A stretch of 45,564 nt of DNA from contig JBLFXH010000003.1 of NCBI GenBank assembly GCA_047611125.1, positions 1-45,564 of the forward strand, read 5' to 3'. The notes beneath the pieces are model-generated. The model did no database searches, was not told the DNA's origin, and worked only from the letters and a program-made list of their open reading frames with translations. This DNA is from Rhodothermales bacterium. GTDB lineage: Bacteria > Bacteroidota > Rhodothermia > Rhodothermales > UBA10348. This document shows, in pieces, positions 1-45,564 of the stretch. Within the stretch, counting starts at the first letter, position 1; the number at the start of each line of letters is the position of its first letter. A program made the position numbers and the translations under genes.

Positions 1-1
1 C

Positions 2-922
2 CCGTTAAAATTCAGCCAGCTCGGTGCGGCTGACACGGCTGAAATCCGGGAAGACTCGCGGTCTCTCTTGGGTATCTACCCTGAGGACCACCGCTTTGCG
101 GTCTTGCTGCATCCAGAGTGGTTGCCCTTGATCGCGGGCCTGAAGCTGGGCGTCCAGACAAGGGCTGCTGACGGCGACTATCAGGAGATCTTTATGGAGC
201 TCAGCGGCCTTTTCGTCACAGCCGTCCGCTCCCATTTCGAGGCGCACGGCTCCCCAGTGGATTGTGCACCGCTTCAGATAAAGGGTCCGGGTGAGGACCT
301 AGATGAGTCTGTGGTCGAATCGATCACCTACAAACTCCCCTTCTTCATGGAGTGGGAGGGCTCACTCTTGCACGGCTTTGTCCTGGTTTCCAAAGCAGAT
401 GCTCAAGATTCCGAAATCCAGGTCGAAACTGATAGTGAGCAATCGACCCCTCCGCAGACGGATACCATGGAAGACAACCCAGACCCGGCCGACCAAGCCC
501 GTGCGGCTGATCCGGTTCAAGCAACCGGACCCGCGGGTACTCCGCACGATGCCAAGTCTTACGGTTCTAAAGATGCGTCTCCCCTAGCCCCCAGTGAACC
601 GCGCATTCAGGTTCAGGCTGCTGCGTTTCCAGAGCTGGGCGCCGAGTCCTCCGCAACGAGTGGCGCCGCCAATCTCGGCCTGCTTGCCGGCGTAGAACTG
701 GAAGTGACCGTAGAACTGGGACGTCGGCGCATGGCCTTGTCCGACATCCTTCGCCTTACCAATGGAAGCGTACTGGAACTCGAAAAACTCGTTGGTGAGC
801 CGCTGCAGGTTTTCGCCAATAACCGTCTTATCGCCGAAGGCGAAGCCGTGGTAATTGACGAGCAATTTGGTGTTCGCATCACAGCACTGGCTGCACGAGG
901 TGCGGCCAAATTGGTCCGGTAA
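2..922 (+). CDS. fliN: Flagellar motor switch protein FliN with N-terminal CheC/CheX-like extension (FliY-like); 5'-truncated by window edge
   Basis: Frame is open from position 2, upstream of the ORF-track TTG at 68. C-terminal SpoA domain: VELEVTVELGRRRMALSDILRLTNGSVLELEKLVGEPLQVFANNRLIAEGEAVVIDEQFGVRIT. Lies before fliOPQR. Confidence 0.88.
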   Translation, partial: PLKFSQLGAADTAEIREDSRSLLGIYPEDHRFAVLLHPEWLPLIAGLKLGVQTRAADGDYQEIFMELSGLFVTAVRSHFEAHGSPVDCAPLQIKGPGEDLDESVVESITYKLPFFMEWEGSLLHGFVLVSKADAQDSEIQVETDSEQSTPPQTDTMEDNPDPADQARAADPVQATGPAGTPHDAKSYGSKDASPLAPSEPRIQVQAAAFPELGAESSATSGAANLGLLAGVELEVTVELGRRRMALSDILRLTNGSVLELEKLVGEPLQVFANNRLIAEGEAVVIDEQFGVRITALAARGAAKLVR

Positions 923-1032
923 CTCGCTGACACATATCGGCCGGCGGCTAGCTGGCATCCTTTTGGCATCACAACCCGGCAGGGCACGGAAAGACCGTTT
1001 TTGGTCTCTCAGGCCCTGTCACGTTGTAAACG

Positions 1033-1899
1033 ATGCCGAGCATGCGCACAAATTTTCCGCCCACCGAAGCCGGTTCCTCCGCCAAGGAGAGTCTTCGTCG
1101 TGCCCTGATGCTGAGCGTTCTACTAGTAATCGTCTGGTCAGCTATCGCTTTCCTGTCCGATTCCGAGCCTCCAACTGCGGCGGCGACACAGCAGACTGAG
1201 CAGAGCGCCTCCTCCCTCCCCACCCAAACTCCAGGTGTCTCGCCCGAGGGCGAGTTGCTCGCGGCTACAGCCGGGGCCACCGAGGCTCTCGCCGACTTCA
1301 AAGTGCCGGTGGACTCTGGTCTGCTCGCACCGGCGGCTCGAAGCCTCTTTGGCCCAGGATACATGCTTGTCCTCGCGCTCCTGGGTATTGCCGGAACGTG
1401 GGCGCTTTGGCTGAAGAACAAAAAATCGACCGATTCCAGTGCGGCGCAACTCACGGAACTCGGCCGATTCAAACTCGGCCCTCAGCAGCAGGTCCAACTG
1501 CTACGATGTGCCGATGAGGTTTTGCTTCTTGGCGTGGCCAATGGGAGCATCAACCTGCTCAAAGCCTATCCGGCCGCCGAATTTCCGAGCACGGTTATCC
1601 AGGCCACTTCCGAGCGTCCTTCACTGCGGACGACCCTGATCGAACTCGCCTCTTCGTTTCGCGCCAGCCATACAGCTCGGAGGGCTGAGAAGGAGGCGAT
1701 AGCGCACGATGACGACTGGCTCCCAGCCCATCCGGCCAAGGAAGATTTTCCGCCCGGCGTTGAAATCCCGGAGTGGACCATCGCCACTGCCTCGGCCATC
1801 TCGGACGGCCCTGACTTCATGCACGTCCTGAGACGCTACGCCGGCAACAAGACCTACAAGGCCAACACCCTTTATCCGCCCACTGGCGCCACTAACTGA
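1033..1899 (+). CDS. fliO: Flagellar biosynthesis protein FliO-like
   Basis: TM helix followed by LTELGRFKLGPQQQVQLLRCADEVLLLGVANGSINLL (FliO core pattern); located between fliN and fliP. Confidence 0.78.
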   Translation: MPSMRTNFPPTEAGSSAKESLRRALMLSVLLVIVWSAIAFLSDSEPPTAAATQQTEQSASSLPTQTPGVSPEGELLAATAGATEALADFKVPVDSGLLAPAARSLFGPGYMLVLALLGIAGTWALWLKNKKSTDSSAAQLTELGRFKLGPQQQVQLLRCADEVLLLGVANGSINLLKAYPAAEFPSTVIQATSERPSLRTTLIELASSFRASHTARRAEKEAIAHDDDWLPAHPAKEDFPPGVEIPEWTIATASAISDGPDFMHVLRRYAGNKTYKANTLYPPTGATN

Positions 1900-1900
1900 T

Positions 1901-2746
1901 ATGTCGAGAGCCCGCTTCCTCCCGCTCTTCCTGATCTCGGTCCTCACGCTGATGCCGGTACTCCCGGCTCTAGCCCAGCAGACTCAGACAGCAACGCCAC
2001 AGACACAGCTCCCGTCCGGACAGGCTGCCACCGGGCAGGCTGCCCCACAAGGCCTGTCACCCGGCATGCTCTCCCAGCTGCCTTCCATCAGCCTGGGAGA
2101 CCCCGACTCTGAAGGCTACGCCCTTCCCATTCAGCTGCTTCTGCTGCTGACCGTGCTTTCGCTGGCACCGGCCATCGTCATCCTGATGACCAGCTTCACC
2201 CGTCTCGTGGTGATCCTAGGCATTCTCCGGCAGGCAATGGGCACGGCCCAATCCCCACCAACCCAGGTGCTGATTGGCCTAGCCATCTTCCTGACCATGT
2301 TCATCATGGCGCCGGTCTTCACGGAGATAAATCAAAACGCGCTCGACCCCTACATGAACGGCCAGATCAGTCAGGAAGTGGCCTTTGCGAATGCCTCCAA
2401 GCCCATCAAGAAGTTCATGCTGACGCAGACCCGGCCTAAGGATCTGCTCCTGTTCATGGACATGGCCAAGGTCAACTCCTTCCAGAATGGGGATGACACC
2501 CCACTTTACGTCCTGGTCCCAGCCTATGTGATCAGTGAACTCCGAATCGCCTTCCAGATCGGGTTCATGATCTTCCTGCCCTTCCTCATCGTGGACCTTG
2601 TCGTGGCCTCCGTGCTCATGAGCATGGGCATGATGATGCTTCCACCGGTCATGATCTCCCTTCCGATGAAGCTGCTGCTGTTCGTTCTCGCGGACGGCTG
2701 GTATCTCATTGTCGAATCGGTGGTCCGCGCCTACATCGGCTCCTAA
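1901..2746 (+). CDS. fliP: Flagellar export gate protein FliP
   Basis: Signal peptide; LLTVLSLAPAIVILMTSFTR; AFQIGFMIFLPFLIVDLVVASVLMSMGMMMLPP; KLLLFVLADGW. Confidence 0.97.
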   Translation: MSRARFLPLFLISVLTLMPVLPALAQQTQTATPQTQLPSGQAATGQAAPQGLSPGMLSQLPSISLGDPDSEGYALPIQLLLLLTVLSLAPAIVILMTSFTRLVVILGILRQAMGTAQSPPTQVLIGLAIFLTMFIMAPVFTEINQNALDPYMNGQISQEVAFANASKPIKKFMLTQTRPKDLLLFMDMAKVNSFQNGDDTPLYVLVPAYVISELRIAFQIGFMIFLPFLIVDLVVASVLMSMGMMMLPPVMISLPMKLLLFVLADGWYLIVESVVRAYIGS

Positions 2747-2767
2747 GAGCCTCACAACCCCACGAAA

Positions 2768-3037
2768 ATGAATGTAGACGTCGCTCTTTACTGGGTCTCT
2801 CAGTCCATGATGTTGGCCGTCATGCTGGCAGGACCCCTCCTCATTTCCGCACTCTGTGTTGGTATTTGTGTTTCGCTCTTCCAGGCGGTGACCTCGATGC
2901 AGGAGATGACCCTGAGTTACATCCCCAAGATTGCCATTGTCGGCGGAGTCCTACTCCTCCTGACGCCCTGGATGCTTGAGATGATGACAGACTTCACCAC
3001 TCAGGTCTTCACCTTCATACCGAACGTATCCCATTGA
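2768..3037 (+). CDS. fliQ: Flagellar export gate protein FliQ
   Basis: 89 aa; SLFQAVTSMQEMTLSYIPK motif. Confidence 0.96.
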   Translation: MNVDVALYWVSQSMMLAVMLAGPLLISALCVGICVSLFQAVTSMQEMTLSYIPKIAIVGGVLLLLTPWMLEMMTDFTTQVFTFIPNVSH

Positions 3038-3816
3038 CTCCTGAGGACCTGCTCGATCCCGTCAGGATTGCAGCCATCTTCCTGATCTTTGTGCGCGTAG
3101 CCGGCATGATGTCGGCTGCCCCGTTTTTCGGGCACAAGTCGATTCCAGTGAAGCTCCGCCTCCTCCTGGCCATCCTGCTGTCCTGGGTGGTCGTGGGCTT
3201 TGTGACCCCACCCCCCGCGCATCTGATCGCCCGGCCCCTCGGCCTTGTTGTGGCGATTGGAACTGAGATGCTGACCGGCATCGCCATTGGCTTTGCCGCC
3301 CAGTTTCTCTTCTGGGGCGTGCAGTATGCCTCGGACGTCCTCGGATTCCAGATGGGCCTTGCGATGGCTCAGGTTTTCGATCCGACCACGAACTCGAATA
3401 CCAATCCGCTCGGACGCCTTCTGATGATGGCGTTCCTGATGATCTTCATTGCCCTGGATGGGCAGCACGTGCTGCTGGAGGGGCTGGTCTATTCGTTCGA
3501 TGCCGTCCCGCTGGCCGGCGGCAATATCACGGCCACAGGCCCCCAACTCCTGAAGATGGCCGGTGGGCTGTTTACGACAGGCCTCCGCCTGGCCTCCCCT
3601 TTCATGGTCACCTTCTTTCTGGTGGAATCGGCAATGGGCATCTTTGCCCGGGTGGTCCCCCAGGCTGACATCTTCTCATTGGGCATGCCGATCAAGCTAT
3701 TGATCGGGCTGAGCCTTGCTGTCCTTTTCGTGCAGAACTTGGTGCCTCTTGCGCCCGAGCTGCTGGACAACATGGCCACCAACGTCCTTGACCTGCTGAG
3801 CGTCCTCGGGTCATGA
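3034..3816 (+). CDS. fliR: Flagellar export gate protein FliR
   Basis: TTG start overlapping fliQ stop; APFFG, GFQMGLAMAQVFDP, ARVVPQADIFSLGMPIK. Confidence 0.95.
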   Translation: MTPEDLLDPVRIAAIFLIFVRVAGMMSAAPFFGHKSIPVKLRLLLAILLSWVVVGFVTPPPAHLIARPLGLVVAIGTEMLTGIAIGFAAQFLFWGVQYASDVLGFQMGLAMAQVFDPTTNSNTNPLGRLLMMAFLMIFIALDGQHVLLEGLVYSFDAVPLAGGNITATGPQLLKMAGGLFTTGLRLASPFMVTFFLVESAMGIFARVVPQADIFSLGMPIKLLIGLSLAVLFVQNLVPLAPELLDNMATNVLDLLSVLGS

Positions 3817-4883
3817 GTGAAGACAAATCAGATAAGATTTTTGACCCCACGCCGGGTCGAATACGCAAGGCCCGAGAGGATGGCAATCTGTTCAAGTCGC
3901 AGGACGTGACGTCGATCGCGCTTCTGATGACGGGTGTGACCATGATTGTGACCTTCATGCCTCTGGCTTTTGACACCCTGAAGACCATGGCCGCGCGGAC
4001 GTTCTTGGCCTCGGCCACCACGCCGGTCAATCTGAGTTCCATGCCTTCCATCCTGCAGGATATCGGGATGGAGACGGCGATGATCCTGGCGCCGTTCGTA
4101 GGCTCCATTCTGGTCACCTCCATCGGCATTCAGTTGGCGCAGAGCGGTTGGAACGTGACCACGAAACCGCTCGAACCCAAGCCAGACAGGGTTTCCCCTC
4201 TCAAGGGGTTCAAGCGGATATTCTCTGCTAAGGGCGCCTTCAATACCATCAAGGCCGTCGTCAAGATCGCCATCGTTGGGCCTGTCGCATACGCCGAAAT
4301 ATCGGGCCGCATGGACGAGATCCTGATGCTACCCGCTCTGGCGATGCCCGAGATCGTAGGGCTCGCTGGGACCTGGATGGCCATCATGGTCTACAAGCTC
4401 CTCATGGTGCTGCTGTTGCTCTCCGTGGTGGACGCCGCCTTCGAGAAGTGGAAGTACCACGAGGACCTGAAGATGAGCAAGCAGGAGGTCAAGGACGAGT
4501 CCCGCCAGTCGGATGGAGATCCGCACGTCAAGTCGCGCCGGAAGCAGCTGGCCATGGAGATGAAGCGCCGGCCGCGGTTGGACCACGCCATTCTGAAGGC
4601 AGACGTCGTCATCACGAACCCGACTCACTTTGCCGTGATGCTCCGGTACGATCCGGAAGAGTCTACCGCGCCCTTTGTCCTGGCCAAGGGTATCCGCAAG
4701 CGGGCGCTCCGCATCAAGTCCCTTGCCTTCGAATATGAGGTTCCGATGGTCGAAGACCGGCCGTTGGCCCGGGCTTTGTATCACACCGTAGAAGAGATGG
4801 CTGAGATACCCGCGGATCTGTATCCCGCAGTAGCCACAATCCTGGCGGAAATCTATCGCCAGAAGGGTCTCTCACTCAACTAA
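3813..4883 (+). CDS. flhB: Flagellar export switch protein FlhB
   Basis: PTPGRIRKAREDG, LKMSKQEVKDE..SDGDPHVK, autocleavage motif NPTH. Confidence 0.97.
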   Translation: MSEDKSDKIFDPTPGRIRKAREDGNLFKSQDVTSIALLMTGVTMIVTFMPLAFDTLKTMAARTFLASATTPVNLSSMPSILQDIGMETAMILAPFVGSILVTSIGIQLAQSGWNVTTKPLEPKPDRVSPLKGFKRIFSAKGAFNTIKAVVKIAIVGPVAYAEISGRMDEILMLPALAMPEIVGLAGTWMAIMVYKLLMVLLLLSVVDAAFEKWKYHEDLKMSKQEVKDESRQSDGDPHVKSRRKQLAMEMKRRPRLDHAILKADVVITNPTHFAVMLRYDPEESTAPFVLAKGIRKRALRIKSLAFEYEVPMVEDRPLARALYHTVEEMAEIPADLYPAVATILAEIYRQKGLSLN

Positions 4884-4907
4884 CCCCACCCCGCTCCAAC
4901 CAAGTCT

Positions 4908-7028
4908 GTGGCCAAGATCACCCCCAAATTAGCTTCAGTTGACGATTCTGGCACGAGTGCCAACGTCGAAGCTGTGATCGCGACGACGTTTGTCAGCATC
5001 CTGTTGGTGCTGGTTATTCCGCTGCCGGAGTTCATTCTGGATCTCCTGCTGGCTACCAATATTGCCATCAGTCTGGCGGTGCTCCTGACGGCATTTTATG
5101 CCGAGAGGCCGCTCGATTTTGCCGTCTTTCCGGGGCTGCTTCTGGTTACCACGCTGTTCCGACTCTCGCTGAATGTGGCCTCGACCCGGCTCATCCTAAG
5201 TGAGGCCAAGGCCGGTGAGCTGATCCAGGCCTTCGGCGACATTGTCGTTGCCGGCAACTACGTGGTTGGAACGATCATCTTCTTGGTCCTGGTGATCATC
5301 AACTTTGTGGTCATCACAAAGGGTTCTGGACGAATCGCTGAGGTCGCGGCCCGGTTTACGCTCGATGCCCTTCCCGGCAAGCAGATGGCCATCGACGCAG
5401 ACCTCAATGCGGGTTTGATTGATGACGACACCGCCCGGACACGTCGTGACGAGGTTGGGCGCGAAGCCGATTTCTACGGCGCAATGGACGGCGCCAGCAA
5501 GTTTGTCCGCGGAGACGCCATTGCAGGACTCATTATCACCGCCATCAACATCGTTGGTGGACTGATCGTCGGAATCGTCCAACTCGGTCTCGGTGCCGGC
5601 GAAGCGGCCAGCACGTTCGTGCTCCTCTCTATTGGTGATGGCCTGGTCTCGCAGATACCCGCCCTGTTGATCTCGACCGCCGCCGGTATCATCGTGTCCA
5701 GGGCCAGTGGCTCCACCAATCTCGCGACCGACTTCAAGCTGCAGCTGTTCAGCAGACCCTATCCACTGCTCATCACGGGCGGTTTTCTGGCACTGATTGG
5801 CGTGGTTCCTGGGCTTCCCATCACTCCTTTCTGGTTGTTGGCGGGCGGTCTCATCTACCTCGGTCGGCGCAGACTACAGATAGAAAGCGAAGAGGCGGCA
5901 TCGGAAGTAGCCACTGCTCAGGCCAAGCAGGCCGAAGAGGACGAGCCGGACAAGGAGGACAAGCCGTCAGATCTACTGCTGGTGGATCCCCTCGAACTCG
6001 AAATCGGCTATGCGCTGATCCCCATCGTCGACCCCAACCAGTCCGGCGATCTGCTGGAGCGCGTCCGCCTCCTGCGTCAGCAGCTGGCCATGGAACTCGG
6101 CATCGTAGTTCCTCCAATTCGGATCCGGGACAACGTCGCCCTGGGATCCAACAAGTATGTGATCAAGCTCAAAGGCAACCCCATTGCCGAGGGCGAAGTG
6201 CTTCCGAATTACCACCTGGCCCTGGTCCCAGAGGGCTCCGGCTCGTTGCCTCCCGGCATCGAGGTCAAGGACCCGACCTTTGGACTCCCTGCCATCTGGG
6301 TATCTCAGCGCCACCTGCCAGACGCCGAACGCATGGGCCTCTCTCTAGTCGAGGCTCCGGCGGTTGTCACTACCCATCTGCTCGAAATCCTCCGCAAGTC
6401 GGCCTACCAGTTGCTGGACCGCCAGGAGGTCAAGAAGCTTATCGACAAGGTCCAGGAGACCGCTCCCGCTCTCGTGGAGGAGCTGGTCCCCGATCAGCTC
6501 TCCATTGGTTCGATTCAGAAGGTGCTCAAGCGCCTGCTCCGCGAGTCCATTCCGATCCGGGACCTCATCTCGATTCTGGAAGCCTTGGCCGACAACATCC
6601 CGAACACCAAGAATATCGACGTGCTCACCGAGTACGTCCGTGCAGCGCTGGCGCCGACCATCACACGCCAGTTTGCAGACCCCGACAGTATTGTCCGCGC
6701 GCTCGTCCTGGAACCCTCCGTCGAGCAGGAACTGCTTGGCCGTGCCAAGACCGGCGAATTGCAGGCCGGTACGCTGGGCCTGCCTCCGCAGCGTGCAGAG
6801 GCACTTGTGGAATCCGCTAAGAACTATGCCCGGGAAATGCTCGCCGAGGGTCACACGCCCATCCTGCTGGCATCCCCCGTCCTCCGCCCCACCCTATTTG
6901 GCTTTCTGGCTCCAATGATCCAGGAGATTGTGGTGCTCTCTTACCACGATCTGCTCTCCGACGTCCAAGTGGACATTGTCGGGCAAGTCAGTTTTGACAG
7001 ACTCGAAGCCGTAGCCGCAGCCGCCTAG
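4908..7028 (+). CDS. flhA: Flagellar export protein FlhA
   Basis: FHIPEP motifs RIAEVAARFTLDALPGKQMAIDADLNAG and FYGAMDGASKFVRGDA; 706 aa. Confidence 0.98.
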   Translation: MAKITPKLASVDDSGTSANVEAVIATTFVSILLVLVIPLPEFILDLLLATNIAISLAVLLTAFYAERPLDFAVFPGLLLVTTLFRLSLNVASTRLILSEAKAGELIQAFGDIVVAGNYVVGTIIFLVLVIINFVVITKGSGRIAEVAARFTLDALPGKQMAIDADLNAGLIDDDTARTRRDEVGREADFYGAMDGASKFVRGDAIAGLIITAINIVGGLIVGIVQLGLGAGEAASTFVLLSIGDGLVSQIPALLISTAAGIIVSRASGSTNLATDFKLQLFSRPYPLLITGGFLALIGVVPGLPITPFWLLAGGLIYLGRRRLQIESEEAASEVATAQAKQAEEDEPDKEDKPSDLLLVDPLELEIGYALIPIVDPNQSGDLLERVRLLRQQLAMELGIVVPPIRIRDNVALGSNKYVIKLKGNPIAEGEVLPNYHLALVPEGSGSLPPGIEVKDPTFGLPAIWVSQRHLPDAERMGLSLVEAPAVVTTHLLEILRKSAYQLLDRQEVKKLIDKVQETAPALVEELVPDQLSIGSIQKVLKRLLRESIPIRDLISILEALADNIPNTKNIDVLTEYVRAALAPTITRQFADPDSIVRALVLEPSVEQELLGRAKTGELQAGTLGLPPQRAEALVESAKNYAREMLAEGHTPILLASPVLRPTLFGFLAPMIQEIVVLSYHDLLSDVQVDIVGQVSFDRLEAVAAAA

Positions 7029-7030
7029 TT

Positions 7031-8203
7031 ATGGAGATTAAAACACTTACCGGAACATCCATCTCCGATGCGCTCGCCGAGGCTCGCAGCCTCTGGGGAG
7101 ATTCCGTGGTCATGCTTCAGGCTCAGCCCCCGACACCGGGACAGCGGGCGCGCATCGCTGTCGGCATTCGCAATGCTGAACCGGCCGCGGCTGCACCCGT
7201 CGATCTGGTTGTCGCCGACCTGCTTCAGGCTGCCGCGAGCGAATCTGGTGGCACCGGCGTTGCATCTTGGAATACGGACTCCGCAGGAGGCCTTCTCTCT
7301 TCGAGGCGGCCAGCGATTTCCGGGCGCTCGACTGCGTCAGAGATTGCGGTCACGCCGCCACCTGGCGCCCTTCGACGCTCAGCTCGTGGCACGGGGGCGC
7401 TCTTGGAACGACGCATCAGGCCTGCCACCGAAGTGTTCGCACACATCTCAAGTGGCCGAGAGACCGCCGCCGACCTGGAGCCGACGGCTCCGGCAGAAGC
7501 GCCTTTAGAAGACCAGCGCGATCCGACGCGCGCACCCCTCTTTGGACAGCTGATTCGTCAGGGTATCCGACCCAAGAGAGCCCGCCTTCTTGCGGAGGCG
7601 TCTCTTCATTACGGTATCCAGGACGCGGTCCAGATGCTGGCCGAGTATCTCCCTCCTAAAACTACAGGACGGGCCCCGTCCCGTGTCTTGTTCACTGGCG
7701 AAGCCGGTGCAGGCAAAACGGCACTGGTGCTTCGTAGCGCTTTGTCCCGAATCCGGGCTGGCCGCCGGGCCCCCTCCATCGTTGTGGTAGCACCACGGAC
7801 TAGCGATCTCCGCGGATGGCAGGATCCCACTTCTATGTTCGAATCATTCGATCTGCACGTGGTTCGCTGTAGCCGCGAAGCCCTTCCATCAGCGCTAGCC
7901 GCTCTGGATGGCGAAGTACTGATCGATACGCCCGCTGGCTTCAGAGTACCCAAGGGTTTGGACGCACATGTTCGGCAGGTTATCGATGCCCGGGCCGCTG
8001 GGTCAGGATCGACTAGCGACCGCGAGGTCTCCGATTCAGTGATTCTCACCCACATCGACAGCGCCTCGACTCTCGGCTATGTAACCGAGCGACTGATTGA
8101 AATGAATATCCCAGTCTCTGCTCTGGTTCGATCCGGACAGCCGGAGGGACACCTAGAACCCTACTCTCCGAAGGCCTTTGCTGCGACGGTCTGCCATGTT
8201 TAA
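7031..8203 (+). CDS. flhF: FlhF-like SRP-family GTPase, highly divergent
   Basis: N-terminus MEIKTLTGTSISDALAEARSLWGDSVVML matches the FlhF B-domain start; P-loop GEAGAGKT, DTPAG, THID, SGQ; canonical position between flhA and flhG. Confidence 0.75.
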   Translation: MEIKTLTGTSISDALAEARSLWGDSVVMLQAQPPTPGQRARIAVGIRNAEPAAAAPVDLVVADLLQAAASESGGTGVASWNTDSAGGLLSSRRPAISGRSTASEIAVTPPPGALRRSARGTGALLERRIRPATEVFAHISSGRETAADLEPTAPAEAPLEDQRDPTRAPLFGQLIRQGIRPKRARLLAEASLHYGIQDAVQMLAEYLPPKTTGRAPSRVLFTGEAGAGKTALVLRSALSRIRAGRRAPSIVVVAPRTSDLRGWQDPTSMFESFDLHVVRCSREALPSALAALDGEVLIDTPAGFRVPKGLDAHVRQVIDARAAGSGSTSDREVSDSVILTHIDSASTLGYVTERLIEMNIPVSALVRSGQPEGHLEPYSPKAFAATVCHV

Positions 8204-8897
8204 TGACGGCGGACAAGACACGCGCGTAGTGACGGTCGTGTCTGGAAAAGGCGGTGTTGGAAAAAGTGTCCTTGCGGTGAATCTCGCAACAACCCTGGCC
8301 TCAGGGGGCCGGCGAGTTGCCCTTCTTGACGCGGACATCGGACAGGGCTCCTGCGCCTACCTGGTTGGGCCGGGATCGCCAGTACAACTCATCACGCCGG
8401 ACCCCGAACTGGACCCCGCAGATGCTCTGGACTGCCTCGAGAGCCAGCTGATTCTCCTACGGAGCCAAGCCGATCTCATTCTGATTGATGCTCCTGCCGG
8501 AATTGGACCCACCGTACGGTGGGCGCTCGACCGTGCAGACGCAGGATTGCTGGTCCTGGTGGACGAGCCTACGGCCGTCGCCGACGCTTACGCGCTTGCC
8601 AAGCTGACCTGGCATCACGATTCCTCCTATCCATTGGCCGGCGTGGTGAACATGGTTGATTCCGCCCTGGAAGCCGCCGATGTCATGGAACGCTTCTCTG
8701 CGCTCACCTCACACTTTCTGGATCGGAAGATCCTGTACGGCGGCTGGGTACCTTTTTCCGGGGCCGTCCGTGCCTCCGTCCGGAAGCAGATTCCCGCTAT
8801 CGGTGAAAGTATGGCCGTCGCAAGGGCCTTCGAGGACTTGGCAGGCCGGGTTCGATGCGGTCTCTTTCAGACTCTCGCGCCTTTGGCAATGAACTGA
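8196..8897 (+). CDS. flhG: FlhG/FleN (MinD-like ATPase), shortened
   Basis: Deviant Walker A SGKGGVGKS, DADIG, IDAPAGIG, EPTAVADAYALAK, VVNMV. ATG at 8196 overlaps the flhF end and is preferred over TTG 8178. Confidence 0.85.
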   Translation: MFNDGGQDTRVVTVVSGKGGVGKSVLAVNLATTLASGGRRVALLDADIGQGSCAYLVGPGSPVQLITPDPELDPADALDCLESQLILLRSQADLILIDAPAGIGPTVRWALDRADAGLLVLVDEPTAVADAYALAKLTWHHDSSYPLAGVVNMVDSALEAADVMERFSALTSHFLDRKILYGGWVPFSGAVRASVRKQIPAIGESMAVARAFEDLAGRVRCGLFQTLAPLAMN

Positions 8898-8952
8898 TGC
8901 CTTCAGGCACACTAGTTGCATCCCTTCTAATCGGACCTGTAACCCCCATTCC

Positions 8953-9240
8953 ATGCGCGCCCTCTTTTCCCAATTCAGCGGCTTGATCGGCATACTCACT
9001 TTTGTGAATCAGATGCTGTCGAGTGCTCCGGTTGAAAAGGCCGTGCTAACTGGAGCCGGTGCAGGGCTGGCGGTCTACGTTGTTCTACTTCTTGGCGATG
9101 TCGTGATCCAACGACTCCTGGAGCAGGCAGCAGCTACCCAGAACAGTAATTCCAGCCAACAGGCCCCACAATCCCGATCGGACGAGACATCGGAGGCTTC
9201 TGCCTCTGCGTCCGGCGAACAGGACGCCAAGGCGGCCTGA
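8953..9240 (+). CDS. Small hypothetical membrane protein in flagellar operon
   Basis: 95 aa; two hydrophobic segments and a low-complexity S/Q/A tail; fills the flhG-fliA gap on the same strand. Confidence 0.65.
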   Translation: MRALFSQFSGLIGILTFVNQMLSSAPVEKAVLTGAGAGLAVYVVLLLGDVVIQRLLEQAAATQNSNSSQQAPQSRSDETSEASASASGEQDAKAA

Positions 9241-9263
9241 CCATACTCAAGCGCTGAACCATC

Positions 9264-10028
9264 ATGGCCAGAGCAGATCTTCAAGGTGTTGCCGTTGCGT
9301 TCGTAGAGGACCCCACTCCCTCGAACCGAGAGGCCGTCGTCATGGCTGCCGTACCCTTGGTGCGTTCGATCGTGGGGCGCCTTAGCGTACCCGACCACCC
9401 CCTCGCCTCGCGAGAGGACCTTGAAAACGTAGGCCTGCTTGGACTTCTGCAGGCACTTGACGGTTATGATCCCGAACGCGGGACTCCGTTCGTTTCCTAC
9501 GCCTACGGACGTGTCCGAGGCGCTCTGGTTGACTATCTCCGGTCCATCGACGCCCTCCCCCGCGAGCGCCGTCGACGTTTGGCCGAGGCCCACCGGGCCA
9601 TGGACACACTTCGTCAGGTACTGGGCGGTGAGCCCACTGATGGCGATGTCGCCGACTACCTAGGTATTTCACTTCCCGACTACCACTCGCTGTTGCGCGA
9701 TGCGCAGTGCCGATTCTCTCTCTCGCTTCACGCCCCGATTGACAAGGAAGGTGATCAGACGATCATCGAGTCGATTCCGAATGAGGAAACCTTCGAGGCC
9801 TTCGAGAAGATTGACCGGAAGTCGCTATCAGAATACATCCAAACGCTTATCAATGACCTGCCGGAACGCGAGCAGACTATTGTGGCGCTCTACTACTTCG
9901 AGAATCTCACGCTCAGGGAAATCGCCGGCCTGATGGACCGGACCGAGGCGCGGATCTCTCAAATTCTAGGCAAGGTGCTCATTCAACTGAGATCACACCT
10001 GGCCAAGATGGGCAGCAAGGCTGCCTGA
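9264..10028 (+). CDS. fliA: RNA polymerase sigma-28 factor FliA/WhiG
   Basis: EDLENVGLLGLLQALDGYDPERG, FVSYAYGRVRGALVDYLRSID, LYYFENLTLREIA..TEARISQI. Confidence 0.95.
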   Translation: MARADLQGVAVAFVEDPTPSNREAVVMAAVPLVRSIVGRLSVPDHPLASREDLENVGLLGLLQALDGYDPERGTPFVSYAYGRVRGALVDYLRSIDALPRERRRRLAEAHRAMDTLRQVLGGEPTDGDVADYLGISLPDYHSLLRDAQCRFSLSLHAPIDKEGDQTIIESIPNEETFEAFEKIDRKSLSEYIQTLINDLPEREQTIVALYYFENLTLREIAGLMDRTEARISQILGKVLIQLRSHLAKMGSKAA

Positions 10029-10033
10029 CCACC

Positions 10034-10085
10034 TTTCCGTTTGGCGGAAACTACCCGCCATTTCCGCGCATTCGGTTAAGCCGAA
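10034..10085. terminator. Cluster of short inverted repeats after fliA (possible terminator)
   Basis: tttccg/cggaaa (10034-10050), tggcgg/ccgcca (10042-10060), ttcgg/ccgaa (10071-10085); no clean U-tract. Confidence 0.3.
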
Positions 10086-10172
10086 CAAACGGAATGAAGT
10101 CGGGTATACCCGCGGCTAAATTCGTCGGAGTCCTACGCTCCGTTCTCTCACCACTCAACTACCTGGTTCAGC

Positions 10173-12266
10173 ATGGGTGTGATGAACCGACTCCGGGAAA
10201 ACACCGGCGTCGTCCTCTGGATACTCGTTTTTGCCTTTGGCGTCATCTGGGTCCTTCAAGACTCCGGAGGCCTTGATGTGGTCGGCTTTGCCGGCAACAA
10301 CATTGCCTCGGTCAACGGTGATAACATCACTTTTGAAGAGTACAGCCAGGCTCTTGACGGGCAGGTCAGCAATTATTCGCAGCAGTCTGGCGGGAGCATG
10401 CCTCCCCAGATGCTGGATCAAACCCGGCAACGGGTGTTCGACAATCTGATTGAGACCAAACTGCGCGAGCAGGAGATGACCCGTTTGGGTCTTCAAGTTT
10501 CGGATCAGGAGGTCGTCCAAATGATTCAGGGCACAGACCCCCACCCCATCATCAAGCTGTATTTCGGCGATGGTGCGGGCGGCGTGGATCGGTCCCTACT
10601 GCAAAACTTTGTCGAGAACCCCGACGCTCGGGAGGATTGGCTGAATATCGAGGACTATCTCCGTCAGGAGCGGCTCCGCGAAAAACTGGACAAGCTGGTG
10701 ACGGCTTCAGTCCGGATTTCGGATGCCGACCTTACCGCGGAATACGTGCGTCGTAACCGCGCGGTAGACGTCCGCTTTGTCGCTCTTCGGTATACCACCG
10801 TCCCGAACGATTCGGTGAGTTTCTCCGATCGCGACCTCCAACGTTTCTACGATGCCAACCGGGAGGACTTTGCCCGCAAGCGTTCGTACACGTACCGGTA
10901 CGTCTCGGTAGACAAGAATCCCACCGCCGCCGATACGGCCGCGACGCTGGATGATCTGGTCGATCTGCGCGAGTCCTTTGCCGCCGCCGCCGACGACTCG
11001 ACATTCCTGGCTCGTAATGGCTCCGAGCGCCCTTGGGCTGATGCCTATTTCCGTCCCGATGAGTTGGACGAGGCTGTTTCCAGCGTTGTCTTTGAGGACC
11101 CGACTCCTGGTCAGGTCTACGGACCGATTGTCTCTGGCAATCAGGCTCATCTGATCAAGGTCATCAATGTCCGTGCTCCCGAGGAAACGGCCGTTCGCGC
11201 CCGTCACATCCTGTTCCGGGCCGCTGAAGATGACGCCGAGGCCCGCGCGGAGGCTCGCCGTGAGGCGAACGACATTCTCCGCCAGCTTCGTGGCGGAGCC
11301 GACTTTGCCGAGATGGCCCGCGAACACTCCTCCGATCAGTCTGCCTCTCTGGGTGGCGATCTGGGATGGTTTGGCCCGGGTCGTATGGTGGCGCCCTTCG
11401 AGGAGGCTGCCTTCGGCGCTCGAATCGGCAGCGTAGTCGGCCCGGTTTCGACGCAGTTCGGGTTCCACCTTATCGAGGTCACTGAGCGCGCCACGCAGGA
11501 AGCACAGATTGCTGACTTCGCGCTGGAACTCCGCGCGTCTGTTGCCACGCTGAACGCTGCCCAAGAGCGTCTGGAGGACATTCAGTACTTCGCCATCGAG
11601 AACGGTGACTTTGAGGCCGAAGCTGCACGTGTCGGCTTGAACCCGTCAACGGTTCAGGTCGAGGACGGCTCGGTCTTCATTCCGGGTATCGGAAACAGTG
11701 GCGAGCTACAGGACTTCCTTGCCGGCGGCCGCTCAGGCGATGTCAGCGAAGTCATTGAGCTCAACGATGAGTTCATTGTCGGCGTTATCGAGGCCATTCA
11801 GGAGGCGGGCTATCAGCCGTTTGAGGAAGTTCGCTCGCAGCTCGAGCCGCGCGTCCGCAACGAAAAGAAGGCGGCGATCCTCCGGGACCGTTTGCAGAAC
11901 GCCTTGTCGCAGGCAGGCGGACTTGACGGGCTTGCCGCCGCCGTCGGCGAACAGGAGCGCTCAGCCAACAACCTCTCCTACACCAACATGGTCGTCCCGA
12001 CCCTGGGTCGCGACCCTCAGTTCGTTGGTACAGCCCTCGGCCTGGCCGCGGGTGGCGTGTCCAGGGTGATTGAAGGTGCCAACGGTGTCTTTGTTGTGGG
12101 CGTCAGTGAAGTCCATGAAGCTGGCGAAATGCCAGCCGCCGAGATGGAATCACTTCGCACCCAGCTACAGACGCAGTCTGAAAACCGCGTCCGGACACAG
12201 TGGATCAATGCTCTGAAGGAAGGATCCGAGATCGTTGACAACCGCCGCGCGGTCCTGATCAACTAG
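10173..12266 (+). CDS. PpiD/SurA-like membrane-anchored peptidyl-prolyl isomerase
   Basis: N-terminal TM anchor, SurA_N-like region (IASVNGDNITFEEY), parvulin domain VRARHILF...GGDLGWFGPGRMVAPFEEAAF...TQFGFHLIEV. Confidence 0.9.
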   Translation: MGVMNRLRENTGVVLWILVFAFGVIWVLQDSGGLDVVGFAGNNIASVNGDNITFEEYSQALDGQVSNYSQQSGGSMPPQMLDQTRQRVFDNLIETKLREQEMTRLGLQVSDQEVVQMIQGTDPHPIIKLYFGDGAGGVDRSLLQNFVENPDAREDWLNIEDYLRQERLREKLDKLVTASVRISDADLTAEYVRRNRAVDVRFVALRYTTVPNDSVSFSDRDLQRFYDANREDFARKRSYTYRYVSVDKNPTAADTAATLDDLVDLRESFAAAADDSTFLARNGSERPWADAYFRPDELDEAVSSVVFEDPTPGQVYGPIVSGNQAHLIKVINVRAPEETAVRARHILFRAAEDDAEARAEARREANDILRQLRGGADFAEMAREHSSDQSASLGGDLGWFGPGRMVAPFEEAAFGARIGSVVGPVSTQFGFHLIEVTERATQEAQIADFALELRASVATLNAAQERLEDIQYFAIENGDFEAEAARVGLNPSTVQVEDGSVFIPGIGNSGELQDFLAGGRSGDVSEVIELNDEFIVGVIEAIQEAGYQPFEEVRSQLEPRVRNEKKAAILRDRLQNALSQAGGLDGLAAAVGEQERSANNLSYTNMVVPTLGRDPQFVGTALGLAAGGVSRVIEGANGVFVVGVSEVHEAGEMPAAEMESLRTQLQTQSENRVRTQWINALKEGSEIVDNRRAVLIN

Positions 12267-12280
12267 TTCTCCCTTCCATA

Positions 12281-13093
12281 TCAGACCGGTATCTCGAGGG
12301 TCCCGCGGAACACAGTTTCTGCGGGACCCTCGAGGTATCGGACCCTCCCGTCGGCGTGGAAACCGATGGTCAGAACTCCGCCGGGCATGTGGACGTCGAC
12401 CGTCTCTGCGGCCAGGCGGCCGGTGAGACGTGCGGCGGCCGCCGCGGCTGTCGCGCCAGTACCGCAGGCCAGGGTCTCCGCCTCCACACCTTTCTCAAAG
12501 GTGCGGAGGCGGAGACCCTGGCCGTCCACCTCGGCGAAGTTGACGTTCGCTCCTGCCGGAGCATTGGTCCGGCGGAGCCGAGGACCGACCGTGGCCACGT
12601 CGGCCTCCGCCACGCTGTCCACAAATACCACTATGTGCTCCGTCCCGGTCCATACGTAGCATCGCTCCGGCCCGTCCTGATCTTCCTTCAATTTGGCAAA
12701 GCCCTGGTAGTCCGGGATGTAGAGGCGAACTCCGTCCGGGAGCATGTCGGCTGAATAGACTCCGGCGTCCGTTTCAAACCGGAGTGGCGCCCCTACCATT
12801 CCCGCATTCGCCGCGTACCGCGCCAGACATCGCGCTCCATTCCCGCACATTGTCCCGACTGAACCGTCGGCATTCAGGTATCGCATCCGGAAATCAGCAG
12901 TCTCAGACTCCTCGAGCGCCAGAAGTCCGTCCGCCCCAATCCCCGCCCTCCGAGCGCAGAGGCGGATAGCCATCTCGGACAACTCTTCGACCGGAAAGAA
13001 GTAGAAGCGGTTATCCAGAACGATGAAGTCGTTGCCGGCCCCGCTCATCTTGGTGAACTCCACAACGAGCGTGCGGGGAGGGTTGGGCATCAT
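12281..13093 (-). CDS. dapF: Diaminopimelate epimerase
   Basis: FTKMSGAGNDFI, MCGNGARC, RTFEKGVEAETLACGTGA. Confidence 0.96.
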   Translation of the reverse strand: MMPNPPRTLVVEFTKMSGAGNDFIVLDNRFYFFPVEELSEMAIRLCARRAGIGADGLLALEESETADFRMRYLNADGSVGTMCGNGARCLARYAANAGMVGAPLRFETDAGVYSADMLPDGVRLYIPDYQGFAKLKEDQDGPERCYVWTGTEHIVVFVDSVAEADVATVGPRLRRTNAPAGANVNFAEVDGQGLRLRTFEKGVEAETLACGTGATAAAAAARLTGRLAAETVDVHMPGGVLTIGFHADGRVRYLEGPAETVFRGTLEIPV

Positions 13094-13147
13094 TTCGGTG
13101 GGGCGTTGGGTCCTGTTTATCCCGTATCAGAATCAGATAATACACTC

Positions 13148-14101
13148 TTGGCAGAAAGGCGCATTCTCATCGACAAAGCCGAACCCCTCCTTCTGTTCGG
13201 CTTCAATGACGTTTACCTCCGCCGCATCGAGGATGCCTTCCCGGAGACCCAAATCACGGCCCGCGGCAATCAGGTGCTGCTCCGCGGCGGCGAGCCCGCG
13301 CTGAAGCGCATTGCCCGCATTCTGGATGAGATGATTGTCCTCGTCAACAGGAACGGTTCTCTGACGGAGAAGGACGTAGAGACGATGTTGGCACTCGGTG
13401 ACGACCGCAGTGGATCCGGCTCGAAGGGCGCCGCGGGCCACAGTGCCGTGGTATTCACGCCTTCTGGTGGAGTGATTCGGGCCAAGACCCCTAATCAGGC
13501 CAACCTTGTCGACTCGGCCCAGACCCACGACATCGTGTTCGCGGTCGGCCCAGCTGGTACCGGAAAGACGTATACGGCCGTCGCACTTGCTGTTGCGGCC
13601 CTGAAGTCCAAGCAAGTTGCCCGCATCGTACTCTGCCGCCCGGCTGTAGAGGCTGGCGAGCGCCTGGGCTTTCTCCCAGGCGACTTCCGCGATAAGGTCG
13701 ACCCATACCTGAGGCCGCTCTACGATGCGCTGGAGGACATGCTGTCGGTGGAGAACCTGGCTTCTCTGATGGAGCAGAACATCGTCGAGATCGTGCCGCT
13801 GGCCTACATGCGAGGGCGGACGCTAAACTCTGCCTTTGTGATTCTGGATGAGGCCCAGAACGCCACCACGCCGCAGATGAAGATGTTTCTGACGCGCATC
13901 GGCGCCAACAGCCGCGCCATCATAACGGGCGACGTTACCCAGACCGATCTTCCCCGTCGATCAGACAGTGGCCTGATTCAGGCCCGGAATATCCTGGAGG
14001 GTGTCGAGGGCATCTCCTTCATCTATTTCGACGAAGGAGATGTCATCCGCCACCGACTGGTGAAGGACATCATCCGGGCGTACGAGAAGTTCGAGGACTG
14101 A
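13148..14101 (+). CDS. phoH: PhoH family ATPase (YbeZ-like)
   Basis: GPAGTGKTY, RPAVEAGERLGFLPGD, YMRGRTL, DEAQN, GDVTQTDLP. Start probably TTG 13148 (track: 13106). Confidence 0.93.
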   Translation: MAERRILIDKAEPLLLFGFNDVYLRRIEDAFPETQITARGNQVLLRGGEPALKRIARILDEMIVLVNRNGSLTEKDVETMLALGDDRSGSGSKGAAGHSAVVFTPSGGVIRAKTPNQANLVDSAQTHDIVFAVGPAGTGKTYTAVALAVAALKSKQVARIVLCRPAVEAGERLGFLPGDFRDKVDPYLRPLYDALEDMLSVENLASLMEQNIVEIVPLAYMRGRTLNSAFVILDEAQNATTPQMKMFLTRIGANSRAIITGDVTQTDLPRRSDSGLIQARNILEGVEGISFIYFDEGDVIRHRLVKDIIRAYEKFED

Positions 14102-14180
14102 GCCGGGCTGGAATTCTCGCCCAAGCCGGCGGCTTGCCGCGACCGGACGGCACTGCTTAGCGACCAGCCTAGCAACCGGC

Positions 14181-15224
14181 CTAACGTCCCGCCCAGACCA
14201 TCCGGCCATCCCGGTCGATGTACGCCTCCCTTCCCCCATCGACCACTCGGGCCAATGGACCGTGGAACGATGAGGCGACCTCGAACCGGGGCTGAATCAA
14301 AAAGGCACCGGCCGTGTCGATATATCCCCATAGTCCTCCCATCCGGACGGTAGCCCGACCTCCTGAGAAGTCTTTCGCAGCCTCGAATTGAAGCCCAATC
14401 ACGAGCTCTCCAGTACGGTCCACAAATCCAGTCAGCCGCTGATCACCGACACGCGCGAGCCCCTCGGAAAACGAGTAAGCCGCCGGGTAGGGGAGCGTGA
14501 GCTCAACCTCTCCACGGGCATTCAGGTAGCTGGCCGCGCCTCTGTCCGATACCAGCGCAAGACCCTCCGAGAAGGTGCGGACGCTCGTGTAGGTAGCTGG
14601 AATCACCCACGCGCCTGTGGAATTGGCGTACCCCCAGCGTTTCTCCAGTCGGATGAAGAGCAGTTTTCGATACTTCTCTGCCGGGATGAGGCCTTCGGAG
14701 GGACGAAAGACGCCGTCCAAGACCGGACCACTGAGCTCCAGCCCTTCGTCTGACAAAACGCCCCAGAGGCCGGGTTGCCCGCGCGGAGTCGTGTCGGCTC
14801 CTGCCTGATACCCGGCAAGTCCGTCTCCAAGCGGGGTCATGTCTTCATAGGCCCTTTCGGTGATCTGAGCACCAGACTCATCGATGAGAATCCAGCCCGG
14901 CTCCGCGCGAACGCGTGCCACCCCGCCTGTAAACAAATCAGCTTCGCGGAAAGAAGGCTGAATCACCCACACCCCCTCCGGATTCAGGTAGCCCCAGCGC
15001 CCCCCCAAGCGCGCCGGCCCGAGCTGCCCGGAGAACGCCTTGAGCGCCTCGAACGGGCCAGCATCTACCTGCTCTCCGGCGGCAGTGATCATCCCGACTC
15101 CCCCCTGAACGCGAACCGGATAGCGCCAAGTCTCCGATGCCTGCCCGAGTGCGGACACAGGGAGCACCAGTGCCACCAACAAACCTACGGCCGCCACCTT
15201 CCCCGGCACGTTCATCCAACCCAT
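14181..15224 (-). CDS. Secreted WG-repeat protein
   Basis: Signal peptide (..VSALG-Q); repeated WGY(L/I)(N/D)xxG.WVI.P and FSEGLA units. Confidence 0.88.
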   Translation of the reverse strand: MGWMNVPGKVAAVGLLVALVLPVSALGQASETWRYPVRVQGGVGMITAAGEQVDAGPFEALKAFSGQLGPARLGGRWGYLNPEGVWVIQPSFREADLFTGGVARVRAEPGWILIDESGAQITERAYEDMTPLGDGLAGYQAGADTTPRGQPGLWGVLSDEGLELSGPVLDGVFRPSEGLIPAEKYRKLLFIRLEKRWGYANSTGAWVIPATYTSVRTFSEGLALVSDRGAASYLNARGEVELTLPYPAAYSFSEGLARVGDQRLTGFVDRTGELVIGLQFEAAKDFSGGRATVRMGGLWGYIDTAGAFLIQPRFEVASSFHGPLARVVDGGREAYIDRDGRMVWAGR

Positions 15225-16087
15225 GAGGGTACCTCAACAATTGCGTTGTCAATGAGTCGCGCACCGCCAATTCGGACGGCCGCGGCAGCGATGACGGTTT
15301 GCCCAGCGCGGAAGTGGTCCACAGGCTGCAGTAAGTCGCCGTCTACGACCTCTGCATACTCAATCTCGGCCAGAGGAGCCTCTGAGAAAGGCTCCAACAT
15401 CAGGGCACGAACGCCGTGGGCATCCAGGCGGCCGGACAGAATGGCCTCCCGCGCTCCAAAGACCGATCGCGAAACGGCCACGGCCTGACTCCGGGCATCG
15501 CCAGATAGGTAGCGGTTCCGAGATGACATTGCGAGTCCGTCTTCTTCCCTGACGGTCTCAACGCCCACCATTTCGATCCCGAAATCCAGGTCCTGGACCA
15601 TCCTCCGGAGCACGAAGAACTGCTGCGCATCCTTCAGACCAAACACAGCAGCGTCTGGCTGGCACGCGTTGAACAATTTGCCAACTATGGTGGTCACTCC
15701 GTTGAAGTGCCCCGCCCGATAGGGCCCACAAAGGTGTTCCGTCAACCGGTCCACGGTCACCCAAGTCAGGCCGGAACTGCCGTCATGATACATGGCCAAG
15801 GGCGGAGGCGCGTAGACCACGTCCGCTCCACCGACTTCCTTAAGGCGCCCCATGTCCGAGTCCAGATCCCGTGGATACCGTTCATAGTCCTCGCCTGGCG
15901 CAAACTGAGTCGGATTGACAAAGATCGAGACGGTGACGTGGTCGGCCACCTCCCTCGCTCGCCTGACTAATTGAAGATGGCCATCGTGCAGCGACCCCAT
16001 CGTCGGGACCAGGGCCAGCCGATGGCCAGCACAACGCGCTCGTCTAGATTCGGCCTGCATGGCCGGGACGTCGGTGATCAGTTTCAT
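15212..16087 (-). CDS. panC: Pantoate--beta-alanine ligase
   Basis: VPTMGSLHDGH, SIFVNPTQF, FGLKDAQQ, GLAMSSRNRYL, RLIDN. Confidence 0.97.
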   Translation of the reverse strand: MKLITDVPAMQAESRRARCAGHRLALVPTMGSLHDGHLQLVRRAREVADHVTVSIFVNPTQFAPGEDYERYPRDLDSDMGRLKEVGGADVVYAPPPLAMYHDGSSGLTWVTVDRLTEHLCGPYRAGHFNGVTTIVGKLFNACQPDAAVFGLKDAQQFFVLRRMVQDLDFGIEMVGVETVREEDGLAMSSRNRYLSGDARSQAVAVSRSVFGAREAILSGRLDAHGVRALMLEPFSEAPLAEIEYAEVVDGDLLQPVDHFRAGQTVIAAAAVRIGGARLIDNAIVEVPSWVG

Positions 16088-16250
16088 GCTTGGGGGTCTG
16101 GGTGCAAGGACGCGGCACGCCGGGGAGCAAGCTACGAATGGGTGTATTCAAGCGGTATCAACACCGGGCGGTCACCTACCCCTCGTATATTGGTTCGTGC
16201 CCTTCAAACGGTCGAGGCACGACGATTTCACAACGGCCAATCGATTCCCG

Positions 16251-17651
16251 ATGAGTGATTTCCGCATCGAAAAGGACTCTTTAGGAGAAGTCCGTGTACC
16301 CGCCGACGCTGCCTACGGAGCGCAGACGCAGCGGGCCGCCGACAACTTCCCCATCTCCGGTATCCGGTTCTCTCGACGGTTCATTGCCGCCCTGGGAACA
16401 GTCAAACGCTCGGCCGCCCTGGCCAACGCAGAGCTGGGACTCATCGGCAACGCTACGCGCGATGCCATCGTCGCCGTGTCAGACCGCGTTATTGCCGGCG
16501 AACTGGACGATCAGTTCGTGCTCGACATCTTTCAGACGGGCAGTGGCACGTCCAGCAACATGAACGCGAACGAGGTCATCGGTAACCTCGCCAGCGAGCG
16601 GATTGGCGGAGACCGAGGCAGCAAGCTGGTCCACCCGAACGACCACGTCAACGCGTCACAATCGTCTAACGATGTGATTCCCACAGCCATGCACGTGGCT
16701 GCCCGAGAGGGGATCGAAAAAGATCTGATACCGGCTCTGGAGGCGCTGGCCACCTCGTTTGAGGCGAAGGCCACCGAATTCGACGACGTTGTCAAGAGCG
16801 GCCGCACCCATCTTATGGACGCCACGCCGGTCCGACTGGGTCAGGAATTCGGGGGGTACGCCTCGCAAGTCCGCCACGGCATCCGCCGGGTCAGGGCGGG
16901 CTCTTGGGAGCTGGCGGAACTAGCACTTGGAGGAACGGCCACCGGCACCGGCATCAACTGCCCTCCCGGCTTTGCCGAAAAGACGATTGCTCACATCAGT
17001 GCCTACACGGGCCTGGAGTTCAAGGAGGCCGAGAACCACTTCGAGGCCCAGGCCGCCAAGGACGCCTACGTCAACGCCTCGGGATCGCTCAACACGCTTG
17101 CGGTCTCACTCCTGAAGATGGCCAATGATATCCGGCATCTCTCTAGCGGACCCACCAGCGGTCTCTCCGAGATCAGGCTCCCCGCCGTCCAGCCCGGATC
17201 GAGCATCATGCCCGGCAAGGTCAACCCCGTAATGAGCGAGGCCATGATGATGGCCTGTGCGCGCGTGATGGGCAACCACACCACGATGACCATCGGAGGG
17301 CAGCACGGCAACTTCGAACTCAACGTCATGATGCCCGTGATGGCCCACGCGATGTTGGAGTCCATCGCCATCCTGACCGGCGCCGCGGATGCCTTCCGCA
17401 CCAAGTGTTTGGACGGCATTCAGGCTGACCGTGAGCGCTGCCGCGAGTTGCTGGAGTTGAACCCTTCGATTGCGACAGCGCTGAACCGGACCATCGGGTA
17501 CGACAAGGCCTCTACCGTGGCCAAGACCGCAGCCAAGACCCGCCGGTCCGTCCGCGATGTGGTGCTAGAGATGAACCTCATGTCTGTCGAAGAACTGGAC
17601 CACGTCCTGGATGTCCGTGACATGACAGAGCCCGGCGTGCCCGGCAGTTGA
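16251..17651 (+). CDS. fumC: Class II fumarate hydratase
   Basis: RIEKDSLGEV, QTGSGTSSNMNANEV, KSGRTHLMDATP, GSSIMPGKVNP. True start ATG 16251; the track start at 16059 overlaps panC. Confidence 0.95.
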   Translation: MSDFRIEKDSLGEVRVPADAAYGAQTQRAADNFPISGIRFSRRFIAALGTVKRSAALANAELGLIGNATRDAIVAVSDRVIAGELDDQFVLDIFQTGSGTSSNMNANEVIGNLASERIGGDRGSKLVHPNDHVNASQSSNDVIPTAMHVAAREGIEKDLIPALEALATSFEAKATEFDDVVKSGRTHLMDATPVRLGQEFGGYASQVRHGIRRVRAGSWELAELALGGTATGTGINCPPGFAEKTIAHISAYTGLEFKEAENHFEAQAAKDAYVNASGSLNTLAVSLLKMANDIRHLSSGPTSGLSEIRLPAVQPGSSIMPGKVNPVMSEAMMMACARVMGNHTTMTIGGQHGNFELNVMMPVMAHAMLESIAILTGAADAFRTKCLDGIQADRERCRELLELNPSIATALNRTIGYDKASTVAKTAAKTRRSVRDVVLEMNLMSVEELDHVLDVRDMTEPGVPGS

Positions 17652-17654
17652 GCC

Positions 17655-18872
17655 GTGCTTGATAAGCTCTTGATAGTCGAGCTGGCCTCCGTACTGGCAG
17701 GCCCGTCTGTCGGCCAGTTTTTTGCGGAGCTGGGCGCACGGGTGGTCAAGATTGAGAATCCCGCGACCGGCGGCGATGTGACGCGCGCGTGGTACCGGTC
17801 TGGTGAGGATCGATCCAGACCGGCCAGCTATTTCGATGCCTGCAACTTCGGAAAGGAATCCGTCGCCCTGGACATCCGCACCAGTGCGGGACAGGGCGTG
17901 CTCCGCCAGTTGGTCGAGAAGGCCGACATCCTGCTGACCAGTTTCGGCCCCGGAAGCGCAGAACGCCTCGGTCTCACTCCTCCCGTGTTTGCGGCTTGGA
18001 ATCCGCGTCTGATTCAGGGCGCTGTGAGCGGATACGGGCCTTCCGCGGCTCGGCCCGGTTACGACGCCGTGATCCAGGCGGAGTCCGGATTCATGGACCT
18101 GAACGGAGATCCTGATGGCCCACCCGTCAAGATGCCTGTAGCCTTCATCGACCTAATGGCGGCCCACCATCTCAAGGAGGCCATTCTGGTCCAGTTGCTC
18201 AAGCGGAGAGACTCCGGGACGGGGGCCTATCTGGAGGTTTCGCTCTTGGACGCAGCCCTCGCATCGCTGGCTAATCAGGCAACGAGTTGGATGCGAACGG
18301 GAATCACGCCCCGGCGATCGGGCTCGGTGCATCCGAATATTGCGCCCTACGGCACGGTCCTTCGAACTGCCGACCAAGGCTCCGTCCTGCTCGCTGTTGG
18401 CAACGATCGACAGTTTCAGGCCCTCTGTCGAGTGCTGGGCTGCACCCACCTTGCGAGTGATGCCGAGCTGGCAGACAACGCGGGCCGGGTAGCCGAACGG
18501 TCGCGCCTGGACGCCGGACTTCAGCTGGCGGCCGGCGCCTGGTCTTCAAAAGACCTCATGGCGGCGTTGAACCTTGAGCGCGTCCCGGCCGGATTGATAC
18601 GAACCGTGGCCGAAGCCCTGTCCGACGAGTCGGCGGGGCCGGTTCTGCTGAGGAGTTCGGTAAGCCCGGAGGCCGCCGCGCCCCTTGGTACCAGAGTGGG
18701 TTTGGGCTCCGAACCACAGCCACGCGGCCTTCGGCAGTGGCTGTTCCACCCGAAGCGCGCCGATCTCTCTGCGCCGCCCCGGCTCGGTGCACAAACGCGC
18801 CTCGTTCTGGCCGGGCTGACCGATCTTGCGCCCAACGACATCAATCTTCTGATTCCCGCCATCCCCGAGTGA
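17655..18872 (+). CDS. Family III (CaiB/BaiF) CoA-transferase
   Basis: ELASVLAGP...LGARVVKIE, NFGKESVALD, PGYDAVIQAESG, PVAFIDLMAA. Confidence 0.92.
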   Translation: MLDKLLIVELASVLAGPSVGQFFAELGARVVKIENPATGGDVTRAWYRSGEDRSRPASYFDACNFGKESVALDIRTSAGQGVLRQLVEKADILLTSFGPGSAERLGLTPPVFAAWNPRLIQGAVSGYGPSAARPGYDAVIQAESGFMDLNGDPDGPPVKMPVAFIDLMAAHHLKEAILVQLLKRRDSGTGAYLEVSLLDAALASLANQATSWMRTGITPRRSGSVHPNIAPYGTVLRTADQGSVLLAVGNDRQFQALCRVLGCTHLASDAELADNAGRVAERSRLDAGLQLAAGAWSSKDLMAALNLERVPAGLIRTVAEALSDESAGPVLLRSSVSPEAAAPLGTRVGLGSEPQPRGLRQWLFHPKRADLSAPPRLGAQTRLVLAGLTDLAPNDINLLIPAIPE

Positions 18873-18874
18873 CC

Positions 18875-19582
18875 ATGACCCAGCGCTCCCCTCTTATCGG
18901 CATCACCACCTCCCTCAAAGACGGCAACCAGATCCTGGATGTGCGCTATGCCGATGCTGTGGAAGTAGCAGGAGGTCTCCCTGTCATTCTGCCGGCAACC
19001 TCTTCGGCTTCTGTGGCTGAAGAACTGACGGCGCTCCTCGATGGGCTCGTCATCACGGGCGGCCCGGCCATCACCACGGGATTGGTGGGCAGCCTTCCGG
19101 TTGACATCTCCGAGACGGACCCACGTCGGACGGCATCCGATGGGCTGTACCTGCGGGCCCATCGAGCGCGGAACGCTCCCCTGCTCGGCATCTGCTACGG
19201 GATGCAGATGATCAACGCCGAGGCCGGGGGGACCATCCATGCGGATATCGAAGAAGCCGTAGATGCGAGCCTCGTCCACTCGAGCGACCGGGGCGGAAAG
19301 CATCATCCGATTTCCCTGGAGCCCGGTACGTGGCTGGCCTCCATCCTCGGCCCCGACACCCGCTCGGTGAACACCTATCACGTCCAAGCACTGAGTGACG
19401 TGGGAGCCTCGCTTAGGGTGGCAGCTCGCGCCCCGGATGGCGTGATCGAGGCCATCGAGAATGAGGACGGCTCGATGATCGGCGTGCAATTCCACCCTGA
19501 GCGTCAACTTGAGGACCTGCTTCCCGTGTTCGAGCATTTGGTGGCCCGAGCCCGGGAGCGTCGCTCGCTATCTGCGGGCTGA
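18875..19582 (+). CDS. Gamma-glutamyl-gamma-aminobutyrate hydrolase family protein (peptidase C26, PuuD-like)
   Basis: LDGLVITGG, LGICYGMQMIN (nucleophile Cys), VNTYHVQA, GVQFHPE. Confidence 0.9.
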   Translation: MTQRSPLIGITTSLKDGNQILDVRYADAVEVAGGLPVILPATSSASVAEELTALLDGLVITGGPAITTGLVGSLPVDISETDPRRTASDGLYLRAHRARNAPLLGICYGMQMINAEAGGTIHADIEEAVDASLVHSSDRGGKHHPISLEPGTWLASILGPDTRSVNTYHVQALSDVGASLRVAARAPDGVIEAIENEDGSMIGVQFHPERQLEDLLPVFEHLVARARERRSLSAG

Positions 19583-20026
19583 CCCTGACCCGGTCAGCTC
19601 TTCGATGGTCCACATGGACCCTGCCCCGAATCGGCCTCGCTCGACGGCAACCTGCGAAGACGTGATATCCGGACTCTGGGCTGCTGCCGTTGGGCCGAAC
19701 TCCCGCCGCACAAATGACAGCACCGCGGCCAGCTGCTCATTGGAAAGGAAATCGTTTGGGGGCATCACGTTGTTGTACTCTTGCTCTCCAACGCGAATCG
19801 GTCCACGAAGGCCGCGAAGCGTGAGCCGGATCAGCAGGGAGTCCGGCAAGGCCACCCAGGCACTTCCCGCCAGCGGTGGAAAAGCGTTGTTCACCCCGAG
19901 ACCGTCAGAACCATGACAGGTGGCACAGGTGGCGGTGTAGATCTCCGGGCCAGACAGGGATGTCACGCGCGGCTCTGAACAGCCAACGACCAAGACCGCC
20001 ATCAGAAGCACTCCCAACTTGCTCAT
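19568..20026 (-). CDS. Monoheme cytochrome c, probable lipoprotein
   Basis: Lipobox-like VVGC, heme motif CATCH, FPPLAGS, distal Met in YNNVMPP. Confidence 0.9.
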   Translation of the reverse strand: MSKLGVLLMAVLVVGCSEPRVTSLSGPEIYTATCATCHGSDGLGVNNAFPPLAGSAWVALPDSLLIRLTLRGLRGPIRVGEQEYNNVMPPNDFLSNEQLAAVLSFVRREFGPTAAAQSPDITSSQVAVERGRFGAGSMWTIEELTGSGSARR

Positions 20027-20562
20027 GCGCGTGTCTCCTCGAGCTGGTCGACCGCATAAGCGAGTTTCCGGACCACTCGAATGGGGTCTCCCACGTTCAC
20101 TTCGCCCCCTTGCTCGACTTCGAAAAGGGCCCCGCGCTGACCTTGCGCCGCGGCGCGAAAAGCCGCATCGCCAAACCGTGTCTTGAAGAGCGCACAGGGT
20201 TTGTGGTTGGCCGAACTCCTGCGGAGAATCACCTCACCAATCAGGAACTGGTCTCCGGGACCGAGGACCGAGAGGTCGATGCCGCGCGTAATGAGGTTGT
20301 CTCCTGGGAGGTCGGGAGCGGCGCCCATCGCGCGCAGGGCCTCGATACTCACAGCAGTCACCTCGCGGCCTGGAATCTCGCTGCCTTTCCAGAATGACTT
20401 GCGCGCATGATCGCCCGTGAAGCCGCAGGCTGCCTGAACGGAAACCCGCTCTGCAGACCGATGAACCCCAGGCTCCGGCTTCTCTACTAGGTAGGCCACT
20501 GACCCCTCCTCACCGAATCGGCTCGCAGAGATGGCACTCAAGATGTCTTCAGCAGTACGCAT
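20023..20562 (-). CDS. MOSC domain-containing protein
   Basis: REVTAVSIE, PGDNLITRGIDL, HKPC (conserved Cys), RGALFEVEQGGEVNVGD. Start ATG 20562 or GTG 20592. Confidence 0.85.
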   Translation of the reverse strand: MRTAEDILSAISASRFGEEGSVAYLVEKPEPGVHRSAERVSVQAACGFTGDHARKSFWKGSEIPGREVTAVSIEALRAMGAAPDLPGDNLITRGIDLSVLGPGDQFLIGEVILRRSSANHKPCALFKTRFGDAAFRAAAQGQRGALFEVEQGGEVNVGDPIRVVRKLAYAVDQLEETRA

Positions 20563-20657
20563 ACCTTCATGATCGTCCGTCGGACGATACACCCGCGTGC
20601 CCGTCGTGTGGGTGAATTTTGTATCGTAAGCAGCCCGTAGCCACCACCATCCTGCCT

Positions 20658-21104
20658 GTGTTCAGCATACTCAGCAAAGCCCGGAAGGAAGCCTCTGCGC
20701 TTCCGCGGGATCGCAAAACGCTGCGCAACTTCGGCGTGGTGGTCGGAGGCGTTCTCATTGCGCTGGCCGTCTACCTTGCCTGGAGTGATGGCTGGATTCC
20801 GGGGACGGGGCCAGTCATAACGGGGACGATCGGCGGGCTGCTCGTGCTGTTTGGCCTGGGCGCTCCGCGGGTGCTGGCGCCCATCTACCCTCTGTGGATG
20901 GCCCTCGCACTGGTCCTCGGCACCGTCATGACGACGGTATTGCTCACCCTGGTGTTCTACCTAGTGGTGTCGCCGATTGGCTTTTTGATGCGCATGGCCG
21001 GGAAGGACCCGATGAATAAGAAACCCGACGCCACGCTCGCCACTTACTGGATCGAGAGGACGCCGGAATCCAACGACGTCAAGCGCATGGAGAAGTACTA
21101 CTGA
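20658..21104 (+). CDS. SxtJ-family membrane protein
   Basis: LRNFG...TM...P..LAPIYPLWMALALVLG...LVFYLVVSPIGFLMRMAGKDPM...TYWIER pattern. Start GTG 20658 or TTG 20619. Confidence 0.8.
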   Translation: MFSILSKARKEASALPRDRKTLRNFGVVVGGVLIALAVYLAWSDGWIPGTGPVITGTIGGLLVLFGLGAPRVLAPIYPLWMALALVLGTVMTTVLLTLVFYLVVSPIGFLMRMAGKDPMNKKPDATLATYWIERTPESNDVKRMEKYY

Positions 21105-21138
21105 GCTGCGTGCAGCCGTGTGGCCGGCGCGGCCAGTA

Positions 21139-23412
21139 CTACTCGATATCCCAGGAGCGAACTTTTTCCGCTCCTTCCCGATGGATTTCCATGAGGCGAT
21201 CCTGGAAACCGACCGATTCCCCATCGTTCGCAGGAAGTCGCAGCTGGTACTGTCCATTCGGTCCCAATTCCCAGGCAGAGCGTTGATCCTCAAGAGCGAG
21301 TTCCAGCGATTCGATCAGTCGATTCCGGGCTGGAGGTGAATCCACTTCCACTATGGCCTCTACCCGATCCTCAAGATTGCGACGCTGCCAATCGGCACTC
21401 CCAAAAAAGACGCGGGGCTTCCCGTTGTTCTTGAAGTAGAACACGCGGCTGTGTTCCAGAAAACGCCCCAGGATGGATATGAGCCGGATGTTTTCGGAGA
21501 TGCCCGGCAGCCCTGGCCGCAAGCGACAATGCCCGCGCACAATTAGGTCGATTTTGACTCCAGCCTGAGAAGCGCGGTAAAGCTCCTGAATCAGGATTAG
21601 GTCATCCAGAGCATTCATCTTCGCGACGATCCGTCCGTTCCCATTTCGCTTCTGATTCTCGACCTCGGTGTGAATCATCTCCACAAACGCGTGCCGCATC
21701 ACCCGAGGTGCCACCAAAAGGCGTTTGTAGCGCTGATCCGGCGCGTAGCCCGTCAGATAGTGGAACAGGTAGATGATGTCCGAGCCCACGTCGGGATCAC
21801 ACGTCAGCAGGCCAAAATCGGTGTAAAGCTTGGCCGTCTTCTGGTGATAGTTTCCTGTTCCGACATGGCAGTAGGCGCGCAGACCCTCCTCTTCCTCGCG
21901 GATGACTAGAGTGGTCTTAGTGTGCGTCTTGAGTCCTACCAATCCGTACGTGACGTGCACGCCGGCGCGCTCTAGCGTCGCGCCCCATTCCATGTTGTTG
22001 GCCTCGTCGAAACGCGCCTTCACTTCCACCAACACAGCCACTTGCTTTCCGCGCTCAGCAGCGCGGACGAGCGCGTTGATCACCCTCGAATCGTCGGATG
22101 TCCGGTACAGCGTCTGCTTGATGGCGAGCACTTTCGGATCGACGGCAGCCTCTTCTACAAATCGCAGAACGGACGCGGAGAACGCCTCATACGGGTGGTG
22201 AAGAAGTACGTCGGCTGACCGAATGATGGAGAAGATGTCCGGCCGGTCTTTCGACTCGCCTTCGTGCATGAGTTGGGGTGGCACCACAGGCTCCCACTCC
22301 TTGAACTTCAGTTCGGGCATGTCCACAGACGCGATCGCATGCAGATCGGTCAGATCCAGTTCACCATCGGCCTCGAAAACATCCTCCGGGGAAAGCTGGA
22401 GCTCCCGGACAAGCAATCGGCGAACGTCATCCGGTGCCGACGAAGCGACTTCAAGTCGGGTCACGGGAGCGAAGCGGCGCTCACGGAGCTCATCGGCGAT
22501 CATCTCAATTAGATCGTCGGCCTCCTCCTCGTCCCGCCTAAGATCCGCATTTCGCGTAATCCTGAATGGGTGTACGCCAACCACTTCCATACCGCGGAAT
22601 AGCTCCTGAATGTGCTCGGTGATCACCTGTTCGACCGGCACGAAAGCGTTCGGGCGATCCGGAAGCTGAATCCATCGACCGCGCGAAGCGGGGACCTTCA
22701 AACGCGCGAAATGCTCGGTACCTCGCGTGGGGTGTCGCAGTACCACGGCCAGCGACAAACTCAGATTTGAGATGAAGGGAAACGGATGTCCCGGATCCAC
22801 GGCCAGCGGGGTCAAGATCGGAAAGAGCTGACGCAGGAAGTACTCCTTCAGGAAGGCGCGATCCTTCTTGCGGAGCTTTGAATAGGACAGCACCTCGATA
22901 CCGGCCTTGGCTTTCAGGGCAGGGCGGAGTGTTCGAGTCCAGAGTTCGGAAAGGGCCCGGTACATGGGCCGCACGGCATGCTGACACAGTTCCAGTTGCT
23001 CGCGAGGGATTCGGCCGTCGGGGCTGCGCTTCAGGACTCCGGCAGCAATCTGCCGCTTGAGTCCGCCAATACGCTTGAGAAAGAACTCGTCCAGGTTGCC
23101 GGTGGCGATGGCCAGAAACCGAATGCGCTCGAGCAGCGGCGTCCGCTCATCCAGCGCGAGATAGACCACCCGCCAGTTAAAGTCCAGCCAGCTCAGTTCC
23201 CGGTTGAAATACAGCGATGGATGAGCCAGGTCGCCACTCTCGGGGACGGGCTGGGCCGCCGTCGCGCGCGGCACGGCCGCCCGCAGCCGGGGACTCGACC
23301 GATCTGGCGTGCTTGGGCGCTCCTTTGAACCCGCAGCCACTGCTGGCATGGGGGCGCCGGGGACTTCGTCGCCCGATGAATCTCCAGTATTCGAAAGTTT
23401 TGTTGTGCTCAT
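21139..23412 (-). CDS. ppk1: Polyphosphate kinase 1
   Basis: YFNRELSWLDFN, DPGHPFPFISNLS, HHPY, IKQTLYRT, ARFDE, LKTHTK, GRFLEHSR. Confidence 0.97.
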   Translation of the reverse strand: MSTTKLSNTGDSSGDEVPGAPMPAVAAGSKERPSTPDRSSPRLRAAVPRATAAQPVPESGDLAHPSLYFNRELSWLDFNWRVVYLALDERTPLLERIRFLAIATGNLDEFFLKRIGGLKRQIAAGVLKRSPDGRIPREQLELCQHAVRPMYRALSELWTRTLRPALKAKAGIEVLSYSKLRKKDRAFLKEYFLRQLFPILTPLAVDPGHPFPFISNLSLSLAVVLRHPTRGTEHFARLKVPASRGRWIQLPDRPNAFVPVEQVITEHIQELFRGMEVVGVHPFRITRNADLRRDEEEADDLIEMIADELRERRFAPVTRLEVASSAPDDVRRLLVRELQLSPEDVFEADGELDLTDLHAIASVDMPELKFKEWEPVVPPQLMHEGESKDRPDIFSIIRSADVLLHHPYEAFSASVLRFVEEAAVDPKVLAIKQTLYRTSDDSRVINALVRAAERGKQVAVLVEVKARFDEANNMEWGATLERAGVHVTYGLVGLKTHTKTTLVIREEEEGLRAYCHVGTGNYHQKTAKLYTDFGLLTCDPDVGSDIIYLFHYLTGYAPDQRYKRLLVAPRVMRHAFVEMIHTEVENQKRNGNGRIVAKMNALDDLILIQELYRASQAGVKIDLIVRGHCRLRPGLPGISENIRLISILGRFLEHSRVFYFKNNGKPRVFFGSADWQRRNLEDRVEAIVEVDSPPARNRLIESLELALEDQRSAWELGPNGQYQLRLPANDGESVGFQDRLMEIHREGAEKVRSWDIE

Positions 23413-25292
23413 CACGCTAGAAATTCCTGATCTGCAATTTTGCGTCGAAGCTGCTGGAGGCCTAATAATTCCTCCTGAAGTGGCCGCACCTCTTCCCCAC
23501 CGCGTTCAGCAACTTGTATACCGTTGCGCAATCCCGCGATCATTTCGTCCAGTCTATCCAACTTCAGCAGCGTCATCGCACCTGAGGCCGCGGCCCGCGA
23601 ATTCTCGTTTAGCACCGGGACGTTGATCTTTCGCTTCAATCCCCAATTGTCCGAAGGCTCCTCGCGGTCGGTCAAAACCTCGCTAGCCAGACGCTGCACG
23701 GCCGATCCCATCGACCCATCCAGGAAGACGCGCTGCCGAATCTCGCCCGCCTCAAATTGCTCCACCAGCGCGGTGGCCGCATCGCGCGAAGGCCCCTCGG
23801 TGAACTCATCGAGCGCTGTTCGAGAGAGGATGAAGGACACCATGGGCGCCCCGTGATCAAGCATCAGCCGGAGCAACGTCTTTTCCTCAGGTAACGGTTC
23901 AACAGCCACCACCTCCTGCGGTCGTCCCGGGTTGGGCTCGCGCGACTCGGCCGGCTCACCAGTCCGTTCCCGACGCGGAGTCTTGGCCGCGGCCAGTTGG
24001 CGATCCGCCTTCATGGCCCGCCTTAGATAGACATCGGGGACCTCCATGACCATGGCCGCCCTCTGGACGTAAGACTCGCGCATCAACTGGTCTTTGATGC
24101 GGGAAATCAGCTTCATGATAGCATGATGGGTCCGGGCTCGGGAGTCCGGCTCATCAAGACTTCCTTTCAGACGGGCGCGCTGGTAGAGATAGGTGACGAA
24201 GTCCTGCCTCCGATCCCGGATGGCTATTTCGAATGCCTCCGCCCCAAACTTGTGGACGTAGGTGTCCGGATCCTCTCCTTCGGGCATCGAAACCACGTAA
24301 GGCGCCAGGCCTGCCTGCAAGAGCAGGTCAATCCCGCGTACGGTGGCTCGGGCGCCGGCTTCGTCACCGTCGTACAGCATGATCACCCGATGTGCATACC
24401 GGGAGACCAGCTTGATTTGGTCGGTGGTTAGCGCCGTGCCGGAGGAAGCCACCACGTGCTGAACACCTGCCTGATGAAGAGCCACCACATCGGTGTAGCC
24501 CTCCACTAGAATCACCTCTTCCTTGCCTCGAATGGCGTTCTTGGCATTGTACAGGCCGTACAGCACTCGCCCCTTATGGTAGACCTCGGTCTCCGGGGAG
24601 TTGATGTACTTGGGTTGATCGTCCGCCTTTTCCAGCAATCGACCACCGAACCCCAGAACCTTTCCGACGTGGCTGAGGATGGGAAATATCAGACGGTGGC
24701 GATATCGATCATAGTGGCCGGATCCGTCTCGACGGGGCAGGATAAGCCCTGCCTGTTCGAGCATTTCTGTGCTGATTTTGGCGGCAGTAGCGGCCTTCAG
24801 CAGCCCATCCCACGCATCCGGCGCATAGCCGATGCCGAATTTTTTGACCATCTCCGGTGCGACATTCCGTCCAGCCAGGTAATCCCGCGCAACCGCACCG
24901 CTATCATCCTGCGTAAGCTGCTGGAAGAAAAACTTCGCGGCAAACTTCAGGGCATGCAGGATTGACTCACGCGTCGAGGCGTCCTCATCGGGCTCGCCCG
25001 ACTGATCAATCGTGATCCCTACGCGCTCGGCGAGGATGGTGACGGACTCCGGAAAGGACAGGTTCTCGATTCGCGACAGGAAACTGAACACGTCTCCGCC
25101 CTCACCGCAGCCGAAGCACTTGAAGATGCCCAAGGACGGATTGACGTTGAACGAGGGGGTCTTCTCTGAATGGAATGGGCACAGTCCGACGTAATTCGAA
25201 CCCCGCTTTTTCAGTCGGACGTATTCTCCCACCACATCCACGACATCCGCCGCGCTGCGGACCTGCTCGATGGTTTCGTCCGTGATTCGCAT
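23412..25292 (-). CDS. dnaG: DNA primase
   Basis: CHC2 zinc finger CPFH..CFGC, PKYINSPET, TOPRIM VEGYTD and YDGDEAG. Confidence 0.97.
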   Translation of the reverse strand: MRITDETIEQVRSAADVVDVVGEYVRLKKRGSNYVGLCPFHSEKTPSFNVNPSLGIFKCFGCGEGGDVFSFLSRIENLSFPESVTILAERVGITIDQSGEPDEDASTRESILHALKFAAKFFFQQLTQDDSGAVARDYLAGRNVAPEMVKKFGIGYAPDAWDGLLKAATAAKISTEMLEQAGLILPRRDGSGHYDRYRHRLIFPILSHVGKVLGFGGRLLEKADDQPKYINSPETEVYHKGRVLYGLYNAKNAIRGKEEVILVEGYTDVVALHQAGVQHVVASSGTALTTDQIKLVSRYAHRVIMLYDGDEAGARATVRGIDLLLQAGLAPYVVSMPEGEDPDTYVHKFGAEAFEIAIRDRRQDFVTYLYQRARLKGSLDEPDSRARTHHAIMKLISRIKDQLMRESYVQRAAMVMEVPDVYLRRAMKADRQLAAAKTPRRERTGEPAESREPNPGRPQEVVAVEPLPEEKTLLRLMLDHGAPMVSFILSRTALDEFTEGPSRDAATALVEQFEAGEIRQRVFLDGSMGSAVQRLASEVLTDREEPSDNWGLKRKINVPVLNENSRAAASGAMTLLKLDRLDEMIAGLRNGIQVAERGGEEVRPLQEELLGLQQLRRKIADQEFLA

Positions 25293-25307
25293 TCAGTAGG
25301 CCTAGTC

Positions 25308-25445
25308 TCAGGCCAGTTCGAATCCAGTCCTCATCTCCACGAGAGTCTGGCCCTCAACAGGTCCGATGTCCGGTTTGGCTGAGCACTGGCACGCTGGAAT
25401 TGCAAGACAGGAAAACAGCGCGATGGCCAGAACGAACTTCTTCAT
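25308..25445 (-). CDS. Small (45 aa) putative lipoprotein
   Basis: MKKFVLAIALFSCLAIPAC-QCSAKPDIGPVEGQ...: basic N-terminus, hydrophobic core, lipobox-like IPAC; ends 15 bp before the dnaG start. Confidence 0.6.
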   Translation of the reverse strand: MKKFVLAIALFSCLAIPACQCSAKPDIGPVEGQTLVEMRTGFELA

Positions 25446-25571
25446 GGTCCAGAAAAATGAGTTGATGTGTCGGGCCTTTGGCGGCGGTTGGCAGCCTGCC
25501 GGTGAAACCGCAATGGACGAGTCCCGTAGCGGACTCATCGGGGCTTCCCATCCTATTCCTGCAGGTACACC

Positions 25572-27038
25572 ATGTTTCTGACTGCCGCGCTCACAATCGG
25601 TGGAGCCGTCCTGCTTGGACTGGCCGCCCGGAGTGACGAAAAGAACCCCATCCAGATCCTAGGCGGGCTAGGACTTGTCGGATTGGCGGGCTTCATGCAC
25701 CTGACCGGACCTGCGCCGCTCCTGCAGTCCGTGGGCTATGCGTCCGCCGAACTCGGGGCAGGAATGCTTGTCGTGGCCGGCATGCTGGCGGGCCGCAAGG
25801 ACGAGGCCCGAAATTTCTTTTTCATCGGTGCTGGCGCGATGGCCATCGGCGTGGCCCTCATCGTAGCGCGGAGCATGTTCTCCCCCACGGTCAGCCTGCT
25901 TGTTGAGTTGGGTCCCGACGACACCTATGACGAGATCGCCGACGTCGTCGCCGAGCACCAGGGCGTGGCTGAGCGTGCGTTCCCGATGGTGGATATGACC
26001 GAAAGCGAAGACCTCGCCCAGGTATACCTGATTCGACTACCGGAGAAGTGCCGGGAAGCCCTTCGGCGCATCTTGGATATGGACAGCGAGAACGTTGACA
26101 ATGTTGAACTGAACACGGCCTTCGGCCTGGACCTGCCCGAGTCAGAAGAGCTTTCCGCCGATGCGCTCGCGGACGTGCTGGAGAACGACCCGTTGGTTGG
26201 TTCACAGTGGGGGCTGGACGCCATCCGCGGTCATCAGGCCCATGCACTTCTGGAGAACAGTTCGCCGGTTCGGAAGGCCTCCATTGCCATAGTTGATACT
26301 GGTGTGGATTCCGGCCACGAGGACATGGACGGCATCTTCGAGACCTCACCGGGAAGCAGTGACCAGCACGGGCACGGCACCCATTGCGCGGGCATTGCTG
26401 CAGCGGCCACCAACAACGGATTGGGCGTAGCATCCCTGAACTGGGAAGGCAAGTTCGTGACCATCCGCAGCTATTCGGCGCTGGGCGACAACGGGATGGG
26501 CACGCTGGAATCCATTTCCGAGGCGCTGATCGAGGCCGCTGAGGCCGGTGCCGATGTGATCTCCATGTCCCTTGGTGGCCAATCTCCGATCACCCCCAAG
26601 ACGATCGTCGACGCTGTGGCCTACGCACGTAAGCAGGGCGCAGTGATTATCGTGGCTGCCGGCAACTCGAATGTCGACGCGTCCAACAACGTCCCCTCCA
26701 ATGTCGAAGGTGTCATTGCGGTCGGGGCCGTTAACGAGCGATTGGACAAGGCGCCGTTTTCGAATACCACCCAGCGACTCTCGCGGCCCATCTCGGCTCC
26801 AGGCACCAACATCCTTTCGCTGAAGCCTACGGGCGGCTACGTCAAACTCAGCGGGACGTCCATGGCAACACCCATGGTGGCCGGCCTCGTTGGCGTGATG
26901 CGTTCGCTGAACCCCGAGCTTGGTGCGGACGAAATCTATGACATCCTAAAATCTACGGGACGCTCCACCAGCGCCAGTAAAAGCGTGGGGGTCATGATTG
27001 ACGCCGAGAAGGCCATCCAGGCTGCCATGAATGGCTGA
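25572..27038 (+). CDS. Subtilisin-like S8 serine peptidase with N-terminal membrane domain
   Basis: Catalytic motifs IVDTG, HGTHCAG, AAGN, GTSMATP; about four hydrophobic segments in the first ~100 aa. Confidence 0.92.
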   Translation: MFLTAALTIGGAVLLGLAARSDEKNPIQILGGLGLVGLAGFMHLTGPAPLLQSVGYASAELGAGMLVVAGMLAGRKDEARNFFFIGAGAMAIGVALIVARSMFSPTVSLLVELGPDDTYDEIADVVAEHQGVAERAFPMVDMTESEDLAQVYLIRLPEKCREALRRILDMDSENVDNVELNTAFGLDLPESEELSADALADVLENDPLVGSQWGLDAIRGHQAHALLENSSPVRKASIAIVDTGVDSGHEDMDGIFETSPGSSDQHGHGTHCAGIAAAATNNGLGVASLNWEGKFVTIRSYSALGDNGMGTLESISEALIEAAEAGADVISMSLGGQSPITPKTIVDAVAYARKQGAVIIVAAGNSNVDASNNVPSNVEGVIAVGAVNERLDKAPFSNTTQRLSRPISAPGTNILSLKPTGGYVKLSGTSMATPMVAGLVGVMRSLNPELGADEIYDILKSTGRSTSASKSVGVMIDAEKAIQAAMNG

Positions 27039-27528
27039 GTCGGGCATCTGGCCAGCGCGCCTTCGCGATTCGACTCGAATCGCGGAGATCTACAACCAGT
27101 CGGTTGTGCGTCGGGATTCGACCATGGACATGGACCCGCTGGGCCCGTCAGATGTCGCGATGTGGCTCGAAAAACAAGGGGAACGCGAACACCTCGCCAT
27201 AGCCCAGGTGGACTCTGAGGTACTGGGTTGGGGGATCCTCAAGGCGTATCATCCGCGCCCTGGCTATGCCCGCGCTGCTGAGACCTCCATGTATGTGGAC
27301 CGAGGCCATACGGGCCAAGGGCACGGATCAGCGCTGCAAAAATACCTGATTCAAATCGCACGCGAGTACAACTATCACCACCTGGTGGCCAAGATCTGGG
27401 CCGACAATGCAGGCAGCATCCGGATACACGAGCGCTTTGGCTACGAGACGGTCGGTGTCCAACGAGAGATTGGGTACGTGGACGGCGCGTGGCAGGATGT
27501 CGCCATTCTACAGCTGATTCTGGACTGA
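27031..27528 (+). CDS. GNAT acetyltransferase, phosphinothricin/methionine-sulfoximine N-acetyltransferase-like
   Basis: IAEIYN, AETSMYVD..HTGQGHGSAL, NAGSIRIHERFGY..VG...EIG...G.WQDV. Confidence 0.88.
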   Translation: MAESGIWPARLRDSTRIAEIYNQSVVRRDSTMDMDPLGPSDVAMWLEKQGEREHLAIAQVDSEVLGWGILKAYHPRPGYARAAETSMYVDRGHTGQGHGSALQKYLIQIAREYNYHHLVAKIWADNAGSIRIHERFGYETVGVQREIGYVDGAWQDVAILQLILD

Positions 27529-27559
27529 CCTTCCAAAATCGAACTCTTGGGCGACAGTG

Positions 27560-27895
27560 CTACCGGTACAGTACCGTGGTAGGGCCGTCGCAGAATATGT
27601 AGTCGACGTCGTAGAAGACTTCTTCCAGATGGCCGTCGGCCCCAACCTGGAGATGAGATCGACTGTCCAAATTCCCCGTTCGAGGATCCCAGGAGACTCC
27701 TTGGAATCGATCCAGGACCTCTTCCACCTTTTCGCGCTTGGGTCCATCGACCCAGATTACGTCGATAGGATGGATGTCTCGCCGACCAGTAGGATCCGCG
27801 ATGTTCAAAGCGAAAACTGTGGCCGGGTACTCTTCAGACAAAGAGCGGGAAATGAGTTCAGCCGTCGCATTGGCTGACACGGTAACGGTTCGCAT
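27560..27895 (-). CDS. Hypothetical protein resembling LPD29 (large polyvalent protein-associated domain 29)
   Basis: TAELISRSLSEEYPATVF...IDVIWVDGPKREKVEEVLDRFQG...DYIFC resembles the LPD29 pattern as recalled (A..IR..L...FP..KFSV...I.V.W.DGP....V......F.G). Confidence 0.6.
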   Translation of the reverse strand: MRTVTVSANATAELISRSLSEEYPATVFALNIADPTGRRDIHPIDVIWVDGPKREKVEEVLDRFQGVSWDPRTGNLDSRSHLQVGADGHLEEVFYDVDYIFCDGPTTVLYR

Positions 27896-28103
27896 AATGA
27901 CCGCGGATTCAATCGGTTCGTGTGTAAGGACTGACCGATCAGCATTCAGGGCTGCGGCGGGGGATAACGCTGATCCTTCGCAGTTAGGGTACGAGCGAGA
28001 TTGAACGATTCGCTTTTTGAGCGAAATGGTAGATTCGCAAGAACGGGACTAAATGGCCTCCGTTTGTGAGTTTTCGTGGCCTACACCCTTGAAGCTAACA
28101 CGC

Positions 28104-29465
28104 ATGCGCCCGGTCATTGTCTGGTTTGAAAACGATCTGCGCCTCGCCGATCACGGCGCTTTGGCCGCGGCCGCCGCCTCTGGCGCGCCGGTAATTCCTC
28201 TCTTTGTGTGGGATGGAGGTAAGGGCTGGGCCGAAGGCGCCGCGTCGCGTTGGTGGCTGCACCACAGTCTCACGGCGTTTCGCGATGCCCTAGCCTGGAG
28301 CGGACTCAGCCTAGTGGTTCGCCAGGGAGATCCCGCCGACGTAGTCCCTGTACTAGCCCGGGAGACGGACGCAGAGTCGGTTGCTTGGCTAGAGCGGCCC
28401 GATCCCACCCGTTCGAAGCGTGATGACCGCATCACCGAACGCCTGACTCAAGACGGCCGGCAAGTCGGGAGATACGGGGGCGCATTGCTGCACGACCCCG
28501 AACGTGTGCAGACGGGTTCGGGCGGGCCCTACAAGGTATTTACGCCTTTCCACAACCGGTTCAGACAGATGGTAGAGGTAGCCCAGCCGCTGGATGCCCC
28601 TGTCTTCTCACCCGGTCAGGCTACGCCGGATCTGGTCACGCAGGCGGTTGGTGAGCTCGGATTGTTGCCCACAATCCGGTGGGACGATGGGCTGGCGGCG
28701 GCGTGGGCCCCTGGAGAGAGGGGCGCGCTGGTCCAGATGCAGGACCTCGAACTCTCCGGATACGCAGAGCAGCGTGATATTCCGTCCGTCGACGGCACCT
28801 CCAGGCTGTCTCCCCACCTGCATTTCGGCGAGGTATCACCTAGACAGGTATGGCACGCGGCCGGGCCCATCGCCCCCTACCGCAGGCAGCTGGTCTGGCG
28901 AGACTTCGCCCATCACCTGCTGCACCACTTTCCGAAGACTCGCGAGGCTCCTCTTCGGAAGGAGTTCCGCGATTTTCCTTGGCTTCAGGATGCAGACGCC
29001 CTACGCCGCTGGCAGCGCGGCCAAACCGGCTACCCCATCGTGGATGCGGGGATGCGTCAGCTCTGGGAGACCGGCTGGATGCATAACCGAGTGCGGATGG
29101 TCGTGGCCTCCTTTCTGACCAAGCACCTGCTTCACTCCTGGCTGGACGGACAGGCCTGGTTCAACGATACCCTTGTGGATGCCGACCTCGCCAGCAACGT
29201 GTTCGGATGGCAATGGGCGGGCGGTTGTGGGGCCGATGCCCAGCCGTTTTTCCGCATTTTCAATCCCATGACACAGGGCAAGAAGTTCGACTCCCAGGGT
29301 ATCTACGTTCGCCGGTGGATCCCTGAAATCGCCCACCTTCCTTCAAAGGTCATCCACGAACCTTGGACGGCCGATGTCATACCGGGGGACTACCCCTCAC
29401 CCATGGTGGACCACAAAACGGCGCGAGAGCGGGCCCTTGCCGCGTACAAGAAGCCTCGGACCTAG
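28104..29465 (+). CDS. phrB: Deoxyribodipyrimidine (CPD) photolyase, class III-like
   Basis: WFENDLRLADH, TSRLSPHLHFGEVSPRQ, TGYPIVDAGMRQLWETGWMHNRVRM, GWQWAGGCGADAQPFFRIFNP. Start ATG 28104. Confidence 0.95.
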   Translation: MRPVIVWFENDLRLADHGALAAAAASGAPVIPLFVWDGGKGWAEGAASRWWLHHSLTAFRDALAWSGLSLVVRQGDPADVVPVLARETDAESVAWLERPDPTRSKRDDRITERLTQDGRQVGRYGGALLHDPERVQTGSGGPYKVFTPFHNRFRQMVEVAQPLDAPVFSPGQATPDLVTQAVGELGLLPTIRWDDGLAAAWAPGERGALVQMQDLELSGYAEQRDIPSVDGTSRLSPHLHFGEVSPRQVWHAAGPIAPYRRQLVWRDFAHHLLHHFPKTREAPLRKEFRDFPWLQDADALRRWQRGQTGYPIVDAGMRQLWETGWMHNRVRMVVASFLTKHLLHSWLDGQAWFNDTLVDADLASNVFGWQWAGGCGADAQPFFRIFNPMTQGKKFDSQGIYVRRWIPEIAHLPSKVIHEPWTADVIPGDYPSPMVDHKTARERALAAYKKPRT

Positions 29466-29534
29466 ACATGTCGTCGCTTCAGCACCGCAGCCACCCTCCT
29501 TAGCGGCCCATCTGGGCGCGCCGGCGGCGAAGGC

Positions 29535-31205
29535 CTAGGGCAGCCGGTACGTCACAGCCGTCCGAAAGAACAGGTCCGGGATTCCGGCGACTGTCACTCC
29601 GACGTCAATCCGATCCAGCAGCGTATATCTGCGCGCCAGCGCCATCCCGGTAGGCGTGGTGCCGTCCAATAATCGGAACAGATCCGCCTGAATGTTGCGC
29701 TCTACACCGGTGGCGATTCCCGATCCGGAGGCCACGCCCCCTCCAATCGAATAATGGGGATCCGAATAGCCGGTGACGCCTCCCAGCGCCTGGAACAGCA
29801 GGCCGTCCAAATCCAGAAAGGCGAGTCTTAGGGGAAGCAGGAGCCAACCCGCGCCCTTGATTCGATCTGGGAAACGGAAGTCGAGTCCCGCCCGAATTTC
29901 GTAGTCCAGAGCCTTCCCCACTCTGAATGTCTTGGGTGTGCCGGAGTCTGAGCCGTACGTGCCTTCAACAGACAACTCACCTTGATAAAGGACGTAGTTG
30001 GTCGTGAACGTATGCGGCCCCAGCCCCAGATCCACACCGAACGTCAGGTGACTGGGCTGACGAAAAACCATCGCCGTGCCAAGACTGTCCGAGGTTGGTC
30101 GCGTCAGGTTGGGTTTCGCCAAGTTGAGCGCTTCCACGTCCAGCAGTTCGTCTTCGTGGGGACCCGGGGCTACTTCCCCAGACAGATTGACGAAGATGGG
30201 CAGATGACCCTCCGCGAAGGCGGCAGGGTCATTCATAGTCAGGTCCTGTGACCAGTTGCCGGCAATGGAGAGCACCAGAACCTCATCAGGCGTGGCAAAG
30301 CGTAGACCACCTCGAGCCCCCCAGGCCCGTCCGCGGTAGTGGCCGCGGGCACGCCAATAGAGTGTGTTGCTCTCTCCCGGCGCCAGGTTGGGGTCGGACG
30401 GGTCGTTGTAGAAGTACTGTTGACTCCCACTCAGCACGGTCATAAGACCGGGCTGAAAACTCCAGTTCATGTTCGCGTGGGCAGACCGCCTGAGGATGGA
30501 GAAGCCGGCGTGCCAGGAGCCCAGGTCATCGGTCCCTAGATGGATTCCGGTACCCAACGCAAGCTGATCCAGGTCTAGGCTAAACTCGGCTGCGGCGCTG
30601 AGCTGCGCAAGAATGTCAATATCGATGGTTTGGGCGCCGCTTCGGCGGCCGGCATCCAGTACAGTCTCGAGGCCTGACATGCGCAGGCCTGCAGAGGCTG
30701 ACGCCCGCCGGTGGTAGCCTCCGGCCAGCGTGAAACCGGAAGCGAGTTCATGGGCCACCACGAGCGCGCCAAGTTGACCAGACTGGCCCGCCGTAATTCC
30801 GCTCAGCGCGGTGTATTGGGGGACCGAGGTCGATGCAAAATCAAAGTCAGACAGAAAGTCATCGGTGGCGGTCTGCACGCGCTCCGCTGAGAGCAGTGCC
30901 TCCTTCCCGAACCCGAACGATGCGTTGGTAAGCCCAGTCCGTCCCTCGATAGCGAACCCGGTAGTGCCGCCGAGGGCCAGGAGCGCAGGGTTGGAGAAGA
31001 GGCTACCCGGTCCTGACGAATGCCGGGCCGACCAAACTGGCCCCAGAGACCGTGCTCCGGGTGCTCCCGACTGGATTCCCAGTCGCCAGTCGCTCTCCAG
31101 AATTCCGCCGGACCAGGACCCGATTCGGAAGTCCTCGTTGCCGGATTGGGCGAAGACGCCCGCGGTCATCAAGAACGAACTTGCTATGAGCACGAAATTG
31201 CGCAT
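29535..31205 (-). CDS. Outer-membrane beta-barrel protein, FadL/PorV-like N-terminal motif, unknown function
   Basis: Signal peptide (VFA-Q); GARSLG...SLFSNPALLA resembles the FadL/PorV hatch motif; alternating beta-strand patterns; C-terminal strand FRTAVTYRLP. Confidence 0.6.
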   Translation of the reverse strand: MRNFVLIASSFLMTAGVFAQSGNEDFRIGSWSGGILESDWRLGIQSGAPGARSLGPVWSARHSSGPGSLFSNPALLALGGTTGFAIEGRTGLTNASFGFGKEALLSAERVQTATDDFLSDFDFASTSVPQYTALSGITAGQSGQLGALVVAHELASGFTLAGGYHRRASASAGLRMSGLETVLDAGRRSGAQTIDIDILAQLSAAAEFSLDLDQLALGTGIHLGTDDLGSWHAGFSILRRSAHANMNWSFQPGLMTVLSGSQQYFYNDPSDPNLAPGESNTLYWRARGHYRGRAWGARGGLRFATPDEVLVLSIAGNWSQDLTMNDPAAFAEGHLPIFVNLSGEVAPGPHEDELLDVEALNLAKPNLTRPTSDSLGTAMVFRQPSHLTFGVDLGLGPHTFTTNYVLYQGELSVEGTYGSDSGTPKTFRVGKALDYEIRAGLDFRFPDRIKGAGWLLLPLRLAFLDLDGLLFQALGGVTGYSDPHYSIGGGVASGSGIATGVERNIQADLFRLLDGTTPTGMALARRYTLLDRIDVGVTVAGIPDLFFRTAVTYRLP

Positions 31206-32194
31206 CAGAACGCCACCCGCAGGGCTACCTGTTGGCTCGTACCTAGGAAAGAATCCGCGTAGGCGTAATCGGCCGCAAGCGTCACCCCGGCAACGGCAGG
31301 CAGGCGCAGGCCGAATCCGAGCGTGAGGCGTTCGTCAGACTGACCATTGAGCGAACGTTCGGTCCCCACCCGAAGTGCGAGCATCTCGGCGAGTGTGACC
31401 TGGAGTCCGACTCGGACTCGTTCATCCAATTCATCGTTCAGCGCTGGGACGTAGTCCAGGAGAATCAACCCTTGGCGGCCCGCAGGAATCTGGCCACCAA
31501 CCACCACGAGCAGGGGCAGTCCCTCGTTGTAGCTAGATGTCACACTCCCCGACGCGGTACCCGAATTCCACTGAATCAGCGAAGCCAGATTTCGCACATT
31601 TATGCCAATGGCGCCTCGTCCAGCGGCGTATCGAAGGCCAATTCCGCCCGTGACGCCGGTGGCATCGCCGTTAATCTGATTGGCCATGCCCTGCGCGATC
31701 TCAATCGGATCGAAGACTAATAGCGCATCTGGGTTGATCTGGTTACGTCCGAATCGGGAGAGAAGGAGGGCACCTGAGAATCCCATAGAGAATCGCCCGA
31801 ATCGGCGGGCCAAGGCCATCTGAACCACTGTCTCCCGCATGGCGTCATCACCGGAATCCCGGAAGTGGAGGCCCATTCCCCATCCGCTGCGCGTGCTGAA
31901 TCCAAGTCCGAATTGCCCGTGCTCCAGGAGATCGTACTGCTGGAGATAGCTGAACGAGAATTGGACCTGGTCCAACGCTGCAGCCGAGGCCGGATTTGAC
32001 CAAACGGCCTCGAGACCCGAGTCTGAGGCTACGCCGGCCTGGCCGAGCGCTGCGAGACGGGGTCCTGGACCAGCGTCAAGAAACGCTGCGGGAATGGAGC
32101 TGAGTGGTTGTGCCCTCGCAGTGGACAGTGGGACCGCCAACGCGACAACAAGAAGGATGAGCACAGCCTCCCAGACAGGAAGCTTATCGAACAC
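31205..32194 (-). CDS. PorV/PorQ-family outer-membrane beta-barrel
   Basis: Signal peptide (ARA-Q); AAFLDAGPGPRLAALGQAGVA...AVWSNPASAA; terminal DYAY...LGTSQQVALRVAF ending in Phe. Confidence 0.8.
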   Translation of the reverse strand: MFDKLPVWEAVLILLVVALAVPLSTARAQPLSSIPAAFLDAGPGPRLAALGQAGVASDSGLEAVWSNPASAAALDQVQFSFSYLQQYDLLEHGQFGLGFSTRSGWGMGLHFRDSGDDAMRETVVQMALARRFGRFSMGFSGALLLSRFGRNQINPDALLVFDPIEIAQGMANQINGDATGVTGGIGLRYAAGRGAIGINVRNLASLIQWNSGTASGSVTSSYNEGLPLLVVVGGQIPAGRQGLILLDYVPALNDELDERVRVGLQVTLAEMLALRVGTERSLNGQSDERLTLGFGLRLPAVAGVTLAADYAYADSFLGTSQQVALRVAF

Positions 32195-32221
32195 GGGTGT
32201 GGTTGGCTGGAGGCCGGGTAT

Positions 32222-35200
32222 CTACTTAACGAGTACGGCGGAAATCTGCGCAGTCGTTGTGCCACTCGTGTCGCTGGCCTCGATCCTGATGATGTAGCGG
32301 CCGTTTCTGGCTCGCGTCCCGCCATCGGTTGTCCCGTCCCACAGGATTTCGCGACGCGAGGTGCCGGAGCCGTATCTCCCGGGCTCCTGGAGTTCAGACT
32401 GGAGGATGGTCTTCACCAATTGGGCCTGCATGTTGAAGACCCGAATCGTCACCGAGGCGGAAGGCTCCTGGCTAGTAAGCAAATAGCCAATCCGCAGTGG
32501 CGCCACGTTTGGAGAAAACGGTGACGGCAGGACTGCCACATTTCGGAGTCCCAGCGTCTCGTTGGTGGCCAGTATCGCGAACTCGGTCAAATGGCGAACC
32601 GAAGGCGAGACGAACGCGCCCCCGCTGTCCTCGGTCTTCAGTAGACGCCAGCGCAGGCGATCCGTCTCGAAACGGGCCATCACCCGCTCACCCTGAAAGA
32701 GCGCGAGCGAAGGGTCCGCGGATAACTGAACGGACGCGTCACCCAAGAGGGAGTCTCCCGGCAGGGCTCGGTCGGACCTCATTGAGAACCGAACGAGCGC
32801 ATCGCCTACGGTCAGTCTTTGGGACCCGCTGGAGGCATTGCGTTTCGGGCCAATCAGCGGTGGATAAGACAGTCCGATTTCGGAGGCGAACGGAATGGCT
32901 CCGCCCGGCAGTGACAACTCTCCACCCCTTGCTCCTCGAAGGAAGGCTGGTTCGCCTGACAGGAGATCCCGGTAGAGGGAGAGCGTGGTAAAGGCGGATT
33001 TTTCGGAAATAGGATCAGTGACGTCAAGCCGGATAGGACCAATGAGAGAGCGGTCGCCGGGAACGAAGACACCGCTTTCCGTCACTCGTCCTGCACTCGG
33101 TGGCGAGACGCTCCAGGAAAGGCCGTTGCCCAGCAACTGCTGGGAGCCGTCCTCGAGCCTGGCCCGATAGTTCATCTGAATTCCCGGGCCCGAGTTGCTG
33201 ACCGAGGGCAGAGGCGAGGCCAGGGTGAGTGCAGACAGAGGCTCCGCCTGAACCTGAAAGTCGGCCACGAATGTGAAGTCCGCAGCTCCTAACGTGGCCG
33301 TTACTTCTAGTCTCACAGCCTCTGCCTCCTGAACCGTCAGTAGCGCCTCGGTGGGATTGGACGGATCCGGAAAAACCAGGCTTGCGTGGTCTCCTCCCAG
33401 CGCCCACGTCATCTTGCCTTCCGTCCCGCCCAAGAACCGGGCACGCAGGTCTGTTCCGATACCGTCCAACAGAACGGCGCGCACCTGGTACGTATCTCCG
33501 GCGCGAAGCCGGCTCCCGGCTAGGGCAGGCTCGATGCGAAGGGTGGCGAGTTTTCCGGGAGTTTGGGGTATGAGAGTGATCGGTGCAGAAGCGTACCCGA
33601 GGCCAGTGCCTCCATCGGTGACGCTCATCTCGTAGATGATGGACTCCGCCCCGTTCGCCGCAGGCAGAGTAGCCTTCAGGTAGCCTCCCGAGGCAATAAG
33701 CGGGAGCGACTCGCTTGCCCCGCGAAGCGTATAGGTCAAGGTCCCAGAGACTGAAGTGAGGTCGTGCCCGTCAGTAGCTAAAACCAAGATCTCTGTCTCC
33801 TGAATGGAGGACACTACGCCGGCTGGGACATGGCGGTAGGGGAGTGCCAACGACACCGTCAGCTCATCTGAGTCACCTGTGAGTGTTGGCTCAAGCGAGG
33901 GGCCAGACGGGCCGAGATACCCCTGCTTAACTACGTCCAGGCGGTATGGCCCGGCTCCCAGCGTGGCCGGTGTTTCGAACAGCCCCTCCACATCAGTGAA
34001 GCCCTCTACCAGTCGGCCACCGGAGCTCTCCACCGTGACCTGCGCCGCATCGATGGGGAGCAGCCCGTCCGTCAGCGACACCGTGATGCGGCCGGACGGC
34101 AGCGCGATGTCGTCCAGGGTCACCACCTGTCCGAGTCGCTCTCCAGGTATACGGACCGTCCGGATGACTGGGGGCCCCTCGTCGGGGAGCACGGAAAGAG
34201 TATAGACGGTGGTATCCGGAGCCGGGACGTCCAGTGGCATGGCCGGGAATATGAACGCGCCCTGCGCGTCGGTTACCGTCTCCAAGAGCGAACGTGCTTG
34301 TGCTCGAACCAATACGCCGGGCGTGCCGGCTCCTCGGTAGACCACCCGCCCCTGGAGAAGTACGGTCGCGGGCCGGAGTGAGAACGCCAGACCCTCGCGC
34401 GCCTCGCCCTCGGCGAGCACAACCTGCTGCTCGCCCATCCGAAAACCCTGGGCGGTCGCGGTCAGGTTGTAAAGTCCGCCGGGGAGCTGCTCAAGCGTGT
34501 AGGCACCTGCAACAGACTCGGTCTGGTAGACAATGCCAGTGGTTCCTTCGACTGCGGTGACCTGTCCGTCCAAACTGGTCCCAGTCTCGCTTCGCACTGT
34601 TCCGGAAATTTGGCCGGTGGCCTCGGCCAGGGTGAACTCCAGGGTCAGGATGGCTGAGCCTTCCAAGAGAACGGTTGCGGCTGGAGGCGTGCTTGAGAAT
34701 CCAGCGAGTGACGGACGCACCGTGTAAGTGCGCAGCAGAGGCAGGCCCTCAAAGGTGAAAACCCCTGCGATGTCGGTTCTCCCGGGTCGGACAACGAGAC
34801 CGTCCTCACTGGATAGCACCACATCAACCGCGGACATGGGCTGACGCAGCACGTTGAGAAGCTGGACCCGGATCGTGCCCACCTGTGCCACGGCCGTAAA
34901 ACTTGCGGTTCCAGATCCGCCCTGGGCCACAACCACGGACCGGAAGGCAGGACTGAAGGACACGCCTTCCTTCTCGGGGACAACACGGTAGCCTCCCGAG
35001 GCCAGCAGCGCGAATGCGTACCCGCCATCAGTCAGCGATGAGGTGATGCCTCGAACCTCCCCGGACGTGCCATCCAATAGCCTAACCGTTGCCCGTGGGA
35101 AGCCCGCATTTCCGCCGATCTCGGCGGTGTTGACGGCTACGATCAAAGCCACATCTGCCACATCCGTGACGCCGTCACTAAAAGCAGCGGTATTCGAGCC

Positions 35201-38200
35201 ATTGACATAACCGGGCCGGTTGATCTCGGTCCGGAGCGTCCAGGAAGCCCCTGGATCGAGCCCGGTGACGGTGTAATTCCCGTTGTCGCCCGATGTGACT
35301 GTAACCACGCGGCCGCCGCCTGATGCCACAACGCGAACGGGAAAGCCCAGAGGGGCTCCCGATTTGTCGATCACCACACCCAGGATCCGCCCGTCCGAGG
35401 CGGCTAGCTCCACGTCCAGAACGCCACCCTCGGCAATCGTAACGCTTTGAACCAGCTTGCGAAAGCCTGATTGGAGGATCTCCATTTCATATAGGCCAGT
35501 TGCCAGCGCGCTGAAACTGTACTGACCGAGGTCGTTGCTCTCGGTGCTCGCAGCGCCAGGCTCCCCCACGAGTGTGACCTGGACACCGGCAAGTGCACGA
35601 CCATCGGCGGCGCTGGTCACCAGCCCCGTCAACGACCCGAGGCGCGGCAATAGGACAACGTCGCCCAACGCTGTGACGGCCCCGTCGCTCACGGAAACGT
35701 TCGGGATGGTCAGTGCGGCGTAGCCGGCCCTTGCAATGGAGACCGTGGATGAACCGGACATCAGCCCCATCAACTCGAATTGCCCAGAATTGGAGGAGAG
35801 GGTGAGCGACTCCAGACCATTGGAGGAACCCGTAATGACTGCCCCCGGAATCGAAGCATTGCTAGTGTCCAAGACCCGGCCCGTAATGCTGCCGGTGGCC
35901 GAGGCCAGAACAGCCGGGTGGTCCCGGGTCTCGCCTTGACCCAGCGTGATGGCCGCGTCCTGCAACGGAGTGAATCCGGGGGCTTGAACGAGTAATTCGT
36001 AGGTCCCTGGGGCCAAGTTGGTATATCGAATCTGGCCCAACAGATCGGAGGAGCTGGTGAACCGAATGGAACCCGATCTCAGGTCACCCGCCGCGCCTTG
36101 AATGGGCGTGCCTTCACTGGTCTGAACGGTGACGATCAGCTGACCGGAAACGGTAGTCAGTTGAAAATCCACGCCTGATCGTTGCTCGCCGAGCGCCAGT
36201 GTGACAGATCTGCTCGTTGTTGCGTACCCGGCTAGCGATGCCTGGACCTCGCGGGTGCCGGGGTCCAGGAAGAGGGTGTAGGCCCCATCAAATTGCGAGG
36301 TTGCCGAGGCCGCGCCCGAAGCTACCGTCACGCCGGCCAGTGGGACCCCACTCGCGTGCCGAGCAACTCCGCTCAAGGACGAAGAGCCGGGGAGCAGTTC
36401 GACCGTCGTGGTGCGCGTCTCCCGTATCCCGAGCGATGACTGAGTGTTTTGGTAGGGCCTGAAGCCAACGGCCATCACCGCCACATCCAGAAGTGCTCCC
36501 GGCTGGACTGGCAGCGCAAACTGACCATCGGCTCGGACCACCGTGAATCGATCGAGCTGCCCTCCCATCACTGACACGACTGCCGCGCCCACAGGCTTGC
36601 CGGCCGACGTCACCACGCCTCTCAGCGTGGTTTCCGCGGCAATCAGATCCGCGTCCAAGCCCTGCAGCGCCTGTCCGGCCAAGAGCGTCCGAAGCAGAGG
36701 CGCGGAAGATTCATGCCCCTCGGCCCCCATGCGGACAGACCAGCTGCCGGGGGATAGACCTACGCTATACCGGCCGAATTGGTCAGTGCGCGAGGTGATG
36801 GACTGCTGGGTCGTGGTTGCTACAACAGTCGCAAAGGGTATGGTGGCGCCCGCCCGAGTGACGACGCCACTGACAGTCGAGGCCGCCGGAACCAGGATTA
36901 CTTGTAGCCCGCTCAGCTGGGAGGACAATCCGAAATTGACGGCCTTGGACCCATGTCCCGCGGCCGAGGCAACGAACTCGTGAACCCCGTCCGTCAGCGC
37001 CAGATCGAATCGGCCGTCAGGGCTGGCCGTGACCCGACGAGGGAACGCCGAATAGGGACCCAACAGTAAGGTGGCTCCGCCGACAGCCAGTCCGGCCGGA
37101 TCCACCACGCGGCCGGTAACCCGACCCTCTGCGGCCACGAGGTTCATATCGAGGCCGGAAACGGACTCTGCGTAGCCAACCCGCAGGGCTGCCGGGCTGG
37201 CATCCATGAACCCATCCGCGCGAGCAGTCACGAAGTAGCTTCCTGCCCCGACGTCAAGAATGAACTGGCCATTGTTATCTGCAACGGTAGTGAGCACCGG
37301 GCCGGCGTAAGGCCGGGCAATCACCAGGGCTCCCGCCAGAGAGCGGCGCTCGCGAACACCGTCCGAACCGGTGCTCACGCCGAAAACGCTGCCCGACACT
37401 TGGCTGGCCTGCTCCGTTAAGACCACCGTGACATTCGTCTGGTGCTCTGCGGTTGATACCTGAACTTGTACCGGCTGCCCACCCAGGAACCCGGCCTTGG
37501 ACGCAGTCAGCGTCCACGATCCTGCGGCCAGCGTGAAGTCGAAACCACCCTGGCCGTCGGTGGTGTACCGCTGCGAACTGGATCCGAAACTGGCGACAAC
37601 TGTGGCCAACTGGACAGGCTGACCGTCTTCGTTGACCACACGACCAGAGACGAATCCCGCGATGGCCTCCAGGATCAGATCAGGAGCGTCGACCTGCTCA
37701 TTCGGCTCGACTTGAAGGCGCTCGATTTCGTCGGTGGCGAATCCGTCCTTCGTGCCGCGGATTGAGTAGGTGCCGGGCGGAACGCTGACAGACCAACGCC
37801 CTTCTGAGTCGGTTAGGGTCTGACGGATCGGATCGTCCCCGCGAAGAACGGCCACGGCTGCGTTTTCAAGAAGCCCCGCACTGTCGTCCAGAACCAGGCC
37901 CGAGACGCGCGCCGGCAATGGGCGCATCCCCAGCACAAACTCGTTGAGTTGATTGGCACTGATTGTGATCGCGTACGTCGTATCGGCATACTGGTCGCGA
38001 CTTGCATGGAACAGGTAACGTCCGGTCACCAGGCTGTCGCGATAAGACTCGGTCGAGTTCACCAACGGGACAATCGGCGCATGCCGGCCGTCCAGATTCT
38101 CCACTTCGACACGGACTCCGAGGATGGCTGTGTCGTCGGCAGTAGACCGCGGTCGAAAGCGAAATTGTCCCATCGGGACTTCGTAAGAGAAGGCGCGATT

Positions 38201-39298
38201 CGAGGACAGGCCGGCCGCTCCGTCGGCCTCATTCGGGATCACGGACCACGTGTAGGTACCGCGCCTCATGAGACGGGATGCGTCCAGCGTGATCTCTGTC
38301 GATGGCGTCGTGGTGGTAAATACCGGCACGTCGCCGATCGAGCCGCCAATCACCTGGCGTTCTGTCAAGGTAAACGTGTAGCTGGCGGCGTCAATCACCG
38401 GCTCCCAGGCGAATCGAATAGATGCGTCTCCCAGGAATCGGGTGCCCTCTCTTGGGGTGATCAGGTTCGGCGGGAGCAGCCCGGTAAAGGCGTCATACCG
38501 GAAGGCCACGACACCACCAAAGGCTTCCGAGATCAAGGCCAGGTCAGACTTGCTGTAGGTGTTGACTACCGTGAAGTAGTACTCACGGCCAGGCTCCAGA
38601 GGTGGCGCAGGTAGGTTGGGAAAAGGACTGTCTTGCGAGGCCTGCCCGTACCGGGCCGATGTCTCTGTGGTCAAGGCGCCCCAGACCGGAGTCAGCCCTT
38701 CGACAACGGGATCGTTCGTTTGGGGATCGGTCCGCAACTCAAAGGGCGTGCTGGAGACCGCCAGGACGTAGGCTGCCACACCGGGAATCCCCTCCCATTC
38801 AAAGGTCGGAGTGGACGAGAAAATGGTACCTCTCGGCCCTAGAATCGTCGGCGCGACCGGCGACTCAACCACAAGCAGAAAGTCCTGGGAGAACACGATG
38901 GAGCGGTCTGAATTCGCCGCGTTACGGATATCCCGGTAGGTCTGCTGGGTGGGCGCGTTGGTAATGTTGGCGTGGTAGACGCCAACAGCAAGGCCGAGTT
39001 GGTTGGGCGTAAACTCCACCGACGTGAGATCAGACACGGAGATGGAAACCCTCGCGTAGGTCCCCGGCGAATCACCGATCTTTAGCTGCATGCCCGGCGC
39101 CGCGGGTGTCCAGTTGAGTTGCGCCGTCTCGGCGGGACGGAAGAGCGCGGAGGCAAAGGTACCATCTCCGTCCACGAGCCGGGGCGGCGAGACCGCCACG
39201 GTCTGGGCAAACGCCGAGCAGGTGCACAGCAACATGGCCACCCCCCAGAACGGGGATCGTCTCAAAAGGCCGGGCTCTATGGGTCGAATACAGTACAC
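32222..39298 (-). CDS. Giant secreted surface protein: FN3-like domains, ~17 carboxypeptidase-regulatory-like (CnaB-type) repeats, Ig-like domains, ZU5/GAIN-like domain, FlgD-Ig/T9SS-type CTD
   Basis: 2358 aa; signal peptide (AFA-Q); repeated (V/I)(S/T)G.V....G..(V/L)..A.V...T...G.(F/Y)....PG.Y...A...GF units; C-terminal PSPFSPN...VTIRVFNMQAQLVKTI...WDGTTDGG...NGRYIIRIEA...VLVK. Confidence 0.88.
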   Translation of the reverse strand: MYCIRPIEPGLLRRSPFWGVAMLLCTCSAFAQTVAVSPPRLVDGDGTFASALFRPAETAQLNWTPAAPGMQLKIGDSPGTYARVSISVSDLTSVEFTPNQLGLAVGVYHANITNAPTQQTYRDIRNAANSDRSIVFSQDFLLVVESPVAPTILGPRGTIFSSTPTFEWEGIPGVAAYVLAVSSTPFELRTDPQTNDPVVEGLTPVWGALTTETSARYGQASQDSPFPNLPAPPLEPGREYYFTVVNTYSKSDLALISEAFGGVVAFRYDAFTGLLPPNLITPREGTRFLGDASIRFAWEPVIDAASYTFTLTERQVIGGSIGDVPVFTTTTPSTEITLDASRLMRRGTYTWSVIPNEADGAAGLSSNRAFSYEVPMGQFRFRPRSTADDTAILGVRVEVENLDGRHAPIVPLVNSTESYRDSLVTGRYLFHASRDQYADTTYAITISANQLNEFVLGMRPLPARVSGLVLDDSAGLLENAAVAVLRGDDPIRQTLTDSEGRWSVSVPPGTYSIRGTKDGFATDEIERLQVEPNEQVDAPDLILEAIAGFVSGRVVNEDGQPVQLATVVASFGSSSQRYTTDGQGGFDFTLAAGSWTLTASKAGFLGGQPVQVQVSTAEHQTNVTVVLTEQASQVSGSVFGVSTGSDGVRERRSLAGALVIARPYAGPVLTTVADNNGQFILDVGAGSYFVTARADGFMDASPAALRVGYAESVSGLDMNLVAAEGRVTGRVVDPAGLAVGGATLLLGPYSAFPRRVTASPDGRFDLALTDGVHEFVASAAGHGSKAVNFGLSSQLSGLQVILVPAASTVSGVVTRAGATIPFATVVATTTQQSITSRTDQFGRYSVGLSPGSWSVRMGAEGHESSAPLLRTLLAGQALQGLDADLIAAETTLRGVVTSAGKPVGAAVVSVMGGQLDRFTVVRADGQFALPVQPGALLDVAVMAVGFRPYQNTQSSLGIRETRTTTVELLPGSSSLSGVARHASGVPLAGVTVASGAASATSQFDGAYTLFLDPGTREVQASLAGYATTSRSVTLALGEQRSGVDFQLTTVSGQLIVTVQTSEGTPIQGAAGDLRSGSIRFTSSSDLLGQIRYTNLAPGTYELLVQAPGFTPLQDAAITLGQGETRDHPAVLASATGSITGRVLDTSNASIPGAVITGSSNGLESLTLSSNSGQFELMGLMSGSSTVSIARAGYAALTIPNVSVSDGAVTALGDVVLLPRLGSLTGLVTSAADGRALAGVQVTLVGEPGAASTESNDLGQYSFSALATGLYEMEILQSGFRKLVQSVTIAEGGVLDVELAASDGRILGVVIDKSGAPLGFPVRVVASGGGRVVTVTSGDNGNYTVTGLDPGASWTLRTEINRPGYVNGSNTAAFSDGVTDVADVALIVAVNTAEIGGNAGFPRATVRLLDGTSGEVRGITSSLTDGGYAFALLASGGYRVVPEKEGVSFSPAFRSVVVAQGGSGTASFTAVAQVGTIRVQLLNVLRQPMSAVDVVLSSEDGLVVRPGRTDIAGVFTFEGLPLLRTYTVRPSLAGFSSTPPAATVLLEGSAILTLEFTLAEATGQISGTVRSETGTSLDGQVTAVEGTTGIVYQTESVAGAYTLEQLPGGLYNLTATAQGFRMGEQQVVLAEGEAREGLAFSLRPATVLLQGRVVYRGAGTPGVLVRAQARSLLETVTDAQGAFIFPAMPLDVPAPDTTVYTLSVLPDEGPPVIRTVRIPGERLGQVVTLDDIALPSGRITVSLTDGLLPIDAAQVTVESSGGRLVEGFTDVEGLFETPATLGAGPYRLDVVKQGYLGPSGPSLEPTLTGDSDELTVSLALPYRHVPAGVVSSIQETEILVLATDGHDLTSVSGTLTYTLRGASESLPLIASGGYLKATLPAANGAESIIYEMSVTDGGTGLGYASAPITLIPQTPGKLATLRIEPALAGSRLRAGDTYQVRAVLLDGIGTDLRARFLGGTEGKMTWALGGDHASLVFPDPSNPTEALLTVQEAEAVRLEVTATLGAADFTFVADFQVQAEPLSALTLASPLPSVSNSGPGIQMNYRARLEDGSQQLLGNGLSWSVSPPSAGRVTESGVFVPGDRSLIGPIRLDVTDPISEKSAFTTLSLYRDLLSGEPAFLRGARGGELSLPGGAIPFASEIGLSYPPLIGPKRNASSGSQRLTVGDALVRFSMRSDRALPGDSLLGDASVQLSADPSLALFQGERVMARFETDRLRWRLLKTEDSGGAFVSPSVRHLTEFAILATNETLGLRNVAVLPSPFSPNVAPLRIGYLLTSQEPSASVTIRVFNMQAQLVKTILQSELQEPGRYGSGTSRREILWDGTTDGGTRARNGRYIIRIEASDTSGTTTAQISAVLVK
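33836..38170 (-). repeat. Tandem array of ~17 diverged ~85-aa CnaB/carboxypeptidase-regulatory-like protein repeats
   Basis: Counted by eye from GQFRFRPRST to VSLALPY; recognisable at protein level only, with no obvious DNA identity. Confidence 0.8.
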
Positions 39299-39356
39299 CC
39301 TACCCTCTTCGGATCGGCCAAACCTCTCGGCAGATAAGCCCAGGTATCCCGGAGTC

Positions 39357-40325
39357 TCAGCCGTCCTCGCGGAGAATCACCACGCGGCTTCGTACACGGG
39401 TCAGCGAGCCGAATAGGCCGTGGCCGTCGTTGACCCCTGCCTTGACGTTTGGGATCTCGCCCGGCGCGAATCCACCATTCCCCTCCTGCGCGTTGACGTA
39501 GCGGAAGTGGTTCCAGACGTTGTCGTCGATGGCGCTCACAGTGATCTCTTGCGGGCCGTAGAACGCGGCGAAGAACCAAGGCATTTTGAGCCGAATGCTC
39601 GCGTCCGGATTGACCTGCCAGTTGGCTTCATTCAGCGGAGGTGAAGACTGGAGGATTACCTCGCTTAGTTCCTCCGGATCTAGCGTTGAAGGGTCGAATT
39701 CCTCGTCGGCACCGATCGAAAAAAGGATATCGCGCAGGAACGGCGTCAGTCCATCGATGGATGGATCGAGACTCTCCATCGAGATGATATACACCGCATC
39801 ACGCCCCGGGTACACGCTTGCCGAGACGTCAATCTCTATCTGCTCGGTGGACTGATAGACCACCTCGCGTACGGGCTCGCCCACGATATCAAAGCCCCCC
39901 GGAACAATGGTTCTGGCAGCGAGGGTCGGATATCCGGGCACATCGGCCGTGAGTTGGTACGTGGCCCCGGCCACGACTCTTGACTGAAAGCCTGAGCCAG
40001 TCTCGTCGGAAAACAGCGGCAGGTAGAGCCCGTCCGCAGCTTCTACGTCTGAGGGGACGTCGATTGGTGCGTAGGTGAAGCGTCGCTCGGGGAGTCCGGG
40101 CGAAGCCAACTGTGTAATCGTCACCGTGGCCGCACCAACGCCGACCGGCACACTTCCGTACTGGGTTTCAACACTCTGCGTCCAGGTGAGTCGGACGGGC
40201 GGGATGGTTTCGCCAGCTATCAGCCAGGCCTCGATGACGGGCTGCGGTTGGTGTATCCCCGGGTCCCCGAAATCACAGGCAGAGAAGGCGAATGCCGCGA
40301 GCGTTATGGCAACTATGCGTTTCAT
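39357..40325 (-). CDS. DUF4249-family outer-membrane lipoprotein
   Basis: Lipobox AFSAC; PVIEAWLIAGE, VRLTWT, C-terminal NV..GVNDGHGLFGS; directly downstream of a TonB receptor. Confidence 0.75.
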   Translation of the reverse strand: MKRIVAITLAAFAFSACDFGDPGIHQPQPVIEAWLIAGETIPPVRLTWTQSVETQYGSVPVGVGAATVTITQLASPGLPERRFTYAPIDVPSDVEAADGLYLPLFSDETGSGFQSRVVAGATYQLTADVPGYPTLAARTIVPGGFDIVGEPVREVVYQSTEQIEIDVSASVYPGRDAVYIISMESLDPSIDGLTPFLRDILFSIGADEEFDPSTLDPEELSEVILQSSPPLNEANWQVNPDASIRLKMPWFFAAFYGPQEITVSAIDDNVWNHFRYVNAQEGNGGFAPGEIPNVKAGVNDGHGLFGSLTRVRSRVVILREDG

Positions 40326-40328
40326 CAA

Positions 40329-42572
40329 TTAGAAGGTCAGCGTGAACGCGATGTTGGGGATCGGGACGGGAATCTGCGGGACCGTGGTCTGCTCGACCGT
40401 TCCGTCATCGTTGAACTCAAAGAACCTGAACCAGATGTTCTTGCGGGCATAGACGTTGAGCAGTTGCAGCTGCAGCTCGTAGTCAGCAAAACCGAAGAAG
40501 CGGTTGCTCTTGGTGAACCCGACATCCAGCCGGTGATACGCCGGGAGGCGCGCACCCTGAAATCGACTGATCTGGGCCGTCTGGATGACGTTGTCCACCG
40601 GCGAGTCTACCAGACGATAGTAGGAGACCGGCTCCGTGTAGGCCTGCCCGGTGGCGTAAATGAAGGCTGTGGTGACCTTCCACGTCTTCCCCAGCCTGAA
40701 GTTGGCGATGGCGTTCACGTCATGCAGGCGGTCATACTTGGGGGCGTAGGGCGCTCCTTCATTCAGGTTGGGGAACGTCCGGTTGGTCTCGCCGAGCGTA
40801 TAGCCCAACATCCCGGTGACGCCGCCGCGCGTTTTTTCAACCAGGACTTCGATGCCCGACGCATCGCCCTTTCCGAAGTGGAACAGCTCCGAATAGTCCA
40901 GGCCGGCCGCGTCCAATAGAAACGGGTCAAGCTGAAACAGACCACGCATGGTGCGATAGTAGGCCTCGACCTCCAGACTCCAGCCCTCCCAGTGCGAGGA
41001 CTTGATGCCGGTCACGAACTGGTCACCGTAGGCCGGTGGGACCCCATCGTCCGTGGTGAGCCAGACATCTAGTCCGGTGAACACCTCATTGCTGATCAGC
41101 GTCAGGAACTGGGAGTACCGTCCGTACGCGGCCTGGAGTCGAAGGTCGGCGGTCGGGCGATGCTCTATCGAGATCCGGGGCTCCAGCCTGAGGTAATTGC
41201 CCTCGCCAAACCACGAGGCACGGAGTCCGCCGGTGATTTCTGTCCGAGAGCCGGGTCGATACCGCTGCTGGCCGTAGACGGACAGATAGGGCGCCTGAAT
41301 GCGCTGGTTGAGGGACTCCTCGCCGTCGAACAGGTCCTTCAGACGCATGGTGAACATCCCACCCCAGAAGCCTCCCTTGAAGGCCAGTTTGTCATTCGGG
41401 ACGTACTCCAGATCACCGCGCGCCGAGAAGTCGTTAACCGTGTTGTTGCGCGAGATGCGCGTCCCTCCAATCGTTAGGTCGGGCTGACTCGAATAGCGCG
41501 AGGCCGTGAACGTGAAGTTGGAGAAGACCTGGTCACTAAACAGGTGAGTCCAGTTCACACTCCCCGTGCGGTTGCCGTAGGCCAGATCGATGGTTGTCAG
41601 CGCCAGGGGCTCGATCCCAACGTCATCGCGTCCGGTGTAGCCCGCTATGGACACCTTGTCATCCGGTCCAAGGTCAAGACTCACCTTCGCGTTGATGTCG
41701 TAGAAATAGAAGTTGGACGGAATGCCGTCAATGTCCTGATTCCTGAGTGCAGCCAGGACGGGCTCCAGCGTCGAACGCCTAACCGCCAGCATAAAGGAGC
41801 CGAGCTTGTGCGGCCCCTCGACCATGGCCCGACTGGCCAGGATTCCCAAGCTCAGTCTTCCGGCATACCGATTCCGGTTACCGTCCTTGTTGTAGACGTC
41901 CACCACAGACCCAATTCGGCCGCCATACTCGGCCGGAAAGCCTCCCTTGTATAGTCTGACGTCCTTGACGGCGTCCGGATTGAAAGTGGAAAAAAAGCCG
42001 AAGACGTGAGTCGGATTGTAGACCGTGGTGTGATCCAGCAGAATCAGGGTCTGATCTGGGCTCCCCCCCCGGATGTATAGCCCGCTTGAATAGTCCGAGG
42101 CGGCCTTGACGCCAGGGAGCAATTGCAGTGACCTGAAGACGTCCGGCTCAAGGATGGTGGGCAGCGACCGGATCGTGGCCGTGGTCATCCGGCTTACCCC
42201 GATGCGCCCATCCTCCAGGCCTTCGCGCTCTCCAGAAACGATCACCTCATCTACCATCAGACCGATGGGTATGAGTTCGACGTTCAACCGGCGCTCTTCA
42301 CCCGCTCCAAGCGTGACTTCCAGGACAGCCGTTTCGTACCCGATATAGGAGGCCAAGACCTGATAGGATCCGGCCGGGATCCCCGACACCACGTAGTAGC
42401 CTGACGTATTGGTGGCTGCTCCCAAAGAGGTCTCCGCCAGGACGAGATTGGCCAGAATCAGGGTCTCTCCTGTATCCGCGTCCCGGATAAAACCGCTGAG
42501 CGTGGCCGCGTTTTGCGCGGTCACAGGAAGGACAAGGCACATGACCGCGACGGCGGCCAAGAGGTATCTCAT
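40329..42572 (-). CDS. TonB-dependent outer-membrane receptor with N-terminal carboxypeptidase-like extension
   Basis: TLSGFIRDADTGETL; plug LQLLPGV..GLYIRGGSPDQTLILLD..YNPTH; YKGGFPAEYGGR; LPAYHRLDVG; C-terminal Phe. Confidence 0.93.
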   Translation of the reverse strand: MRYLLAAVAVMCLVLPVTAQNAATLSGFIRDADTGETLILANLVLAETSLGAATNTSGYYVVSGIPAGSYQVLASYIGYETAVLEVTLGAGEERRLNVELIPIGLMVDEVIVSGEREGLEDGRIGVSRMTTATIRSLPTILEPDVFRSLQLLPGVKAASDYSSGLYIRGGSPDQTLILLDHTTVYNPTHVFGFFSTFNPDAVKDVRLYKGGFPAEYGGRIGSVVDVYNKDGNRNRYAGRLSLGILASRAMVEGPHKLGSFMLAVRRSTLEPVLAALRNQDIDGIPSNFYFYDINAKVSLDLGPDDKVSIAGYTGRDDVGIEPLALTTIDLAYGNRTGSVNWTHLFSDQVFSNFTFTASRYSSQPDLTIGGTRISRNNTVNDFSARGDLEYVPNDKLAFKGGFWGGMFTMRLKDLFDGEESLNQRIQAPYLSVYGQQRYRPGSRTEITGGLRASWFGEGNYLRLEPRISIEHRPTADLRLQAAYGRYSQFLTLISNEVFTGLDVWLTTDDGVPPAYGDQFVTGIKSSHWEGWSLEVEAYYRTMRGLFQLDPFLLDAAGLDYSELFHFGKGDASGIEVLVEKTRGGVTGMLGYTLGETNRTFPNLNEGAPYAPKYDRLHDVNAIANFRLGKTWKVTTAFIYATGQAYTEPVSYYRLVDSPVDNVIQTAQISRFQGARLPAYHRLDVGFTKSNRFFGFADYELQLQLLNVYARKNIWFRFFEFNDDGTVEQTTVPQIPVPIPNIAFTLTF

Positions 42573-42698
42573 GGAAATCTCAGGGGGTGAAGCACCTAGA
42601 CGAGATACTTGCCGCCTGGTTGACCGCTCGGGTCACATTTCGACAATCCTTTACGCGTTATGCGATCAGCGGCAGCGTCTCGACGCTGCGCGGCGCGC

Positions 42699-43655
42699 TC
42701 AACGGCGAAGTGGGAGAGCACGGTCCGGATAGTCGGTTATGAGGCCGTCGACACCCATCTCCAAGAGTTCCTGCATCCGGACAGGGTCATTGACGGTCCA
42801 GGGCACGACTTCCATCCCCATCGCCTGAATCCTCTTAACCAACTCTACAGTCAGCGGGGCGTGGTTCGGCGAGTACACCTCTGGGGTGAAGCCCAAATCG
42901 GCGACGGTCCCCTCGGGGTCAGCTGCCCGGCGCGAATCAACCAAGATTGAGAGCCTCAGGCTGGGGTCCATAGCCCGCAGTACCTGCAGCGTTCTCGGAT
43001 CGAAGGACTGGATCACGGTGTGCTTTTGAATGCCTCCCTCCTGTACCACCTCATAGAGCAGGCGGGCAAAGACCTCCGGGTCGGGGTGATGAGTGCCATC
43101 ACCAGCCAGGGTGGACTTGGTCTCGATATTCCAGAACGCCGGTTGGCGGCCCAGCTCCGCCGAGCGCTGCCGCTCCATCGCGATCACGTCGGAGAGGAGC
43201 GGCTTGCTTGCCGGCATCCGCTGCTGGTCTGGGAAGTTCGGATTGCCCCGCAGGCCACAATCGTAGGACTGAATTTCTTCGAAGGTGAGGTCGAAGATCC
43301 TGATCTCCCGGTCCACAGGCGTGCCATCCGGATTAGAGCAGATGGTGGTCGACATGATGGGATCATGGCTCACCACCACCTGGGAGTCTGCCGAAATGCC
43401 CACGTCCAACTCCAGCGTCTGGACCCCGAGTTCGAGCGCAATCTGGAAAGCGGGTAGGGTGTTTTCGGGCAGTAGTCCACGCGCTCCCCGGTGACCCTGG
43501 AGGTCGAAAGAGAAGGACTTCTGTCGGGCTTCGGCCATGGTCACGGGAGTTAGGGAGAGGACGAAAAACAGCCACAACCACGACCGGTACCGGCGCAGAC
43601 CCTTCGGCCTGATTGTGAAGCCATTTATAGGATCAAATGAACGAGTATTCAACAT
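42699..43655 (-). CDS. Glycerophosphodiester phosphodiesterase (GlpQ/UgpQ family), probably secreted; start uncertain
   Basis: GHRGARGLLPENTLPAF, ELDV, VVSHD, NIETK, IQSFD, WTVND, GVDGLITDYP. Confidence 0.93.
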   Translation of the reverse strand: MLNTRSFDPINGFTIRPKGLRRYRSWLWLFFVLSLTPVTMAEARQKSFSFDLQGHRGARGLLPENTLPAFQIALELGVQTLELDVGISADSQVVVSHDPIMSTTICSNPDGTPVDREIRIFDLTFEEIQSYDCGLRGNPNFPDQQRMPASKPLLSDVIAMERQRSAELGRQPAFWNIETKSTLAGDGTHHPDPEVFARLLYEVVQEGGIQKHTVIQSFDPRTLQVLRAMDPSLRLSILVDSRRAADPEGTVADLGFTPEVYSPNHAPLTVELVKRIQAMGMEVVPWTVNDPVRMQELLEMGVDGLITDYPDRALPLRR

Positions 43656-43834
43656 GTTGTTTTTTATTCACTTACACGACTCACCCCAAGGGGCGACCTG
43701 AGTGGCAAAAATGACCCAAAAACCGTACATTTCTGTTCTGAAAACGCATTTCTAGCCACGGTCCGAGTCCGGACCTCCCTGCGCGCTCCAATAGTACCCG
43801 AAAAGGGCTGTGGACGCACGCCGTTTGCCACCAT

Positions 43835-45564
43835 ATGGAACACAATCAGGGTCGCATAATCCCCATCAACATCGAGGACGAAATGAAGTCCTCGTATATC
43901 GACTATTCGATGTCCGTCATCGTGAGTCGAGCGTTGCCCGACGTGAGGGATGGGCTGAAGCCGGTGCACCGTCGCGTGCTCTTCGGAATGAGCGATCTGG
44001 GGATGACAGCCGGTGCGACGTTCAAGAAGAGCGCCCGTATCGTCGGTGAGGTGCTTGGTAAGTACCACCCTCACGGTGACACGGCGGTCTACGACACCAT
44101 GGTCCGCATGGCGCAGGATTTTTCTATGCGCTATCCGCTTGTGGATGGACAGGGCAACTTTGGTTCGGTCGATGGGGACTCGGCGGCCGCCATGCGGTAC
44201 ACCGAAGCCCGCATGACGCGCCTCGCGGAGGACCTGCTCCGTGATCTGGGCAAGGAGACAGTGGACTTCCAGGAGAACTTCGACGGTTCGCTCGAAGAAC
44301 CCCAGGTGCTTCCCGCTGCGGTACCAAACCTGTTGATCAACGGGTCTGATGGTATTGCCGTCGGTATGGCCACCAAGATTCCGCCCCACAACATCACAGA
44401 AGTGATCAATGGCGTGGTTGCCTACATCGAGAACCCGGAGATCTCGATCGATGAGCTGATCGAGCACATTCCGGCCCCCGACTTCCCCACCGGCGGCATC
44501 ATCTACGGCCATCAGGGCGTGCGACTCGCCTATCACACCGGCCGCGGCCGCGTCGTGATGCGGGCCCTCTTCTCCGAGGAAGAGGTTCGGCCTGGCCGAC
44601 AGGCGCTCATTGTGACCGAGATCCCATATCAGGTCAACAAGAGTACGCTGCTCGAAAAGATTGCCTACCTGGTCCGAGACAAACGGATCGAAGGCATATC
44701 GGACCTCCGTGACGAGAGCGATCGCGACGGAATGCGCATCGTCATCGAACTCAAGCGGGACGCCATGCCCGCCGTGGTCCAGAACCAGCTATACAAGTTC
44801 ACGCCACTCCAGCAGACGTTCGGCGTCAACGTGGTGGCACTGGTTCGTGGCCGGCCCCGCACCCTGAATCTCAAGGAGATGATCCACCACTACGTGGATC
44901 ACAGGCATGAGGTGGTTGTTCGCCGGACTCAGTACGAGTTGCGGAAGGCACAGGAACGGGCCCACATCCTGGAAGGCCTCACAATTGCGCTGGACCACCT
45001 GGATGCGGTCATCACGATAATCCGCAACTCGCCAGATACGGATATCGCGCGGGACAACCTCATGAGAGGGGTCTTCCCAGATAAGCTTAGCGTGGCCCAG
45101 TTGGAGCGTCTCGGACTGCCGTCTGGCGGCGGCTCCATGTTCACGCTTTCCGAAGTGCAGGCCAAGGCCATTCTCGAACTGCGGCTCAGCAGACTGACGG
45201 GTCTTGAGCGCCAGAAGATCGAGGATGAGTACCGCGCGATCGTGCAGGAAATGGAGCGCCTCCAGTCGATCCTCGCGAGCCAGGCCCTCCAGATGCAGAT
45301 CATCAAGGATGAGCTGCTCGAGATGCAGGAGAAGTACGGCGATGAGCGCCGCACCGAGATTGACTACGCCGGCGGCGATGACATCATCTACGAGGACCTG
45401 ATCGAGGCCGACCAGATGGTGGTGACCGTATCCCACCAGGGACTGGTCAAGCGGACCAGCGTTTCTGAGTACCGCCAGCAGGGACGCGGCGGTGTCGGTG
45501 CCCGCGGCCTGGCCATGCGGGACGAGGACTTCGTGGAGCAGCTCTTCGTGTCGTATAACCACGA
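43835..45564 (+). CDS. gyrA: DNA gyrase subunit A, 3'-truncated by window edge (absent from ORF track)
   Basis: Read from ATG 43835: [63 protein letters not shown]; the GyrA-box QGRGGVG at 45479-45499 distinguishes it from ParC. Confidence 0.97.

Follow-up and report, generated by a model that had tools for sequence, protein, structure and literature searches.

[quoted passage not shown] The trio comprises P0001, a giant secreted protein of 2358 aa with a GTG start, defined by its ORF and translation (32222..39298, minus strand, stop included); P0002, a divergent PorV/PorQ-family outer membrane barrel of 329 aa with a signal peptide (31205..32194, minus strand); and P0003, a barrel of 556 aa with a fold like that of FadL, PorV, and BamG, from a family that carries no annotation (29535..31205, minus strand). 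Our best overall explanation, drawn by analogy with PorQ-PorZ and given an even chance, is that the two barrels would serve the retained C-terminal domain (CTD) of the giant as a dedicated partner and probably anchor it.

Exactly 27 bases were counted between the TAG stop of the giant and the GTG start of P0002, and the A of the P0002 TGA is the first base of the P0003 ATG (ttcTGATGcgc, at 31205). Both the short gap and the TGATG overlap had been described in the initial annotation and were confirmed, as was its succession of a PorV-like barrel and a second, larger one, through the PorV_fam match of P0002 and the fold matches of P0003 given below. A full-length homolog of P0003 was found in 25 of the 401 sampled genomes of the phylum, belonging to seven families. 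A sample of loci with long flanks (20 loci, seven genome families of the phylum) showed a P0002-like gene adjoining the 556-aa barrel gene on its upstream side in every case, and a giant with the same CTD upstream of the P0002-like gene in 19; the twentieth contig ends too early. The trio is thus syntenic elsewhere. The CTD start motif was present in 24 of the 25 loci with short flanks. Three loci (L013-L015) share wider synteny downstream of the trio (S8 peptidase, primase, and polyphosphate kinase), suggesting that part of the conservation among close relatives is simple collinearity, and the synteny argument therefore depends on the distant loci, whose flanks differ. The trio stands alone in the f15 loci, where the genes just upstream are on the opposite strand.

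P0002 matched the NCBIfam PorV_fam model (NF033709) with 61.7 bits (E 8.5e-17), below the curated cut-off of 90, and the best PDB chain for its family profile was PorV (6h3i_F, E 7e-6). No match to P0003 was obtained with Pfam, including Toluene_X, or with NCBIfam. Its AlphaFold2 model (pLDDT 91.3) matched a FadL homologue (Z 24.6), a BamG-like chain (24.5), PorV (23.1), and TodX (23.0) in structure comparison, with Z values of 22.7-24.6 against 3dwo, 1t16, 3brz, 9n2d_B, 9hjm_F, and 9hj3_F. Profile alignment with the P0002 family (hhalign, 97% probability, E 7e-11) indicates that P0003 is, by sequence, a distant paralog of P0002; each is single-copy in the genome. The NPA motif of the FadL hatch region, conserved near the N-terminus of P0003, is kept in both barrels. 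Pfam PorP_SprF matched neither barrel at E <= 0.1, and one ortholog reached only E 0.002.

These folds raise the question of uptake. Upstream of the giant in the window lie genes for a DUF4249 protein (39357..40328, minus strand; 323 aa; Pfam DUF4249, 36.5 bits) and a TonB-dependent-receptor-like protein (40329..42572, minus strand; 747 aa; Pfam CarboxypepD_reg and Plug), and the barrels might be FadL-type channels taking up a small molecule, hydrophobic or otherwise, that the giant captures at the surface, the two upstream genes working with them in one nutrient-uptake locus. FadL and TodX transporters are among the best fold matches of P0003, a relative (P0047) passes Pfam Toluene_X (34.3 bits versus a cut-off of 29.7), the hatch motif is kept, and other PorV_fam paralogs of the genome adjoin TonB-dependent receptors. 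We nevertheless regard this reading as highly improbable. The two upstream genes are local context outside the conserved core: a same-strand pair of a TonB-dependent receptor and a DUF4249-sized gene was seen upstream in no loci other than the window, L013, L014, L015, L060, and L061, with DUF4249 itself confirmed by Pfam in the window, L014, and L015 only, and the f15 loci lack both genes on the upstream side of the trio. Moreover, P0003 matches PorV and BamG-like chains just as well as it does FadL, the sequence affinity of P0002 is to PorV/PorQ, and no enzymatic or known ligand-binding domain was detected in the giant by Pfam.

The CTD of the giant (residues 2248-2358; 32225..32557, minus strand) combines a PorU/PorZ-like fold with a FlgD_ig-like sequence. 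Structure comparison of its model gave Z 12.2 against the PorU CTD (6za2_B; rmsd 2.2 over 98 aa, 18% identity) and Z 10.2 against the PorZ CTD (5m11). The FlgD_ig match reached 25.8 bits (E 1e-5), just below the Pfam cut-off of 27, and the PorU model NF033707 gave 23.1 bits with its C-terminal part (positions 989-1088). The motifs PSPFSPN and WDG..NGRY, noted initially, were located in the last ~110 residues of the giant (...LPSPFSPN...WDG...NGRY...). The CTD matched neither TIGR04183 (type A) nor TIGR04131 (type B) at E <= 0.1, so that by HMM it is not type B; of the likeness to FlgD-Ig or type B CTDs originally suggested, the former has a sub-cut-off match and the latter was not confirmed. 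TIGR04183, a mark of PorU-processed cargo, does match other proteins of the same genome. No other part of the giant is as conserved as the CTD (43-53% identity versus 22-35% in the repeats), and the CTD profile is strong in its own genome only for the giant, the next best hit being the CTD of PorU (E 1.4e-5).

Matches to SprA (1967 bits), PorU (953), PorV (344), and PorQ (229) were found in the genome, the canonical PorV, PorU, and PorQ being encoded elsewhere, apart from the trio, and SprA and PorU were present in all five other trio-bearing genomes tested. In this 91%-complete genome, the GldM, GldL, and GldM_1st models gave no match and the GldK model a weak partial one only. GldM was above the cut-off in no sampled Rhodothermia genome, closed ones included, whereas Bacteroidia families do match. 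The check for core T9SS genes was accordingly positive for SprA, PorU, PorV, and PorQ, whereas for the motor and ring of the system the models (PorK/L/M/N) gave nothing convincing.

The barrels could instead be export helpers rather than anchors, with P0002, alone or together with P0003, working as a shuttle or an adaptor of the translocon that is private to the giant and required for so large a cargo to pass SprA, much as SprB requires SprF and type A cargo requires PorV; the CTD would then be removed and the protein released or lipid-linked by PorU. The synteny, the single-copy barrels, and the uniqueness of the CTD fit this reading equally well, and PorU is present in the genome; PorV has been described as a shuttle (PMC5562754), and adjacent PorP-like barrels serve type B cargo (PMC9143113). 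However, the CTD model most resembles the two CTDs known to stay uncleaved rather than one from a cleaved cargo, and TIGR04183 misses the CTD while recognizing other proteins of the genome, and we consider export help a minor but real possibility. The proposal in the initial annotation that one or both barrels are private receptors or anchors is partly supported by the conservation of the module, the presence of the translocon and attachment genes, the uniqueness of the CTD, and the single-copy barrels.

The remainder of the giant, likewise on the minus strand, consists of a signal peptide, a conserved N-terminal beta-rich region, ~15 CarboxypepD_reg repeats, Ig-like domains, and a GAIN/ZU5-like domain preceding the T9SS CTD. 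The signal peptide (residues 1-31, ...LLCTCSAFA/QT; 39206..39298) was predicted by reading the translation. The N-terminal region (residues 32-465; 37904..39205) is better conserved than any other part of the passenger except the CTD, with 40-42% identity to distant orthologs over residues 101-300 compared with 22-35% in the repeats; it has no Pfam family at E <= 0.05, and a feature search yielded only CarboxypepD_reg/fn3-like leads. The array of CarboxypepD_reg (transthyretin-like) repeats occupies residues about 466-1825 (33824..37903, approximate boundaries), the Pfam match being E 9e-130 in 15 stretches, with the best between residues 486 and 1686 and the last repeat ending near residue 1825 in the alignment. 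Three Ig-like domains follow (residues ~1826-2112; 32963..33823), placed by alignment and Big_2-like by eye, a type taken from the sequence pattern only. Colinear giant orthologs of 2381-2460 aa were present in 17 of the 19 loci, and a natural 616-aa ortholog has lost the repeats, keeping the Ig domains, GAIN-like domain, CTD, and both barrels. We infer the label "adhesin" for the giant from its domain types only.

The GAIN-B/ZU5-like beta-sandwich (residues 2113-2247; 32558..32962, minus strand; AlphaFold2 pLDDT 92.6) matched the GAIN domain of CD97 (Z 10.3, 124 aa, rmsd 2.9), the ZU5 domain of ankyrin (Z 10.2), and the GAIN domain of CELSR1 (Z 9.3), although Pfam GAIN, GPS, and ZU5 did not match P0001 at E <= 0.1. 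H2236-L2237-T2238 (32585..32593, minus strand; model residues 124-126, between strands 116-122 and 127-133) lies in the turn before the last strand, at the position equivalent to that of GPS autoproteolysis. The model and fold matches thus place such a domain, with H-L-T at its turn, ahead of the CTD. Bacterial GAIN-like "MAIN" domains with H-x-S/T, placed between passenger domains and a surface anchor, self-cleave (10.64898/2026.05.12.724683). By extension, the domain might self-cleave as a rule, with its last strand and the CTD staying in the barrels and the passenger shed under shear, a reading that draws on the GAIN-B/ZU5-like fold, the H-L-T, the H-L-S at the same position in a same-genus genome, and the MAIN precedent. 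Against it, besides the Pfam result, H-x-S/T is found in only 3 of 27 orthologs, those of the present genome and two close relatives; the nucleophile position is Gly in most and Ala in four, and one ortholog has R-I-S at the turn, without His. We consider general self-cleavage improbable, and since only these three orthologs carry the motif, release of the giant is lineage-specific at best, contrary to the "releasable" module first envisaged.

Returning to the anchor reading, we infer from these data a secretion route, retention of the CTD, its binding to the barrels, a role for P0003, and cleavage, as follows. The trio would constitute one conserved operon-like module using the T9SS of the cell. 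The giant would leave by the Sec route and next pass the SprA translocon under the direction of its CTD. In Porphyromonas, the PorU CTD stays bound to PorV and the PorZ CTD to PorQ; by analogy, P0002 may receive and hold the CTD of the giant in the outer membrane. P0003, a translationally coupled larger paralog with very long predicted hairpins, might be a second anchor subunit, which is a guess, since we know of no system that needs two barrels for one CTD protein. The outcome would be a long fiber planted on the surface, of roughly constant length, with ~15 transthyretin-like repeats and a conserved N-terminal tip. The GAIN/ZU5-like domain would serve mainly as a structural joint; in the present genome and two close relatives it may self-cleave, because H-x-S/T occupies the cleavage turn there, permitting force-dependent shedding.

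Among known systems, P0003 resembles FadL/TodX and BamG of the Bacteroidota BAM complexes in its barrel fold and conserved N-terminal NPA motif, but it exceeds them in length by ~130 residues, has predicted strands at least 30 residues long, and is encoded beside a T9SS cargo instead of genes for fatty-acid or aromatic catabolism. P0001 shares with MAIN proteins (Brogan and Rudner, 10.64898/2026.05.12.724683) the signal peptide, adhesion-type repeats, GAIN-like sandwich, and surface anchor, as well as H-x-S/T in the beta-turn before the last strand. The MAIN proteins described there, however, rely mostly on sortase, cell-wall-binding, or SLH domains for anchorage, the terms "T9SS" and "type IX" occurring 0 times in the main text of that preprint, whereas the anchor of P0001 would be a T9SS CTD with outer membrane barrels, and most P0001 orthologs are without the catalytic residues. 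In SprB-SprF and other pairs of a type B CTD and a PorP-like protein, an adjacent dedicated barrel is needed for secretion or anchorage (PMC9143113); the trio likewise encodes a very large repeat-rich surface protein beside a dedicated outer membrane barrel, but its CTD lacks a TIGR04131 match and its barrels a PorP_SprF match (E <= 0.1). With respect to PorQ-PorZ and PorV-PorU, the trio differs in having one CTD protein for two barrels, adjacent genes and translational coupling, a cargo that is a ~2400-aa repeat fiber rather than a sortase or LPS-delivery protein, and a second barrel of 556 aa from an unannotated family. The PorU and PorZ CTDs are uncleaved, PorQ anchors PorZ, and the attachment complex of the Porphyromonas gingivalis T9SS contains two PorV-family barrels (PMC10947112). 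The CTD fold of the giant is closest to those of PorU and PorZ, P0002 belongs by HMM to the PorV/PorQ family, and the predicted arrangement here is the same, a PorV-family barrel holding a T9SS substrate that keeps its CTD.

The three genes of the trio are co-directional on the minus strand of the window. The giant P0001 (2358 aa, 32222-39298) ends in a TAG stop codon that is followed after 27 bases by the GTG start of P0002 (329 aa, 31205-32194), whose TGA stop shares its A with the ATG start of P0003 (556 aa, 29535-31205) in a TGATG overlap. The initial annotation had read these ORFs, the 27-base gap, the overlap and the motifs of the C-terminal domain (CTD) in the window, and all of these statements were correct. 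Scans for promoters and terminators returned sites no more numerous than in shuffled sequence. The product of P0002 is recorded in the protein collection as a 256-aa form (P0146) covering 78% of the 329-aa ORF; the recorded start is probably too late, because P0002 orthologs are 319-333 aa long and the longer, GTG-started ORF carries a signal peptide. A 347-aa protein built of WG_beta_rep repeats (14181-15224, minus strand; Pfam, E = 2e-49) is also encoded in the window and is unrelated to the trio.

Gene-neighbourhood analysis bore out the grouping of a giant with two barrels that the initial annotation had proposed, the trio being syntenic in loci of seven families and complete in 19 of 20. 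A full-length P0003 homolog was found in 25 of the 401 genomes of the phylum scanned, the window's genome among them, with 4 genomes in family f1, 1 in f14, 15 in f15, 1 in f20, 1 in f29, 2 in f33 and 1 in f42; this count leaves out 63 other "matching" genomes, whose weak N-terminal matches lie on other barrel frames of about 350 aa. In all 20 loci of the long-flank set (16 of the 25 plus four from a scan of genome contigs), a P0002-like gene was located directly upstream of the P0003-like gene, and a protein with the same CTD was encoded directly upstream of the P0002-like gene in 19 of them, the twentieth contig ending inside the P0002-like gene. The CTD start motif was present in 24 of the 25 short-flank loci. 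A number of the matching genomes, for example G136, G268, G356, G236, G184, G109 and G213, consist of one closed contig. The flanks of the trio vary. In the window, a short TonB-dependent-receptor-like protein (747 aa, with CarboxypepD_reg and Plug, and no barrel-domain match listed) and a DUF4249 protein are encoded directly upstream on the same strand (39357-42572, minus strand), and outside close relatives a gene pair of this kind accompanies the trio in just one further locus. Upstream of the trio in the f15 loci, the genes run on the opposite strand. The length of the giant is strikingly constant, 17 of the 19 loci having frames between 2381 and 2460 aa; the exceptions are one same-genus 616-aa version and one locus split at the contig start. 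The 616-aa ortholog (L014:7101-8951, and locus L023 of the same-genus genome G376) is missing all CarboxypepD_reg repeats; its remaining parts are the Ig, GAIN-like and C-terminal domains, and both barrels are retained. Identity to distant orthologs peaked in two stretches of the giant, at 43-53% in the CTD and 40-42% over residues 101-300, as compared with 22-35% for the repeats. A literature search on type IX secretion (PorV/PorQ paralogs; FlgD with a C-terminal domain; PorV of Rhodothermus and Salinibacter) found no description of the trio.

From N- to C-terminus, the giant consists of a signal-peptide-like start, a 430-residue region, CarboxypepD_reg repeats (15 stretches; Pfam, E = 9e-130), three Ig-like stretches and a 246-residue C-terminal region that reads ...LPSPFSPN...WDG...NGRY...VLVK toward its end. 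The 430-residue region had no family match, and an Atlas feature search with the N-terminal 434 aa gave only generic CarboxypepD_reg/fn3 leads (best 0.91), with recognition under the usual mark. The C-terminal 246 residues, folded from an alignment of 20 orthologs (pLDDT 92.6), formed two domains, model residues 1-135 (protein 2113-2247) and 136-246 (protein 2248-2358), the latter being the CTD, a beta-sandwich in the model. When the model was compared with 48,161 representative PDB chains, the best match of the CTD was the CTD of PorU (6za2_B, 1055-1157; Z 12.2, rmsd 2.2, 98 aa, 18% identity), and the CTD of PorZ (5m11_A, 685-776) gave Z 10.2, so that the predicted structure has a PorU/PorZ-like CTD fold. 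The PorU model NF033707 (positions 989-1088) also matched the CTD with 23.1 bits; FlgD_ig reached 25.8 bits, under its cut-off of 27, and a PDB sequence search with the C-terminal profile returned only weak FlgD Ig-like matches (E 0.004-0.7). The CTD profile had one strong match in the window's genome, the giant; the next protein was PorU, through its own CTD (E = 1.4e-5). No match to the giant at E <= 0.1 was given by the type A CTD model TIGR04183 (Por_Secre_tail), which does match other proteins of the same genome, or by the type B model TIGR04131. The likeness to type B CTDs seen in the initial annotation is thus without HMM support, and a reading of the trio as a type B CTD with a PorP/SprF barrel was rejected on this ground.

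The smaller barrel, P0002, matched the NCBIfam PorV_fam model NF033709 with 61.7 bits (E = 8.5e-17), a significant match that nevertheless stays under the curated cut-off of 90 and marks P0002, as judged from its sequence, as a divergent relative of the PorV/PorQ family rather than a curated member. A profile of 22 members of the P0002 family found PorV (6h3i_F) as its best PDB sequence match (E = 7e-6). The PorP/SprF model PF11751 gave no match to P0002 or P0003 at E <= 0.1, and the P0002 ortholog in locus L018 scored 18.1 bits against its cut-off of 22.3. Both barrels are single-copy in the window's genome, and their families are distant paralogs of each other (hhalign 97%, E = 7e-11).

P0003 had no Pfam and no NCBIfam match, the FadL/Toluene_X family PF03349 included; among its relatives, P0047 passes PF03349 (34.3 bits, cut-off 29.7), and P0020 and P0055 score under the cut-off. 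A P0003 profile run against 1.84 billion representatives recovered only 133 clusters at E <= 1e-3, of which 40 reached E <= 1e-30. An AlphaFold2 model built from a 65-sequence alignment (pLDDT 91.3, pTM 0.85) resembled FadL homologue 3dwo (Z 24.6), 1t16 (Z 23.2; 348 aligned residues), BamG-like chains of Bacteroidota BAM complexes (Z 22.7-24.5), PorV (Z 23.1) and TodX (Z 23.0). The predicted structure is a FadL-type barrel with an N-terminal hatch and an NPA motif that shows almost no variation at N72 and almost none or none at P73 and A74. Several strands of the model are at least 30 residues long, from which we infer a tall extracellular extension. The FadL homologue, the BamG-like chains, PorV and TodX are tied as fold matches. 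The resemblance to FadL and TodX would fit a less likely rival explanation in which the barrels are FadL-type uptake channels of a nutrient locus; on the other side stand the equal scores of PorV and the BamG-like chains and the flanking receptor and DUF4249 genes, which are not kept with the trio in the f15 loci. A distant relative of P0003, with fliS upstream, was the only hit returned by a single-protein scan (query P0061) and lies on a 4945-base metagenome contig of Latescibacterota type (L072), where a protein with CarboxypepD_reg domains is encoded downstream of the barrel and is cut off by the contig end. Upstream of this relative there is no PorV-like gene, and one such contig was considered too little basis for extending the module outside the phylum.

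The window's genome, which is 91% complete, encodes SprA (1967.5 bits), as asked by the secretion route proposed in the initial annotation, together with PorU (953.5 bits), an adjoining PorV (344 bits), PorQ (229.2 bits, cut-off 220) and a PorV2-like protein. SprA and PorU were likewise found in all five other trio-bearing genomes examined, with PorU above its cut-off in four, and Rhodothermus marinus and Salinibacter ruber are listed among CTD-positive species (PMC5053529). The GldM, GldL and GldM_1st models had no match in the window's genome, and GldK gave a weak partial match of 37.6 bits. Across the sampled Rhodothermia, among them closed genomes with SprA and PorU genes, the GldM model TIGR03517 found nothing above cut-off and one weak partial match (36 bits), yet in the phylum-wide scan it matched Bacteroidia families at full length; the GldK/L/M/N (PorK/L/M/N) models may therefore be too narrow for Rhodothermia. 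We treat the missing GldM matches as a limit of the models rather than as absence; either PorM is very divergent in Rhodothermia, or the motor differs. At least eight PorV_fam paralogs of the window's genome exceed the NF033709 cut-off. Paralogs are located on contigs C100, C4, C46, C248 and C52 (loci L065-L068 and L071), and in several cases the clustered neighbours are a TonB-dependent receptor, a large protein lacking annotation and either one or two proteins with a type A CTD, which on C4 include a CTD-bearing alpha-amylase; on C52, a CTD-like 519-aa protein is followed by two PorV-like genes. These gene arrangements suggest cargo-specific PorV paralogs in nutrient loci.

[quoted passage not shown] The synteny, the single copies of both barrels and the restriction of this CTD type to the giant are equally consistent with a less likely rival explanation, in which the barrels help to export a cargo that later loses its CTD; retention has its precedent in the Porphyromonas attachment complex, in which a CTD is held by a PorV-family barrel, and the CTD of the giant resembles those of PorU and PorZ. 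A three-chain prediction of P0002 (29-329), P0003 (20-556) and the CTD scored 0.85, 0.80 and 0.90, and both partner-replaced controls scored 0.00. A further control, in which an unrelated protein stood in for P0003, scored 0.92 and missed its mark; with three chains the score may come from the kept chain, and we count this prediction neither for nor against binding.

The domain preceding the CTD (2113-2247) had no sequence-model match. In the predicted structure it is a GAIN-B-like beta-sandwich, with GAIN subdomain B of CD97 (Z 10.3, 124 aa) and ankyrin ZU5 (Z 9.9-10.2) tied as matches and the CELSR1 GAIN domain at Z 9.3. The turn that separates the last two strands (model residues 116-122 and 127-133) contains H2236-L2237-T2238; in GAIN domains, self-cleavage takes place at this position. 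Cleavage at the same turn was shown in a 2026 preprint for bacterial GAIN-like "MAIN" domains that carry H-x-S/T, which typically link the passenger domains to a surface anchor (10.64898/2026.05.12.724683); the terms "T9SS" and "type IX" are absent from its main text. The initial annotation had envisaged a fully releasable display system with a self-cleaving domain, and the fold and the HLT at the right turn agree with this rival explanation; conservation does not. Among the 27 orthologs in which the nucleophile turn was readable, only three have H-x-S/T (HLT in the window and in L013, HLS in a same-genus genome), R-I-S occurs in one, and the nucleophile position is Ala in four and Gly in the remainder. 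GPS-like cleavage was therefore rejected as a conserved feature, and the alignment assigns the domain a structural conserved role. The domain may have become cleavable within this genus, and the interchange of T and S with His kept is suggestive of self-cleavage, a hint rather than proof.

There are precedents for barrels dedicated to a single T9SS substrate, namely PorP/SprF for type B cargo and PorQ for PorZ. The module adds a third kind of pairing, between this CTD type and a divergent PorV-like barrel, and it is conserved in lineages other than the well-studied Bacteroidia. Further new elements are the second, 556-aa barrel, an unannotated FadL-superfamily family of 133 clusters among the 1.84 billion representatives, and a giant, conserved cargo that contains a GAIN-like joint. 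The orthologs form a natural series, with the self-cleavage triad in some members and without it in others, in which close relatives could be compared to see what autoproteolysis does to a bacterial surface fibre. The many PorV-family paralogs beside particular cargo genes in the genomes of this group suggest that sorting at the outer membrane is commonly specific to the cargo. An extension of the favoured reading, which we consider improbable, is that a heterodimer of the PorQ-like and the tall FadL-like barrel grips the uncleaved CTD, while in the H-x-S/T clade the GAIN-like joint self-cleaves, leaving a fibre of about 2200 residues held by one beta-strand and shed under mechanical load. If true, a surface fibre that is otherwise permanent would have newly acquired a mechanical fuse, and the trio would be the diderm counterpart of sortase-anchored MAIN proteins and adhesion GPCRs.
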